A stretch of DNA of 42,342 bases from an uncultured Clostridia bacterium (GTDB lineage: Bacteria; Bacillota; Clostridia; TANB77; CAG-508): contig CALYBF010000002.1 of assembly GCA_944393755.1 (NCBI GenBank), positions 1-42,342 of the forward strand, written 5' to 3'. The position numbers and the translations under genes are program-made. Under the pieces are notes generated by a model, which did not search any database, was not told where the DNA came from, and was given only the letters and a program-made list of their open reading frames with translations. How positions within the stretch are numbered: the first letter of the stretch is position 1; every line of letters starts with the position of its first letter. Of this stretch, positions 1 to 42,342 are shown in pieces.

Positions 1-2
1 AG

Positions 3-917
3 AAAAATAGCATAAGAAAAAAATATAGGGAAGGGACAGCCCGAATAAACGCCTGTGGAGATAGTAGGTTACGAGGTCTAAGAAGCAGGAAGCCCATTGG
101 CTTTAGACAATGGGTAGTTCACAACACATTAGAACCATATAGAGAATATGTGAAAAAAAGAAAAAATAAAGAAATTTCCGAAACAGAAGAATTTAAAGAA
201 ATATTAGAAAAAATAGGAGATACAGAAGAAAATAGAAAAATATTAGAATATATTTTAACAGAAAGAAAACTTATGACTATTGCAGGAAAGAATTTAAAAA
301 GACCAACAATATTTTTTAGTAGATTTGTAAGTGAGCTAGAAAAAGGTGGTATGGACGATTATACTTTATTACACGAATATTGCCGCGCAATAGAAATACA
401 TAAAGAAAATGAAAGTACAGAAGAAAGTTTTATAAGTGGTTTTGATTTAATAAATAAAAATGAATTAAATCTATATAGAAAAGATAAAAGAAAATATGAA
501 AGATTAAATGAAACAATAACAGATATATTTAGTGTAAAAGCAACTAAAATATTACATGACAGAGGAATTTATATATCAGAACCACGAGAATTAACAAATG
601 AAGATATTTTAAATTGTAATACAAGTATTATATTAAAAAAAATATTAATGCCATTTGTTGAGAAATATAAAGAAAATATTGTAGGTGCTAGAATAACAGG
701 AAATATGCAAAGTTTGTTTAATAGAATAGGAAGAGATAATTTTGAGAGTTTAAATGATTGTATAAATAAAATAGATTGGTTAATAGCAGAAGGTTTAACA
801 GAAGATTTAAAATCTGGAAAAAACAATAGTGAGATTGTAAAAGAATATAATAAACAAAAAAGTAGAATAGAAGAAATCTATAGAAATATGGAAATAGAAA
901 TAGAAGAAATAAGATAA
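3..917 (+). CDS. Hypothetical Lys/Glu-rich protein, 5'-partial. The frame is open from the window edge, so the track start at GTG-150 is doubtful.
   Basis: The frame has no stop from nt 3 to TAA 915-917. The 49 codons upstream of the track start (..YREGTARINACGDSRLRGLRSRKPIGFRQWVVHN..) are in the same frame and visibly GC-richer. There is no convincing SD before GTG-150. No family was recognised for the 255-aa part. Confidence 0.5.
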   Translation, partial: KNSIRKKYREGTARINACGDSRLRGLRSRKPIGFRQWVVHNTLEPYREYVKKRKNKEISETEEFKEILEKIGDTEENRKILEYILTERKLMTIAGKNLKRPTIFFSRFVSELEKGGMDDYTLLHEYCRAIEIHKENESTEESFISGFDLINKNELNLYRKDKRKYERLNETITDIFSVKATKILHDRGIYISEPRELTNEDILNCNTSIILKKILMPFVEKYKENIVGARITGNMQSLFNRIGRDNFESLNDCINKIDWLIAEGLTEDLKSGKNNSEIVKEYNKQKSRIEEIYRNMEIEIEEIR

Positions 918-932
918 TGTAAATAAAAAAAT

Positions 933-967
933 AACCTCTTTATAACTAATATAAAGAGGTTGTTTTT
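933..967. terminator. Bidirectional rho-independent terminator between convergent genes
   Basis: 12-bp perfect hairpin AACCTCTTTATA (933-944) / TATAAAGAGGTT (950-961). It is followed by TTTTTT on the + strand and preceded by an A-run. Confidence 0.75.
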
Positions 968-995
968 TAAAAGTAATTATTAATTTTAATTTTTA

Positions 996-1940
996 TTATT
1001 CTTCAGGTAATTGTTTGTTATCAGCTTTTTTAGAAGTCTCTTTTTTATTATCTTTAACAGCTTCAGCCATAGCTCCTAAAGAACTTAAGGCATTTGTTGC
1101 TTCAAATGGTATAAATATTTTATTTGCTTCACCATTTGCTACTTTTTCTAAAGCTTCTAATGATTTTAGTTGAACCAATTTATCATCAGGGTTAGCTTTT
1201 TTAATTGATTCATAAACCATTTGAATTTCTTTAGCTTTAGCTTCAGCAACTTCACGAATAGCTTGAGCCTCACCGGCAGCTCTTCTAATTTGAGCTTCTT
1301 TATCAGCTTCAGCTTCTAGGATAGCTGCTTGTTTTTTACCTTCAGCAATAGTGATAGCAGATTGTCTTTGAGCTTCAGATTCTAGAATCATAGCTCTTTT
1401 ATTTCTTTCTGCGTTCATTTCTTTTTCCATTGCATCTTTAACATCTGGTGGTGGTGTAATATCTTTTATTTCAACTCTATCAATTTTACAACCCCATCTG
1501 TCAGTTGCTTCATCAAGAACAACTCTTAATTGAGTATTAATTCCATCTCTTGAACTAAATGTTTCATCTAAAGTCATTTTACCAATAATATCACGAATAG
1601 TTGTAATTGCTAAATATTCAATACCTTTCTTTAAGCTTTGAATTTCATAAACAGCTTTTGCTGGGTCAGTTATTTGGTAAAACACAACCGTATCAATTGT
1701 AATTGTAACGTTATCTTTAGTGATAACATCTTGTGGTGGAATATCCATTGTTTGTTGTTTTAAACTTACAACACTTCTTACATGGTCTAAAAATGGTACA
1801 ATTATTGTAAGACCGGCATCTGCAACCTTATAAAATTTACCTAATCTTTCTATAATGTATACTTCAGATTGTTTAACAATCTTAATTGACATTGCTGCTA
1901 AAATTAAAATAATAATTAATAATATAATTAAAACTACCAT
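996..1940 (-). CDS. SPFH/band-7 (stomatin-like) membrane protein
   Basis: N-terminal TM helix followed by typical SPFH sequence (IIERLGKF.., ITTIRDIIGKMTLDE, DRVEIKDITPP) and an Ala/Glu-rich coiled-coil tail. It lies directly downstream of an NfeD gene, which is the classic pairing. Confidence 0.9.
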   Translation of the reverse strand: MVVLIILLIIILILAAMSIKIVKQSEVYIIERLGKFYKVADAGLTIIVPFLDHVRSVVSLKQQTMDIPPQDVITKDNVTITIDTVVFYQITDPAKAVYEIQSLKKGIEYLAITTIRDIIGKMTLDETFSSRDGINTQLRVVLDEATDRWGCKIDRVEIKDITPPPDVKDAMEKEMNAERNKRAMILESEAQRQSAITIAEGKKQAAILEAEADKEAQIRRAAGEAQAIREVAEAKAKEIQMVYESIKKANPDDKLVQLKSLEALEKVANGEANKIFIPFEATNALSSLGAMAEAVKDNKKETSKKADNKQLPEE

Positions 1941-1991
1941 AATTTTCCTCCTTTAATTTTTATTTAAAATATATGTAGTAATAAAAATAAC

Positions 1992-2417
1992 TTATTTTAT
2001 TGGTGTAACAATAAGTTTAACACCCTTAATTTCCTTTATTTTAACTTCTGTACCTTTGGAAATTTCTATATCGTTTTCACCAGTAGCAGACCAAAGTTCT
2101 CCTTCAACTTTAACTTGCCCTGTAGAATTTATAGAACTTATATCTTTAGTAACAATACCTTTTTTATCTATTAAAGAAAAAGCATTTGTTTTTGTTGTCT
2201 CAACTTTAGCAAATTTCTTTACAAGTGGTTTAGTTGCTAAAATTAAAATTACAGAAGAAATTAAAAACACAGTTGTCTGAATTATAATATTATCTGTAAT
2301 AAAACTTACTGCCATTGCAATTAGTGATGCAATTCCTAACCAAAAAATTAAAAAACCTGCTGTTAAAACCTCACCAATTACAAAAACACCTGCTAAAATT
2401 AACCATATATACCACAT
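1992..2417 (-). CDS. NfeD-family membrane protein, partner of the SPFH protein
   Basis: Three N-terminal TM helices plus a C-terminal OB-like soluble domain (GQVKVEGELWSA..G..V.I..I.G.KL.V). It forms an operon with the downstream SPFH gene. GGAGG RBS at 2419-2430 on the minus strand. Confidence 0.85.
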   Translation of the reverse strand: MWYIWLILAGVFVIGEVLTAGFLIFWLGIASLIAMAVSFITDNIIIQTTVFLISSVILILATKPLVKKFAKVETTKTNAFSLIDKKGIVTKDISSINSTGQVKVEGELWSATGENDIEISKGTEVKIKEIKGVKLIVTPIK

Positions 2418-2497
2418 AAAGAAATCCTCCTTTAATTACCAACTATTACTATTATAACATATTTTAAACAAAAATGGAATATGTAAACCAAAAAAAG

Positions 2498-2534
2498 TGA
2501 GAATTTTGGGGACGGGACTTTTTTGTCTCATTTT
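2498..2534 (+). repeat. Copy of the dispersed hairpin repeat (TGAGA..GGGGACGGGAC..TTTTTGTCTCATTTT)
   Basis: Sequence tgagaattttggggacgggacttttttgtctcatttt. It shares its termini and GGGAC core with the copies at 12165, 12254, 31600, 33487 and 33543. Confidence 0.7.
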
Positions 2535-2587
2535 AATTTGAATATTTTTCGAAAAAAAGCTCATAATTAAAAAGAGGTGTTTTAATT

Positions 2588-2803
2588 ATGAGTGATGAGA
2601 GAAAAGATAAAATACAAGAAAATATAGAAAATCAAAAGATGGCAAGAAGAGATGAGCCAGAGGTAGGGGAAGATAGTACAAAGTATGGAGAATTTGTATC
2701 TTCTTATTTTGCATGGATACCACTACCAGAACAGAAAGAAAAAGCAAAAAGGTTAGAGAATATAACAAAGAAAGAAAATAAAGAAAAAGAGAGTAAAAAC
2801 TAG
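2588..2803 (+). CDS. Hypothetical small Lys/Glu-rich protein (71 aa)
   Basis: ORF with GAGGTG about 9 nt upstream of the ATG. No recognisable family, and it could be non-coding leader sequence of the ctsR operon region. Confidence 0.3.
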   Translation: MSDERKDKIQENIENQKMARRDEPEVGEDSTKYGEFVSSYFAWIPLPEQKEKAKRLENITKKENKEKESKN

Positions 2804-2859
2804 AAAAAATTAGATAAAGAGAGAAAACGGAAGTAAAATAAGAGATTTTTAGATTCAAA

Positions 2860-2876
2860 GGTCAGAAAAGGTCAAA
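2860..2876 (+). promoter_or_regulatory. CtsR operator 1 (GGTCAGA-AAA-GGTCAAA)
   Basis: Direct heptad repeat matching the CtsR consensus (A/G)GTCAAAnAn(A/G)GTCAAA with one mismatch. It lies just upstream of the -35 of the ctsR promoter. Confidence 0.85.
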
Positions 2877-2884
2877 AAATGTAT

Positions 2885-2912
2885 TTGTAAAAAAATAAAA
2901 TAAGAGTATAAT
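2885..2912 (+). promoter_or_regulatory. SigmaA-type promoter of the ctsR-mcsA-mcsB-clpC operon
   Basis: TTGTAA (2885-2890), a 16-nt spacer, then TATAAT (2907-2912). The promoter is bracketed by the two CtsR boxes. Confidence 0.7.
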
Positions 2913-2921
2913 ATTATTGTA

Positions 2922-2938
2922 GGTCAAAGAAAGTCAAA
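2922..2938 (+). promoter_or_regulatory. CtsR operator 2 (GGTCAAA-GAA-AGTCAAA)
   Basis: Perfect match to the CtsR heptad direct-repeat consensus, about 10 nt downstream of the -10 box. Confidence 0.85.
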
Positions 2939-2961
2939 GTTAAAACTAGGGGGTATGTAAT

Positions 2962-3405
2962 ATGCGTATGTCAGATATAATAGAAGAATTTATAAAAGAA
3001 TTATTTGATGAAGGAAATGATGCAATAGAAATACAAAGAAACGAACTTGCAGAACATTTTAATTGTGTACCATCACAAATAAACTATGTAATATCAACAA
3101 GGTTTAAACCACAACAGGGATATTATGTAGAAAGTAGACGAGGTGGCGGTGGTCATATAACAATAAAAAAAGTAAATAATGATAAAGAAGATTATATAAT
3201 GCATATTATAAATAATATAGGAAATGAATTAACATCAAATGATGCAGATATATTAATAAGCGACTTTCTATCTTATAATATAATAGATACAAAAGAAGCA
3301 AAATTATTAAAAGTAGCAACAAACGATAAAGTGCTGAAACTTCCAAAAGAAATAAAAGATGAAGTAAGAGCAAGAATATTTAAAAATATGTTATTAAATA
3401 TATAA
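2962..3405 (+). CDS. ctsR: Class III stress-gene transcriptional repressor CtsR
   Basis: Characteristic CtsR sequence (MSDIIEEFIK..L, VPSQINYVISTRF, GYYVESRRGGGGHI). It is the first gene of a ctsR-mcsA-mcsB-clpC arrangement with its own operators upstream. Confidence 0.95.
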   Translation: MRMSDIIEEFIKELFDEGNDAIEIQRNELAEHFNCVPSQINYVISTRFKPQQGYYVESRRGGGGHITIKKVNNDKEDYIMHIINNIGNELTSNDADILISDFLSYNIIDTKEAKLLKVATNDKVLKLPKEIKDEVRARIFKNMLLNI

Positions 3406-3418
3406 GGAGGAGATAATT

Positions 3419-3988
3419 ATGTTATGTGATAATTGTGGGAAAAAAGAAGCAAATGTAAGATATACAGAAAACATTAATGGAAAGGTAAGAGAATTAAATC
3501 TATGTGAAGAGTGCAGTAAAAAATTAGGAATAGGAGAAATAGACTTTAGTATGCCAATAGACTTTTCAAGTTTCTTGGGAGGCTTTATGGATGATTTAAT
3601 GACACCAGAAATAATGCCAATGATAAGTAGCTTAAAAGAAATAACTTGTGAAAATTGTGGAACAAGTTTTAATGATATTATGAATACAGGAAAAATAGGC
3701 TGTGAAAATTGTTATTCAGTATTTGAAGATAGATTAGACCCAATAATAAAAAGAATACAAGGATCAAATAGACACGTAGGAAGAATAGGAAAAATAATAG
3801 ATAATAAGATAGATAAAAAAGAAGGAAAAGCAGAAGAAAAAATGGAAACAAAATCTAAAGAAAATACTGATAATAGTAATGAAAACAAATTAGAAGAATT
3901 ACAAAGAAAATTAAAACAAGCAATAAAAGAAGAAAGATATGAAGACGCAGCAAAACTAAGAGATGAAATAAAGAAATTAGAAAAATAA
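3419..3988 (+). CDS. mcsA: McsA, protein-arginine-kinase activator (zinc-finger plus UVR motif)
   Basis: N-terminal CxxC..CxxC pairs (CDNCGKK..CEECSKK; CENCGTS..CENCY) and a C-terminal UVR motif (ERYEDAAKLRDEIKKLE). Its position is between ctsR and mcsB. Confidence 0.9.
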   Translation: MLCDNCGKKEANVRYTENINGKVRELNLCEECSKKLGIGEIDFSMPIDFSSFLGGFMDDLMTPEIMPMISSLKEITCENCGTSFNDIMNTGKIGCENCYSVFEDRLDPIIKRIQGSNRHVGRIGKIIDNKIDKKEGKAEEKMETKSKENTDNSNENKLEELQRKLKQAIKEERYEDAAKLRDEIKKLEK

Positions 3989-4008
3989 AATAAAAGAAGG
4001 TGAAAAAA

Positions 4009-5013
4009 ATGAATTGGTATTTGCAAACAAGCAAAGATTCTGATGTCGTAAAAAGTACAAGAATAAATTTTAAAAGAAACATAAAAAATTATAAATTTCA
4101 TTTAGATGATTTAGAGTTAAAAGAATTAGAAAAGAAAATAGAAGATAATATATATGCAATAGGATATGGACTAAAACTTTTAAAACTAAAAGATATGGAC
4201 GAAATAACAAAGAAAAGTTTAGTAGAAAAAAACTTAATAAGTCCAACATTTTTAGTAAAAAAAGGAGAAATAGGAAGTATATTAATAAATGATGAAGAAA
4301 ACATTTGTATAATGATAGGTGGAGATGACCACTTAAATATCCAAGTGTTTAGTAGTGGACTAGAATTAGAAAATACATTAAATCTAGCAATAGAAATAGA
4401 AGAAAAAATAGGAGAAATATTAGGCTTTAGTATAAATAAAAAATATGGATATCTAACAAGAAGGTTAACAGATTTAGGAACAGGACTAAAAGCATCAGTA
4501 ATGGTACATTTACCAGCATTAGTAAAAACAGGAAATATAGGAAAAATGTTAGATGTGGTTCGTGATTTTAATATGGAAGTAACAGGTGAATATGGAAAAA
4601 CTACTAAAGACCAAGAAGACATATATCAAATATCAAATAAACAAACATTAGGAATAACAGAAAAAGAAATAGTAAACAATTTAAAAGTAATAATAAAAAA
4701 ATTAGAAGAACAAGAAAGAACAGCTAGAAAAATGCTTACTAAAGATTCAATCGAATTAGAAGATATGGTTTTAAGAAGTTATGGTATATTAACGAATTGT
4801 AAAAAAATATCTTATGAAGAAGCAAAAGAATTATTATCAAATATAAAATTGGGAGTAGATTTAGGAATATTAGACAACTTAGACGATTTAAAAGTACAAA
4901 AATTATATTTATATACAAAACCAGCAAATTTACAAAAATATTTAGGAACAAAATATGATAAAGTAGAGCAAGAAATAAAAAGAGCAGAAGTAATAAAACA
5001 AATAGTTAAATAG
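4009..5013 (+). CDS. mcsB: Protein arginine kinase McsB
   Basis: ATP:guanido phosphotransferase-like sequence (DHLNIQV, RRLTDLGTGLKASVMVHLPAL, C-terminal LGVDLGIL). I prefer ATG-4009 (AAGGTG 6 nt upstream) over the track start at GTG-4000. Confidence 0.9.
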   Translation: MNWYLQTSKDSDVVKSTRINFKRNIKNYKFHLDDLELKELEKKIEDNIYAIGYGLKLLKLKDMDEITKKSLVEKNLISPTFLVKKGEIGSILINDEENICIMIGGDDHLNIQVFSSGLELENTLNLAIEIEEKIGEILGFSINKKYGYLTRRLTDLGTGLKASVMVHLPALVKTGNIGKMLDVVRDFNMEVTGEYGKTTKDQEDIYQISNKQTLGITEKEIVNNLKVIIKKLEEQERTARKMLTKDSIELEDMVLRSYGILTNCKKISYEEAKELLSNIKLGVDLGILDNLDDLKVQKLYLYTKPANLQKYLGTKYDKVEQEIKRAEVIKQIVK

Positions 5014-5107
5014 GGACGTTTCCATTTGGTCAAAATGTCCAAAATGAAACGTCCCCAATAGGACATTTTGTCCAATTTGGGACACATCTATATAAAGAAA
5101 CGTCCAC
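5013..5107. repeat. Composite palindromic GGGAC/GTCCC element in the mcsB-clpC intergenic region
   Basis: Inverted repeat GGGACGTTTC (5013-5022) / GAAACGTCCC (5046-5055). Second inverted repeat AAAATGTCC (5032-5040) / GGACATTTT (5061-5069). Direct repeat GAAACGTCC at 5046 and 5097. It shares the GGGAC core with the dispersed repeat family. Confidence 0.6.
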
Positions 5108-5126
5108 AAGAGAGGAGTTGATTTTT

Positions 5127-7583
5127 ATGACATATAGTTTTACAAATAGAGCTAAAAAAGCTATTGAACTTGCAGATAGTTTAGCCATTGAACTTGGACA
5201 TAATTATATTGGAACAGAGCATATTTTATATGGTTTGGTAAAAGAAGGAAGCGGAGTTGCTTCTAAAGTCTTACAAAACCAAGGAATAGAACCTGATATG
5301 GTAATTGATGAAATCGTTAATTTAGTTGGAAATGATTCACCAATTACTGAAACTCTAGGTTTTACACCAAGAACTAAAAGAGTTATTGAAAATGCTTTTA
5401 TAGAAGCTAGAAAATTAGGTTATAATTATATAGGAACAGAACATATTTTAATAGGAATATTAAGAGAAGCAGATAGTATTGCAACAAGAATTTTATTAGA
5501 ATTAAATGTAAATATACCAAAACTTTATGGAGAAATTGTACGAGTTATAAATGAAGGAGAAGATTTCACATCAAACGAAGGTGGAAATAACAATAGAGGT
5601 AAAGGTAGTTATAATCAAACACCTACTCTTAATCAATTTGGTGAAGATTTAACTAAAAAAGCAGAAGAAGGTAAATTAGATCCTATAATTGGTAGAAAAA
5701 CTGAAATTGAAAGAGTTATTCAGATTTTATCTAGAAGAACTAAAAACAACCCTTGTTTGATAGGAGAACCTGGTGTTGGTAAAACTGCTGCTGTTGAAGG
5801 TTTGGCAGAAAAAATTGTTTCTGGTGATGTTCCAGAAACTTTAAAAGGAAAACGTGTTGTAACTATGGATATTTCAGGTATGGTTGCAGGAAGTAAATAC
5901 AGAGGTGATTTTGAAGAAAGAATTAAAAAGGCTCTAGAAGAAGCAAAGAAAGCAGGAGATGTAATCTTATTTATTGACGAAATACATACAATAGTGGGAG
6001 CAGGTGCAGCTGAAGGTGCAATTGATGCAGCAAATATTTTAAAACCATTACTTGCAAGAGGAGAAATTAGATTAATCGGGGCAACTACTTTAAACGAATA
6101 TAGAAAATATATTGAAAAAGATGCAGCATTAGAAAGAAGATTTAGTCCTGTTACAATAAATGAACCATCTGAAAAAGATACAATTAAGATTTTAAAAGGT
6201 TTACGTGATAAATTTGAAGCACATCATGGTGTTGAAATAACAGATGAAGCAATTGAAGCTGCTGTTAAGATGTCTATACGTTATATTAATGATAGGTACT
6301 TACCAGATAAAGCAATTGATTTAATTGATGAAGCAGCATCACGTGCTAAATTAAAAACTTTCACAGAACCAGATAGTCTAAAAAAATTACAAGAAGAGAT
6401 TGAAAAAGTTGAAAATGAAAAAGAAGAAGCTGTAAGAATACAAAAATTTGAAAAAGCAGCAAGTCTAAGAGACAAACAAAAAGAATTAAAAGAGAAGTAT
6501 GAAAAAGAGCAAAAGAAATGGCAAAATAAAAACGATAAAACTATTACAAATATTACAGAAGAAAATGTAGCAGAAGTAATTTCTAGTTGGACAGGAATAC
6601 CAGCAAAGAAAATTACTGAAGATGAAAATGTAAGATTAAAGAATTTAGAAAAAACTCTGCATGAAAGAGTAATAGGACAAGATGAAGCAGTAGAAGCAGT
6701 AGCAAAAGCAATTCGTAGAGGTAGAGTTGGCTTAAAAGACCCTAAAAGACCAATCGGTTCATTTCTATTTTTAGGACCAACAGGTGTTGGTAAAACAGAG
6801 CTTTCAAAAGCATTAGCAGAAAGTTTATTTGGTGATGAAAATGCAATGATAAGAATTGATATGTCTGAATATATGGAACCACACTCTGTTTCTAAATTAA
6901 TAGGTTCACCACCAGGATATGTTGGTTTTGATGAAGGTGGACAATTAACAGAAAAGATAAGAAGAAAACCTTATTCTGTAATTTTATTTGATGAAATAGA
7001 AAAAGCGCATCCAGATGTTATGAATATGCTTCTTCAAATATTAGAAGATGGAAGATTAACAGATTCACAAGGTAGAACTGTAAACTTTAAAAATACTGTT
7101 ATAATTATGACGTCAAATATAGGAGCAAGACTAATAACAGATAAAAAGACATTAGGTTTTTCTAAAACTAACAAAGATAATAAAGAAAAAGAAGAAAGTT
7201 CTAAAAAAGAATATGAAGACATTAAAAAAGAAGTTATGGATGCATTAAAGAAAGAATTAAGACCAGAGTTTATTAACCGTATTGATGAAATAATTGTATT
7301 CCATAAATTAACAGATAGTGAAATATCAAAAATTATTGATATAATGTTAAAAGAAGTAACTACTAGATTAGAAGCACAAAAAATTAAAATAGAATTAGAA
7401 CCAGAAGTTAAAGAATTAATAGCAAGTAAAGGAATTGATAAAAACTTTGGTGCAAGACCTTTAAGAAGAACTATTCAGAGTGTTTTAGAAGATAGGTTAG
7501 CAGAAGAAATATTAGATGGTAATTTAAAGAAAAATAAAACAAACAAAATAGGAGTTAATGACGGGAAAATAGTAGTAAAATAG
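5127..7583 (+). CDS. clpC: ATP-dependent Clp protease ATP-binding subunit ClpC
   Basis: Double Clp-N repeat (YIGTEHILYGL / YIGTEHILIGI), two Walker A boxes (GEPGVGKTA, GPTGVGKTE), a UVR-like linker and a ClpB_D2-small end. ATG-5127 is preferred, with GAGAGGAG 9 nt upstream. Confidence 0.95.
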   Translation: MTYSFTNRAKKAIELADSLAIELGHNYIGTEHILYGLVKEGSGVASKVLQNQGIEPDMVIDEIVNLVGNDSPITETLGFTPRTKRVIENAFIEARKLGYNYIGTEHILIGILREADSIATRILLELNVNIPKLYGEIVRVINEGEDFTSNEGGNNNRGKGSYNQTPTLNQFGEDLTKKAEEGKLDPIIGRKTEIERVIQILSRRTKNNPCLIGEPGVGKTAAVEGLAEKIVSGDVPETLKGKRVVTMDISGMVAGSKYRGDFEERIKKALEEAKKAGDVILFIDEIHTIVGAGAAEGAIDAANILKPLLARGEIRLIGATTLNEYRKYIEKDAALERRFSPVTINEPSEKDTIKILKGLRDKFEAHHGVEITDEAIEAAVKMSIRYINDRYLPDKAIDLIDEAASRAKLKTFTEPDSLKKLQEEIEKVENEKEEAVRIQKFEKAASLRDKQKELKEKYEKEQKKWQNKNDKTITNITEENVAEVISSWTGIPAKKITEDENVRLKNLEKTLHERVIGQDEAVEAVAKAIRRGRVGLKDPKRPIGSFLFLGPTGVGKTELSKALAESLFGDENAMIRIDMSEYMEPHSVSKLIGSPPGYVGFDEGGQLTEKIRRKPYSVILFDEIEKAHPDVMNMLLQILEDGRLTDSQGRTVNFKNTVIIMTSNIGARLITDKKTLGFSKTNKDNKEKEESSKKEYEDIKKEVMDALKKELRPEFINRIDEIIVFHKLTDSEISKIIDIMLKEVTTRLEAQKIKIELEPEVKELIASKGIDKNFGARPLRRTIQSVLEDRLAEEILDGNLKKNKTNKIGVNDGKIVVK

Positions 7584-7613
7584 CAAGAAGTACAAAAACT
7601 TCTTGCCTTTTTC
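7583..7613 (+). terminator. Rho-independent terminator of clpC
   Basis: Hairpin GCAAGAAGT (7583-7591) / ACTTCTTGC (7598-7606) followed by CTTTTTC. Confidence 0.75.
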
Positions 7614-7630
7614 TATTTTGGTGCTATAAT
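7603..7630 (+). promoter_or_regulatory. Putative extended -10 promoter for the DUF4097-like gene
   Basis: TTGCCT (7603-7608), a 16-nt spacer, then TGcTATAAT (7622-7630). Confidence 0.5.
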
Positions 7631-7705
7631 AGGAAAGATAGGGCAAAAGCCTTATAGTAGTCAAAATTAGTAATGTAATATTACTAATTAAGTGGAAGGA
7701 GAATT

Positions 7706-8374
7706 ATGGAAAAAACGAGGTTAGAAAGCAAAAGAGAGGCAGAGAATACTCGGAAAGTATTTGATAAAGTACAAAAGTGTGATGCAGATTCAGTTGATTC
7801 TATAGAAGTCGATGTAGAAAGAATTGACGTAAGGTTTCATCATTGGACTTCTCAAATTATTACAGTAAAGTTCTGTGGTGAAGCTGATATTGCGTCAGGA
7901 GATATAGAGTTTGATACATATATCTTAAGAAACAGACTTTATGTAGAAACAAAGGTTAAGGGAATTGTTGAAACTTCAAATTTGAAACTTGATATTTGGT
8001 TGCCAGGGAACATTTTTGATGAAATTAGGGTAAATGGAAATTCGGCGCAAGTAGAGATAAACTCTGGGGTTGTGGCAAGATTAGTAAGAGTTGAAACTCT
8101 TTCTGGAAACATTGATATTAGAGCAATATTTATAAAAGCAATTGTAAAATCAAATGGCGGAAATGTAAATATGCATATCAATGCACAGTCAAGGGTTGAT
8201 GCTCAAATTTCTACATCAAGAGGAGATATTAGTATATTTCTTAAAAATGTTAGAAAGGTTAATCTTTCTGCAAAATCTCAATATGGCAAAGTTTTGAATA
8301 AGAACAGAGGACAGTATGGATACATAGCTTCACTAAAAGCAACAACTAAGAGTGGAAATATCACAGTAGAGTAA
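7706..8374 (+). CDS. DUF4097-like (LiaG-like) beta-strand-repeat protein
   Basis: Repeated short beta-strand units ending in SG[DN]I (SGDIEF, SGNIDI, RGDISI, SGNITV), typical of DUF4097 putative adhesin-fold proteins. GGAGAA RBS. Composition is less AT-biased than its neighbours. Confidence 0.55.
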   Translation: MEKTRLESKREAENTRKVFDKVQKCDADSVDSIEVDVERIDVRFHHWTSQIITVKFCGEADIASGDIEFDTYILRNRLYVETKVKGIVETSNLKLDIWLPGNIFDEIRVNGNSAQVEINSGVVARLVRVETLSGNIDIRAIFIKAIVKSNGGNVNMHINAQSRVDAQISTSRGDISIFLKNVRKVNLSAKSQYGKVLNKNRGQYGYIASLKATTKSGNITVE

Positions 8375-8519
8375 TCAAATAATAATCATAATTCAAAAAG
8401 GGGCAAGTTATACTTAAATTAAAACTTAGTATACTTGTCCTTTTTTTACAAAATCGCTATTTATGTACTTTACTTTTTAGAATTTTATAATATAATGTTT
8501 ATACAAGGAGGAGATTATT

Positions 8520-8747
8520 TTGAATCAAGGAAAAATAGGAGAACTTATTGGGGAAATAAGAAAAGAAAAAGGGCTAAAACAAAGTGAATTAGCAGAATTA
8601 TTGGGAGTAACAAGTAAAACCGTATCTAGATGGGAAACTGGAAAATATATGCCTGATTTATCATTATTTGTAGATATATCAGAAATATTGGGAATAACTC
8701 TAAATGAATTAATACGGTGGAGAAAGAATAATTGGAAAAAAGAATAA
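8520..8747 (+). CDS. XRE-family helix-turn-helix domain protein. Likely the N-terminal part of a frameshifted HTH-CYTH protein.
   Basis: Canonical Cro/C1 HTH (KGLKQSELAELLGVTSKTVSRWETGKYMPDLSLFVDISEILGITLNELI). TTG start with AAGGAGGAG upstream. The ORF ends abruptly after an out-of-character RWRKNNWKKE tail. Confidence 0.8.
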   Translation: MNQGKIGELIGEIRKEKGLKQSELAELLGVTSKTVSRWETGKYMPDLSLFVDISEILGITLNELIRWRKNNWKKE

Positions 8748-8766
8748 AGATAGTATAGAAATAGAA

Positions 8767-9315
8767 ATGAAAATAGAGATTGAAGAAGAAAAGTATAATG
8801 AACTTTTAGAATTGTTAAATAAAGAAAATATAAAACATATAACAAAAAAACAACATGATATATATTTTTCACCAGAAAACCCTAAATTTTTTGGAGAAGA
8901 TATAGATGATGAATGTATTAGAATTAGAGTAGAAGGAAATAAATATATATTATGTTATAAAAAAATATATTTTGGTAAAGATGAAAATGATATACATATA
9001 GCAGAATATGAGACAGAAGTATCGAATTTAGAAGCAACGATTAATATATTAAAAGGTGTAAGAATAAACAAAATATGTGATTTAATAAAGAAAAGAGATA
9101 GTTATATTTATAAAAATATATATGAAATATCATTAGATAAAGTAGAAGATTTAGGTTATTTTATAGAAATTGAGATATATGATAAAGAACTACCAATAAA
9201 AGAAGCTAATAAATTATTATTAGAATTTGTAAAAGAATTTAGTTTAGATATAACTAAAAGAAATTTAAAAGGATATTCATATTTAATGTATGAAAAATTA
9301 AACAGCAAAAATTAG
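8767..9315 (+). CDS. CYTH-domain protein (CyaB-like class IV adenylyl cyclase / triphosphatase fold)
   Basis: CYTH pattern: N-terminal IEIE..K, Q.D.YF, IRIR, E.ET.V, I.K.R..Y, and the hallmark LDKVEDLGYFIEIEI. There is no good RBS of its own, because the ATG lies inside the in-frame continuation of the upstream HTH ORF once one C is removed. Confidence 0.7.
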   Translation: MKIEIEEEKYNELLELLNKENIKHITKKQHDIYFSPENPKFFGEDIDDECIRIRVEGNKYILCYKKIYFGKDENDIHIAEYETEVSNLEATINILKGVRINKICDLIKKRDSYIYKNIYEISLDKVEDLGYFIEIEIYDKELPIKEANKLLLEFVKEFSLDITKRNLKGYSYLMYEKLNSKN

Positions 9316-9340
9316 GAATAATGTTTTCCTAATTTTTTTG
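9311..9340 (+). terminator. Rho-independent terminator after the CYTH gene
   Basis: Hairpin ATTAGGAA / TTCCTAAT (8 bp, 6-nt loop) followed by TTTTTTT. Confidence 0.65.
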
Positions 9341-9402
9341 TTTTACTTTAACCTCAAAATATGTTACAATATACACATTACAAGATATTTTAAGGTGGTA
9401 GT

Positions 9403-11298
9403 ATGTTAGAAAAAGTAAATTCATTAGAAGATTTAAAAAAATTAAATATAGAAGACAAAAAGATATTAGCTAAAGATATAAGAAAATATATATTAGAAAT
9501 AGTATCTAAAAACGGAGGACATCTAGCATCAAATTTAGGCGTTGTTGAGCTTACAATAGCAATTGACAGTGTATTTAACTTGCCAGAAGATAAAGTTGTG
9601 TGGGACGTAGGGCATCAAACTTATGTGCATAAAATATTAACTGGAAGAAAAGAGCAAATGAAAACATTAAGAACTCTAAATGGAATAGCAGGCTTTCCAA
9701 AAACAAACGAATCAGAAACAGACTGTTTTAATACAGGACATAGTAGTACATCAATATCAGCAGCATTGGGTATGGCAAGAGCAAGAGATATCGAAAATAA
9801 AAACAATTCAGTCATTGCAGTAATAGGAGATGGAGCTTTAACTGGTGGTATGGCATTAGAAGCATTAAATGATGCAGGATATAGTGGAACAAAAATGACT
9901 GTTATATTAAACGATAACGAAATGAGCATATCAAAAAATATTGGTGGTATGAATATGCTCTTAAGTAAATTAAGAACAAAAAGAACTTATACAAAATCAA
10001 ATATTTCTTTGAAAAAAATAATAAACAAAATACCAGTAATAGGAAAACCATTTGTAAAAATAGTTCAAATAATAAAAAGAAGTATAAAACAATTAATAAT
10101 ACCTAAAATGTTTTTTGAAGATATAGGTTTTAGATATTTAGGACCAGTAGACGGGCATAATATAGAAGAATTAGAAAGGATGCTTAAAATAACAAAAGAA
10201 TTAGACGGTCCAGTTCTTTTACACGTTTTAACAAAAAAAGGGAAAGGTTATAAAATAGCAGAAGAAAACCCAGATAAATATCACGCAACAGGTCCTTTTG
10301 ATATAGAAACAGGAAAAACGATAGGAGAAAAGAAAAAAGACTATTCAAAAGTATTTGGTGATAAATTAATAAAAATGGCAAAAGAAAATAAAAAAATAGT
10401 TGCAATAACAGCATCAATGAAAGATGGAACAGGCTTAAAAGAATTTCAAAAAGAATTTCCAGATAGATTTTTTGATATAGGAATTGCAGAACAACACGCA
10501 ATAGGTTTGGCAGCAGGTATGGCAAAAGCAGGGCTTATTCCGTTTGTACCAATATATTCATCATTTTACCAAAGAGCATATGACCAAGTAATACATGATA
10601 TTGCAATACAAAACTTACCAGTTGTAATGTTAGTAGATAGAGCAGGAATAGTAGGGCAAGACGGAGAAACACATCAAGGAACATTTGATATGGCATTTTT
10701 TAGATTAGTACCTAATCTTGTTATAATGGCACCAAAAGATTTCAAAGAATTAGAAGAAATGATGGAGTTTGCTAGTAAAATAAAAAGACCAGTTGTAATT
10801 AGATATCCAAGAGGTGGAGAAAATAACAATATAAAATTCCAGAAATGTGAAAAAATAGATTTAGCAAAAGCAGAAATATTAAATAAAGGAAAAGATGTGT
10901 CAATAATTGCGATTGGAAAAACAGTATCTAGAGCAATGGAAGTTTCAAATATGCTAAAAAAAGATAAAATAGAAGCAGATGTGATAAATACTAGATTTTT
11001 AAAGCCATTAGATAAAGAAAAAATAAAAAAATCTATAGAAAAAACAAAATTTGTAATAACTGTAGAAGATGGAACAATTATAAATGGTTTAGGAACAGCT
11101 ATAAAAGAATTAATAATAGATGAAAATATAAAAGATGTGAAAATAAAATTATTTGCATATCCAGATGAATTTATAAAACACGGAAAAGTAGAAGAATTAG
11201 AAGAAATATATCATCAAGACATAAATTCAATTTATAATTATATTAAAAATAATATTATCAAAGAAAAAGAACATCAAAACGAGAATATTAGTAAATAA
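9403..11298 (+). CDS. dxs: 1-deoxy-D-xylulose-5-phosphate synthase
   Basis: Dxs signature stretches (GGHLASNLGVVELTIA, VWDVGHQTYVHKILTGR, GDGALTGGMALEALN, GPVDGHN, GIAEQHA, DGETHQG). Confidence 0.95.
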   Translation: MLEKVNSLEDLKKLNIEDKKILAKDIRKYILEIVSKNGGHLASNLGVVELTIAIDSVFNLPEDKVVWDVGHQTYVHKILTGRKEQMKTLRTLNGIAGFPKTNESETDCFNTGHSSTSISAALGMARARDIENKNNSVIAVIGDGALTGGMALEALNDAGYSGTKMTVILNDNEMSISKNIGGMNMLLSKLRTKRTYTKSNISLKKIINKIPVIGKPFVKIVQIIKRSIKQLIIPKMFFEDIGFRYLGPVDGHNIEELERMLKITKELDGPVLLHVLTKKGKGYKIAEENPDKYHATGPFDIETGKTIGEKKKDYSKVFGDKLIKMAKENKKIVAITASMKDGTGLKEFQKEFPDRFFDIGIAEQHAIGLAAGMAKAGLIPFVPIYSSFYQRAYDQVIHDIAIQNLPVVMLVDRAGIVGQDGETHQGTFDMAFFRLVPNLVIMAPKDFKELEEMMEFASKIKRPVVIRYPRGGENNNIKFQKCEKIDLAKAEILNKGKDVSIIAIGKTVSRAMEVSNMLKKDKIEADVINTRFLKPLDKEKIKKSIEKTKFVITVEDGTIINGLGTAIKELIIDENIKDVKIKLFAYPDEFIKHGKVEELEEIYHQDINSIYNYIKNNIIKEKEHQNENISK

Positions 11299-11363
11299 TA
11301 AAAATAAAAGAAAGAAAAAAGTAAAAAATAAGAAGTAAAAACCAGAAAGGAAAATAAAAAATA

Positions 11364-12167
11364 ATGAATAAACAAGATTTTTTAAAAGACTATAAAAAAC
11401 AAGAAGATAAAATGTTACTTGCTCAAGTATTAGACAAAATAGAATTTGTAAAAACAAGAGGAAAATTAGAATATACAGATTTTCTAGATATGTATCAGAT
11501 ATCATTAGTAGAAAACTTCTTAAAAAAGATAAAATTTGAAAACTATAAATTATATGGTGGATATGAAGATGCAGAAAGAAAAGTTTTAATAATCTATCCG
11601 GAAAAATATGACGAGACAATGTTAGAAAAAAATTATTCAAAAATATTAAAATCAGTAAGAGTAACTTTGCCAGAAGAAGAAAAAGGAAAATACTCACATA
11701 GAAATTATCTAGGCGGAATAGTAAAATTAGGCTTAAAAAGAGAAAAAGTAGGAGATATATTGGTATCAGATACAGGATCAGATATTATAGTAATGGAAGA
11801 TTTTTCAGAAATACTAAAAAAAGAACTTCCATCACTTACAAGGTTTGAAAATAGCAAAATAGAAATAATAGAATTGAAAGATTTAAGAAAAAAAGAAATA
11901 AAAATAGAAGATATAAAAATAATAGTACCTTCATTAAGAGTAGATAATATAGTATCAGACCTAGCAAGAACATCTAGAAGTAAAGCAAAACAAATAATAG
12001 AACAAGAAAGAGTATTTATAAATGGACAAAATGAAACAAAATTATCAAAACAAATAAAATTAAATGACATTATTACAATAAGAGGAAAAGGAAGGTTTGT
12101 AATAAAAGAATTTGAAGGAACAACAAGAAGCGGAAGACAAGTAATAGTAATAGAAAAATACATTTGA
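11364..12167 (+). CDS. ylmH: YlmH-family RNA-binding protein (S4 domain)
   Basis: N-terminal YlmH-like region (YTDFLD....., GGYEDAERKVLIIYPE), a central RRM-like part and a C-terminal S4 domain (LRVDNIVSDLARTSRSKAKQIIEQERVFINGQ). The stop TGA 12165-12167 lies in the first bases of a repeat element. Confidence 0.8.
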   Translation: MNKQDFLKDYKKQEDKMLLAQVLDKIEFVKTRGKLEYTDFLDMYQISLVENFLKKIKFENYKLYGGYEDAERKVLIIYPEKYDETMLEKNYSKILKSVRVTLPEEEKGKYSHRNYLGGIVKLGLKREKVGDILVSDTGSDIIVMEDFSEILKKELPSLTRFENSKIEIIELKDLRKKEIKIEDIKIIVPSLRVDNIVSDLARTSRSKAKQIIEQERVFINGQNETKLSKQIKLNDIITIRGKGRFVIKEFEGTTRSGRQVIVIEKYI

Positions 12168-12201
12168 GACAAAGCGGGACACCCATTTTTTGTCTCATTT
12201 T
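12165..12201 (+). repeat. Dispersed hairpin repeat, copy c1. Terminator-like, and it supplies the ylmH stop codon.
   Basis: Sequence tgagacaaagcgggacacccattttttgtctcatttt. It forms a 9-bp stem TGAGACAAA/TTTGTCTCA with a 15-nt G-rich loop and a T-run. It is the exact reverse complement of the copy at 12254-12294. Confidence 0.85.
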
Positions 12202-12253
12202 TTTAATTACAATAGTGTAAAATATAATTTGTGTTTTACTTAAAAAATATTCT

Positions 12254-12294
12254 AAAATGAGACAAAAAATGGGTGTCCCGCTTTGTCTCATTTT
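12254..12294 (-). repeat. Dispersed hairpin repeat, copy c2 (inverted). Terminator-like, and it supplies the mutS2 stop codon.
   Basis: Sequence aaaatgagacaaaaaatgggtgtcccgctttgtctcatttt, a perfect inverted copy of c1 about 52 nt away. The mutS2 stop (TGA, complement of 12288-12290) is the TGA of the element. Confidence 0.85.
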
Positions 12295-14708
12295 AGTTCT
12301 ACGATTGTTACTCCCATTTCTCCTTCTCCATATGTTCCTAGTCTAAATGATTTTACGTGTGGGTTTGTTTTTAAAAACTTATGTATTCCTTTCATTAGTT
12401 TTCCAGTTCCTTTTCCGTGAACTATTCTTACACTTGTTAGTTTTGAAAGTGTAGCATCATCTAAAAATTTATCTACTACAAATGTTGCTTCTTCTACATT
12501 AAATCCTATAACATTTATTTCTGATTTTATATTTTTTGCTTTTGATAAATTAGAATAAGTAGATGTTAAAGTATTATTTGTATTTGTTTTATTGTTATCA
12601 GTTTTTTTATTAGAGTTATCATTATGTGCTTTTTCTAACTCATCTATTGACACATTTGTTTTTATAACACCAATTTGTACTTGTACTTCATTTGATTTTG
12701 ATATTCTAGAAAGTACAATTCCATTTTGATTAAATTTTCGTATAAAAACTTCCATATTTGGTTTAATATCATCTTTATTAATTAAGTTTAGATTTTTATT
12801 TATATTTTTATCTGTATTTTTTCTTGTGCTGTTACTTTTATCTTCTGAAATGTTTATTCTACTTATTTTATTTATCTTATTATTTAATTTGTTTCTAATA
12901 TTTTCTGCTGATTTTGTATTTGAAATATTATTAAGTTCTTTTATAATTTCATTTGCTTCATCTTTGGCATCAAGTAAAATATTTCTAGCCTTTATTTTTG
13001 CTTCATTTATTATATTTTCTTCTTGTCTTTGTAAGTTTTCATTATCTAAAACTAGAGATTTTTCTAGATTAGATATATTTTTTAATTTTTTATCAATTTC
13101 TAGTTTTTCATCTTCAATTTTAGATTTTTGGTCATAAATATTTTTTAAAAGTTCTTCAAAGTCTATTTGTTCTTTAGACATCATAGATTTTGCTTTATTT
13201 ATAATTGAATTAAGTAGTCCTAAGTTTTTACTTATTGCAAAAGCATTACTTTTACCAGGAATTCCCACTAATAAGTGGTATGTTGGAGACATTGTTTCTA
13301 CATTAAATTCTACAGACGCGTTTTCAAAACCAGTATTAGATAGGGCATATTGTTTTAATTCTTGGTAATGTGTAGTTGCAATTGTTAAACTTCCTAAATT
13401 ATATAAGTATTCTAAAATACTAATTGCAAGGTTAGCTCCTTCTACAGGGTCTGTTCCTGAACCTAGTTCATCTACTAATATTAATGATTCTTTACTTGCA
13501 TTTTTTATTATTTTTACTATGTTTAACATATGTGATGAAAATGTACTTAAAGAATCTTGTATGCTCTGGTCATCTCCGATATCTGCAAATATTTTATCAA
13601 ATACATATATTTTAGAACCTTCTGATGCAGGTATATTTAAACCTGAACAAGCCATAGAAGTTAATAAGCCAACTGTTTTTAATGCTACAGTTTTACCACC
13701 AGTATTTGGACCTGTTATTAATAATGTATTAAAATCTTTGCCAAGTGATAGGCTAATTGGAACAACTTTATTTTCATCTATTAATGGATGACAGACATTT
13801 TTTAGTTCTATTTGTTTTTCTTTACTAAGAATAGGAGTTATTCCATTTATTTTTCTTGAGTATTTAGCTTTAGCAAATATAAAGTCAAGTTTCCCAATTA
13901 ATTCTACGTCTTGTTTTAATTCTTCTATATAAGGTGTAAATAAAAAAGAAAGTTTTTGTAAAATTTTTTCTATTTCGTATTGTTCTTCAACTTTTAATTT
14001 ATTAATTTCATTATTCATCTCAAAAATTGAAGTTGGTTCAATAAATAAAGTAGAACCAGCATTTGATACATCGTGTACAAAACCTTTTACTTGTGATTTA
14101 TATTCTTCTTTTACAGGAATAACAAACCTATCATTTCTAATTGTTATGATATTATCTTGTAAGTATTTTGAAAATTTTCCGTGTATCATATCATTTAATT
14201 TATTTCTAATATCTTGTTCTAAATTTTTTTGTTTTTTTCTGATATTTTTTAATTCTAAAGAAGCATCATCTTCTATTAATTCTTCAGAAGAAATACATTT
14301 TTCTATTTCATATATTATATTTTTATTTGTATATAGCATATCAAATAAATTAGATAAAATAGGAAAGTTATCTTTATTTATATAATCTTTATCAAAATAT
14401 TTTTTTAACTCAAAAGAATTGCTTAATATTATATTTAAGTTTAAGATAGCAGGAATAGAAAGAGAATTTCCACTTTCTAAATTTTTAATACTTAAATTGA
14501 TATCAAAAAAATCATAAAAATTTGGTTCTGAATTTTTATATATTAATAAAACAGCTTCAGATGTTTCCTCTAAAGTTTTTTCTACTTCATTATAATTATT
14601 ACTTGGTCTTAATTTTGTTGTAATTTCTTTTCCTTTTGTAGTTATACAAAAACCAAGTAAAATTTCTAATATTTTATCAAATTCTAATTTTTTTAAATTA
14701 ATATCCAT
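12288..14708 (-). CDS. mutS2: Endonuclease MutS2 (MutS domain V ATPase plus C-terminal Smr domain)
   Basis: Walker A LITGPNTGGKT, MutS signature STFSSHM, DELGSGTDP, and a C-terminal Smr (INVIGFNVEEA....VRIVHGKGTGKL). ATG-14708 (MDINLKKLEFDKILE) with AGGAG 7 nt upstream is preferred over the longer track ORF that runs to 14759. Confidence 0.92.
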   Translation of the reverse strand: MDINLKKLEFDKILEILLGFCITTKGKEITTKLRPSNNYNEVEKTLEETSEAVLLIYKNSEPNFYDFFDINLSIKNLESGNSLSIPAILNLNIILSNSFELKKYFDKDYINKDNFPILSNLFDMLYTNKNIIYEIEKCISSEELIEDDASLELKNIRKKQKNLEQDIRNKLNDMIHGKFSKYLQDNIITIRNDRFVIPVKEEYKSQVKGFVHDVSNAGSTLFIEPTSIFEMNNEINKLKVEEQYEIEKILQKLSFLFTPYIEELKQDVELIGKLDFIFAKAKYSRKINGITPILSKEKQIELKNVCHPLIDENKVVPISLSLGKDFNTLLITGPNTGGKTVALKTVGLLTSMACSGLNIPASEGSKIYVFDKIFADIGDDQSIQDSLSTFSSHMLNIVKIIKNASKESLILVDELGSGTDPVEGANLAISILEYLYNLGSLTIATTHYQELKQYALSNTGFENASVEFNVETMSPTYHLLVGIPGKSNAFAISKNLGLLNSIINKAKSMMSKEQIDFEELLKNIYDQKSKIEDEKLEIDKKLKNISNLEKSLVLDNENLQRQEENIINEAKIKARNILLDAKDEANEIIKELNNISNTKSAENIRNKLNNKINKISRINISEDKSNSTRKNTDKNINKNLNLINKDDIKPNMEVFIRKFNQNGIVLSRISKSNEVQVQIGVIKTNVSIDELEKAHNDNSNKKTDNNKTNTNNTLTSTYSNLSKAKNIKSEINVIGFNVEEATFVVDKFLDDATLSKLTSVRIVHGKGTGKLMKGIHKFLKTNPHVKSFRLGTYGEGEMGVTIVELK

Positions 14709-14761
14709 TTTGAAATCTCCTAACACATTAATTATACTAGGAAATAAAGGCTTAGTCAAAT

Positions 14762-14790
14762 TTGATTTTATGTCAATAACATGATATAAT
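14762..14790 (+). promoter_or_regulatory. Near-consensus sigmaA promoter for the orphan 157-aa gene
   Basis: TTGATT (14762-14767), a 17-nt spacer, then TATAAT (14785-14790). Confidence 0.6.
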
Positions 14791-14841
14791 ATAAATATGC
14801 GTTAGCAATATTTGTTGGTCAAAGTGTTGCAAGGAGAAAAA

Positions 14842-15315
14842 ATGACTGAGACGATTGGAACGACGATTCTGAGGAAGATGGAAGAAGGGCAAGACAAGCT
14901 TTACTTTATAAATGAGATTGGTAGGATAGATGCAGTAATAGATGATGATACAAATATGGCAGAAGGAGTTTTACACATAACTATTTGTGCTGCAACACCT
15001 AAAAAGGAAGTGGAGAGTAAAGAAGAACTGACAAAGAATATAATTCAAGTTCTTATTGGATGCTTTTCTGAAGACGGAGAAGAAACTGAGGGATGGTGGA
15101 AGAACGTATCTAAGATTGATGCTAGTATTCGACTAGGAAGTCCTTTCTCAGAAAACTATTTTACATCCTATGATGTTCCGATTGTTGTAGCAAGAGATGC
15201 TTACGACCCAGAAGCTATTTTTGATTCTTGGTATCTTGAATATAAAGATGCTGAGTTCCAAAACTCAATAACTCCATATGATGACTGGGTGATGTGGGAA
15301 TTAGAGTGCATATAA
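14842..15315 (+). CDS. Hypothetical acidic cytoplasmic protein (157 aa)
   Basis: ATG-14842 is preceded by AAGGAGAA. It has no TM segment or signal peptide and no family was recognised. Codon usage and GC are visibly different from its neighbours, and it has its own promoter and a strong terminator. Confidence 0.6.
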   Translation: MTETIGTTILRKMEEGQDKLYFINEIGRIDAVIDDDTNMAEGVLHITICAATPKKEVESKEELTKNIIQVLIGCFSEDGEETEGWWKNVSKIDASIRLGSPFSENYFTSYDVPIVVARDAYDPEAIFDSWYLEYKDAEFQNSITPYDDWVMWELECI

Positions 15316-15365
15316 AACTAGCTTACTTAAAGCGTCGACCAACAAAAAAAGTTGGATAATTATCC

Positions 15366-15409
15366 AAAACTGAAAAAGACTTCGAAAGAGGTCTTTTTCA
15401 GTTTTGTTT
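15366..15409 (+). terminator. Rho-independent terminator
   Basis: 15-bp perfect hairpin AAAACTGAAAAAGAC (15366-15380) / GTCTTTTTCAGTTTT (15391-15405) followed by GTTT. Confidence 0.8.
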
Positions 15410-15503
15410 AAATAATATTTTATAAAAATTAATTTTAAAAATAAATTGCAAAAGGATAAAAAATGTGATATAAAGAAGATAATAAATTTAAGAAGAAGGT
15501 GAA

Positions 15504-16241
15504 TTGATGATAAAGGCTTATGCGAAATCTGATGTCGGAAAAGTAAGAGAATTAAATGAAGACTCTTTTTATATATCTGATTCGCTAGATGAAATACAAT
15601 TATATATCTTAGCTGACGGTATGGGAGGCTATAAAGGTGGAGAAGTTGCAAGTAAGCTTGCAATACAGTCTGCTAAAAATTATATAGAAAGCAATTTTAA
15701 AGAAATAGAAAAAGATAAAGATAGTATAATTCAATTAGTAGGAAGTAGCGTTGAATATGCAAATATGATAGTATATGAAAAGTCAAAAGAAAATGACGAA
15801 TTAAACGGAATGGGTACTACTTTAGATGTTTGTTTAATATATAATAATAGAGTGTTTATTGGACATGTTGGTGATAGTCGAGTATACAGAATAAGAAAAG
15901 AATTTATGAGAAAATTAACACAAGACCATAGTTATGTACAAAAATTAGTAAAAGATGGTACTATAACAAAAGAAGAAGCAGTGCATCACCCACAAAAGAA
16001 TATGTTAATGAAAGCACTAGGTTGTAATGCTTTTGTAGAGCCAGATGTTATGGTAAAAGGTTTCTTAAAAGATGATATTTTAATAATGAATTCAGACGGA
16101 CTAACAAATTTAGTATCACAAGAAGAAATTTTTAAAGAAGCTAAAAAAGATATAGAACAAGCACCAAAAGAATTAGTAAATTTAGCAAACGGAAAAGGCG
16201 GATATGATAATATAACAGTGATTGTAATTAAAAACATATAA
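15504..16241 (+). CDS. stp: PP2C-family Ser/Thr protein phosphatase (Stp/PrpC)
   Basis: PP2C motifs SDVGKVRELNED, LADGMGG, NGMGTT, GDSRVY, NSDGL, GGYDNITV. It lies immediately upstream of the PASTA kinase gene. Confidence 0.93.
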   Translation: MMIKAYAKSDVGKVRELNEDSFYISDSLDEIQLYILADGMGGYKGGEVASKLAIQSAKNYIESNFKEIEKDKDSIIQLVGSSVEYANMIVYEKSKENDELNGMGTTLDVCLIYNNRVFIGHVGDSRVYRIRKEFMRKLTQDHSYVQKLVKDGTITKEEAVHHPQKNMLMKALGCNAFVEPDVMVKGFLKDDILIMNSDGLTNLVSQEEIFKEAKKDIEQAPKELVNLANGKGGYDNITVIVIKNI

Positions 16242-16281
16242 CGTTCTACAAAATAAACATTATTTAAGGAGAGATAAAATT

Positions 16282-18270
16282 ATGAATTTAGAAGGTAAAC
16301 TATTAGGTGGTAGATATGAAATTATCGAGAAAATAGGAAATGGTGGGATGGCTACCGTTTATAGAGCAACAGATAAAGTTTTGAAAAGAGATGTTGCTGT
16401 AAAAATATTAAGAGATGAGTTTACAACAGATGAAGAGTTTATTAAAAGATTTGAAGTAGAAGCACAGTCAGCAGCAAGATTAACGCACCCAAATATAGTA
16501 TCAATATATGATGTAGGTGTAGAAGATAATTTTAATTATATTGTTATGGAGTTAATTAGAGGAAAAACTTTAAAAGAGATAATATTAGAAGAAAAAGGAC
16601 CACTTCCTTGGAAATGGTCAGTAAATGTAGCAATACAAATTGCATCTGCGTTAGAAACAGCTCATAGAAATAATATTATACATAGAGATATAAAACCACA
16701 TAATATTATAATCACAGAAGATGGAATTGCTAAAGTAACAGATTTTGGTATAGCAAAAGCAGTTTCAAATTCAACTATTACAGCATTTGGAACAACAATT
16801 GGTTCTGTACACTATTTTTCACCAGAACACGCAAGAGGTGGTTTTACAGATGCTAAGTCAGATTTATATTCACTAGGTGTTGTTTTATATGAAATGGTAA
16901 CAGGAAAAGTACCATTTGATGCAGATACACCAGTATCTGTAGCATTAAAACATATGCAAGAAAAACCACAAGAACCAATAGAAGTAAACCCAAATGTACC
17001 TATAGCTGTAAATAAAATAATAATGAAAGCACTTCAAAAAGATACAAATTTAAGATATCAAACAGCAACAGATATGTTAGAAGATTTAAGAAAAGCATTA
17101 AAAAACCCAGATGGTGATTTTGTAGATGATGAAGAATATGATCCAACAGCAAAAACACAAGTATTACATACAGAAATGTATAATAATGTAAGAGGAGATA
17201 AAAAACAAAACGAAAATACTAAAAAAGATGGAAAGTTTAAAGCTTTTATAAAAAGACATAAAAAATTAAGCATATTTATAGGTCTTATATTGCTATTCAC
17301 ACTAAGCTTAGGTGGAACAATGTTAGCATTAAACTTAACAAACCCAGCAGAAGTTGATATGCCAAATGTAGTTGGTTTATCTCAAGATGAAGCAAAACAA
17401 GATATAGAAGAAGCTAAACTTGTATTTGAAGTAGCAGGTGAAGAATATAATAAAGATGTTCCAGAAGGTTTTGTAATATCACAAAAAGCAGAAGATGATT
17501 TAGGTGATTTTACAACTACACCACAAAATAAAAAGGTAAAAGAAGGAAGCAAAGTATTAGTTAAAATTAGTAAGGGACAAGAAAAAACTACTGTTCCAAA
17601 TGTAGAAGGAAAAGAAAAAGAAGAAGCTATAAAAATGCTAGAAGATGCTAAATTAAAAGTAGAAGTTATTGAAGAAACAAGTAAAACAGTCAAAGAAGGT
17701 TATGTAATTAGCCAAGAAACAGAACCAGATAGTGAAGCTTTTGCAGGTGATACTGTAAAGATTCATGTAAGCACAGGAACAGGTATTAAACAAGTAACTG
17801 TAATTAGTGTAATTGGTCAAGATGAAGCTACTGCAAAATCTAACTTGGAAAACCTAGGTTTGAAGGTTAATGTAACATATAAAGATGCAACATCTAATAA
17901 TGGAAAAGTTACAGCACAAAGTATTGATGCAAATAAAACAGTTGATGAAGGTACAACAATAACAATAACAGTAAACCAAGTAGCAGAAGATAGGGAAGTA
18001 ACTGTAAATGTCGCTGTTAAAAAATTAGTTGAAATTTATTTTGAAGCTCAAAGTGAAGAAGAAAATATAAATCGAAATGTAAATGTTAAAGTTAATAATG
18101 AAACAAGAACAGTAAATAGTTCTGCTGACAATTGCGAAATAAAATTATCAGGAAAAGAAGGACAATCACTAACAATAAATGTATCTATAACTGATGGCAG
18201 TACAGTGATTTACAGCTCAAGTCAAACAATAACAGTAGGTTCACAAAATACAGTAACTTTCAATAGTTAA
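16282..18270 (+). CDS. prkC: Ser/Thr protein kinase with extracellular PASTA repeats (PrkC/Stk1-like)
   Basis: Hanks kinase motifs (GNGGMATVY, VAVKIL, HRDIKPHNI, DFGIAK, SPE), one TM helix, three PASTA-like repeats (PNVVGLS.., VPNVEGKE.., VISVIGQD..) and an extra C-terminal beta-rich domain. Confidence 0.93.
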   Translation: MNLEGKLLGGRYEIIEKIGNGGMATVYRATDKVLKRDVAVKILRDEFTTDEEFIKRFEVEAQSAARLTHPNIVSIYDVGVEDNFNYIVMELIRGKTLKEIILEEKGPLPWKWSVNVAIQIASALETAHRNNIIHRDIKPHNIIITEDGIAKVTDFGIAKAVSNSTITAFGTTIGSVHYFSPEHARGGFTDAKSDLYSLGVVLYEMVTGKVPFDADTPVSVALKHMQEKPQEPIEVNPNVPIAVNKIIMKALQKDTNLRYQTATDMLEDLRKALKNPDGDFVDDEEYDPTAKTQVLHTEMYNNVRGDKKQNENTKKDGKFKAFIKRHKKLSIFIGLILLFTLSLGGTMLALNLTNPAEVDMPNVVGLSQDEAKQDIEEAKLVFEVAGEEYNKDVPEGFVISQKAEDDLGDFTTTPQNKKVKEGSKVLVKISKGQEKTTVPNVEGKEKEEAIKMLEDAKLKVEVIEETSKTVKEGYVISQETEPDSEAFAGDTVKIHVSTGTGIKQVTVISVIGQDEATAKSNLENLGLKVNVTYKDATSNNGKVTAQSIDANKTVDEGTTITITVNQVAEDREVTVNVAVKKLVEIYFEAQSEEENINRNVNVKVNNETRTVNSSADNCEIKLSGKEGQSLTINVSITDGSTVIYSSSQTITVGSQNTVTFNS

Positions 18271-18338
18271 AAACAAAATTGACAGTAAAGAAAAAATACT
18301 TTATAATATAAATATAGAATTTAAAAGGAGGAAGTGTT

Positions 18339-18620
18339 ATGGACGAAGAAAATGAAGTAATAAAGGAATCTAACACAAATACAGAAAAGAAACTTAATAT
18401 TTGTGCATTACTTAGTTTTATATTTTCTTTAGTTGGACTTTTTGTATTTGGTTTCCCTTTAGGAATTGCTGCTATTATATTAGGAATAATAGGAATTGTA
18501 AAATCTAATAAGGAAAAACAAAATTTTAAATGGATGGCAATTGTAGGTCTAGTGTTAGGTTCAATTGATATAATAGCTATATTGTTATCTGTTGTAGCAT
18601 TATATTCAATAATAGCATAA
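18339..18620 (+). CDS. Small DUF4190-like membrane protein
   Basis: Two TM helices with the typical G.AAIILGIIG...S motif. GGAGG RBS. Confidence 0.6.
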   Translation: MDEENEVIKESNTNTEKKLNICALLSFIFSLVGLFVFGFPLGIAAIILGIIGIVKSNKEKQNFKWMAIVGLVLGSIDIIAILLSVVALYSIIA

Positions 18621-18771
18621 AATTTAAAGAAGATAATTATATAAGTGATAAAAATAATAAAGAAGAAATATATTTAAGGTTAAACCTTATCTGTATTTCT
18701 TTTTTTCTTGAAAAAATAAATTTTAAATGATAAAATAACTAAAAATAAAAGATAAATAAAAAGGAGTAAAT

Positions 18772-21700
18772 ATGGAGTGGACTAAAGAACAAAAGCAAGC
18801 AATCGAAGAAAAAGGTTCTAATATATTAGTTGCAGCAGCAGCAGGTAGTGGAAAAACAGCAGTGTTAGTTGAAAGAATTATAAAAAAAGTATTAAAAGAC
18901 GGAATAGATATAGATAAATTATTAGTAGTTACATTTACAAATGCGGCAGCTGCTGAAATGAGAGAAAGAGTATTAGATGCAATATATAAAAAATTAGACG
19001 ACAACCCTAATTCTGAGAAATTATTAAGACAAATAACATTATTAAATAAAGCAAGTATATGTACAATAGACTCTTTTTGTTTAGATGTAGTTAGAAATAA
19101 TTTTTATGAATTAGAAAATCTATCTCCAAATTTTAGAATAGCAGACACAACAGAAATAGAACTTCTAAAACAAGAAGTAATAGAAGATTTATTTGAAAGA
19201 AAATATGAAGAAGAAAACGAAGATTTTACAAAATTAATTCATACATATACATCATATAAAGATGATACACCTCTAAAAGATTTAATACTAAAAATATATA
19301 ATTATATACAAAGTAACCCTTTCCCAGAAAAGTGGCTAAGAGAAAAGATAGAAATGTTTAATATTGGAGAAGATTTAGATAAAGATTTTTCTGATACAGT
19401 ATGGGGAAAAGTTTTATTAGAAGAAATAAAAGAAGATTTAACAGACGCAATAACATCATTAGAAAGTGCAAGAAAGCTACTTTACGATAATAAAGATTTA
19501 GAAGGTTATTTAAAAATAATAGAACACGATATTGATATGTTAAATAATCTAAAAGCAAATTTAAATAATTGGGATAATGCATATGAAATAAATAAAGTAT
19601 TAGAATTTATAAAATGGAGTGGTAAAAGAATAGATTCTAAAGAAAAAGAAGAGGCAAAAAATATTAGAGATTCTGTAAAAGATAATTTAAAAGTTTTAGA
19701 TAATATATTAGTATGTGATTCAAAAACAGCAAATAGAGATATTTTTGATATGTATAATATATTATTAAAATTAGAAAATATAATATTAGAATTTGGAGAA
19801 GAGTTTTCTAAAAGAAAAAGAGATAAAAATATAGTAGATTTCCAAGATGTGGAACATTTTGCACTTAAAATATTAATAAAAGAACAAGACGGAAAAATAG
19901 AAGATACTTTAGTTGCAAAAAAATACCAAGAAAAATACGAAGAAATTGCAATTGATGAATACCAAGATAGTAACTTAGTACAAGAATATATATTAAATTC
20001 CGTGTCTAGGAAAACTAATATTTTTATGGTTGGTGATGTTAAACAAAGTATATATAAGTTCCGCCAAGCTATGCCTGAATTATTTATTAGTAAATATAAG
20101 ACTTATAAAAATAAAGAAGATAAAAAAGAAGAAGATAATTTAAAAATACAATTATTTAAAAACTTTAGAAGTAGGGAAAATATATTATATTTTACTAATT
20201 TAATATTCCAAGATATTATGAGTGATGGTTTAGGAGATATTAATTATAATGAAGATGAATATTTAAACTTAGGAGCAGATTATAAAGAAAGTAAAGAAAA
20301 TTTAAATACAGAAATAGATATTATAGATCTATTAGAAGATGAAAAAGAAAACTTAAAAGAAAGTTACAAAGAAAATGAAGAAAATTCAGAAGATGAAAGA
20401 ATTGAAGATGTAGAATTAGAAGCGAGATTTGTTGCAAATAAAATTAAAGAATTAATAGATAATAAATTCCAAGTGTGGGATAGGAAGAAAGAAAAATATA
20501 GAGATATATCATATAAAGATATAGTAATTTTATTAAGGTCTACATCAAATATAGCAAGTGTGTATGAACAAGAACTTTTAAATTTAGATTTGCCTGTATT
20601 TTCTGATAGTTCACAAGAATATTTAGAATCTATAGAAATAGAAACAATAATGAATTTATTAAAAATAATAGATAACCCTATGCAAGATATACCACTTGTT
20701 TCTGTAATGAGGTCATACATAGGTAAGTTTACAGATAATGATTTAGTAAGAATACGTCTATCAGATAAATTTGATAATTTTTATATTTGTATGGAAAAAG
20801 CTCTTGTAGATGTTGATTCTGAATTAAAAGAAAAAATAAAAAGCTTTTTTGATAAACTTGATATGTGGAGAAAAGAACAAGAATATTTATCTTTAGATGA
20901 GCTTATTTGGAAGATTTATTGGGATACTGGATATTACAATTATTGTGGTCTTATGCCAAATGGTGTTTTAAGACAAGCAAATTTAAAAATGTTATTCCAA
21001 AAAGCAAAAGAATATGAAAGTTCAAATTTTAAAGGTTTATATAATTTTATAAATTTTATAGACAAAATAAAAACTTCTAGTGGAGATATGGGTTCTGCAA
21101 AACTAATTGGTGAAAACGATGATGTTGTTAGAATAATGAGTATTCATAAAAGCAAAGGACTTGAATTTCCTGTAGTATTTTTATCAAGCACAGGTAAACA
21201 ATTTAATTTAAACGATTTAAAAGAAGATGTATTATTACATCAAGATATGGGAATAGGTGCAAAATACATAGATTATGATATGCAAATTAAATATGACACT
21301 CTAAGTAAAAGAGCAATTAAAGATAAAATATTAACAGAAACATTATCTGAAGAAATGAGAATTTTATATGTTGCTTTAACTAGAGCAAAAGAGAAATTGT
21401 TTATTACAGGAATTAGTAAAGATATTAAAAAAGAATTAGAAAAAATAGATGCAAATATTGAAAGATATGAAAAACAAGATAATAAAATAAACCCTATTTT
21501 AATTAAAAAATGTAAAAAATATCTAGAGTGGATATTATATGTATATCAATATGAAAAGAATTCTTGTAAAGACAAAATAGATTTTAATATTTACAAAAAG
21601 AAAGAATTACTTACAAAGTTTAAAAAAGTAGATAATGAAGAAATAGATGTGTTTAATGAGTTAGAAGAAAAGTCAAAAGAGTATAAAAATGATTTTAGTG

Positions 21701-22401
21701 ATATTAAGAAAATATTAGAATATAAATATAAAAATATTTTAGATACAACTATACCTACTAAAACTTCTGTTACAGCTTTAAAGGACTTAAGTAATAAAAA
21801 TAATAATGTGAAAATAGAAGAGAAAGAAGAACAAAAAGAAATAAGTTTTAAAGAGCCTAATTTCTTAAAAAATGGAAAAGAAGAAAAGATAACAGCAAGT
21901 AAAAAAGGTAGTTTAATACATCTTTGTTTACAAAAACTAGATATTAATATAGATTATGATTTAGCTAAAATTACTAATTTATTAGATGAATTAGAGATGA
22001 AAAAAATTATTACTCCTAAAGAAAAAGAAGCCATTAATGTAAACAAAATTTTAGAGTTTACTAAATCTAAGATATGGGAAGAATTAAAAACAGCTAAAAA
22101 AATTGAAAAAGAAAAACCTTTTTATATAAATATTAAAGCAAAAGATATTTATAATAAAGAAACTGATGAAAATATACTTGTTCAAGGTATTATAGATTTA
22201 TATTATATAGATAAAGATAATAATATAAATTTAGTTGATTATAAGACTGATTACATTGAAAATGGTAATGAAATAGAATTAGTAAATAGATATAAAGAAC
22301 AATTATATTTATATAAAAAAGCTTTAGAACAAGTGTATAAAAAAGAAGTTAAAAATACATATATTTATTCAGTATATTTAAATAAAGAAATAAGAATATA
22401 A
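18772..22401 (+). CDS. addA: ATP-dependent helicase/nuclease subunit A (AddA/RexA)
   Basis: UvrD-like motifs (WTKEQKQAIE, AAAGSGKT, VVTFTNAAAAEMRER, IDEYQDSN, VGDVKQSIYKFR, IMSIHKSKGLEFPVVF, LYVALTRAKE) and a C-terminal RecB-type nuclease motif (GIIDLYY....LVDYKTD). Confidence 0.93.
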   Translation: MEWTKEQKQAIEEKGSNILVAAAAGSGKTAVLVERIIKKVLKDGIDIDKLLVVTFTNAAAAEMRERVLDAIYKKLDDNPNSEKLLRQITLLNKASICTIDSFCLDVVRNNFYELENLSPNFRIADTTEIELLKQEVIEDLFERKYEEENEDFTKLIHTYTSYKDDTPLKDLILKIYNYIQSNPFPEKWLREKIEMFNIGEDLDKDFSDTVWGKVLLEEIKEDLTDAITSLESARKLLYDNKDLEGYLKIIEHDIDMLNNLKANLNNWDNAYEINKVLEFIKWSGKRIDSKEKEEAKNIRDSVKDNLKVLDNILVCDSKTANRDIFDMYNILLKLENIILEFGEEFSKRKRDKNIVDFQDVEHFALKILIKEQDGKIEDTLVAKKYQEKYEEIAIDEYQDSNLVQEYILNSVSRKTNIFMVGDVKQSIYKFRQAMPELFISKYKTYKNKEDKKEEDNLKIQLFKNFRSRENILYFTNLIFQDIMSDGLGDINYNEDEYLNLGADYKESKENLNTEIDIIDLLEDEKENLKESYKENEENSEDERIEDVELEARFVANKIKELIDNKFQVWDRKKEKYRDISYKDIVILLRSTSNIASVYEQELLNLDLPVFSDSSQEYLESIEIETIMNLLKIIDNPMQDIPLVSVMRSYIGKFTDNDLVRIRLSDKFDNFYICMEKALVDVDSELKEKIKSFFDKLDMWRKEQEYLSLDELIWKIYWDTGYYNYCGLMPNGVLRQANLKMLFQKAKEYESSNFKGLYNFINFIDKIKTSSGDMGSAKLIGENDDVVRIMSIHKSKGLEFPVVFLSSTGKQFNLNDLKEDVLLHQDMGIGAKYIDYDMQIKYDTLSKRAIKDKILTETLSEEMRILYVALTRAKEKLFITGISKDIKKELEKIDANIERYEKQDNKINPILIKKCKKYLEWILYVYQYEKNSCKDKIDFNIYKKKELLTKFKKVDNEEIDVFNELEEKSKEYKNDFSDIKKILEYKYKNILDTTIPTKTSVTALKDLSNKNNNVKIEEKEEQKEISFKEPNFLKNGKEEKITASKKGSLIHLCLQKLDINIDYDLAKITNLLDELEMKKIITPKEKEAINVNKILEFTKSKIWEELKTAKKIEKEKPFYINIKAKDIYNKETDENILVQGIIDLYYIDKDNNINLVDYKTDYIENGNEIELVNRYKEQLYLYKKALEQVYKKEVKNTYIYSVYLNKEIRI

Positions 22402-22440
22402 AAGCACTACCACAGTGATTTTTTGCTGTGGTAGTGCTTT
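22401..22440. terminator. Bidirectional terminator between addA and a convergent small gene
   Basis: 15-bp perfect hairpin AAAGCACTACCACAG (22401-22415) / CTGTGGTAGTGCTTT (22426-22440). Confidence 0.8.
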
Positions 22441-22446
22441 GGATAA

Positions 22447-22710
22447 TTAATAGAAAATTGCATAGACAAAGATAATTAATGTAGCAACTTTTCTCAAAAT
22501 TGTAACTTTATCTTTCAACAGATCTCTTCCAAGGCTGAAGAAAGATGAAGCAAGCAATACTGTTATCGAAATCTTTTTCAAATACGAAGTATAAATATTT
22601 GGTTCGACAAGAGAAAGTACTATAAGCACAACGCCAAACAGAATTGCTACAATACTAACAAGATTGTCAATAACATTATCCCGTTCTTGATTCCTTTTCT
22701 CATCATCCAT
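22447..22710 (-). CDS. Hypothetical small membrane protein (87 aa, about 3 TM helices)
   Basis: ORF with a GGAG RBS (complement of 22716-22722). It is a hydrophobic helical protein and no family was recognised. Confidence 0.5.
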   Translation of the reverse strand: MDDEKRNQERDNVIDNLVSIVAILFGVVLIVLSLVEPNIYTSYLKKISITVLLASSFFSLGRDLLKDKVTILRKVATLIIFVYAIFY

Positions 22711-22811
22711 TTTTTTCTCCTAACCCTAGTCTAGATTTGGATATATTACAAAGGCATTTGCCCTGATGTAAAAGTATTTTAACACATATTTACATAATTT
22801 GCAATAAGTTA

Positions 22812-22840
22812 TTGAAAAATATGTCTAAATTTGGTATAAT
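22812..22840 (+). promoter_or_regulatory. SigmaA promoter with extended -10
   Basis: TTGAAA (22812-22817), a 17-nt spacer, then TGgTATAAT (22832-22840). Confidence 0.6.
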
Positions 22841-22871
22841 AAATATATTCTAGTGAAAGGGAAAAGGAAAA

Positions 22872-23357
22872 ATGAAAAGATTAAAAACTTTTTTAATATA
22901 TGCACTAATAATTATTGGGTTTTATTTCTTCTCAGAATTTATAATTACAGTAGGTTTAAATTCATCATATGAAGATATTATAAGAAAAGATAATGTATCA
23001 CAAGTAGAAATATATGAAGCACAAGCAACGCTTGTTAATGGAAAAGTAAAAGGTGTAATAAAAGATTCAAGAGGAAATGAGAGTTTAACAGGTAAATATG
23101 TAGAATTAGATTTTTATAGCAAAAGAGATAATGTAGTTGCAAGAAAATACATACCAATAGAAACAACTGATGTAAATACTACACAAGAATTTAGTATATA
23201 TTTTGAAGCAGAAGATGTAACATCATATTCTATAGCTATAGTAGATGAAAAAGAACAAGGAGAATTAAATACTGAATTAGAAGATTGGGAGAGAATAGCA
23301 ATATATATAGGACTATTTCTTGGAATAATTAATATTCCAAATCTATTAGCATTATAA
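22872..23357 (+). CDS. Hypothetical membrane-anchored protein (N- and C-terminal TM helices)
   Basis: ORF with an AAAGGGAAAAGGA purine-rich RBS region. The composition is host-like and AT-rich. No family was recognised. Confidence 0.55.
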   Translation: MKRLKTFLIYALIIIGFYFFSEFIITVGLNSSYEDIIRKDNVSQVEIYEAQATLVNGKVKGVIKDSRGNESLTGKYVELDFYSKRDNVVARKYIPIETTDVNTTQEFSIYFEAEDVTSYSIAIVDEKEQGELNTELEDWERIAIYIGLFLGIINIPNLLAL

Positions 23358-23369
23358 TAAAATTAAAAA

Positions 23370-23399
23370 GGAAGAAGAGCTTATTTGAGCTCTTCTTCC
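23370..23399. terminator. Bidirectional terminator, shared by 22872-23357 (+) and the peptide gene (-)
   Basis: 12-bp perfect hairpin GGAAGAAGAGCT (23370-23381) / AGCTCTTCTTCC (23388-23399). Confidence 0.7.
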
Positions 23400-23405
23400 G
23401 TGATA

Positions 23406-23573
23406 CTAACTAAAAACGGAAACGCACGTTACTCCACAGCCGTTTTTGCATTGTCCGTTGCAATTTGGACACCCAATCTCATAGATTGGAGTCATTGGCT
23501 TCTTTTGGCTAGAGTCAAAAGAATCAAGCTTCTTTTCGAGCATAGAAAGCTCTTGCTTAGACAACGAAAGCAT
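23406..23573 (-). CDS. Cys-rich RiPP precursor peptide candidate (55 aa): MLSLSKQELSMLEKKLDSFDSSQKKPMTPIYEIGCPNCNGQCKNGCGVTCVSVFS
   Basis: Hand-translated minus-strand ORF that is absent from the ORF track. ATG is the complement of 23571-23573 and TAG is the complement of 23406-23408. A GGAGGAG RBS lies 4 nt upstream. It has a helical acidic/basic leader and a C-terminal C-x2-C-x3-C-x3-C-x3-C core. It sits 96 nt downstream of, and co-oriented with, the rSAM/SPASM gene, with a terminator right after it. Confidence 0.75.
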   Translation of the reverse strand: MLSLSKQELSMLEKKLDSFDSSQKKPMTPIYEIGCPNCNGQCKNGCGVTCVSVFS

Positions 23574-23669
23574 TTCTCCTCCTTAATTGGACTGTTGATT
23601 ACATTGCCTAACAACAATTAATGTTATGGATATAGCATTTTAATCACCTCCTAGATGAGGGGACGAATG

Positions 23670-24776
23670 TTATATACAAAGTTCTTGGTTCAAGCTGTAA
23701 ACTGAACTAAGAACTCTGTAATCATCGTATGTCAAAGAAGAAGTTGGCTTTGACATAATACGATGAAATTTAACATAAGCATTAAACATAGCAATTAATT
23801 TATTAAATTGGCAATGTTCCTTATCTCTCTCGTTTATTTTGCCAGTCAATGAATAATTCATACCATAACAAGTAGAACAAACATTGTTTAATATACAGTT
23901 TTTACATTTAGGATCTGCTAGATTAGATTCATCTTCAAATAGAAGAGTATCTAAATCTATTGGTTTACCTTGTGTTAACTGCATAAATGATTGGCAAGGA
24001 AAACAATTTCCTTCAACATCATAGGCTTTCATTTGCTTTCCAGCACCACACCATCTTGTAGGAGTGGTAACTTGAGAAGAGATATATTCCAAACGCAAAT
24101 CTAGAATTTCAGCAATTGGAACAAGAGGGTGATCTAGATAATATTGTGCTAATATGTCCAATTGTTTTTCCAAAATAGGAAGGTCTATATCTAGATCCCA
24201 ATTGATTCCGAAAGCAAAACTACCAGAACAGGCAAACCCAAAACTTTGAATAAAAATAATTCCTTCAGCCAAATTAGGTAAAGATTCTCTAGAAACAGTC
24301 ATTTTTATGTCTTGTTGAGGCCAGCAATGCTTGAAAAAACCTATGTCAATAAGGTCAAAAGAATTGCTTCTATTGATATTGTGCATTTGCCTAGTTCCGT
24401 CTAGACTTATTCCGACACAGAAACTTTCTTTGTTTATTTCGAGCCAATCTTGAATTGAGCCGTGAATAAGTGTGCCGTTTGATGTAGAAAAACATATTCT
24501 GCGATGAGGGCTTTGGATAGAGAGTACATAATCGTGTATTTCTTTCAGCAATTCGAATTCAAGAAATGGTTCTCCACCAAACAAATCTACTTCAATAAAA
24601 TCAAAGCCGTCTTGCAGAGAAAACTCATAATCAAGAATCTTTTTTGCTGTTTCAAAACTCATACTTCTAGGAGATTTACAGTGCTCATAACAGTAAGAAC
24701 AATTCAAATTACATTTTTCTGTTACTGTAAGCATTACTGTTTTTCTTCCTTCAAAGTCGAATACTGTTGCACTCAT
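23670..24776 (-). CDS. Radical SAM enzyme with C-terminal SPASM domain (peptide-modifying maturase, anSME-like)
   Basis: CNLNCSYCY is a CxxxCxxC radical-SAM cluster motif at residues 22-29, and GGEPFL is a SAM-binding motif. SPASM-type auxiliary-cluster cysteines are also present: WCGAGKQMKAYDVEGNCFPC and CKNCILNNVCSTCYG....HC. Confidence 0.88.
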   Translation of the reverse strand: MSATVFDFEGRKTVMLTVTEKCNLNCSYCYEHCKSPRSMSFETAKKILDYEFSLQDGFDFIEVDLFGGEPFLEFELLKEIHDYVLSIQSPHRRICFSTSNGTLIHGSIQDWLEINKESFCVGISLDGTRQMHNINRSNSFDLIDIGFFKHCWPQQDIKMTVSRESLPNLAEGIIFIQSFGFACSGSFAFGINWDLDIDLPILEKQLDILAQYYLDHPLVPIAEILDLRLEYISSQVTTPTRWCGAGKQMKAYDVEGNCFPCQSFMQLTQGKPIDLDTLLFEDESNLADPKCKNCILNNVCSTCYGMNYSLTGKINERDKEHCQFNKLIAMFNAYVKFHRIMSKPTSSLTYDDYRVLSSVYSLNQELCI

Positions 24777-24826
24777 AATGCGAATCCTTTCTAATAGTTA
24801 GAACACAATATGTACAGTACGATTAT

Positions 24827-24855
24827 ATTATAATATATATCTTTTGTTATGTCAA
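24827..24855 (-). promoter_or_regulatory. Consensus sigmaA promoter of the rSAM-peptide operon
   Basis: On the minus strand: TTGACA (complement of 24850-24855), a 17-nt spacer, then TATAAT (complement of 24827-24832). It lies about 50 nt upstream of the rSAM start. Confidence 0.7.
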
Positions 24856-24943
24856 GTACGATATCTAAACAACTATAATTAATGATAAAACTATTTTTAA
24901 CTATCTATATTAATTTGTTAAAGTAAAACAAAAAGTGTTATAA

Positions 24944-24973
24944 AGTAAAAAAAGAGAAGCGGTTTGCTTCTCT
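24944..24973 (-). terminator. Rho-independent terminator of rqcH
   Basis: On the minus strand, directly after the stop: AGAGAAGC / GCTTCTCT hairpin (24953-24973) followed by a T-run (plus-strand A-run 24946-24952). It insulates rqcH from the rSAM cassette. Confidence 0.7.
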
Positions 24974-26683
24974 TTAATGGTTCTTAGGGTTAACATATAA
25001 AGTATTATAATTTGTGTAAATAACCATACCAGGTTTTGCACCTTTTGGTTTTTTAACATATTTAATAGGGCAAGTATCAACAGCAACATTTGAAGAAAAT
25101 CTTGCTTTGCTGTGGTATGCAGTAATTTCAGCACATTTAGTAAGCACATTTTCATCTGGTGTTTTATTATCTAAAATAAGAACTGCGTGGCTTCCGTGCA
25201 TGTCTTTTGTATGAAACCATATATCAGTTTTCTTAGCAAATTTTAAAGTTAAGTAATCATTTTCTTTATTATTTCTTCCAACTAATAAAGTAAAACCATC
25301 TATTATATATTTTAAAGGGTTAAAGTTTGTATTTTTATTTTTAGTAAGGTTAGACTTTTTAATTTTAGATTGTTTCTTAGTGTTTAAGTTTTTAGTTTTT
25401 TCTTTAAAAATATCATTTTCAGAAATCTCATCTAAAATTATACCAATTTCTTCAACAGAAGTAGCATTTTCTAATTCATAAACAACACTTTCAATATAAT
25501 CTAGTTCTTCTAAAGTCTCTTTTTTTTGAACAGAAACTATTTTTAAAGCATTTTTTAGTTTATTATATTTTTTAAAAAATTTTTTAGCATTAACAGAAGG
25601 AAGATATCTTTCATCTAAAGGAATTGTTATTAAATTATTGTTATCATAATAATTTTCTAAGTCAATTGTTTTTAAATTTTTATTAGGTATTTTATAAAGA
25701 TTAGCAGTTATGAGTTCTCCATATAATCTATATTTATCCATATTTTCACAATCTTTTAATTTATTATTAATACTTTCTAGTCTTTTATTATATTTTTTTA
25801 GAGTAGATAATATTAATTTTAAAACATTGTTACGGTTAGTTTTTAATTCTTCAGAAGTTTCTTTTTTATAATAGAAATCATCTAAAGAAAAATTAATAGA
25901 AAAATTATCACAATTATTGTCATCTGAAATAAGAAAATAATCTTTATCAGTTTTTTCTATTTTTAATTTTAAAGAATCAGTCCTATTAATAATGTCATTT
26001 AAAAAATTATAAATTTCATCTAAATTATTAAAATTATATTTTTCTAAAATAAATGAAATATAATTTTTACTAATACCATTATAATTATTACTAATTGCTT
26101 TTGAAATTAAGTTTTTGTCTGTTATTTTTCCTATATTTCCTAAAGAGGTTTTAAAACCATCTAAACTTTCTAATAAAAAATCTTTTTTACTAATTTTAGG
26201 ATATGTATATTTAATATGTGGTATTACAATATGTGTTGAATTTTCATTATTAATATGGCGAAGGCTATCTATTATAATGTTTTGGTCATCTAAAAGAATA
26301 ATATTACAATGTTTTCCCATAAGTTCTATTATTAGTTTTTTAGAAATAATATCATCTATATCATCAAAACCTTCAAACTCAATTGTAATAATTCTTTCTA
26401 AAGAATTTGTAATAATATTTTTAATACGTAAACCTAATAAATGTTTTCTTAAAACCATACAAAAATTAGGTGCTGTTTTAGGGTTTATCCAAGTTTTTGT
26501 TGTTAAATTCACTCTATAATTTTGAGGGTTTGTTGAAATATTTAAAGCATAATTTATTTTATCTAAATAAAAACCTAAAATAACAGTATTGTTATTTGGT
26601 TGGAATATTTTATCAATTCTAGCCTCTGTAAGTAAATTAAGTTCTGAAGCAACAGCTTTTGTTACAATTCCGTCATATGGCAT
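24974..26683 (-). CDS. rqcH: NFACT-family ribosome quality control protein RqcH (formerly fibronectin-binding protein A-like)
   Basis: N-terminal NFACT-N (MPYDGIVTKAVASELN....RIDKIFQP), a coiled-coil middle and C-terminal NFACT-R (DIWFHTKDMHGSHAVL, PGMVIY). Confidence 0.9.
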   Translation of the reverse strand: MPYDGIVTKAVASELNLLTEARIDKIFQPNNNTVILGFYLDKINYALNISTNPQNYRVNLTTKTWINPKTAPNFCMVLRKHLLGLRIKNIITNSLERIITIEFEGFDDIDDIISKKLIIELMGKHCNIILLDDQNIIIDSLRHINNENSTHIVIPHIKYTYPKISKKDFLLESLDGFKTSLGNIGKITDKNLISKAISNNYNGISKNYISFILEKYNFNNLDEIYNFLNDIINRTDSLKLKIEKTDKDYFLISDDNNCDNFSINFSLDDFYYKKETSEELKTNRNNVLKLILSTLKKYNKRLESINNKLKDCENMDKYRLYGELITANLYKIPNKNLKTIDLENYYDNNNLITIPLDERYLPSVNAKKFFKKYNKLKNALKIVSVQKKETLEELDYIESVVYELENATSVEEIGIILDEISENDIFKEKTKNLNTKKQSKIKKSNLTKNKNTNFNPLKYIIDGFTLLVGRNNKENDYLTLKFAKKTDIWFHTKDMHGSHAVLILDNKTPDENVLTKCAEITAYHSKARFSSNVAVDTCPIKYVKKPKGAKPGMVIYTNYNTLYVNPKNH

Positions 26684-26800
26684 TTTTAAAAAATCTCCTT
26701 TACAAATTTTTCTTAAATATTATAGCATAGAAAAACAAAAAAATCTATTGATAAAGATAAGGTTTTTATATATAATGTAGAAAAAAGTTTAGAGGTTATA

Positions 26801-27892
26801 ATGGAAAAATTAGAAAACTTATCAATTGAAGAAAAAGTAGGACAAATGTTAATGGTAGGCTTAGATAGTTTAGAACATAAAAAAGAAGTTCAAAACCTAA
26901 TTAAAAAATATAAAATAACAGGAGTCTTACTATATAAAAGAGATTATAAAAATTATAGAGAAATGATTAATTTAATAAATGAATTTCGTAAATTAGGAAG
27001 AGAAAACAAAATACCACTCTTTATTGCAATAGACCAAGAAGGTGGAAGAGTAAATAGAATGCCAAATGAATTTAAAAATCTTCCACCAGCAAATACTTTA
27101 GCAAAAGAAGGTTTAGTAGAAAAAGCAAGTGAGATAACAGGTAAAATGTTAAAAAATACAGGGTTTAATTTTAATTTTGCACCAGTATTAGATATAAAAA
27201 GATTTCCAGACAATCATGCAATCGGTGATAGAGCATTTAGTAATAGTTTAGAAGAAGTAACAAAATGTGGTATAGAATATATAAATGCAATAAAAAAATA
27301 TAATGTGGTTCCTGTAATAAAGCATTATCCAGGACACGGAGCAACAACAAAAGATTCTCATTTTTCTTTACCAAAAATAGATAAAGAAAAAGAAAGTTTA
27401 GAAAAAGAAGATTTAATACCATTTAATAAAGCAATAGAAAATGGTGCAGATGTTCTGCTTGTTGGTCATTTAAGAATAAAAGGTGTAACACATGGTTTAC
27501 CTGCTACAATGTCAAAAAGCTTTATTAGAAAATATATTAGAAAGAAAAATAAATTTAATGGAGTAATTATTACAGATGATGTAAGAATGAAAGCAGTTAA
27601 AATCTTATATGGTAAGAAGAAAGCTCTAGAAAAAGCTTTTATAGCAGGAAATGATATAGTTTTATTTAAATATAACTTAGGTGATGAAAAATTAATCGAT
27701 AAAATAATTAATGATGTAAAAATTAGTAAAATTAATATTGGAAAAATAAATCGAAGTGTTAAAAGAATCTTAAAACTTAAAGAAAAATACCAAATAGAAA
27801 ATTTAGAAATACCATATTTAGAAGATTTACCAAAAGATATTAATTTTGAAATAGAAAATATAAAAAATGAAAAAGGGGAAAGCTATGAATAA
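26801..27892 (+). CDS. nagZ: Beta-N-acetylhexosaminidase, glycoside hydrolase family 3 (NagZ-like)
   Basis: GH3 motifs KVGQMLMVG, IDQEGGRVNR, APVLDI, AIGDRAF, KHYPGHGATTKDSH, ITDD. Confidence 0.88.
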   Translation: MEKLENLSIEEKVGQMLMVGLDSLEHKKEVQNLIKKYKITGVLLYKRDYKNYREMINLINEFRKLGRENKIPLFIAIDQEGGRVNRMPNEFKNLPPANTLAKEGLVEKASEITGKMLKNTGFNFNFAPVLDIKRFPDNHAIGDRAFSNSLEEVTKCGIEYINAIKKYNVVPVIKHYPGHGATTKDSHFSLPKIDKEKESLEKEDLIPFNKAIENGADVLLVGHLRIKGVTHGLPATMSKSFIRKYIRKKNKFNGVIITDDVRMKAVKILYGKKKALEKAFIAGNDIVLFKYNLGDEKLIDKIINDVKISKINIGKINRSVKRILKLKEKYQIENLEIPYLEDLPKDINFEIENIKNEKGESYE

Positions 27893-29831
27893 AATAAAGA
27901 AAATATTTTTAATTTTATTTTTTGTTCTTTTATTTATATTAATTGCAAATAAGAGTAATGCATCATCTTCAAGTTTAGAACTAAAATATTTGAATTTTTA
28001 TGCTGAAATTTTAGAAAATGGAGACATGGAAGTTACAGAAAGATGGGATATTTATATTAGAAATACTAATACATTATTTAAGACATTTAAAACAGATATA
28101 AACAAATATACAGATATAACAGATGTAAAAGTAAAAGAAATAGTAAATGGAGAAAGAAAAGAGTTCAATGAAATTTCAAGATATATGTATCACGTAAATA
28201 AAGATAATTATTATGGCTTAATAAATGATGATGGAGATTTTGAAATTGCTTGGGGTGTAGGTCTAGATAATGATAGTGATAGAAGAGTATATGAAATATC
28301 ATATAAAGTAGAAGATGCAATAGGAAAATATACAGATTATAGCCAGCTTTATTGGCAATTCGTAGGTGAAAATTTTGAAATAGATGCTAAAAAAATAAGA
28401 GGTGTAATTATACTTCCAAATGAAGCTAATAATAAAGAAGAAATAAGAGTATGGGGGCATACTAAAGGGTTAAATGGAGAAATATATGCAACAGATAATG
28501 ATAAAATAGAATTTACAATAGATGATTTTAAGGCAGGTACATATGTGGAAATAAGAACTTTATTTCCAAACTATATATTAAATGAAGAAGTTAAAAGAGA
28601 ATATAATCACGAAATTTTAGGAACAGTATTAGATGAAGAAGAAGATTGGGCAAATGAAGCAAATAGAATACGTAATATAAGAAATTTATTAGTAGTTGTC
28701 TATTATATTGTAATAATTATAATTTCTATTTTACTAATTATAAATATTATTAAAAAAATAAAATTAATAGTAACAAGAAAGTTAAGAAAGCCATCACAAG
28801 AAATAACATATTTTAGAGAAATACCACGAGAAGATGCATCACCAGGAGAAGCAGTATATTTATTAAAGAAAGCAAAAGGCAATTTACAATCAAATGATAT
28901 AGGTAAAATATTTTCTGCAACAATATTAAATTTCTCATTAAAAAAATTAATAGAAGTAGAAGAAAAACAAAATGAAAAAGGAAAAGAAGAAATTTATATA
29001 AAACTAAAAGATAAAGAAGGTATTTTAAAACTTGAAAATAAAGATGAAAAAGAAATAGGTGCATTTTTAATATCAGCATTTGGTGGAAGAGAAAATACGG
29101 AAATTAATGTAAAAAAATTAGAAAAATTTATTAAAAATTCATCACCTAGAAGAATATTAAATTTACAAGAAGATATAAGAAATGGCTTTAAAGGAAAATT
29201 GCTAGAAAGAAAAATAATAGATGAAGAAGGACAAGATAAATATTTAAAAGAAACAAGAAAACAAATTACAAGTATTTATATATGTTTTATGTATGTGTTT
29301 TTATCTATTTTAGTAATAGAAAAAATTGGAAGTTTAGCTTTAATTGGTTCTATAATATTAGGAGTTATTTTATTTATCCGTATTATATTATCAGGAATAG
29401 CTATCACAAGAATAAATTTCTATACACAAGAAGGAATAGATGAAATAGAAAAATGGAAAGGCTTAAAAAAATATATGGAAGAATTTTCTTTACTTAATGA
29501 AAGAGAAGTACCAGAAATTGCAATATGGGAAAAATTCTTGGTATATGCAACAGCATTTGGAATAGCAGATAAAGTATTAAAGCAAATAAAAATAGTTTAT
29601 CCAGATATTGAAAATAATATAAATGTAAATACATACCCATATATGCATTTGATGATACATACAAACTTCTCAAGAAGTTTTTCAAGTGCAATTAGTAGCT
29701 CTATGTCATCTGCATATAGTTCAGCATCAGGCAGAGGCGGAGGCTTCTCTGGTGGTGGAGGCGGTCGGTCGGTGGCCGGTGGCCGGAGGTCGGCGGAAGA
29801 TAAAACTTTTGCTTTAATGAAAGAAAAATAG
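27885..29831 (+). CDS. DUF2207-family membrane protein (paralog 1). The C-terminal Gly tract is apparently frame-disrupted.
   Basis: Signal/TM, a beta-rich N-domain (YLNFYAEILENGDMEVTERWDI, YEISYKV.DA, LYWQFVG), TM helices and the conserved EIAIWEKFLVYATAFGIADKV motif, then a Ser/Gly tail. ATG-27885 (GGGGAAAG RBS) overlaps the nagZ stop. The ORF end is shifted by extra C residues at 29766-29791, and the corrected stop would be 29801-29803. Confidence 0.8.
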   Translation: MNKIKKIFLILFFVLLFILIANKSNASSSSLELKYLNFYAEILENGDMEVTERWDIYIRNTNTLFKTFKTDINKYTDITDVKVKEIVNGERKEFNEISRYMYHVNKDNYYGLINDDGDFEIAWGVGLDNDSDRRVYEISYKVEDAIGKYTDYSQLYWQFVGENFEIDAKKIRGVIILPNEANNKEEIRVWGHTKGLNGEIYATDNDKIEFTIDDFKAGTYVEIRTLFPNYILNEEVKREYNHEILGTVLDEEEDWANEANRIRNIRNLLVVVYYIVIIIISILLIINIIKKIKLIVTRKLRKPSQEITYFREIPREDASPGEAVYLLKKAKGNLQSNDIGKIFSATILNFSLKKLIEVEEKQNEKGKEEIYIKLKDKEGILKLENKDEKEIGAFLISAFGGRENTEINVKKLEKFIKNSSPRRILNLQEDIRNGFKGKLLERKIIDEEGQDKYLKETRKQITSIYICFMYVFLSILVIEKIGSLALIGSIILGVILFIRIILSGIAITRINFYTQEGIDEIEKWKGLKKYMEEFSLLNEREVPEIAIWEKFLVYATAFGIADKVLKQIKIVYPDIENNINVNTYPYMHLMIHTNFSRSFSSAISSSMSSAYSSASGRGGGFSGGGGGRSVAGGRRSAEDKTFALMKEK

Positions 29832-29876
29832 GGAAAAAGAATAAATAAAAAGATAAAAAATAAAGGAGTTTTGAAA

Positions 29877-31682
29877 ATGGAAGAAGAAAAAATTAAAAGA
29901 ATTTATGAAATATTAGACAATATACCTGTAACAGAAAAAAATAAATCAATAATAGAAGAAATAAAACAAGAATTATTAAATAAAGATTATATGGCAGCAT
30001 ATAAGAAAATAGAAAAATTAAATAAATCAGAAGAAGATGATGAAGATAAAGAAGAATATATAGAAGAGGAAGAAGAACAAACAGGAATTTATCCAAAAGA
30101 ACTAAGTAATGTAGAAGAAGAACGTACTTTTATAGGTTTACTTTTAAATGACCCAAAACTAATAGTAAAATATTATTTCCCATTTGAAGAGTGTTATTTT
30201 GAAGATCCAGATTCTTTAAATGTGTATAAAAGTATATTATTTACAGAAGGTGGAGCATATAGCTCAGAAGATGCAAAAAGAAGATTTAATTTTGCAAGAG
30301 ACAATGAAGAAGTTTATAATTTTAAAATGGAACTAAAAGCTAAAGTAAAAAATAAAGAATATGATGTTGAAAAAATATTTATAGACTTAAGAAAATTATT
30401 TATTTTAAGAAAAAATTATTTAGCAATTCCTATAAAATCAATTCAAGATAGAGTTGTAGAAATAACAAATTATCTTCTTTATGATAAAATGTCAATCGAA
30501 GAAGTAAAAAGTGCAATAGAACAAGTAAATGCAACAGAAAAATTTAAAAGAGCAGTATTAAACAAAGATTTAACAACATTTCTAGAATCAGGAGAAAATA
30601 ATTTAAGAAATGGTTTGCCACTTCCATTTCCAATACTTACAAGTGTATTTAAAGGAATAAGAAGAGGAGAAACAATGGCATTTTCTATGCCTTCAAACTC
30701 AGGTAAAAGTAGATTTACAATTGACATTGCAGCACACGTAGCACTTGTACATAAAAAGAAAGTATTAATAATTTCAAATGAAATGTCAGAAGACAAAATG
30801 AAATTATGCTTAATAACAACAATTATAAACAATAAAGCAATACAAGAATTACACGGAGTACATTTAAGTAAAACAGAAGGAGAACTTTTAGAATTTAAAT
30901 ATAGAGCAGATGACCCTAAAAATGTAGAAACAGACGAAGAAGGTTTCATAATAAGAAAACCAAAAGAAAAACAAGGAGATTTTGTAAAGAGATTAACAAA
31001 AGAATCAGAAGAATTTAGAAAAACTATAGAAATTACAGATTGGGCAAATAAAGAAATAAAAAATTCTATATACTTTATTAATATAACAGACCATACAAAT
31101 GATGAACTTCAAAAAGTTATTATGAATTATTATTATAAAGAACAAATAGAATATGTATTTTATGATACTTTAAAAACAGATACAGCAAATATTGGTGTAG
31201 GAGAAGAGTTAAAGAAAACAGCAACAATTTTATCAAATTTAGCACAAAACTTTAATTTATATATTTGTTCAACATTACAATTAGCAGAAAGTAATACATT
31301 ACCAGTAAACTTAAATGTAAATGACTTAGCAGTAAGTAGAACAGTAAAAGAAGTATTAGATACATTATGTTTAATAAAACAAATAAATAGAGACACATTG
31401 CAAGATTATGAATATTCTTTAAATGAAGTAGACACAAAATTCTTTAATTTAAAGAAATTTGACGACCCAGATGTTAGATATTATGCTTGTGTAGTAGATA
31501 AAAACAGAGCAGGAGCTAAGCCAACACTATTATTTAGATTAAACTTAGCATATAATGTATGGGAAGAACTTCGGATATTTACGTTTAAAACAAAACATTT
31601 GAGACAAAAGGGGACACCCTCTTTTTGTCTCATTTTTAAAAAGATTTGCATATACTCAAGAAAATGTGATTATAATTATTAA
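29877..31682 (+). CDS. Divergent DnaB-like helicase with an acidic N-terminal extension. The 3' end is apparently frameshifted.
   Basis: DnaB-like N-domain (EERTFIGLLLNDPKL), Walker A-like SMPSNSGKSRF, SNEMS, QLAESN and DKNRAG motifs. ATG-29877 lies 8 nt after AAAGGAG. The tail ..RIFTFKTKHLRQKGTPSFCLIF.. is translation of a repeat element. Removing C-31572 gives ..WEELGYLRLKQNI with a stop at 31600-31602. Confidence 0.7.
   Translation: MEEEKIKRIYEILDNIPVTEKNKSIIEEIKQELLNKDYMAAYKKIEKLNKSEEDDEDKEEYIEEEEEQTGIYPKELSNVEEERTFIGLLLNDPKLIVKYYFPFEECYFEDPDSLNVYKSILFTEGGAYSSEDAKRRFNFARDNEEVYNFKMELKAKVKNKEYDVEKIFIDLRKLFILRKNYLAIPIKSIQDRVVEITNYLLYDKMSIEEVKSAIEQVNATEKFKRAVLNKDLTTFLESGENNLRNGLPLPFPILTSVFKGIRRGETMAFSMPSNSGKSRFTIDIAAHVALVHKKKVLIISNEMSEDKMKLCLITTIINNKAIQELHGVHLSKTEGELLEFKYRADDPKNVETDEEGFIIRKPKEKQGDFVKRLTKESEEFRKTIEITDWANKEIKNSIYFINITDHTNDELQKVIMNYYYKEQIEYVFYDTLKTDTANIGVGEELKKTATILSNLAQNFNLYICSTLQLAESNTLPVNLNVNDLAVSRTVKEVLDTLCLIKQINRDTLQDYEYSLNEVDTKFFNLKKFDDPDVRYYACVVDKNRAGAKPTLLFRLNLAYNVWEELRIFTFKTKHLRQKGTPSFCLIFKKICIYSRKCDYNY
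31600..31636 (+). repeat. Dispersed hairpin repeat, copy d
   Basis: Sequence tgagacaaaaggggacaccctctttttgtctcattttt, with the same termini, GGGAC core and T-tail as the 12165 copy. Confidence 0.8.
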
Positions 31683-31788
31683 AAATTGTAATTTATGCTA
31701 TTATAAAAAAAGACGGACATAATTATAAATTAACAAAATAAAACTTCTTTCATAATATATAGAAATATATATGGAAGGAGTTTTTTAT

Positions 31789-32505
31789 ATGAGTTATGAA
31801 TTATTAGAAAGTGGAAATGTAAAAATAGGAGAAAAAGCACCAGATTTTAATGCAATATCAACATTTGGAAATATAAGCCTAAAAGATTATGAAGGAAAAT
31901 GGCTAGTGCTATTTTCACACCCAGGAGATTTTACCCCAGTATGCACAACAGAAATGATAGCATTTACTAGAGCAAATAAATATTTTAATAAAATGAATAC
32001 AGAACTATTAGGCTTAAGTGTAGACAGTAATAGTTCGCACTTGGCTTGGGTTTATGATATATATTGTCGAACAGGAATAAAAATATCATTTCCAATAATA
32101 GCAGATAGAAATGGGATAATATCAAGAAGATATGGAATGATATCAAATGAAGTAAGCACAACAGAAACAGTAAGAAATGTATATATAATAGACGATAAAC
32201 AATACATAAGAGCAATATTTATATATCCAATGAATATAGGAAGGTTTATTCCAGAAATAATAAGAACAGTAAAAGCACTTCAAATGGCAGAATGTATGGG
32301 AGGAGCAACAGCGGCAAATTGGATGCCAAACCAGCCTATAATAATACCAAGCCCTAAAACGTATAGTGAATTAGAAAAAAGGGTAGAATATATAAATAAA
32401 AATAGAAATGGAATAAATTGGTATTTAAGTTTTGAAGAACCAAATAAAAAATGTATAGGTGAAGCCGAGAATAAAGAAGATAAAGAAAATAAGAAGGAGA
32501 TGTAA
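31789..32505 (+). CDS. Peroxiredoxin, Prx6/1-Cys-type (AhpC/TSA family)
   Basis: The sequence APDFNA....G.I.L.DY.GKWLVLFSHPGDFTPVCTTE is the Prx6-subfamily active-site context. WVYDI and PANW-like (AANWMPNQP) motifs are present. ATG-31789 (GGAAGGAG RBS) is preferred over the track start at 31771. Confidence 0.85.
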   Translation: MSYELLESGNVKIGEKAPDFNAISTFGNISLKDYEGKWLVLFSHPGDFTPVCTTEMIAFTRANKYFNKMNTELLGLSVDSNSSHLAWVYDIYCRTGIKISFPIIADRNGIISRRYGMISNEVSTTETVRNVYIIDDKQYIRAIFIYPMNIGRFIPEIIRTVKALQMAECMGGATAANWMPNQPIIIPSPKTYSELEKRVEYINKNRNGINWYLSFEEPNKKCIGEAENKEDKENKKEM

Positions 32506-32512
32506 ATAAAAA

Positions 32513-33538
32513 ATGTTAGAAAAATTAATTGGAAATACACCAATGATAAAAATAAAATGTAAATATAGAGGAGAAGAGGGAAAAGGAATAGAAAAAGAAA
32601 TAAATGTGTATGTAAAATTAGAATATTATAACTTAACAGGAAGCATAAAAGATAGAGTTGTTTTTTATATAATAGAAAAAGCAAGAAAAGAAGGAAAATT
32701 AAAAGATAAAATGAAATTAGTAGAAGCAACAAGTGGAAATACAGGAATATCACTTGCAAGTATAGGAGCATATTATAATTACCCAGTACATATATTTATG
32801 CCAGACTTTGTAAGTTATGAAAGAGTACAATTAATGAAAAGTTATGGAGCAGAAGTAGAATTAATATCGAGAAAAGACGGTGGTTTTATAAAATGTGTAG
32901 AATTAGCAAAAAAATATGCAAAAGAAAACGATGCATTTTTAGTAAATCAGTTTAGTAATATAGATAATTATAAAGCACATTATGAAACGACAGGAAAAGA
33001 AATAATACGAGATTTAGAGAAAATAGAAAAAAAGGAAAAACAAAAAGAAGAAAAAATAAGCGAAAGAATAGGTGCTTTTATATCAGGAGTAGGAACAGGT
33101 GGAACATTAATGGGAATAGGAAATAGATTAAAAGAAAAATATAAAGACATAAAAATAGTAGCTCTAGAACCAGATAAAATGCCAATAATAAGTAAAGAAA
33201 AATATGGAAAAGAAAATAAATTAGAACAACACAAAATAGAAGGAATAGGAGATGATTTTGTACCAGACTTATTAAATATAGAAAAAATAGATGATATAAT
33301 ACTAATAAATGATGATGAAGCAATAAAAATGGCAAAAAAAATAGCGAAAGAATTAGGAATAGGGGTAGGAATTTCATCAGGAGCAAATTTACTAGGAGCA
33401 ATAAAATTGGGATATAAACTAAACAAAGATATAATAACAGTATTTGCAGACGATAACAAAAAATATCTATCAACAGAATTAGGAAATGAGAATTTCGGGT
33501 CGGGGTCCGGGGCAATTTTCTCTCATTTTGTAAAATAA
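32513..33538 (+). CDS. PLP-dependent cysteine synthase-like enzyme (CysK/CysM family) with Lys/Glu-rich insertions
   Basis: LTGSIKDRVV (PLP lysine), TSGNTGISLA, GVGTGGTLMGIG and SSGANL motifs. The last ~14 codons (..NENFGSGSGAIFSHFVK) are read out of a repeat element. Confidence 0.8.
   Translation: MLEKLIGNTPMIKIKCKYRGEEGKGIEKEINVYVKLEYYNLTGSIKDRVVFYIIEKARKEGKLKDKMKLVEATSGNTGISLASIGAYYNYPVHIFMPDFVSYERVQLMKSYGAEVELISRKDGGFIKCVELAKKYAKENDAFLVNQFSNIDNYKAHYETTGKEIIRDLEKIEKKEKQKEEKISERIGAFISGVGTGGTLMGIGNRLKEKYKDIKIVALEPDKMPIISKEKYGKENKLEQHKIEGIGDDFVPDLLNIEKIDDIILINDDEAIKMAKKIAKELGIGVGISSGANLLGAIKLGYKLNKDIITVFADDNKKYLSTELGNENFGSGSGAIFSHFVK
33487..33529 (+). repeat. Dispersed hairpin repeat, degenerate copy e1, overlapping the cysK-like 3' end
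   Basis: Sequence tgagaatttcgggtcggggtccggggcaattttctctcatttt. It has the same TGAGA...TCTCATTTT termini and G-cluster core. Confidence 0.6.
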
Positions 33539-33542
33539 TGGA

Positions 33543-33579
33543 AAAATGATACAAAAAATGCCCGTCCCCATTTTTCTCA
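33543..33579 (-). repeat. Dispersed hairpin repeat, copy e2 (inverted relative to e1)
   Basis: The reverse complement reads tgagaaaaatggggacgggcattttttgtatcatttt, close to the copy at 2498-2534. Confidence 0.7.
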
Positions 33580-33699
33580 TTTTCTCTTGACATATTTTTA
33601 TTTAAGAAATAAAATAATCAAAGAAACAAATATTAAATAATAAACAAAATTTGTTTTAAGTTAAATTAATTTTATTAAATAGATAAGGGAGGAATTATT

Positions 33700-34629
33700 A
33701 TGTTAGTTACAACTAAAGAAATGTTTGAAAAATCTATGAAGGAAGGATATGCAATAGGTGCTTTTAATGTAAATAATATGGAAATTATACAAGCTATAGT
33801 AGATGCTGCAGCAGAAGCTAAATCACCAGTTATATTACAAGCTTCTTCTAGTGCTATTAAATATGCGAGAATGGGATATTTAATGAAAATGGTAGAAGCT
33901 GCAGTAGAAGAACACCCAGAAGTTCCAGTTGCAATTCATTTAGACCATGGGGCAGATTTTGAAACTGCTAAAATGTGTATTGATAGTGGCTTTACATCTG
34001 TTATGATAGATGGTTCTAAATATGATTTTGAGGAAAATGTAAGACTTACAAAACAAGTTGTTGATTATGCACACGAAAAGGGTATTGTAGTAGAAGCTGA
34101 ACTTGGAAAATTAGCAGGTATTGAAGATGATGTAAATGTAGAAGCAAAAGATGCTATGTATACAGACCCAGACCAAGCAGAAGAATTTGTTAGAAGAACA
34201 GGTGTAGATTCTTTAGCAATTGCAATTGGTACAAGCCATGGTGCTTATAAATTTAAAGGTGAAGCTAAACTTAGATTTGATATTTTAAAAGAAATTAAAG
34301 AAAAAATACCAAATACACCAATAGTATTACACGGAGCTTCAACTGTTATTCCAGAGTTGGTAGATATGTGCAATAAATATGGTGGAAATATCCCAGGAGC
34401 TAAAGGTGTGCCAGATGAAATTTTACACGAAGCAAGTATTTCTGGTGTTTCTAAAATAAATGTTGATACAGACTTAAGACTAGCAATGACAGCAGGTGTA
34501 AGAAAAGTATTTGTAGAAGAACCAAATGCATTTGACCCAAGAAAATATTTAGGTGAAGCAAGAGAATTAATTAAAGAAACAGTAAAACATAAAATGATTG
34601 ATGTTTTCGGTTCTAGCAATAAAATATAG
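33700..34629 (+). CDS. fba: Class II fructose-1,6-bisphosphate aldolase
   Basis: Typical class II FBA sequence (GYAIGAFNVNNME, PVILQAS, VPVAIHLDHG, SVMIDGS, VEAELG, GTSHGAYKF, LHGASTV, KINVDTD). Confidence 0.93.
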   Translation: MLVTTKEMFEKSMKEGYAIGAFNVNNMEIIQAIVDAAAEAKSPVILQASSSAIKYARMGYLMKMVEAAVEEHPEVPVAIHLDHGADFETAKMCIDSGFTSVMIDGSKYDFEENVRLTKQVVDYAHEKGIVVEAELGKLAGIEDDVNVEAKDAMYTDPDQAEEFVRRTGVDSLAIAIGTSHGAYKFKGEAKLRFDILKEIKEKIPNTPIVLHGASTVIPELVDMCNKYGGNIPGAKGVPDEILHEASISGVSKINVDTDLRLAMTAGVRKVFVEEPNAFDPRKYLGEARELIKETVKHKMIDVFGSSNKI

Positions 34630-34792
34630 AAAATATTAATATGTAAAAAAATAATAAAATACAAATAACAAAATGAAAATAAAAAAGAAATAGTAAAAAA
34701 CATAAAGAATTAAAATTTTGTATTAAATGATATAGAAGAGTTAAATCTTTTCTATATCATTAATTATATTATTTTAAGGGGATAAATGTTAT

Positions 34793-37009
34793 ATGGAAAA
34801 AGTTAAAAAAGTAATAAAAATAGTTGTAATTAATGTTTTAGTAATATTATTAACAATGTCTATGTTTTCTACAAATAAAGTATTTGCAGAAGAAGAGACG
34901 ACTAAATTTCTATACCAAGATATTACAATAAATAATGACGGTTCTATAACTGTAAAAGAAGCTGCATATCTTAATGGCGAGTATAATGGTAGATTTAGAG
35001 ATATTGATTTTAAAAATACTTGGGCAACTGAATTTACAGGTATATTTAGTGATTTTACAGGAAATAGTGATATATATAATGGAAGTAATTTAGTAAATGA
35101 AAAAGTTTATGATATTTCACAAGATAATTTTAAATCAATAGATGATATTGGAAAAGAAGAAAAAGTATATGAAGAAGTAAAAAGCAGTAAAAATGGAAAA
35201 TATGGAGTATATACTCTTGAAAAAAAGAGTTCTAGTTCAAATTTTAAAATTTTCTGCCCAGATAATAAAAAGAAAGTTATATGTCTAGAATATACAATAA
35301 AAGATGCAGTTGTAATTCACAATGATGTTGCAGAATTATATTGGAATTTACTAGGTAGTTATTTTGAGGAAAACATAGAAGATTTCCAAGTAAAGGTTCA
35401 TTTACCAGGGGAAGACAATGATGTTAGAATTTGGACACACGGGCCTTTAACAGGAGAAAATAAAATTTTAGACAATAAAACTTTATATTTTAAAGATACA
35501 AATGTGGAAAAATATACAGATGAAACAATAAGAATAATGTTTAATAAAGATTTAGTACCATATGCAACTAAGTTATCTAATGTAAATGGAAGAGAGAATA
35601 TTTTAAAATATGAAGAAATGATGGCAAATTCAGCAAATTTTGAAAGAGATAAGAGAAAACTAGAAAATGAAAGTAGAGCAGGTGAAGCAGTATCTAGTTT
35701 AGAAGAAGATCCAAGGATATATAGGTATAATTATGCACTTGAATTAGTAAATGAATTAGATGATGATAGTGAGCAAAAACAAGATTTTCTAGAAAGAATC
35801 GAGAAAACAAAAAGTTTAGTAAATGCAGATTGGAAAGAAAGTGTAGAAACAAGCATAGATATTTTAAGTGGTGAAGAAGAATTATACAAACGTTTAACTG
35901 AAAATAGTTTGGGAAATTTAAAAGAAGATATAGAAGAAGGTTTTGATGAAGAAGCAAAAGAAAAATATTTTGAAAAATATAAAGAACTACAAGGAAAATT
36001 AGAAGAAAAAAGAGCGATTCAGAGAACTGTTTTTAGAAATATAGTAATAGCAACAAATGTAGTTATAGGTATTTTTGCTATATATAAATTAATAAAAATA
36101 AAGATAGAAAAAAATACCTTTAAAGAAAAATATTATAGAGATTTTCCAAGTGAAGATAACCCAAATGTTTTAGAATATTTAATGTATAGAAAATCAACTA
36201 ATTTAGGCTTTTCAGCTACAATATTAAATTTAATAAATAAAAAAATAATATCATATGAAAAAGACAAAAAAAATAGTATTACTTTAGTACTTATAAATAA
36301 TGAGTATGTTGGAACAAGTGCAGAAGCTGTTGTGCTAAATGTACTATTTAAAATAGTTGGCAAAAACGATAGATGTAAATTAAATTCATTAAGACATTAT
36401 GGTAGGAGTTATGCAAGTGCTAAAAAATTAGTTAAGAAAATGGATGAATTTAAAAAAGTAACTAAAGAAGAAGCTGGTTATAAAGATTATTTTAAAAGTG
36501 ATACTACTTTAATAATATATAAAATTTTTGTAATTATAAACTATGTATTTAGTATGGCAATGGCAATTGGAGTTTTCTTAGGACTTAAAAATTGTGCAAT
36601 ACAAGTAATTATTTATTTGTTAGGAATAACATTGTTAAATACTATATATTTTGTTATAGGAAACAAAGATAAAAACAGAACAAATACTGGAAAAGAAGAA
36701 TATTCAAAATGGCTTGCACATAAAAGGTTTTTAGAAGATTTTAGTAATTTTGATGAAAAAGATTTACCAGAAATTACATTATGGGAGAAATATTTGGTTA
36801 CAGCAACTGTTTTAGGAGTAGCTGATAAAGTAGAAAAAAGAATGAAAATGGAAATAGCAAATACAAATAATATTGATACTGATTTAATGATATATAATAC
36901 TATAGATTTTAATATTACAACACAATTAAACAACAGTATTAAAACAACAATAAACAATAGTAATAATCATTATTATACAAGTTCAGGCGGACGGCGGTTC
37001 ATCTTATAG
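34793..37009 (+). CDS. DUF2207-family membrane protein (paralog 2). It is prematurely terminated inside its Gly-rich tail.
   Basis: Same architecture as 27885-29831 (signal/TM, YQDITINNDGSITVKEAAYL, LYWNLLG, TM helices, EITLWEKYLVTATVLGVADKV). The track ORF stops at 37009 inside the GGN tract. Removing C-36992, C-37053 and C-37063 restores ..SSGGGGSSYSSGGGFGGGSSGGGGGGGGGGGGGRF ending at 37090. Confidence 0.8.
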   Translation: MEKVKKVIKIVVINVLVILLTMSMFSTNKVFAEEETTKFLYQDITINNDGSITVKEAAYLNGEYNGRFRDIDFKNTWATEFTGIFSDFTGNSDIYNGSNLVNEKVYDISQDNFKSIDDIGKEEKVYEEVKSSKNGKYGVYTLEKKSSSSNFKIFCPDNKKKVICLEYTIKDAVVIHNDVAELYWNLLGSYFEENIEDFQVKVHLPGEDNDVRIWTHGPLTGENKILDNKTLYFKDTNVEKYTDETIRIMFNKDLVPYATKLSNVNGRENILKYEEMMANSANFERDKRKLENESRAGEAVSSLEEDPRIYRYNYALELVNELDDDSEQKQDFLERIEKTKSLVNADWKESVETSIDILSGEEELYKRLTENSLGNLKEDIEEGFDEEAKEKYFEKYKELQGKLEEKRAIQRTVFRNIVIATNVVIGIFAIYKLIKIKIEKNTFKEKYYRDFPSEDNPNVLEYLMYRKSTNLGFSATILNLINKKIISYEKDKKNSITLVLINNEYVGTSAEAVVLNVLFKIVGKNDRCKLNSLRHYGRSYASAKKLVKKMDEFKKVTKEEAGYKDYFKSDTTLIIYKIFVIINYVFSMAMAIGVFLGLKNCAIQVIIYLLGITLLNTIYFVIGNKDKNRTNTGKEEYSKWLAHKRFLEDFSNFDEKDLPEITLWEKYLVTATVLGVADKVEKRMKMEIANTNNIDTDLMIYNTIDFNITTQLNNSIKTTINNSNNHYYTSSGGRRFIL

Positions 37010-37097
37010 TTCAGGTGGTGGCTTCGGTGGAGGCTCATCTGGTGGTGGTGGCCGGTGGAGGCCGGAGGCGGCGGTGGTGGTCGTTTCTAAATTAAAT

Positions 37098-37135
37098 AAA
37101 AAATACAGAGAGTTTTAATTATTCTCTGTATTTTT
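37098..37135. terminator. Bidirectional terminator between DUF2207 paralog 2 and smpB
   Basis: Hairpin TACAGAGA (37104-37111) / TCTCTGTA (37123-37130) flanked by an A-run and a T-run. It overlaps the last smpB codons. Confidence 0.6.
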
Positions 37136-37577
37136 CTTTCATTGCTTGTTCGATTTTTCTTTTAGCATCTTTTTTGGCTATATCTTGTCTTTTGTCATAC
37201 AGTTTTTTACCTTTACCAATGCCTAATTCTACTTTAAGCAAACTTCCTTTAAAATATAAGCTAATAGGAACTAAACTATAGCCTTTTTGTTTAGTTAAGC
37301 CAATTAATCTATTAATTTCTCTTTTGTGTAACAAAAGCTTTCTATCACGTAAAGGATCTTTATTAAAAATATTTCCATACTCATATGGGCTAATATGCAT
37401 ACCAACAATAAAAACTTCACCATTTTTAATTATTGCATAACAGTCTTTTAAATTAACTTTTCCTGCTTTAATAGATTTTATCTCAGTTCCAGAAAGAACA
37501 ATTCCTGCCTCTATTTTATCATCAATAGTATAATTATGATAAGCAGTAGGGTTTTTTGCAACTAATTTTGTATTCAT
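37119..37577 (-). CDS. smpB: SsrA-binding protein SmpB
   Basis: Canonical SmpB sequence ([10 protein letters not shown]....EAGIVL.GTEIKS...[31 protein letters not shown], Lys-rich tail). Confidence 0.93.
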
Positions 37578-37789
37578 AAAAAAACTACCTCTTTTTCATT
37601 TCCTAAAATATTATATTTATATTATAACATTTAAGTTTTTATAAGTAAAGAAAATTAACACTAGAAAAAAGGTTGATTTTTAGGGAAATATAAGAAACAG
37701 TAAAAATTTTTCAAAAAATAGTCTCAAAAAGCTTTAAAAATATGACAAAATGGTATACAATAATACAAAACGAATTTTAGGAGAGGTTT

Positions 37790-38596
37790 ATGAACAAAAA
37801 GTGGCAGATATATGAAACAGATTTAGAAAGTGTAGAAAAACTAAAAGAAGAATATAAATTAAATACATTGCTTGCTACTATATTAGTAAATAGAGGAATT
37901 ACAAATAAAGAAGAAATACAAAAATTTTTAAAACCGACTAGAAATGATTTTTATGACCCATTTTTAATAAAAGATATGGATATAGCAGTAGAAAGAATAA
38001 TAAAAGCAATTAAAGATAAAGAAAAAGTTATTATTTATGGTGATTATGATGTAGATGGAATTACAAGTATAACTGTACTAAAAAAATTCTTAAAAGATGT
38101 TGGCTTAGATGTATCTTATTATATTCCAAATAGATTAACAGAAGGATATGGCTTAAATAAAACAGCAGTAGAAGAAATTGCAAAAGAAGGATATAGTTTA
38201 ATGATTACTGTAGATTGTGGTATAACTTCAGTAGAAGAAATTGATTTAGCAAGAAGTTTAGGAGTGGAAGTAATAGTAACAGACCATCACGAACCAGGAG
38301 AAGTTTTACCAAAAGCTTTGGCTGTAGTTGATAATAAAAGAAAAGATTCTACATATCCTTTTAGAGATTTAGCAGGAGTGGGAGTTAGCTTTAAAGTTTG
38401 CCAAGCAATTGGGATAAAAATAGGAATAAAAGAAGAAGAATATTTAAAATATTTAGATATTGTATGTGTTGGTACAATATCAGATATAGTTCCATTGGTT
38501 GATGAAAATAGAGTAATTACAAAATTAGGTTTAATGTTAGTTGAAAAAACAAGAAACATGGGGCTTAAATCAATACTAAATTCTTCACGGATATAG
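37790..38596 (+). CDS. recJ: Single-stranded-DNA-specific exonuclease RecJ, N-terminal fragment (DHH domain)
   Basis: DHH motifs: IIYGDYDVDGITS, ITVDCG, IVTDHH, GTISDIVPL. The ORF stops at TAG 38594-38596 two codons after an extra C at 38588. Confidence 0.85.
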   Translation: MNKKWQIYETDLESVEKLKEEYKLNTLLATILVNRGITNKEEIQKFLKPTRNDFYDPFLIKDMDIAVERIIKAIKDKEKVIIYGDYDVDGITSITVLKKFLKDVGLDVSYYIPNRLTEGYGLNKTAVEEIAKEGYSLMITVDCGITSVEEIDLARSLGVEVIVTDHHEPGEVLPKALAVVDNKRKDSTYPFRDLAGVGVSFKVCQAIGIKIGIKEEEYLKYLDIVCVGTISDIVPLVDENRVITKLGLMLVEKTRNMGLKSILNSSRI

Positions 38597-38657
38597 TAAA
38601 ATAGATTCGAATACAATATCATTTGGAGTAGCACCTAGAATAAATGCTTGTGGTAGG

Positions 38658-39482
38658 ATGGGAAAAGCAAAAGAAGCTTTAGAACTTTTATTATCAAATA
38701 ATATATATGATGTAAATGATTTAACTAAAAAATTAAATGCTCATAATAATGAAAGACAAGAAATAGAAAAATCTATATTTGAAAGTGCGAAAAAACAAAT
38801 AGAAGAAAATCATTTAGATAATAATAGAACATTAGTAGTAGCTGGTAAAGACTGGCATCATGGAGTAATAGGAATAGTATCATCTAAAATAACAGAAATG
38901 TATTTTAAACCAAGTATATTACTTAGTTTTGAAGATGATGGTATTTGTAAAGGCTCAGGAAGAAGTATACCAGGTTTTGACTTACATAAAGCACTAACTA
39001 ACTGTAAAAGCTCTATTGAAAAATTTGGTGGACATAGTATGGCAGTTGGTGTTACAATAAAGAAGGATAATTTGGAAAAGTTTTATAAAGAATTTGAAGA
39101 ACAAGCTAAAAAAGAAAATATAGAACAAATAGTTCCAGTCCTTAATATTGATGCAAAAATTGATATTAATAATATAGATAAACAAATGATAGAAAGCCTA
39201 AGAGAGTTAGAACCTTTTGGAGAAGCAAATAAAATGCCAATATTTGCATTTAAGAATTTGAAAATAGATTCAATAAGAGCATTATCAGAAGGTAAACATT
39301 TAAAATTAACTCTAAAAGAAGGAAATACTATAATAAATGCAATTGGTTTTAATATGGGAGAATTATCAGAAGAATACAGAATTGGTGATAAAATAGATAT
39401 AGCTGGGGTTTTAGAAATAAATACATTTAACGGAGTAGATAGTATGCAAATAAATATAAAAGATATAATGAGAGCTATCTAA
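38658..39482 (+). CDS. recJ: RecJ, C-terminal fragment (DHHA1 and OB-fold region). The frame is open back to 38589.
   Basis: The frame from 38589 encodes GYSKIDSNTISFGVAPRINACGRMGKAKEALELL (the conserved RecJ PR[IL]NA.GR motif). It continues with HHGVIGIVSSK, GSGRS and GGH..A.G (DHHA1). Confidence 0.85.
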   Translation: MGKAKEALELLLSNNIYDVNDLTKKLNAHNNERQEIEKSIFESAKKQIEENHLDNNRTLVVAGKDWHHGVIGIVSSKITEMYFKPSILLSFEDDGICKGSGRSIPGFDLHKALTNCKSSIEKFGGHSMAVGVTIKKDNLEKFYKEFEEQAKKENIEQIVPVLNIDAKIDINNIDKQMIESLRELEPFGEANKMPIFAFKNLKIDSIRALSEGKHLKLTLKEGNTIINAIGFNMGELSEEYRIGDKIDIAGVLEINTFNGVDSMQINIKDIMRAI

Positions 39483-39501
39483 AAATAAAAGGGGTGAAAA
39501 T

Positions 39502-41697
39502 ATGCAAGAACAACAGAAGAATAGAAGTATACAAGAGGTAATTGCAAAAAGGAAAGAACACTCAAGAAGAGTAGATACTAAATTAATAATGAAAGCATAT
39601 AATTATGCTAAAAAATATCACGGAGACCAACTAAGAAAATCAGGTGAACCATATATAGTTCATCCGCTAAATGTTGCATATATCTTAGCTGATATGGGGT
39701 TAGATGATAGTACAATATCAGCAGCACTTTTACATGATGTTGTAGAAGATACAGAAATTACAGAAAATGATATAACAAAAGAATTTGGACAAGAAATATC
39801 TGAAATGGTAGTTGGTGTTACAAAACTTGGAAATATTTCTTTTGCGTCTTTGGAGGAACAACAAGCTGAAAACTATAGAAAAATGTTCTTAGCTATGGGA
39901 AAAGACATAAGAGTTATTATTATAAAATTAGCAGATAGACTTCACAATATGAGAACATTGAAATATTTAAAAAGAGATAGACAAATTGCAATTAGTAAAG
40001 AAACTATGGACTTGTATGCACCTCTTGCAAATAGATTGGGGCTATATTCTTTAAAATGGGAATTAGAAGATTTAGGCTTTAAATATTTATATCCAGACGA
40101 GTATCACGAATTAGTAGAAGGTATAAATAAGAAAAGAGAAGAAAGACTACAGTTTATAGAAAAAATAATGGAAGATATAAGAATTGCTCTAAAAAAACAA
40201 AGAATTGATGCAGAAGTAACAGGAAGAGCAAAACATTTATATTCTATTTATAGGAAAATGAAAAGAGATAATAAAACATTAGACCAAATATATGATTTGT
40301 TTGCCTTAAGAATTTTAGTACATACTGTAAAAGACTGTTATGCAGCATTAGGTGTAGTACATGAATTATATAGCCCTATGCCAGGTAGATTTAAAGATTA
40401 TATTGCAGTTCCAAAACCTAATATGTATCAATCAATACATACAACATTACTTGGAGAAAAAGGAACACCTTTTGAAGTACAAATTCGTACATATGAAATG
40501 CATAGAGTAGCAGAATTTGGTATTGCCGCACACTGGGCATATAAAGAAGCAAGTTATTTTGGTAAAAAACAATCACCAAAAGTAACAGAAGATAAATTAG
40601 CTTGGCTTCGAGAAACTTTAGAGTGGCAAAAAGATATGCAAGACCCACAAGAGTTTTTAGATACTTTAAAAACAGAACTTTTTGAAGATGAGGTTTATGT
40701 TTTCACTCCAAAAGGTAAAATAATTGTACTTCCTAGAGGTGCAACACCAATAGATTTTGCATATAGTATACATCAAGAAATTGGAAATAAAATGACAGGT
40801 TGTAAGATTAATAGTAAGATGATGCCAATTATAACACCTCTAAAAAATGGAGATATAGTAGATATTATAACATCAGATAATTCAAAAGGACCAAGCAGAG
40901 ATTGGCTTAAATTTGTAAAAAGTTCAAGTGCTAAAAATAAAATAAAATCATGGTTTAAGAAATCTTTAAAAACAGAAAATATCGAAAGAGGAAAAGATTT
41001 AATAGAAAAAGAACTAAAAAGAATTGGTGTATCACATACAGATTTGTTTAAAAACCAATATGTAGAACCTATGCTAAAAAAATATAATTATAAAAACTTA
41101 GAAGATATGTATTTATCTGTAGGGTTTGGAGCAAATTCAGCAGGTAAAGTTATTGCAAGGATGCTACAAGAATATAGAAAAGAACACGAAGAAGAAGATG
41201 TAGAAGAAAAAATAAAGGAACTTGCAAAATCTAAACAGAAAAAATCAAAACCATCAAATTCAGGAATTATAGTTAAAGGTATTGATAATTGTTTAGTTAA
41301 ATTATCTAAATGTTGTAACCCACTTCCAGGTGATGAGATTGTAGGTTATATTACAAAAGGAAGAGGTGTTTCTGTACATAGAAAAGATTGTCCTAATATT
41401 AAGAATTTAATATCTGAAGAAAATAGGATGATTGATGTAGAGTGGTATAAAGAAAATAACGAAAACTATCAATCAGATGTAGAAATATATTCAAATGATA
41501 GAAATGGTTTGTTATTAGATATATTAAAAGAAATTGGAACAACAAAAGCTAAAATTATGGGTGTTAAAACAAAGACTACTAAAGAAAGAATTGCAATTAT
41601 TGGTATAACTTTAGAAGTTGAAAGTTTAGATGAGTTAAATAAAGCAATTAGAGCAATAAGAAAAGTAGAAAGTGTATATGAAGTAAAACGTACGTAG
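39502..41697 (+). CDS. relA: Bifunctional (p)ppGpp synthetase/hydrolase RelA/SpoT (Rel)
   Basis: HD hydrolase (HGDQLRKSGEPYIVHPLNVA, LHDVVEDT), synthetase (YKDYIA.PK.N.YQSIHT, EVQIRT..MH..AE.G.AAHW.YK), TGS (VYVFTPKG..I.LP.GATPIDFAY) and a C-terminal ACT domain. Confidence 0.95.
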   Translation: MQEQQKNRSIQEVIAKRKEHSRRVDTKLIMKAYNYAKKYHGDQLRKSGEPYIVHPLNVAYILADMGLDDSTISAALLHDVVEDTEITENDITKEFGQEISEMVVGVTKLGNISFASLEEQQAENYRKMFLAMGKDIRVIIIKLADRLHNMRTLKYLKRDRQIAISKETMDLYAPLANRLGLYSLKWELEDLGFKYLYPDEYHELVEGINKKREERLQFIEKIMEDIRIALKKQRIDAEVTGRAKHLYSIYRKMKRDNKTLDQIYDLFALRILVHTVKDCYAALGVVHELYSPMPGRFKDYIAVPKPNMYQSIHTTLLGEKGTPFEVQIRTYEMHRVAEFGIAAHWAYKEASYFGKKQSPKVTEDKLAWLRETLEWQKDMQDPQEFLDTLKTELFEDEVYVFTPKGKIIVLPRGATPIDFAYSIHQEIGNKMTGCKINSKMMPIITPLKNGDIVDIITSDNSKGPSRDWLKFVKSSSAKNKIKSWFKKSLKTENIERGKDLIEKELKRIGVSHTDLFKNQYVEPMLKKYNYKNLEDMYLSVGFGANSAGKVIARMLQEYRKEHEEEDVEEKIKELAKSKQKKSKPSNSGIIVKGIDNCLVKLSKCCNPLPGDEIVGYITKGRGVSVHRKDCPNIKNLISEENRMIDVEWYKENNENYQSDVEIYSNDRNGLLLDILKEIGTTKAKIMGVKTKTTKERIAIIGITLEVESLDELNKAIRAIRKVESVYEVKRT

Positions 41698-41710
41698 AAA
41701 GGATATTAAT

Positions 41711-42342
41711 ATGATATTAAAAGAACTAAAGATTAATACATGGATAGGAGATCCTACAAATTGTTATATTATTTTTGATGAAAAATCTAAAGAAACTATG
41801 GTAATAGACCCAGCAGGAGATGTAGATAAAATAGAAGAATTAATTAATATTTTAGGTGGTAATTTAAAATATATCTATTTAACACATTGCCACGGAGACC
41901 ATATTTTAGGTGTACCAGAGTTAAAAAGAAGATGTGGTGGTAAAATATTAATTCATATCTATGATGCTGAAGGGCTAAATAATGCAGAGATTAATTTAAC
42001 ACCATATATTGTTGAAGAAAAAATAGAGTTAGAGGCAGATTCTAGAATTAAAGATAATGATTTAATACATTTAGGAGAATTAGAATTTAAAGTTATTTAT
42101 ACACCAGGGCACACTAAAGGTGGTACTTCTCTATATTGTGAGAAAGAAGCTTGCGTATTTACAGGCGATACCTTGTTTAGAGGTACTTGGGGTAGAACTG
42201 ATTGCCCGACTGCAAGTATTGAAGATATTATGAATTCTATTACAAATAAATTATTAAAACTTCCTGATATTACAATTTGCTATCCAGGACATGGCTTAAG
42301 TACAAAAATAAGAGATGAAAAACCTATTTATTTAGAATTAAA
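41711..42342 (+). CDS. MBL-fold metallo-hydrolase (glyoxalase II-like), 3'-partial at the window edge
   Basis: ATG-41711 follows AGAAAGGA. The translation contains NCYIIFDE, IDPAGD, the metal motif THCHGDH, YTPGHTKGG and GDTLFRG. The frame stays open to the window end, and the ORF is missing from the track because no stop is present. Confidence 0.8.
   Translation, partial: MILKELKINTWIGDPTNCYIIFDEKSKETMVIDPAGDVDKIEELINILGGNLKYIYLTHCHGDHILGVPELKRRCGGKILIHIYDAEGLNNAEINLTPYIVEEKIELEADSRIKDNDLIHLGELEFKVIYTPGHTKGGTSLYCEKEACVFTGDTLFRGTWGRTDCPTASIEDIMNSITNKLLKLPDITICYPGHGLSTKIRDEKPIYLEL

What the first reader, a model, noticed from the sequence alone, without database searches (positions are those of the whole stretch)
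23370..24862. Minimal self-contained rSAM/SPASM plus peptide cassette that looks like an inserted island
The two genes have their own consensus promoter (TTGACA-17-TATAAT, minus strand 24827-24855) and their own terminator (23370-23399). They are insulated from rqcH by the rqcH terminator. By eye their GC content is clearly higher and their codon usage differs from the flanking very AT-rich genes. No leader peptidase, ABC exporter, immunity gene or RRE-type partner is adjacent, and the enzyme comes before the peptide. This enzyme-plus-peptide-only arrangement resembles SCIFF-type systems, whose products are thought to act inside the cell rather than as exported bacteriocins. The product could therefore be a modified intracellular peptide of unknown role, for example a cofactor-like, redox or metal-binding peptide.
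Basis: partly seen in the sequence, partly recalled or inferred. Interest (0 to 1): 0.75.

Follow-up and report, generated by a model that had tools for sequence, protein, structure and literature searches.

The report
Two-gene radical-SAM peptide maturation cassette
This is a real two-gene unit, a radical-SAM/SPASM enzyme plus a small cysteine-ladder peptide it most likely cross-links, from a widespread family that has no curated model; it is an old, occasionally lost resident of this lineage, not a recent insertion.

Summary
A 368-aa radical-SAM/SPASM gene (23670-24776, -) and a 55-aa peptide gene (23406-23573, -) sit between a 12/12 consensus promoter and a strong terminator. No protease, exporter or RRE partner is nearby.

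The enzyme is closest to the PapB and CXXX-repeat-target maturase families but scores far below both curated cut-offs. It belongs to an unmodelled sister family: over 800 homologues and 262 GTDB species loci across many phyla. At least 63 of 80 loci carry a same-strand CxxxC-repeat peptide with an "MFxLs..E...L" leader.

The most likely function is leader-guided thioether cross-linking of the core GCPNCNGQCKNGCGVTCVSVFS. The chemistry is inferred, not shown.

The "inserted island" reading is only partly right. GC3 really is high (0.24 and 0.46 against 0.11), and relatives with the same flanks lack the cassette. However, synonymous divergence matches the flanks, the enzyme tree mirrors the AddA tree, the promoter and terminator are conserved, and GC3 is high in every lineage. 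Ancestral presence with repeated loss fits better.

The core is nearly invariant while the leader drifts, and no exporter is nearby. Both hint at a SCIFF-like physiological role rather than a classical bacteriocin. Verdict: new member of a known kind, moderate interest.

The parts
24827..24855 (-). sigma-70-type promoter TTGACA-17-TATAAT of the cassette
   Evidence: It is the only 12/12 match in 22-27 kb. Both hexamers and the spacing are conserved in L014, L099, L100 and L102.
24777..24826 (-). 5' UTR with ribosome-binding site (GAAAGGA) of the rSAM gene
   Evidence: Read from the sequence. The stretch TAACTAnTAGA-ArGGAT is conserved in relatives.
23670..24776 (-). radical-SAM/SPASM peptide maturase, 368 aa, with no N-terminal RRE
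   Evidence: - Pfam: PF04055 scores 37.8 against a cut-off of 29.5.
- NCBIfam: full-length but sub-threshold alignments to PapB (140.6 against 340) and TIGR04115 (126.1 against 350).
- Cysteines: invariant C22/C26/C29 plus seven SPASM cysteines, C243-x12-G-x4-C261, C291-x2-C294-x5-C300-x2-C303 and C322.
- Structure: the AF2 model has pLDDT 90. Its best PDB matches are CteB (E 8.5e-17, TM 0.72) and then anSME.
- Selection: dN/dS is 0.086 against L014.
23574..23669 (-). intergenic spacer between the enzyme and peptide genes, carrying the peptide's AAGGAGG ribosome-binding site and a 4-codon mini-ORF (23624-23638) behind a perfect AGGAGG
   Evidence: Read from the sequence. It is conserved in L014 and only partly in L099/L102. 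No function has been tested.
23475..23573 (-). leader region of the precursor peptide (aa 1-33, MLSLSKQELSMLEKKLDSFDSSQKKPMTPIYEI)
   Evidence: The family-wide leader motif is MFxL[ST]..E...L...L. An HMM built from that alignment finds same-strand peptides in 63 of 80 loci. Within the clade the leader is only 33-39% identical.
23406..23474 (-). core region of the precursor peptide (aa 34-55, GCPNCNGQCKNGCGVTCVSVFS) plus the stop codon
   Evidence: The cysteine columns C35, C38, C42 and C46 are invariant and C50 is over 90% conserved across 30 family peptides. The core is 19-22/22 identical across the clade, with many synonymous changes.
23370..23399 (-). intrinsic terminator of the cassette, which also lies just past the 3' end of the convergent 161-aa gene
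   Evidence: The stem has 12 bp with 6 GC pairs, followed by TTTTTAATTT. The stem co-varies in L099/L102.
24951..24975 (-). rqcH terminator, the upstream boundary of the cassette
   Evidence: Terminator scan.
22872..23357 (+). 161-aa membrane protein that always abuts the cassette in this clade. It is listed as context, not as a shown functional partner.
   Evidence: Homologues adjoin the cassette in L014, L099/L102 and L015/L016. They also persist in the cassette-less relatives L096 and L098. Its GC3 of 0.062 is host-like, and it has no Pfam or NCBIfam hit.

Best explanation
The region is a two-gene RiPP (ribosomally made, post-translationally modified peptide) unit, transcribed from its own strong promoter to its own terminator.

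Proposed mechanism:
- The 368-aa radical-SAM/SPASM enzyme has one SAM-cleaving [4Fe-4S] cluster and a seven-cysteine SPASM region for two auxiliary clusters.
- It binds the helical leader of the 55-aa precursor without a classical RRE domain.
- Through 5'-deoxyadenosyl-radical hydrogen abstraction, it installs intramolecular cross-links in the C-terminal cysteine ladder C35-x2-C38-x3-C42-x3-C46-x3-C50.
- The cross-links are most likely local Cys-S-to-carbon thioethers.

What is shown and what is inferred:
- Shown: the gene pair, its signals, its family relationships and its conservation.
- Inferred from the nearest characterised relatives (PapB, CteB): the cross-link chemistry.

Evolution: the cassette is an old accessory locus of this uncultured gut Clostridia clade, sitting between addA/p161 and rqcH. 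It was inherited vertically and lost several times, rather than inserted recently.

Fate of the product: no exporter or leader protease accompanies the family, and the core is nearly invariant while the leader drifts. The product is therefore more likely a cell-associated, physiological peptide (SCIFF-like in lifestyle) than an arms-race bacteriocin. This last step is the weakest inference.
For: Enzyme identity:
- PF04055 hit, and full-length alignments to PapB and TIGR04115 as best families.
- Invariant CX3CX2C and a 7-Cys SPASM pattern in 34 homologues.
- A confident AF2 model whose best matches are the thioether synthase CteB and then anSME. CteB aligns only from its residue 97, which is after its RRE.

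Peptide is real and is the substrate:
- The core is conserved at the amino-acid level with synonymous changes across six relatives, and dN/dS is 0.16.
- 63 of 80 family loci have a homologous same-strand peptide within 1.5 kb and none have one on the opposite strand. The cysteine columns are invariant.
- Related peptides touch the TIGR04114, TIGR04117 and TIGR04118 CXXX models.

Transcription unit: promoter and terminator were found and are conserved or co-varying.

Minimal system: no recurrent exporter or protease appears among the neighbours of 80 loci. The commonest neighbours are a GNAT in 11 loci and a Ser/Thr kinase in 8.

Vertical history:
- dS of the cassette equals that of the flanks.
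- The rSAM and AddA trees are congruent, with cassette-less L096 nested among carriers.
- The same locus is occupied in L014, L099/L102 and L015/L016, and it is empty in L098.
Against: - No biochemical data exist for this family, and I found no paper on it.
- The enzyme scores far below every curated NCBIfam cut-off, so transferring a reaction from PapB is weak.
- The core has no Asp or Glu, which are the PapB acceptors, and no acceptor residue type is conserved family-wide.
- The Pfam SPASM model itself gave no hit at E <= 1.
- How a leader is recognised without an RRE is unknown.
- An exporter or protease could be encoded elsewhere in the genome, since only 42 kb is visible.
- The raised GC3 remains unexplained under vertical inheritance.
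Confidence: 0.7

Rival explanations
1. Recently inserted genomic island: the cassette was acquired horizontally by this genome from a higher-GC donor and dropped between p161 and rqcH.
For: - GC3 is 2- to 4-fold above background with atypical codon usage.
- The relative L098 has the same flanks, addA-p161-like...rqcH-GH3, without the cassette. L096 and L094 also lack it.
- The family is scattered over many phyla. It also occurs on a Phocaeicola plasmid and on a phage-labelled contig beside an integrase fragment.
Against: - dS between the window and L014 is 0.25 for both cassette genes against 0.17-0.35 for the flanks. Against L099 it is 1.15 compared with 0.92 for rqcH.
- The rSAM tree mirrors the AddA tree, and the outgroup L015/L016 already carries the cassette beside addA.
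- There are no direct or inverted repeats, att-like sites, integrase or transposase at the borders.
- GC3 is equally raised in all carrier lineages. Residual donor composition should have decayed at these divergences; this last point is my inference from amelioration kinetics.
Confidence: 0.15
2. Classical exported antimicrobial or signalling RiPP (sactipeptide- or ranthipeptide-type bacteriocin) whose leader protease, exporter and immunity genes lie elsewhere in the genome.
For: - Cys-cross-linked rSAM RiPPs are often antimicrobial (established knowledge).
- A true TIGR04115 locus on the Anaerococcus plasmid has an ABC transporter and lanKC nearby.
- ABC-type ATPases occur near 7 of 80 family loci.
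- The adjacent 161-aa membrane protein could in principle act in immunity or export.
Against: - No exporter or protease recurs next to the family.
- The leader has no double-glycine-type cleavage motif (by inspection).
- The core is invariant across lineages at 53% AddA identity while the leader drifts, the opposite of diversifying bacteriocin cores.
- The p161-like gene persists where the cassette is lost.
Confidence: 0.25
3. The enzyme performs a different radical-SAM chemistry on the peptide (for example epimerisation, C-C or C-O cross-links, or Cys oxidation to formylglycine as in anSME) rather than forming thioethers.
For: - SPASM enzymes catalyse many reactions. The structural matches include anSME, TigE, ChlB, SuiB and EpeE.
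- The enzyme is below the cut-off of every thioether-synthase model.
- No acceptor residue is conserved.
Against: - The best sequence families (PapB, then TIGR04115) and the best structure (CteB) are Cys-peptide thioether or Cys-repeat maturases.
- Only the cysteines are invariant in the substrate.
- There are seven rather than eight conserved SPASM cysteines. By established knowledge of CteB this leaves an open auxiliary-cluster site for a substrate thiolate; I infer the same here.
- anSME is excluded as a family: 47.7 against 349 bits, with no sulfatase or C/S-x-P-x-R target in the window.
Confidence: 0.2
4. The small ORF is not a real gene, and the rSAM is an orphan enzyme acting on another substrate.
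For: The ORF is short (55 aa) and has no Pfam or NCBIfam hit of its own.
Against: - It has a strong ribosome-binding site.
- Its amino-acid sequence is conserved with synonymous substitutions in six relatives, and dN/dS is 0.16.
- Homologous same-strand peptides were found in 63 of 80 loci and none on the opposite strand.
Confidence: 0.02

Closest known systems
PapB/PapA (freyrasin) ranthipeptide system, NCBIfam NF047865
   Same: - It is the best-scoring curated family, aligning end to end (residues 13-316 to model positions 4-329 of 330).
- It is an rSAM enzyme with two auxiliary clusters that makes local Cys thioether rings in a repeat-containing, leader-guided core (PMC9413430, PMC12373016).
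   Different: - The score is 140.6 bits against a cut-off of 340, and all 34 family members tested are sub-threshold.
- PapB links Cys to Asp or Glu in CX3D motifs, whereas this core has no Asp or Glu.
- The PapB papers assume RRE-mediated leader binding; no RRE is detectable here.
CXXX-repeat peptide / rSAM maturase system (TIGR04115 enzyme; TIGR04114, TIGR04117 and TIGR04118 peptides). To my knowledge it is defined only bioinformatically.
   Same: - It is the second-best family, with a full-length alignment (12-334 to 2-358 of 359).
- The substrate type is the same, Cys-x3 repeats after a leader.
- Two peptides of this family reach the TIGR04114 cut-off, and others hit TIGR04117 and TIGR04118 weakly.
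   Different: - The score is 126.1 bits against a cut-off of 350.
- Identity to an annotated TIGR04115 protein, which there is the N-terminal part of a 728-aa protein next to an ABC transporter, is only 29%.
- The window peptide itself hits none of the CXXX peptide models.
SCIFF system (ScfA/ScfB; CteB with thermocellin, PDB 5WGG)
   Same: - It is a two-gene enzyme-plus-Cys-rich-peptide unit in Clostridia with a conserved core and no dedicated exporter (established knowledge).
- CteB is the best solved-structure match.
   Different: - TIGR03974 scores 82 bits against a cut-off of 425, and the peptide does not hit TIGR03973.
- CteB has an N-terminal RRE of about 95 residues that is absent here.
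- SCIFF is near-universal in Clostridia, whereas this cassette is patchy.
Anaerobic sulfatase-maturating enzyme (anSME, TIGR03942, PDB 4K36-39)
   Same: It has a similar size (about 370 aa), an rSAM plus SPASM architecture without an RRE, and acts on a Cys in a peptide. It is the second-best structural match.
   Different: - The score is 47.7 bits against a cut-off of 349.
- There are seven rather than eight conserved SPASM cysteines.
- No sulfatase gene is in the window.
- A dedicated conserved small peptide sits adjacent.

Membership tests
Radical SAM superfamily (PF04055) | CX3CX2C cluster motif and a Pfam score above the gathering threshold | tested here: met
   PF04055 scores 37.8 bits against a cut-off of 29.5. 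C22, C26 and C29 are invariant in 34 homologues.
SPASM-domain rSAM enzymes | C-terminal CX9-15GX4C ... CX2CX5CX3C ... C cysteine pattern for two auxiliary [4Fe-4S] clusters | tested here: met
   - The pattern C243-x12-G256-x4-C261, C291-x2-C294-x5-C300-x2-C303 and C322 is invariant or over 90% conserved.
- The C-terminal region aligns to the SPASM part of CteB.
- Caveats: the Pfam SPASM model gave no hit at E <= 1, and the last spacing is x2 rather than x3.
PapB family ranthipeptide maturase (NF047865) | HMM score of at least 340 bits | tested here: not met
   The window protein scores 140.6 bits. The best of 34 family members reaches only E 1.7e-49.
PapB family ranthipeptide maturase (NF047865) | Substrate with Cys-X3-Asp/Glu motifs | tested here: not met
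   The core GCPNCNGQCKNGCGVTCVSVFS contains no Asp or Glu.
CXXX-repeat-target rSAM maturase (TIGR04115) | HMM score of at least 350 bits | tested here: not met
   The score is 126.1 bits. All 34 relatives are sub-threshold. Identity to an annotated member is 29%.
CXXX-repeat-target rSAM maturase (TIGR04115) | Adjacent peptide with Cys-x3 repeats (TIGR04114, TIGR04117 or TIGR04118) | tested here: inconclusive
   The window core has three consecutive Cys-x3 units (C38-x3-C42-x3-C46-x3-C50) but hits no peptide model at E <= 1. Peptides of other family members reach the TIGR04114 cut-off of 20 bits (20.8 and 20.7) or hit TIGR04117 and TIGR04118 weakly.
SCIFF system (TIGR03974 / TIGR03973) | Enzyme score of at least 425 bits and a six-Cys-in-45 peptide of at least 50 bits | tested here: not met
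   The enzyme scores 82.1 bits and the window peptide gives no hit.
anSME (TIGR03942) | HMM score of at least 349 bits and a linked sulfatase substrate | tested here: not met
   The score is 47.7 bits. No sulfatase is among the window's genes.
RRE-dependent RiPP maturases | Fused or adjacent PqqD-like winged-helix RRE domain | tested here: not met
   - The rSAM motif starts at residue 22, and CteB aligns only from its residue 97.
- There is no PqqD or other Pfam hit in the enzyme or its neighbours at E <= 1.
- The AF2 model shows only the barrel, the SPASM region and two C-terminal helices.
- RRE-Finder itself was not available.
Sactipeptide / ranthipeptide RiPP classes | Cys sulfur to alpha-carbon (sacti) or to beta/gamma-carbon (ranthi) thioether in the mature product | not testable with these tools
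   This needs mass spectrometry and NMR of the modified peptide.
Genomic island (recent horizontal insertion) | Atypical composition | tested here: met
   GC3 is 0.236 and 0.464 against 0.111, with p about 1e-11.
Genomic island (recent horizontal insertion) | Mobility genes, flanking repeats, or lower divergence than the flanks / phylogenetic incongruence | tested here: not met
   There are no bounding repeats and no integrase or transposase adjacent. dS is equal to that of the flanks. The rSAM and AddA trees are congruent.

The most novel reading that the evidence does not exclude
This RRE-less, exporter-less rSAM family, paired with CxxxC-ladder peptides, may install a cross-link not yet described. 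One possibility is a ladder of backbone or non-acidic side-chain thioethers. The product might act inside the cell, for example as a metal- or redox-active peptide. The family lacks both hallmarks used as filters in the two large rSAM-RiPP surveys described in PMC10288494 (RRE association and a neighbouring ABC transporter), so it may have been systematically missed. The unusually sustained high GC3 of the peptide gene would then reflect selection linked to its expression.
Probability: 0.2. Interest if true: 0.7.

Novelty: new member of a known kind. Interest (0 to 1): 0.42.

Why it matters
- It adds a large, uncurated sister family to the known rSAM/SPASM maturases of Cys-rich peptides. There are over 800 homologues and 262 GTDB species loci across Bacillota, Bacteroidota, Spirochaetota, Actinomycetota, Chloroflexota, Planctomycetota and others, mostly gut anaerobes.
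- The family has neither an RRE nor a linked transporter. Those are the two filters used by the large rSAM-RiPP surveys described in PMC10288494, so it may be a blind spot of current genome mining.
- Its minimal two-gene form makes it easy to test by co-expression.
- The case also shows that atypical GC3 plus presence/absence among relatives does not by itself prove recent insertion. Here divergence and phylogeny point to old residence with repeated loss.

Tried and rejected
- **Flanking repeats or att sites:** only short, low-identity chance matches turned up, and none bound the cassette.
- **Possible operator:** a 15-nt direct repeat straddles the promoter (24809-24823 and 24848-24862). It is not conserved in L099/L102, so I dropped it.
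- **Riboswitch or leader RNA (Rfam at E <= 1):** only sub-threshold chance hits appeared.
- **p161 as a dedicated partner:** it is adjacent in all carrier lineages, but it persists in cassette-less relatives and is not found next to family members outside the clade. I therefore treat it as backbone context.
- **p87 as part of the cassette:** it is absent in L014, which keeps the cassette.
- **Structured mRNA as the cause of high GC3:** the 308-nt peptide mRNA folds with z = -3.7, but much of that comes from the terminator. The result is inconclusive.
- **Literature:** searches for the CXXX-repeat system, TIGR04115, and Cys-rich ranthipeptides in gut bacteria found no characterisation. The founding Haft & Basu 2011 paper is not held.
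- **ChlB as an RRE-less model (PDB 9GM3):** no open paper describing it was retrieved.
- **PapB's own domain layout:** I could not verify it. The papers speak of an RRE, but the NCBIfam model is only 330 positions long.
Full report
**1. What is there**

On the minus strand, 23670-24776 encodes a 368-aa protein and 23406-23573 encodes a 55-aa peptide, MLSLSKQELSMLEKKLDSFDSSQKKPMTPIYEI-GCPNCNGQCKNGCGVTCVSVFS.
- A TTGACA-17-TATAAT promoter at 24855-24827 is the only 12/12 match in 22-27 kb.
- A hairpin with a 12-bp stem and a T-run at 23399-23370 follows the peptide gene.
- The rqcH terminator at 24975-24951 lies just upstream of the promoter.
- Five terminator-like sites were found in this region against 0.8 expected from shuffles.
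- The promoter hexamers, their spacing and the ribosome-binding region are conserved in four relatives.
- The terminator stem keeps pairing through compensatory changes in L099/L102.

**2. Composition**

The window has 26.4% GC. Pooled GC3 of the background genes is 0.111.
- The peptide gene has GC3 0.464 (rank 1 of 34 genes).
- The rSAM gene has GC3 0.236 (rank 4).
- The binomial p is about 1e-11 for each.
- Given their amino acids and host codon usage, the expected values are 0.14 and 0.13.

The neighbouring 161-aa gene is host-like (0.062).

**3. The enzyme**

- Pfam gives Radical_SAM and Fer4_12 only.
- NCBIfam gives full-length but clearly sub-threshold matches. The best are PapB ranthipeptide maturase (140.6 against 340 bits) and the CXXX-repeat-target maturase TIGR04115 (126.1 against 350). 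SCIFF maturase (82 against 425) and anSME (47.7 against 349) are far lower.
- All 34 aligned homologues behave the same way, so this is a separate family without a curated model.
- Invariant residues are the CX3CX2C motif (C22/C26/C29) and seven SPASM cysteines.
- The AF2 model is confident (pLDDT 90, pTM 0.88).
- The best solved-structure matches are the thioether synthase CteB (E 8.5e-17, TM 0.72) and then anSME.
- CteB aligns only from its residue 97, after its RRE. The protein here starts 21 residues before the cluster motif, has no PqqD hit, and ends in two helices. No RRE is detectable.

**4. The family and its peptide**

- A protein search found 800 homologues at E <= 0.001. The top 120 are all 256-382 aa and score above 320 bits, and almost none are named.
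- In one genome per GTDB species, 262 loci encode a relative. They span Clostridia, Bacilli, Erysipelotrichaceae, Coriobacteriia, Bacteroidales, Spirochaetes, Anaerolineae, Planctomycetes, Cloacimonetes and Thermodesulfovibrionales.
- Small Cys-rich ORFs flank the enzyme. An alignment of 30 shows the leader MFxL[ST]..E...L...L followed by C-x2,3-C-x3-C-x3-C-x3-C(-x3-C)n. Four cysteine columns are invariant and no other core residue is conserved.
- An HMM of this alignment finds a same-strand peptide within 1.5 kb in 63 of 80 loci: 47 upstream, 16 downstream and none on the opposite strand. Several of the remaining loci have divergent Cys peptides.
- Some of these peptides reach or approach the TIGR04114, TIGR04117 and TIGR04118 'CXXX' models.

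The system is therefore a sister of the bioinformatically defined CXXX-repeat systems and of PapB. The enzyme-first order seen here is the minority arrangement.

**5. Partners**

I clustered all ORFs within 4 kb of the enzyme in 80 loci and scanned cluster representatives against Pfam.
- No recurrent exporter or protease appeared.
- The commonest neighbours are a GNAT acetyltransferase (11 loci) and a Ser/Thr protein kinase (8 loci).
- XRE regulators and recombinases or integrases also recur.
- Two no-Pfam proteins sharing a KYYFxFR motif account for about 10 loci.

The 'minimal cassette' is therefore a property of the family, not only of this window. No sulfatase is in the window.

**6. Is it an inserted island?**

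Evidence on synteny:
- The species-level relative L014 (rSAM 95%, AddA 92-93%) has the same arrangement.
- L099 and L102 (rSAM 81-82%, AddA 76-78%, RqcH 77%) carry the block rSAM-peptide-p161 inverted between addA and rqcH.
- L015 and L016 (rSAM 70%, AddA 52-53%) have addA-93aa-rSAM-peptide-p165.
- L098 (AddA 71%, RqcH 75%) has addA-p155-[540 bp]-rqcH-GH3 with no trace of the cassette.
- L096 (AddA 77%) and L094 (78%) also lack it.

Presence/absence among relatives is therefore real. Four results argue against a recent gain:
- dS between the window and L014 is 0.25 for both cassette genes against 0.17-0.35 for five flanking genes. Against L099 it is 1.15 compared with 0.92 for rqcH.
- The rSAM tree ((L015, L016), ((window, L014), L099)) matches the AddA tree, and cassette-less L096 nests between the carriers L099 and L102.
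- No repeats or mobility genes bound the cassette.
- GC3 is raised to the same degree in every AT-rich carrier. The rSAM gene is at 0.19-0.25 and the peptide gene reaches 0.66 in L099, while the flanks are at 0.10-0.15.

At these divergences a donor signature should have decayed; that is my inference from amelioration kinetics. The high GC3 is therefore being maintained for an unknown reason. The glycolytic fba and clpC genes in the window have GC3 of about 0.1, so a simple expression bias is unlikely.

The most parsimonious history is ancestral presence at the addA/p161 locus with at least three losses. At larger scale the family is clearly mobile. It has a patchy phylum distribution, a copy on a Phocaeicola plasmid, and a phage-labelled contig with two paralogues, a peptide and an integrase fragment.

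**7. Selection**

- The rSAM gene is the most constrained of the compared genes (dN/dS 0.086), and the peptide gene has dN/dS 0.16.
- Within the clade the 22-residue core is 19-22/22 identical, with the first 18 residues almost invariant. Outside the close relative L014 (29/33), the leader is only 33-39% identical.
- That is the reverse of the conserved-leader, variable-core pattern typical of antimicrobial RiPPs (established knowledge).
- Together with the lack of an exporter, it favours a conserved physiological product, as proposed for SCIFF. This is an inference, not a result.

**8. Mechanism**

Shown: the gene pair, its signals, the cofactor-binding motifs, and the family-wide enzyme-peptide linkage.

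Inferred:
- Leader-guided binding without an RRE.
- Reductive SAM cleavage and hydrogen abstraction from a core residue.
- Capture by a cysteine thiolate, probably held at the auxiliary cluster that has an open site (seven rather than eight SPASM cysteines, as in CteB).
- The result would be local thioether rings along the Cys ladder.

The core does contain Asn-x-x-Cys and Thr-Cys contexts, which resemble acceptors known from NxxcB and CteB (my own knowledge, not tested here). Other SPASM chemistries cannot be excluded.

**9. Verdict**

This is a real, cleanly delimited RiPP cassette. It is a new member of a known kind, from an uncurated sister family of the PapB and CXXX-repeat maturases. It is not a SCIFF or anSME member, and it is not a recent island.

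Interest is moderate, for four reasons: the family is large, it is minimal, it is experimentally easy to test, and it may be invisible to RRE- or transporter-guided mining (filters described in PMC10288494). Nothing here contradicts current understanding of rSAM RiPPs.

Noticed in passing
window 22447-22710 (-): An 87-aa predicted membrane ORF between addA and p161 has raised GC3 (0.26) and atypical codon usage (z = -3.7). It is absent from the 92-95% relative L014, where the addA stop codon and the p161-like start are about 118 bp apart. It has no Pfam or NCBIfam hit. It looks like a strain-specific small gene, or a spurious ORF.
   Followed up: partly
window 14842-15315 (+): A 157-aa ORF between mutS2 and the PP2C phosphatase is the most GC-rich long gene in the window (GC 0.37, GC3 0.30, p about 2e-10). 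It has no Pfam hit. It is also called as a gene on contig L001.
   Followed up: partly
window 23624-23652 (-): A 4-codon mini-ORF (MLYP-stop, 23624-23638) sits behind a perfect AGGAGG in the spacer between the rSAM and peptide genes. It is conserved in L014 and only partly in L099/L102.
   Followed up: no
cassette genes in window, L014, L099, L015/L016, L017: GC3 of the rSAM and peptide genes stays 2- to 6-fold above the flanks in every AT-rich lineage, even though synonymous sites are saturated between lineages. The cause is unexplained. Candidates are selection on codons or mRNA, or recurrent replacement.
   Followed up: partly
L098 about 5050-5200 (the empty site between the p161-like gene and rqcH): By eye, the 540-bp gap translates to ...NADVNGSLNILRKYIKE..., which resembles the C-terminal end of an IS605-type TnpB. 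Intact OrfB_IS605 genes lie near addA in L094/L095, where integrase and IS91 genes also follow addA. The addA-rqcH interval seems to be visited by mobile elements.
   Followed up: no
family loci L014-L093, within 4 kb of the rSAM: Recurrent but non-universal neighbours could be tailoring or accessory genes of subfamilies. They are a GNAT acetyltransferase (11 of 80 loci, often 4-50 bp downstream), a Ser/Thr protein kinase (8 of 80), and two no-Pfam proteins sharing a KYYFxFR motif (about 10 of 80).
   Followed up: partly
L028, L034, L086; L056, L071, L085: Some family members pair with different short cores that end in Trp-containing tails (...NFNGCAKGYCQAWD; ...CSCKGCEGCTSW; ...SCSCTAHKKSCGWD). 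These have only 2-4 cysteines, which suggests sub-classes with other ring patterns.
   Followed up: no
L104 (MT836223.1, 'Bacteriophage sp.', human faeces) 22-3780: An unverified phage-labelled contig carries an integrase fragment, two paralogous rSAM genes of this family (393 and 366 aa) and one CxxxC peptide between them.
   Followed up: partly
L103 (Anaerococcus prevotii plasmid pAPRE01) 44-7214: The annotated TIGR04115 'CXXX-repeat target' maturase there is a 728-aa protein with the rSAM as its N-terminal part. It is preceded by a 56-aa Cys-containing ORF and followed by an ABC transporter and a class III lanthionine synthetase (lanKC). This is a richer context than the minimal cassette studied here.
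   Followed up: no

Follow-up and report, generated by a model that had tools for sequence, protein, structure and literature searches.

A two-gene cassette within core chromosome

The window, by which we mean the whole 42,342-nucleotide stretch of DNA from an uncultured Clostridia bacterium that was analysed, carries on its minus strand a gene for a radical SAM (rSAM)/SPASM peptide maturase, followed by a 55-codon gene for a putative Cys-rich precursor peptide (MLSLSKQELSMLEKKLDSFDSSQKKPMTPIYEIGCPNCNGQCKNGCGVTCVSVFS). The features of this locus are collected in Table 1. The peptide sequence agrees exactly, over all 55 residues, with the hand translation given in the original prediction, and the 96-nt gap claimed between the small gene and a co-oriented upstream rSAM gene was confirmed, with the rSAM stop located at 23670.

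Table 1 Features of the enzyme–peptide cassette and the evidence on which each of them was placed
Feature	Coordinates	Strand	Evidence
Sigma-70-type promoter, TTGACA-17 nt-TATAAT, 12/12 consensus matches	24827..24855	minus	consensus scan
Radical SAM/SPASM peptide maturase gene, 368 aa	23670..24776	minus	profile, alignment, model
Spacer between maturase and precursor genes, 96 nt	23574..23669	minus	gap between genes
Shine-Dalgarno sequence of the precursor gene, AAGGAGGAG	23576..23584	minus	sequence upstream of ATG
Putative precursor gene, 55 codons, ATG start	23406..23573	minus	ORF translation
Leader-coding part, residues 1–34	23472..23573	minus	alignment of subfamily peptides
Core-coding part, residues 35–55, CPNCNGQCKNGCGVTCVSVFS, five Cys	23409..23471	minus	subfamily alignment and codon comparison
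TAG stop codon of the precursor gene	23406..23408	minus	ORF translation
Intrinsic terminator, 12-bp G+C-containing stem, 6-nt loop, T-run	23360..23399	minus	folding z = -5.3

The promoter precedes the rSAM start codon by ~50 nt, lies just downstream of a bidirectional terminator (24951–24975) that ends rqcH, and is the sole perfect consensus match between positions 22300 and 27000. A consensus scan of the 96-nt spacer revealed no promoter-like site on the minus strand; in the related loci L001 and L005 the spacer is only 25 nt long, which argues for co-transcription of the maturase and precursor genes. The Shine-Dalgarno heptamer GGAGGAG named in the original prediction is present at 23582..23576, with a correction to its distance: only 2 nt separate the heptamer from the ATG, and the 4-nt distance applies to the canonical GGAGG. 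An AAGGAGG sequence is conserved 5' of the precursor genes in L008, L001, L005, L014, and L017, and thus in the majority of the relatives. The 12-bp terminator hairpin expected right after the TAG was found at 23399..23370, beginning 6 nt past the stop codon and followed by TTTTT; it folds with -22.4 kcal/mol, a value equalled by 0 of 200 shuffles, and both of its stem arms are conserved in L008, where the loop alone differs. The simplest layout is thus a two-gene unit consisting of promoter, rSAM gene, peptide gene, and terminator.

The spacer also contains, at 23624–23653 on the minus strand, a strong Shine-Dalgarno sequence (AGGAGGTGA) and, 6 nt further on, a four-codon mini-ORF, ATG-CTA-TAT-CCA-TAA (MLYP and stop). 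It is identical in L008 and absent from the relatives found in rabbit metagenome-assembled genomes (MAGs), where the spacer measures 25 nt; it could be a chance occurrence, a remnant, or a translational-coupling element.

According to Pfam and NCBIfam annotation, the whole 42-kb window is core chromosome, with genes for CtsR-McsA-McsB-ClpC, Dxs, MutS2, a PP2C phosphatase, a PASTA kinase, AddA, RqcH, a GH3 hydrolase, DUF2207 proteins, a peroxiredoxin, a PLP enzyme, FBA, SmpB, RecJ, and RelA. No ABC exporter, C39/leader peptidase, immunity gene or other RiPP accessory gene was detected within these 42 kb. Several candidates for additional components were examined and rejected. A riboswitch or other regulatory RNA was dismissed after an Rfam search of the whole window returned no match. 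For a 161-aa membrane protein encoded next to the cassette, tblastn against all loci gave a match in L008 alone, the gene is oriented differently, and it has native composition; the protein is homologous to a neighbouring gene in the rabbit MAGs and is probably a conserved flank, not a part of the system. An 87-aa ORF with two hydrophobic segments (22447–22710, minus strand, raised GC3 of 0.26) was considered as a two-TM immunity gene. It was discarded since it occupies a ~380-bp indel (22407–22785, between addA and the 161-aa gene) that is absent from L008, which is 93–95% identical and has the same cassette.

Base composition sets the cassette apart from its surroundings. GC3 is 0.236 in the rSAM gene and 0.464 in the peptide gene, versus 0.122 ± 0.047 in the other window genes longer than 150 aa, and total GC is 33% and 42%, respectively, versus 22–25% in the flanking genes and 26.4% in the window overall. 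This GC3 outlier (23406–24776) suggests that the cassette was acquired horizontally from a higher-GC donor.

Several further observations concern the rest of the window. The recJ gene is seemingly split on the plus strand into a part with the DHH domain (37790–38596) and a part with DHHA1 and RecJ_OB (38658–39482), ~60 nt apart; a frameshift or an assembly error, a pseudogene, and a true division of the gene could each account for this. A 167-aa TTG-start ORF (14812–15315, plus strand), flanked by mutS2 and the PP2C phosphatase gene, has no Pfam match and the highest GC3 of all large window ORFs (0.31); it may be spurious or foreign. The AddA-type helicase-nuclease gene (18772–22401, plus strand; UvrD helicase and PD-(D/E)XK domains) has no adjacent addB and is preceded by the PASTA kinase gene and a DUF4190 gene. 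No tmRNA gene stands beside smpB (37119–37577, minus strand), and no RNA family was found in the 42 kb at Rfam gathering thresholds.

The precursor gene is conserved at the codon level

The five cysteines of the peptide (positions 35, 38, 42, 46, and 50) form the C-x2-C-x3-C-x3-C-x3-C array that had been read from the sequence originally. Among the 96 small ORFs of the window, two have at least five Cys in their last 21 residues, the second being an obviously spurious antisense ORF. We identified eight homologs of the peptide with 53–93% identity, each of them a called gene in other assemblies. The earlier description of the gene as missed by the ORF track therefore holds for a length threshold of ~60 aa or more and does not extend to the gene callers used elsewhere.

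Conservation is distributed very unevenly along the peptide. Across the nine subfamily sequences the 18 residues from G34 to V51 (GCPNCNGQCKNGCGVTCV) are invariant, while leader identity is only ~38% (counted by hand from the alignment) and the corresponding enzymes are 70% identical. Within the leader, residues 1–18 are moderately conserved with an M-[FL]-x-L-S...L...L pattern, and residues 19–33 are hypervariable, being nearly all different, up to the invariant G34. The amphipathic nature that had been ascribed to the leader finds weak support in a helical hydrophobic moment of 0.36, which 10% of shuffles reach and which is not significant.

An ORF of 55 codons is short, and this peptide has no Pfam or NCBIfam match even at E ≤ 10, as might be expected of a chance open frame without expression. 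The codon comparison points the other way. The last 22 codons of the window gene and of L001 differ at 13 synonymous and 3 non-synonymous positions, with all three replacements in the C-terminal tail (S/A, V/I, F/L), and across lineages the core has accumulated many synonymous and almost no non-synonymous changes. On this codon-level evidence the ORF is a real gene under strong purifying selection in the claimed frame. The Shine-Dalgarno sequence and the terminator are conserved as well, as is the place of the gene beside the enzyme gene. On the opposite strand, the 78-aa ORF that overlaps it does exist (TTG start, 23385..23621, plus strand), and its frame is interrupted by stop codons in L008, L001, and L005, so that its original dismissal as spurious was correct. 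Codon-level conservation thus effectively refutes the chance-frame explanation, to which we assign a negligible probability.

A radical SAM/SPASM maturase without an N-terminal RRE-type domain

The enzyme encoded upstream contains the CX3CX2C motif of radical SAM proteins at C22/C26/C29, which is invariant in 44 homologs (down to 39% identity), and matches the Pfam Radical_SAM model with 37.8 bits against a cutoff of 29.5. The Pfam SPASM model produced no match on this protein. Its C-terminal cysteines, C243-x12-G256-x4-C261, C291-x2-C294-x5-C300-x2-C303, and C322, follow the seven-Cys SPASM signature (C-x9-15-G-x4-C ... C-x2-C-x5-C-x2-3-C ... C), enough for two auxiliary clusters, are all invariant or at least 90% conserved in the 44 homologs, and align to the SPASM region of CteB. 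Together, the CX3CX2C motif and the complete cysteine signature bear out the proposal that the upstream gene encodes a radical-SAM/SPASM enzyme.

The best NCBIfam matches, both full-length, were PapB (E = 7e-41) and TIGR04115 (E = 2e-36), followed by the CcpM, nif11, QhpD, and SCIFF maturases, all far below their cutoffs. CteB is the closest solved relative by sequence and also the best PDB match (TM 0.73) of an AlphaFold2 (AF2) model with a mean pLDDT of 90.3; the structural matches behind it are TigE, anSME, and ChlB. In the alignment with CteB the first paired residues are 97 of CteB and 12 of the window enzyme, and the RRE-bearing N-terminal region of CteB consequently has no counterpart in the latter. 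Consistent with this, the AF2 model has only a disordered 7-residue N-terminus before the barrel, and neither the alignment nor the model contains an N-terminal RRE-type domain. No stand-alone RRE-like gene is conserved near the cassette; the 93/131-aa gene upstream of the rSAM gene in the rabbit MAGs was considered for this role and rejected, having no counterpart in the window. What the model does contain is a C-terminal helical hairpin (residues 319–366) with confident helices at 319–341 and 350–366 beyond the SPASM domain. With no RRE-type domain seen in the maturase, this predicted hairpin may be the element that reads the leader.

The substrate cavity was compared using the six CteB residues chosen by Mitchell and co-workers, F112, F152, T186, S210, H363, and Q364 (PMC10288494). 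In the sequence alignment these correspond to Y30, F66, T98, S124, Q262, and S263 of the window maturase, i.e. three of six are identical and one is a conservative F-to-Y replacement. As this six-residue profile is uncalibrated for PapB and NxxcB, the likeness weakly suggests a CteB-type maturase.

The enzyme–peptide pairing recurs across relatives

The exact core is carried by L008 (95% enzyme identity) and by two rabbit-gut genomes (~70%), all carriers being uncultured MAGs, of Clostridia. In the rabbit MAGs the gene order is AddA, the 93/131-aa gene, rSAM, peptide, a 165-aa gene, and MreB; in the window and in L008 it is the opposite strand that carries the rSAM–peptide unit, flanked by the 161-aa homolog and rqcH. 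The order of rSAM gene and then peptide gene is kept in these different genomic arrangements, indicating that the pair stays together through rearrangement. A search of 1.84 billion representatives with a narrow subfamily profile recovered its own cluster, one chance match, and no further relatives, which makes the exact core a rare one.

Further away, at 39–54% enzyme identity (Acutalibacteraceae and other gut bacteria), each of the seven loci examined singly has an adjacent Cys-rich small ORF with an M-x-(F/L)-x-L-(S/T)-K-type leader and a core of C-x2-3-C repeats. A profile built from diverse members recovered 33 peptide clusters, none of them named; Pfam family PF27846 is precomputed on one distant peptide (P0153). 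The unit common to this wider peptide family is C-x-G-x-C, in which the first Cys is followed, depending on the subfamily, by N, E, A, Q, T, S or K.

The original prediction had proposed looking for the same kind of small ORF beside related rSAM genes. A metagenome scan returned at least 512 stretches with relatives of the enzyme, and among the best 80 of them 78 loci were evaluable for a small ORF within ~500 bp of the enzyme gene. At 54 of these 78 loci such an ORF was present, Cys-rich and co-oriented with the enzyme gene and typically with C-x-G-x-C units, against a background of 54 in 1342 (4%) among their antisense small ORFs. By eye a few of the 54 positives are false, and some of the loci scored as having none may hold precursors with fewer Cys; at nearly all loci with at least 40% enzyme identity the precursor is convincing. 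The pairing of rSAM enzyme and peptide is therefore general in the wider family.

Individual loci provide additional detail. In L016, an uncalled 72-aa Cys-rich precursor (2399–2617) has an IS1595 transposase gene on one side and the rSAM gene on the other, a position that hints at cassette mobility. The most distant enzymes (32–36% identity; L069–L071, L074, L076, L081, and L097) are accompanied by a different type of precursor, located downstream of the rSAM match, with a long acidic leader and then two to three repeats of a C-x-C-x3-CGSNYS-like unit; these enzymes, too, score below the PapB cutoff.

Five cysteines with CxxC/CxxxC spacing could equally bind a metal, and the small protein might then be a Cys-rich metal- or Fe-S-binding partner of the rSAM enzyme (a chaperone, an electron carrier or a regulator) whose real substrate is encoded elsewhere. 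The invariant core would suit a folded or binding function, and no protease or exporter is found nearby. The survey of relatives makes this very unlikely, in our estimation. The number of repeats in their peptides varies greatly, with Cys counts from 4 to 10 or more, and in L015 two precursor paralogs (1867–2061 and 3341–3526) flank a single rSAM gene; both features fit substrates and not a fixed cofactor-binding partner. In addition, the peptide has the layout of a RiPP precursor, in which a conserved helix at the N-terminus is joined through a hypervariable linker to a C-terminus rich in Cys, and the nearest enzyme families are peptide maturases. The earlier reading of the peptide as an rSAM-modified RiPP precursor thus gains support from purifying selection, from the SPASM enzyme, and from a pairing that recurs in distant relatives.

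Proposed maturation and role of the product

We consider it likely that the locus is a minimal two-gene RiPP cassette in which the precursor is cross-linked by its maturase, probably through Cys thioethers. By analogy with characterised systems, we infer that the peptide is the substrate and that maturation would proceed as follows. One promoter would drive the maturase gene and then the 55-aa precursor gene, with the intrinsic terminator closing the unit. The enzyme would bind the N-terminal helical part of the leader (residues ~1–18), and its radical SAM cluster would cleave SAM to yield a 5'-deoxyadenosyl radical, which would abstract a hydrogen atom from acceptor residues of the core. Cys thiols bound at a SPASM auxiliary cluster would trap the resulting carbon radicals, giving a compact peptide with several thioether rings. 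Such a sequence of steps is modelled on PapB, NxxcB, and CteB, in which the thiol sits at an auxiliary cluster, the acceptor loses a hydrogen to the 5'-deoxyadenosyl radical, and C-S bond formation follows (PMC9389541, PMC9413430). Speculatively, the favoured ring would be an NxxC-type link from C42 to N39, because the X-G-x-C unit of the family resembles the NxxC motif of NxxcB and is compatible with the acceptor tolerance of that enzyme; a sactionine link to a Gly C-alpha would be the alternative. Attachment of Cys sulfur to the C-alpha of an acceptor would class the product as a sactipeptide, attachment to C-beta or C-gamma as a ranthipeptide; the resemblance of the maturase to PapB and CteB points indirectly to such classes.

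Other reactions known from SPASM enzymes are C-C and C-O cross-linking, epimerisation, and the oxidation of Cys. The peptide could accordingly be a substrate for one of these reactions or for another conversion of its cysteines, in which case the cysteines would serve as metal ligands or disulfide partners in the product. Such an outcome would be in keeping with the structural neighbours that follow CteB (TigE, anSME with its Cys/Ser-bearing peptide substrates, and the RiPP enzyme ChlB), with the position of the enzyme outside all curated equivalog thresholds, and with the functional diversity of SPASM enzymes stressed in reviews (PMC10114670). We nevertheless judge it unlikely: enzymes working on Cys-rich peptides account for both top-ranking sequence families and for the best structural match, thioether formation is proven for PapB and CteB, and throughout the enzyme family Cys is what is most prominently conserved in the adjacent peptides. 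As for anSME, its recognition motif, C-x-P-x-R, is absent from the window peptide.

SCIFF peptides have been proposed to serve physiology or signalling. The core of the window peptide is invariant and no dedicated exporter, leader peptidase or immunity gene accompanies it; for these reasons the product may, by analogy, have a signalling or physiological role similar to that of SCIFF peptides, rather than that of an arms-race bacteriocin. A more far-reaching version, which we entertain as a tentative possibility, holds that the cassette was horizontally acquired and makes a SCIFF-like, non-bacteriocin peptide whose small rings would be formed by chemistry new to the clade (e.g. Cys-to-Asn or Cys-to-Gly within C-x-G-x-C), that the RRE-less maturase would read the leader via its hairpin, and that the core would fit a conserved cellular or host target.

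Under the preferred reading of a thioether-forming two-gene cassette, the locus is useful to RiPP enzymologists without being surprising in kind. The enzyme family represents a large sequence space, abundant in gut metagenomes, for which there is no curated model; neither a paper on its peptides nor the peptide sequences themselves were found in the searchable literature, most subscription papers lying outside its reach. The window pair is among the simplest members of the family, comprising just two genes and a single short precursor that has five Cys and an invariant core, and this simplicity makes it a convenient test case for enzyme action on C-x-G-x-C peptides, for leader recognition without an RRE, and for the question of physiology or signalling versus antibiosis in stand-alone cassettes. 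PapB is already used as a peptide-cyclisation tool, and a relative with a different acceptor preference could therefore have practical value.

Comparison with known systems

PapB, which matures PapA to freyrasin (NF047865), is the top family for the window maturase, with an alignment covering profile positions 4–329 of 330. Both are composed of radical SAM and SPASM parts, and the NF047865 profile, like the window maturase, starts at the radical SAM core; both precursors carry several regularly spaced Cys. The score of 140.6 bits is, however, far from the cutoff of 340. PapB links Cys to Asp or Glu and tolerates loose spacing, the acceptor motif of PapA being Cys-X3-Asp/Glu (PMC9413430). Unlike PapA, with its Asp (or Glu) acceptors in CX3D motifs, the window core has no acidic residue and thus lacks the native acceptor of PapB, and the window precursor gene lies downstream of the enzyme gene.

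Second come the maturases of CXXX-repeat targets (TIGR04115), also with a full-length alignment and a score of 126.1 bits versus a cutoff of 350. The window core resembles these targets, by eye, in its three consecutive C-x3 units, and the comparison with them made originally is apt as a resemblance. It does not amount to membership, given the score of the enzyme and the lack of any match at E ≤ 10 between the TIGR04114/TIGR04117 target models and the window peptide or four other subfamily members. Some peptides of relatives match these two models weakly (21 bits versus a cutoff of 50, and 15.5 versus 20). In the searchable literature the only mention of TIGR04115 was in an unrelated pig-microbiome study, and no characterised chemistry was found there.

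The relatives behave in the same way, scoring 120–168 bits on the PapB model and 110–158 bits on TIGR04115; none of the 15 tested, distant metagenome ones included, reached either cutoff. The search of HMM collections suggested in the original prediction thus placed the maturase below the cutoffs of all named maturase families and matched the peptide to none, and the reaction cannot be transferred by homology. Judged by these profile scores, the enzyme family is a clade without a curated model, situated between PapB and TIGR04115.

With SCIFF/CteB (thermocellin, TIGR03974) the window system shares, besides the closest solved structure, the format of a two-gene cassette of Cys-rich peptide and maturase in a housekeeping neighbourhood of Clostridia, without an exporter, and a strongly conserved core. 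It differs in the profile score (82.1 bits versus a cutoff of 425), in the lack, in the window maturase, of anything equivalent to the ~95 N-terminal residues that according to the literature form the RRE of CteB, and in a peptide with five Cys in 55 residues and a different motif. The SCIFF gene order is the reverse of the rSAM-then-peptide order of the window.

NxxcB, which modifies NxxcA to a streptococcal beta-thioether peptide, joins Cys to the Asn beta-carbon within NxxC and also accepts Ala, Gln, and Asp (PMC9389541). The window core contains one invariant NxxC, N39-G40-Q41-C42, and the X-G-x-C unit of the family (X = N, A, Q, E, T, S or K) overlaps with the acceptors tolerated by NxxcB, a comparison made at the level of motifs. 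The window differs in its five core Cys and in having no shp/rgg quorum-sensing context, and no NxxcB model is among the 25 listed of the 68 NCBIfam families matched by the maturase. Taken together, the sequence comparisons indicate a system that would work like a ranthipeptide or sactipeptide system and that is, by curated criteria, not a member of PapB, TIGR04115 or SCIFF. What is new here is the family; the class to which it belongs is heavily mined, and the kind of system is not new.
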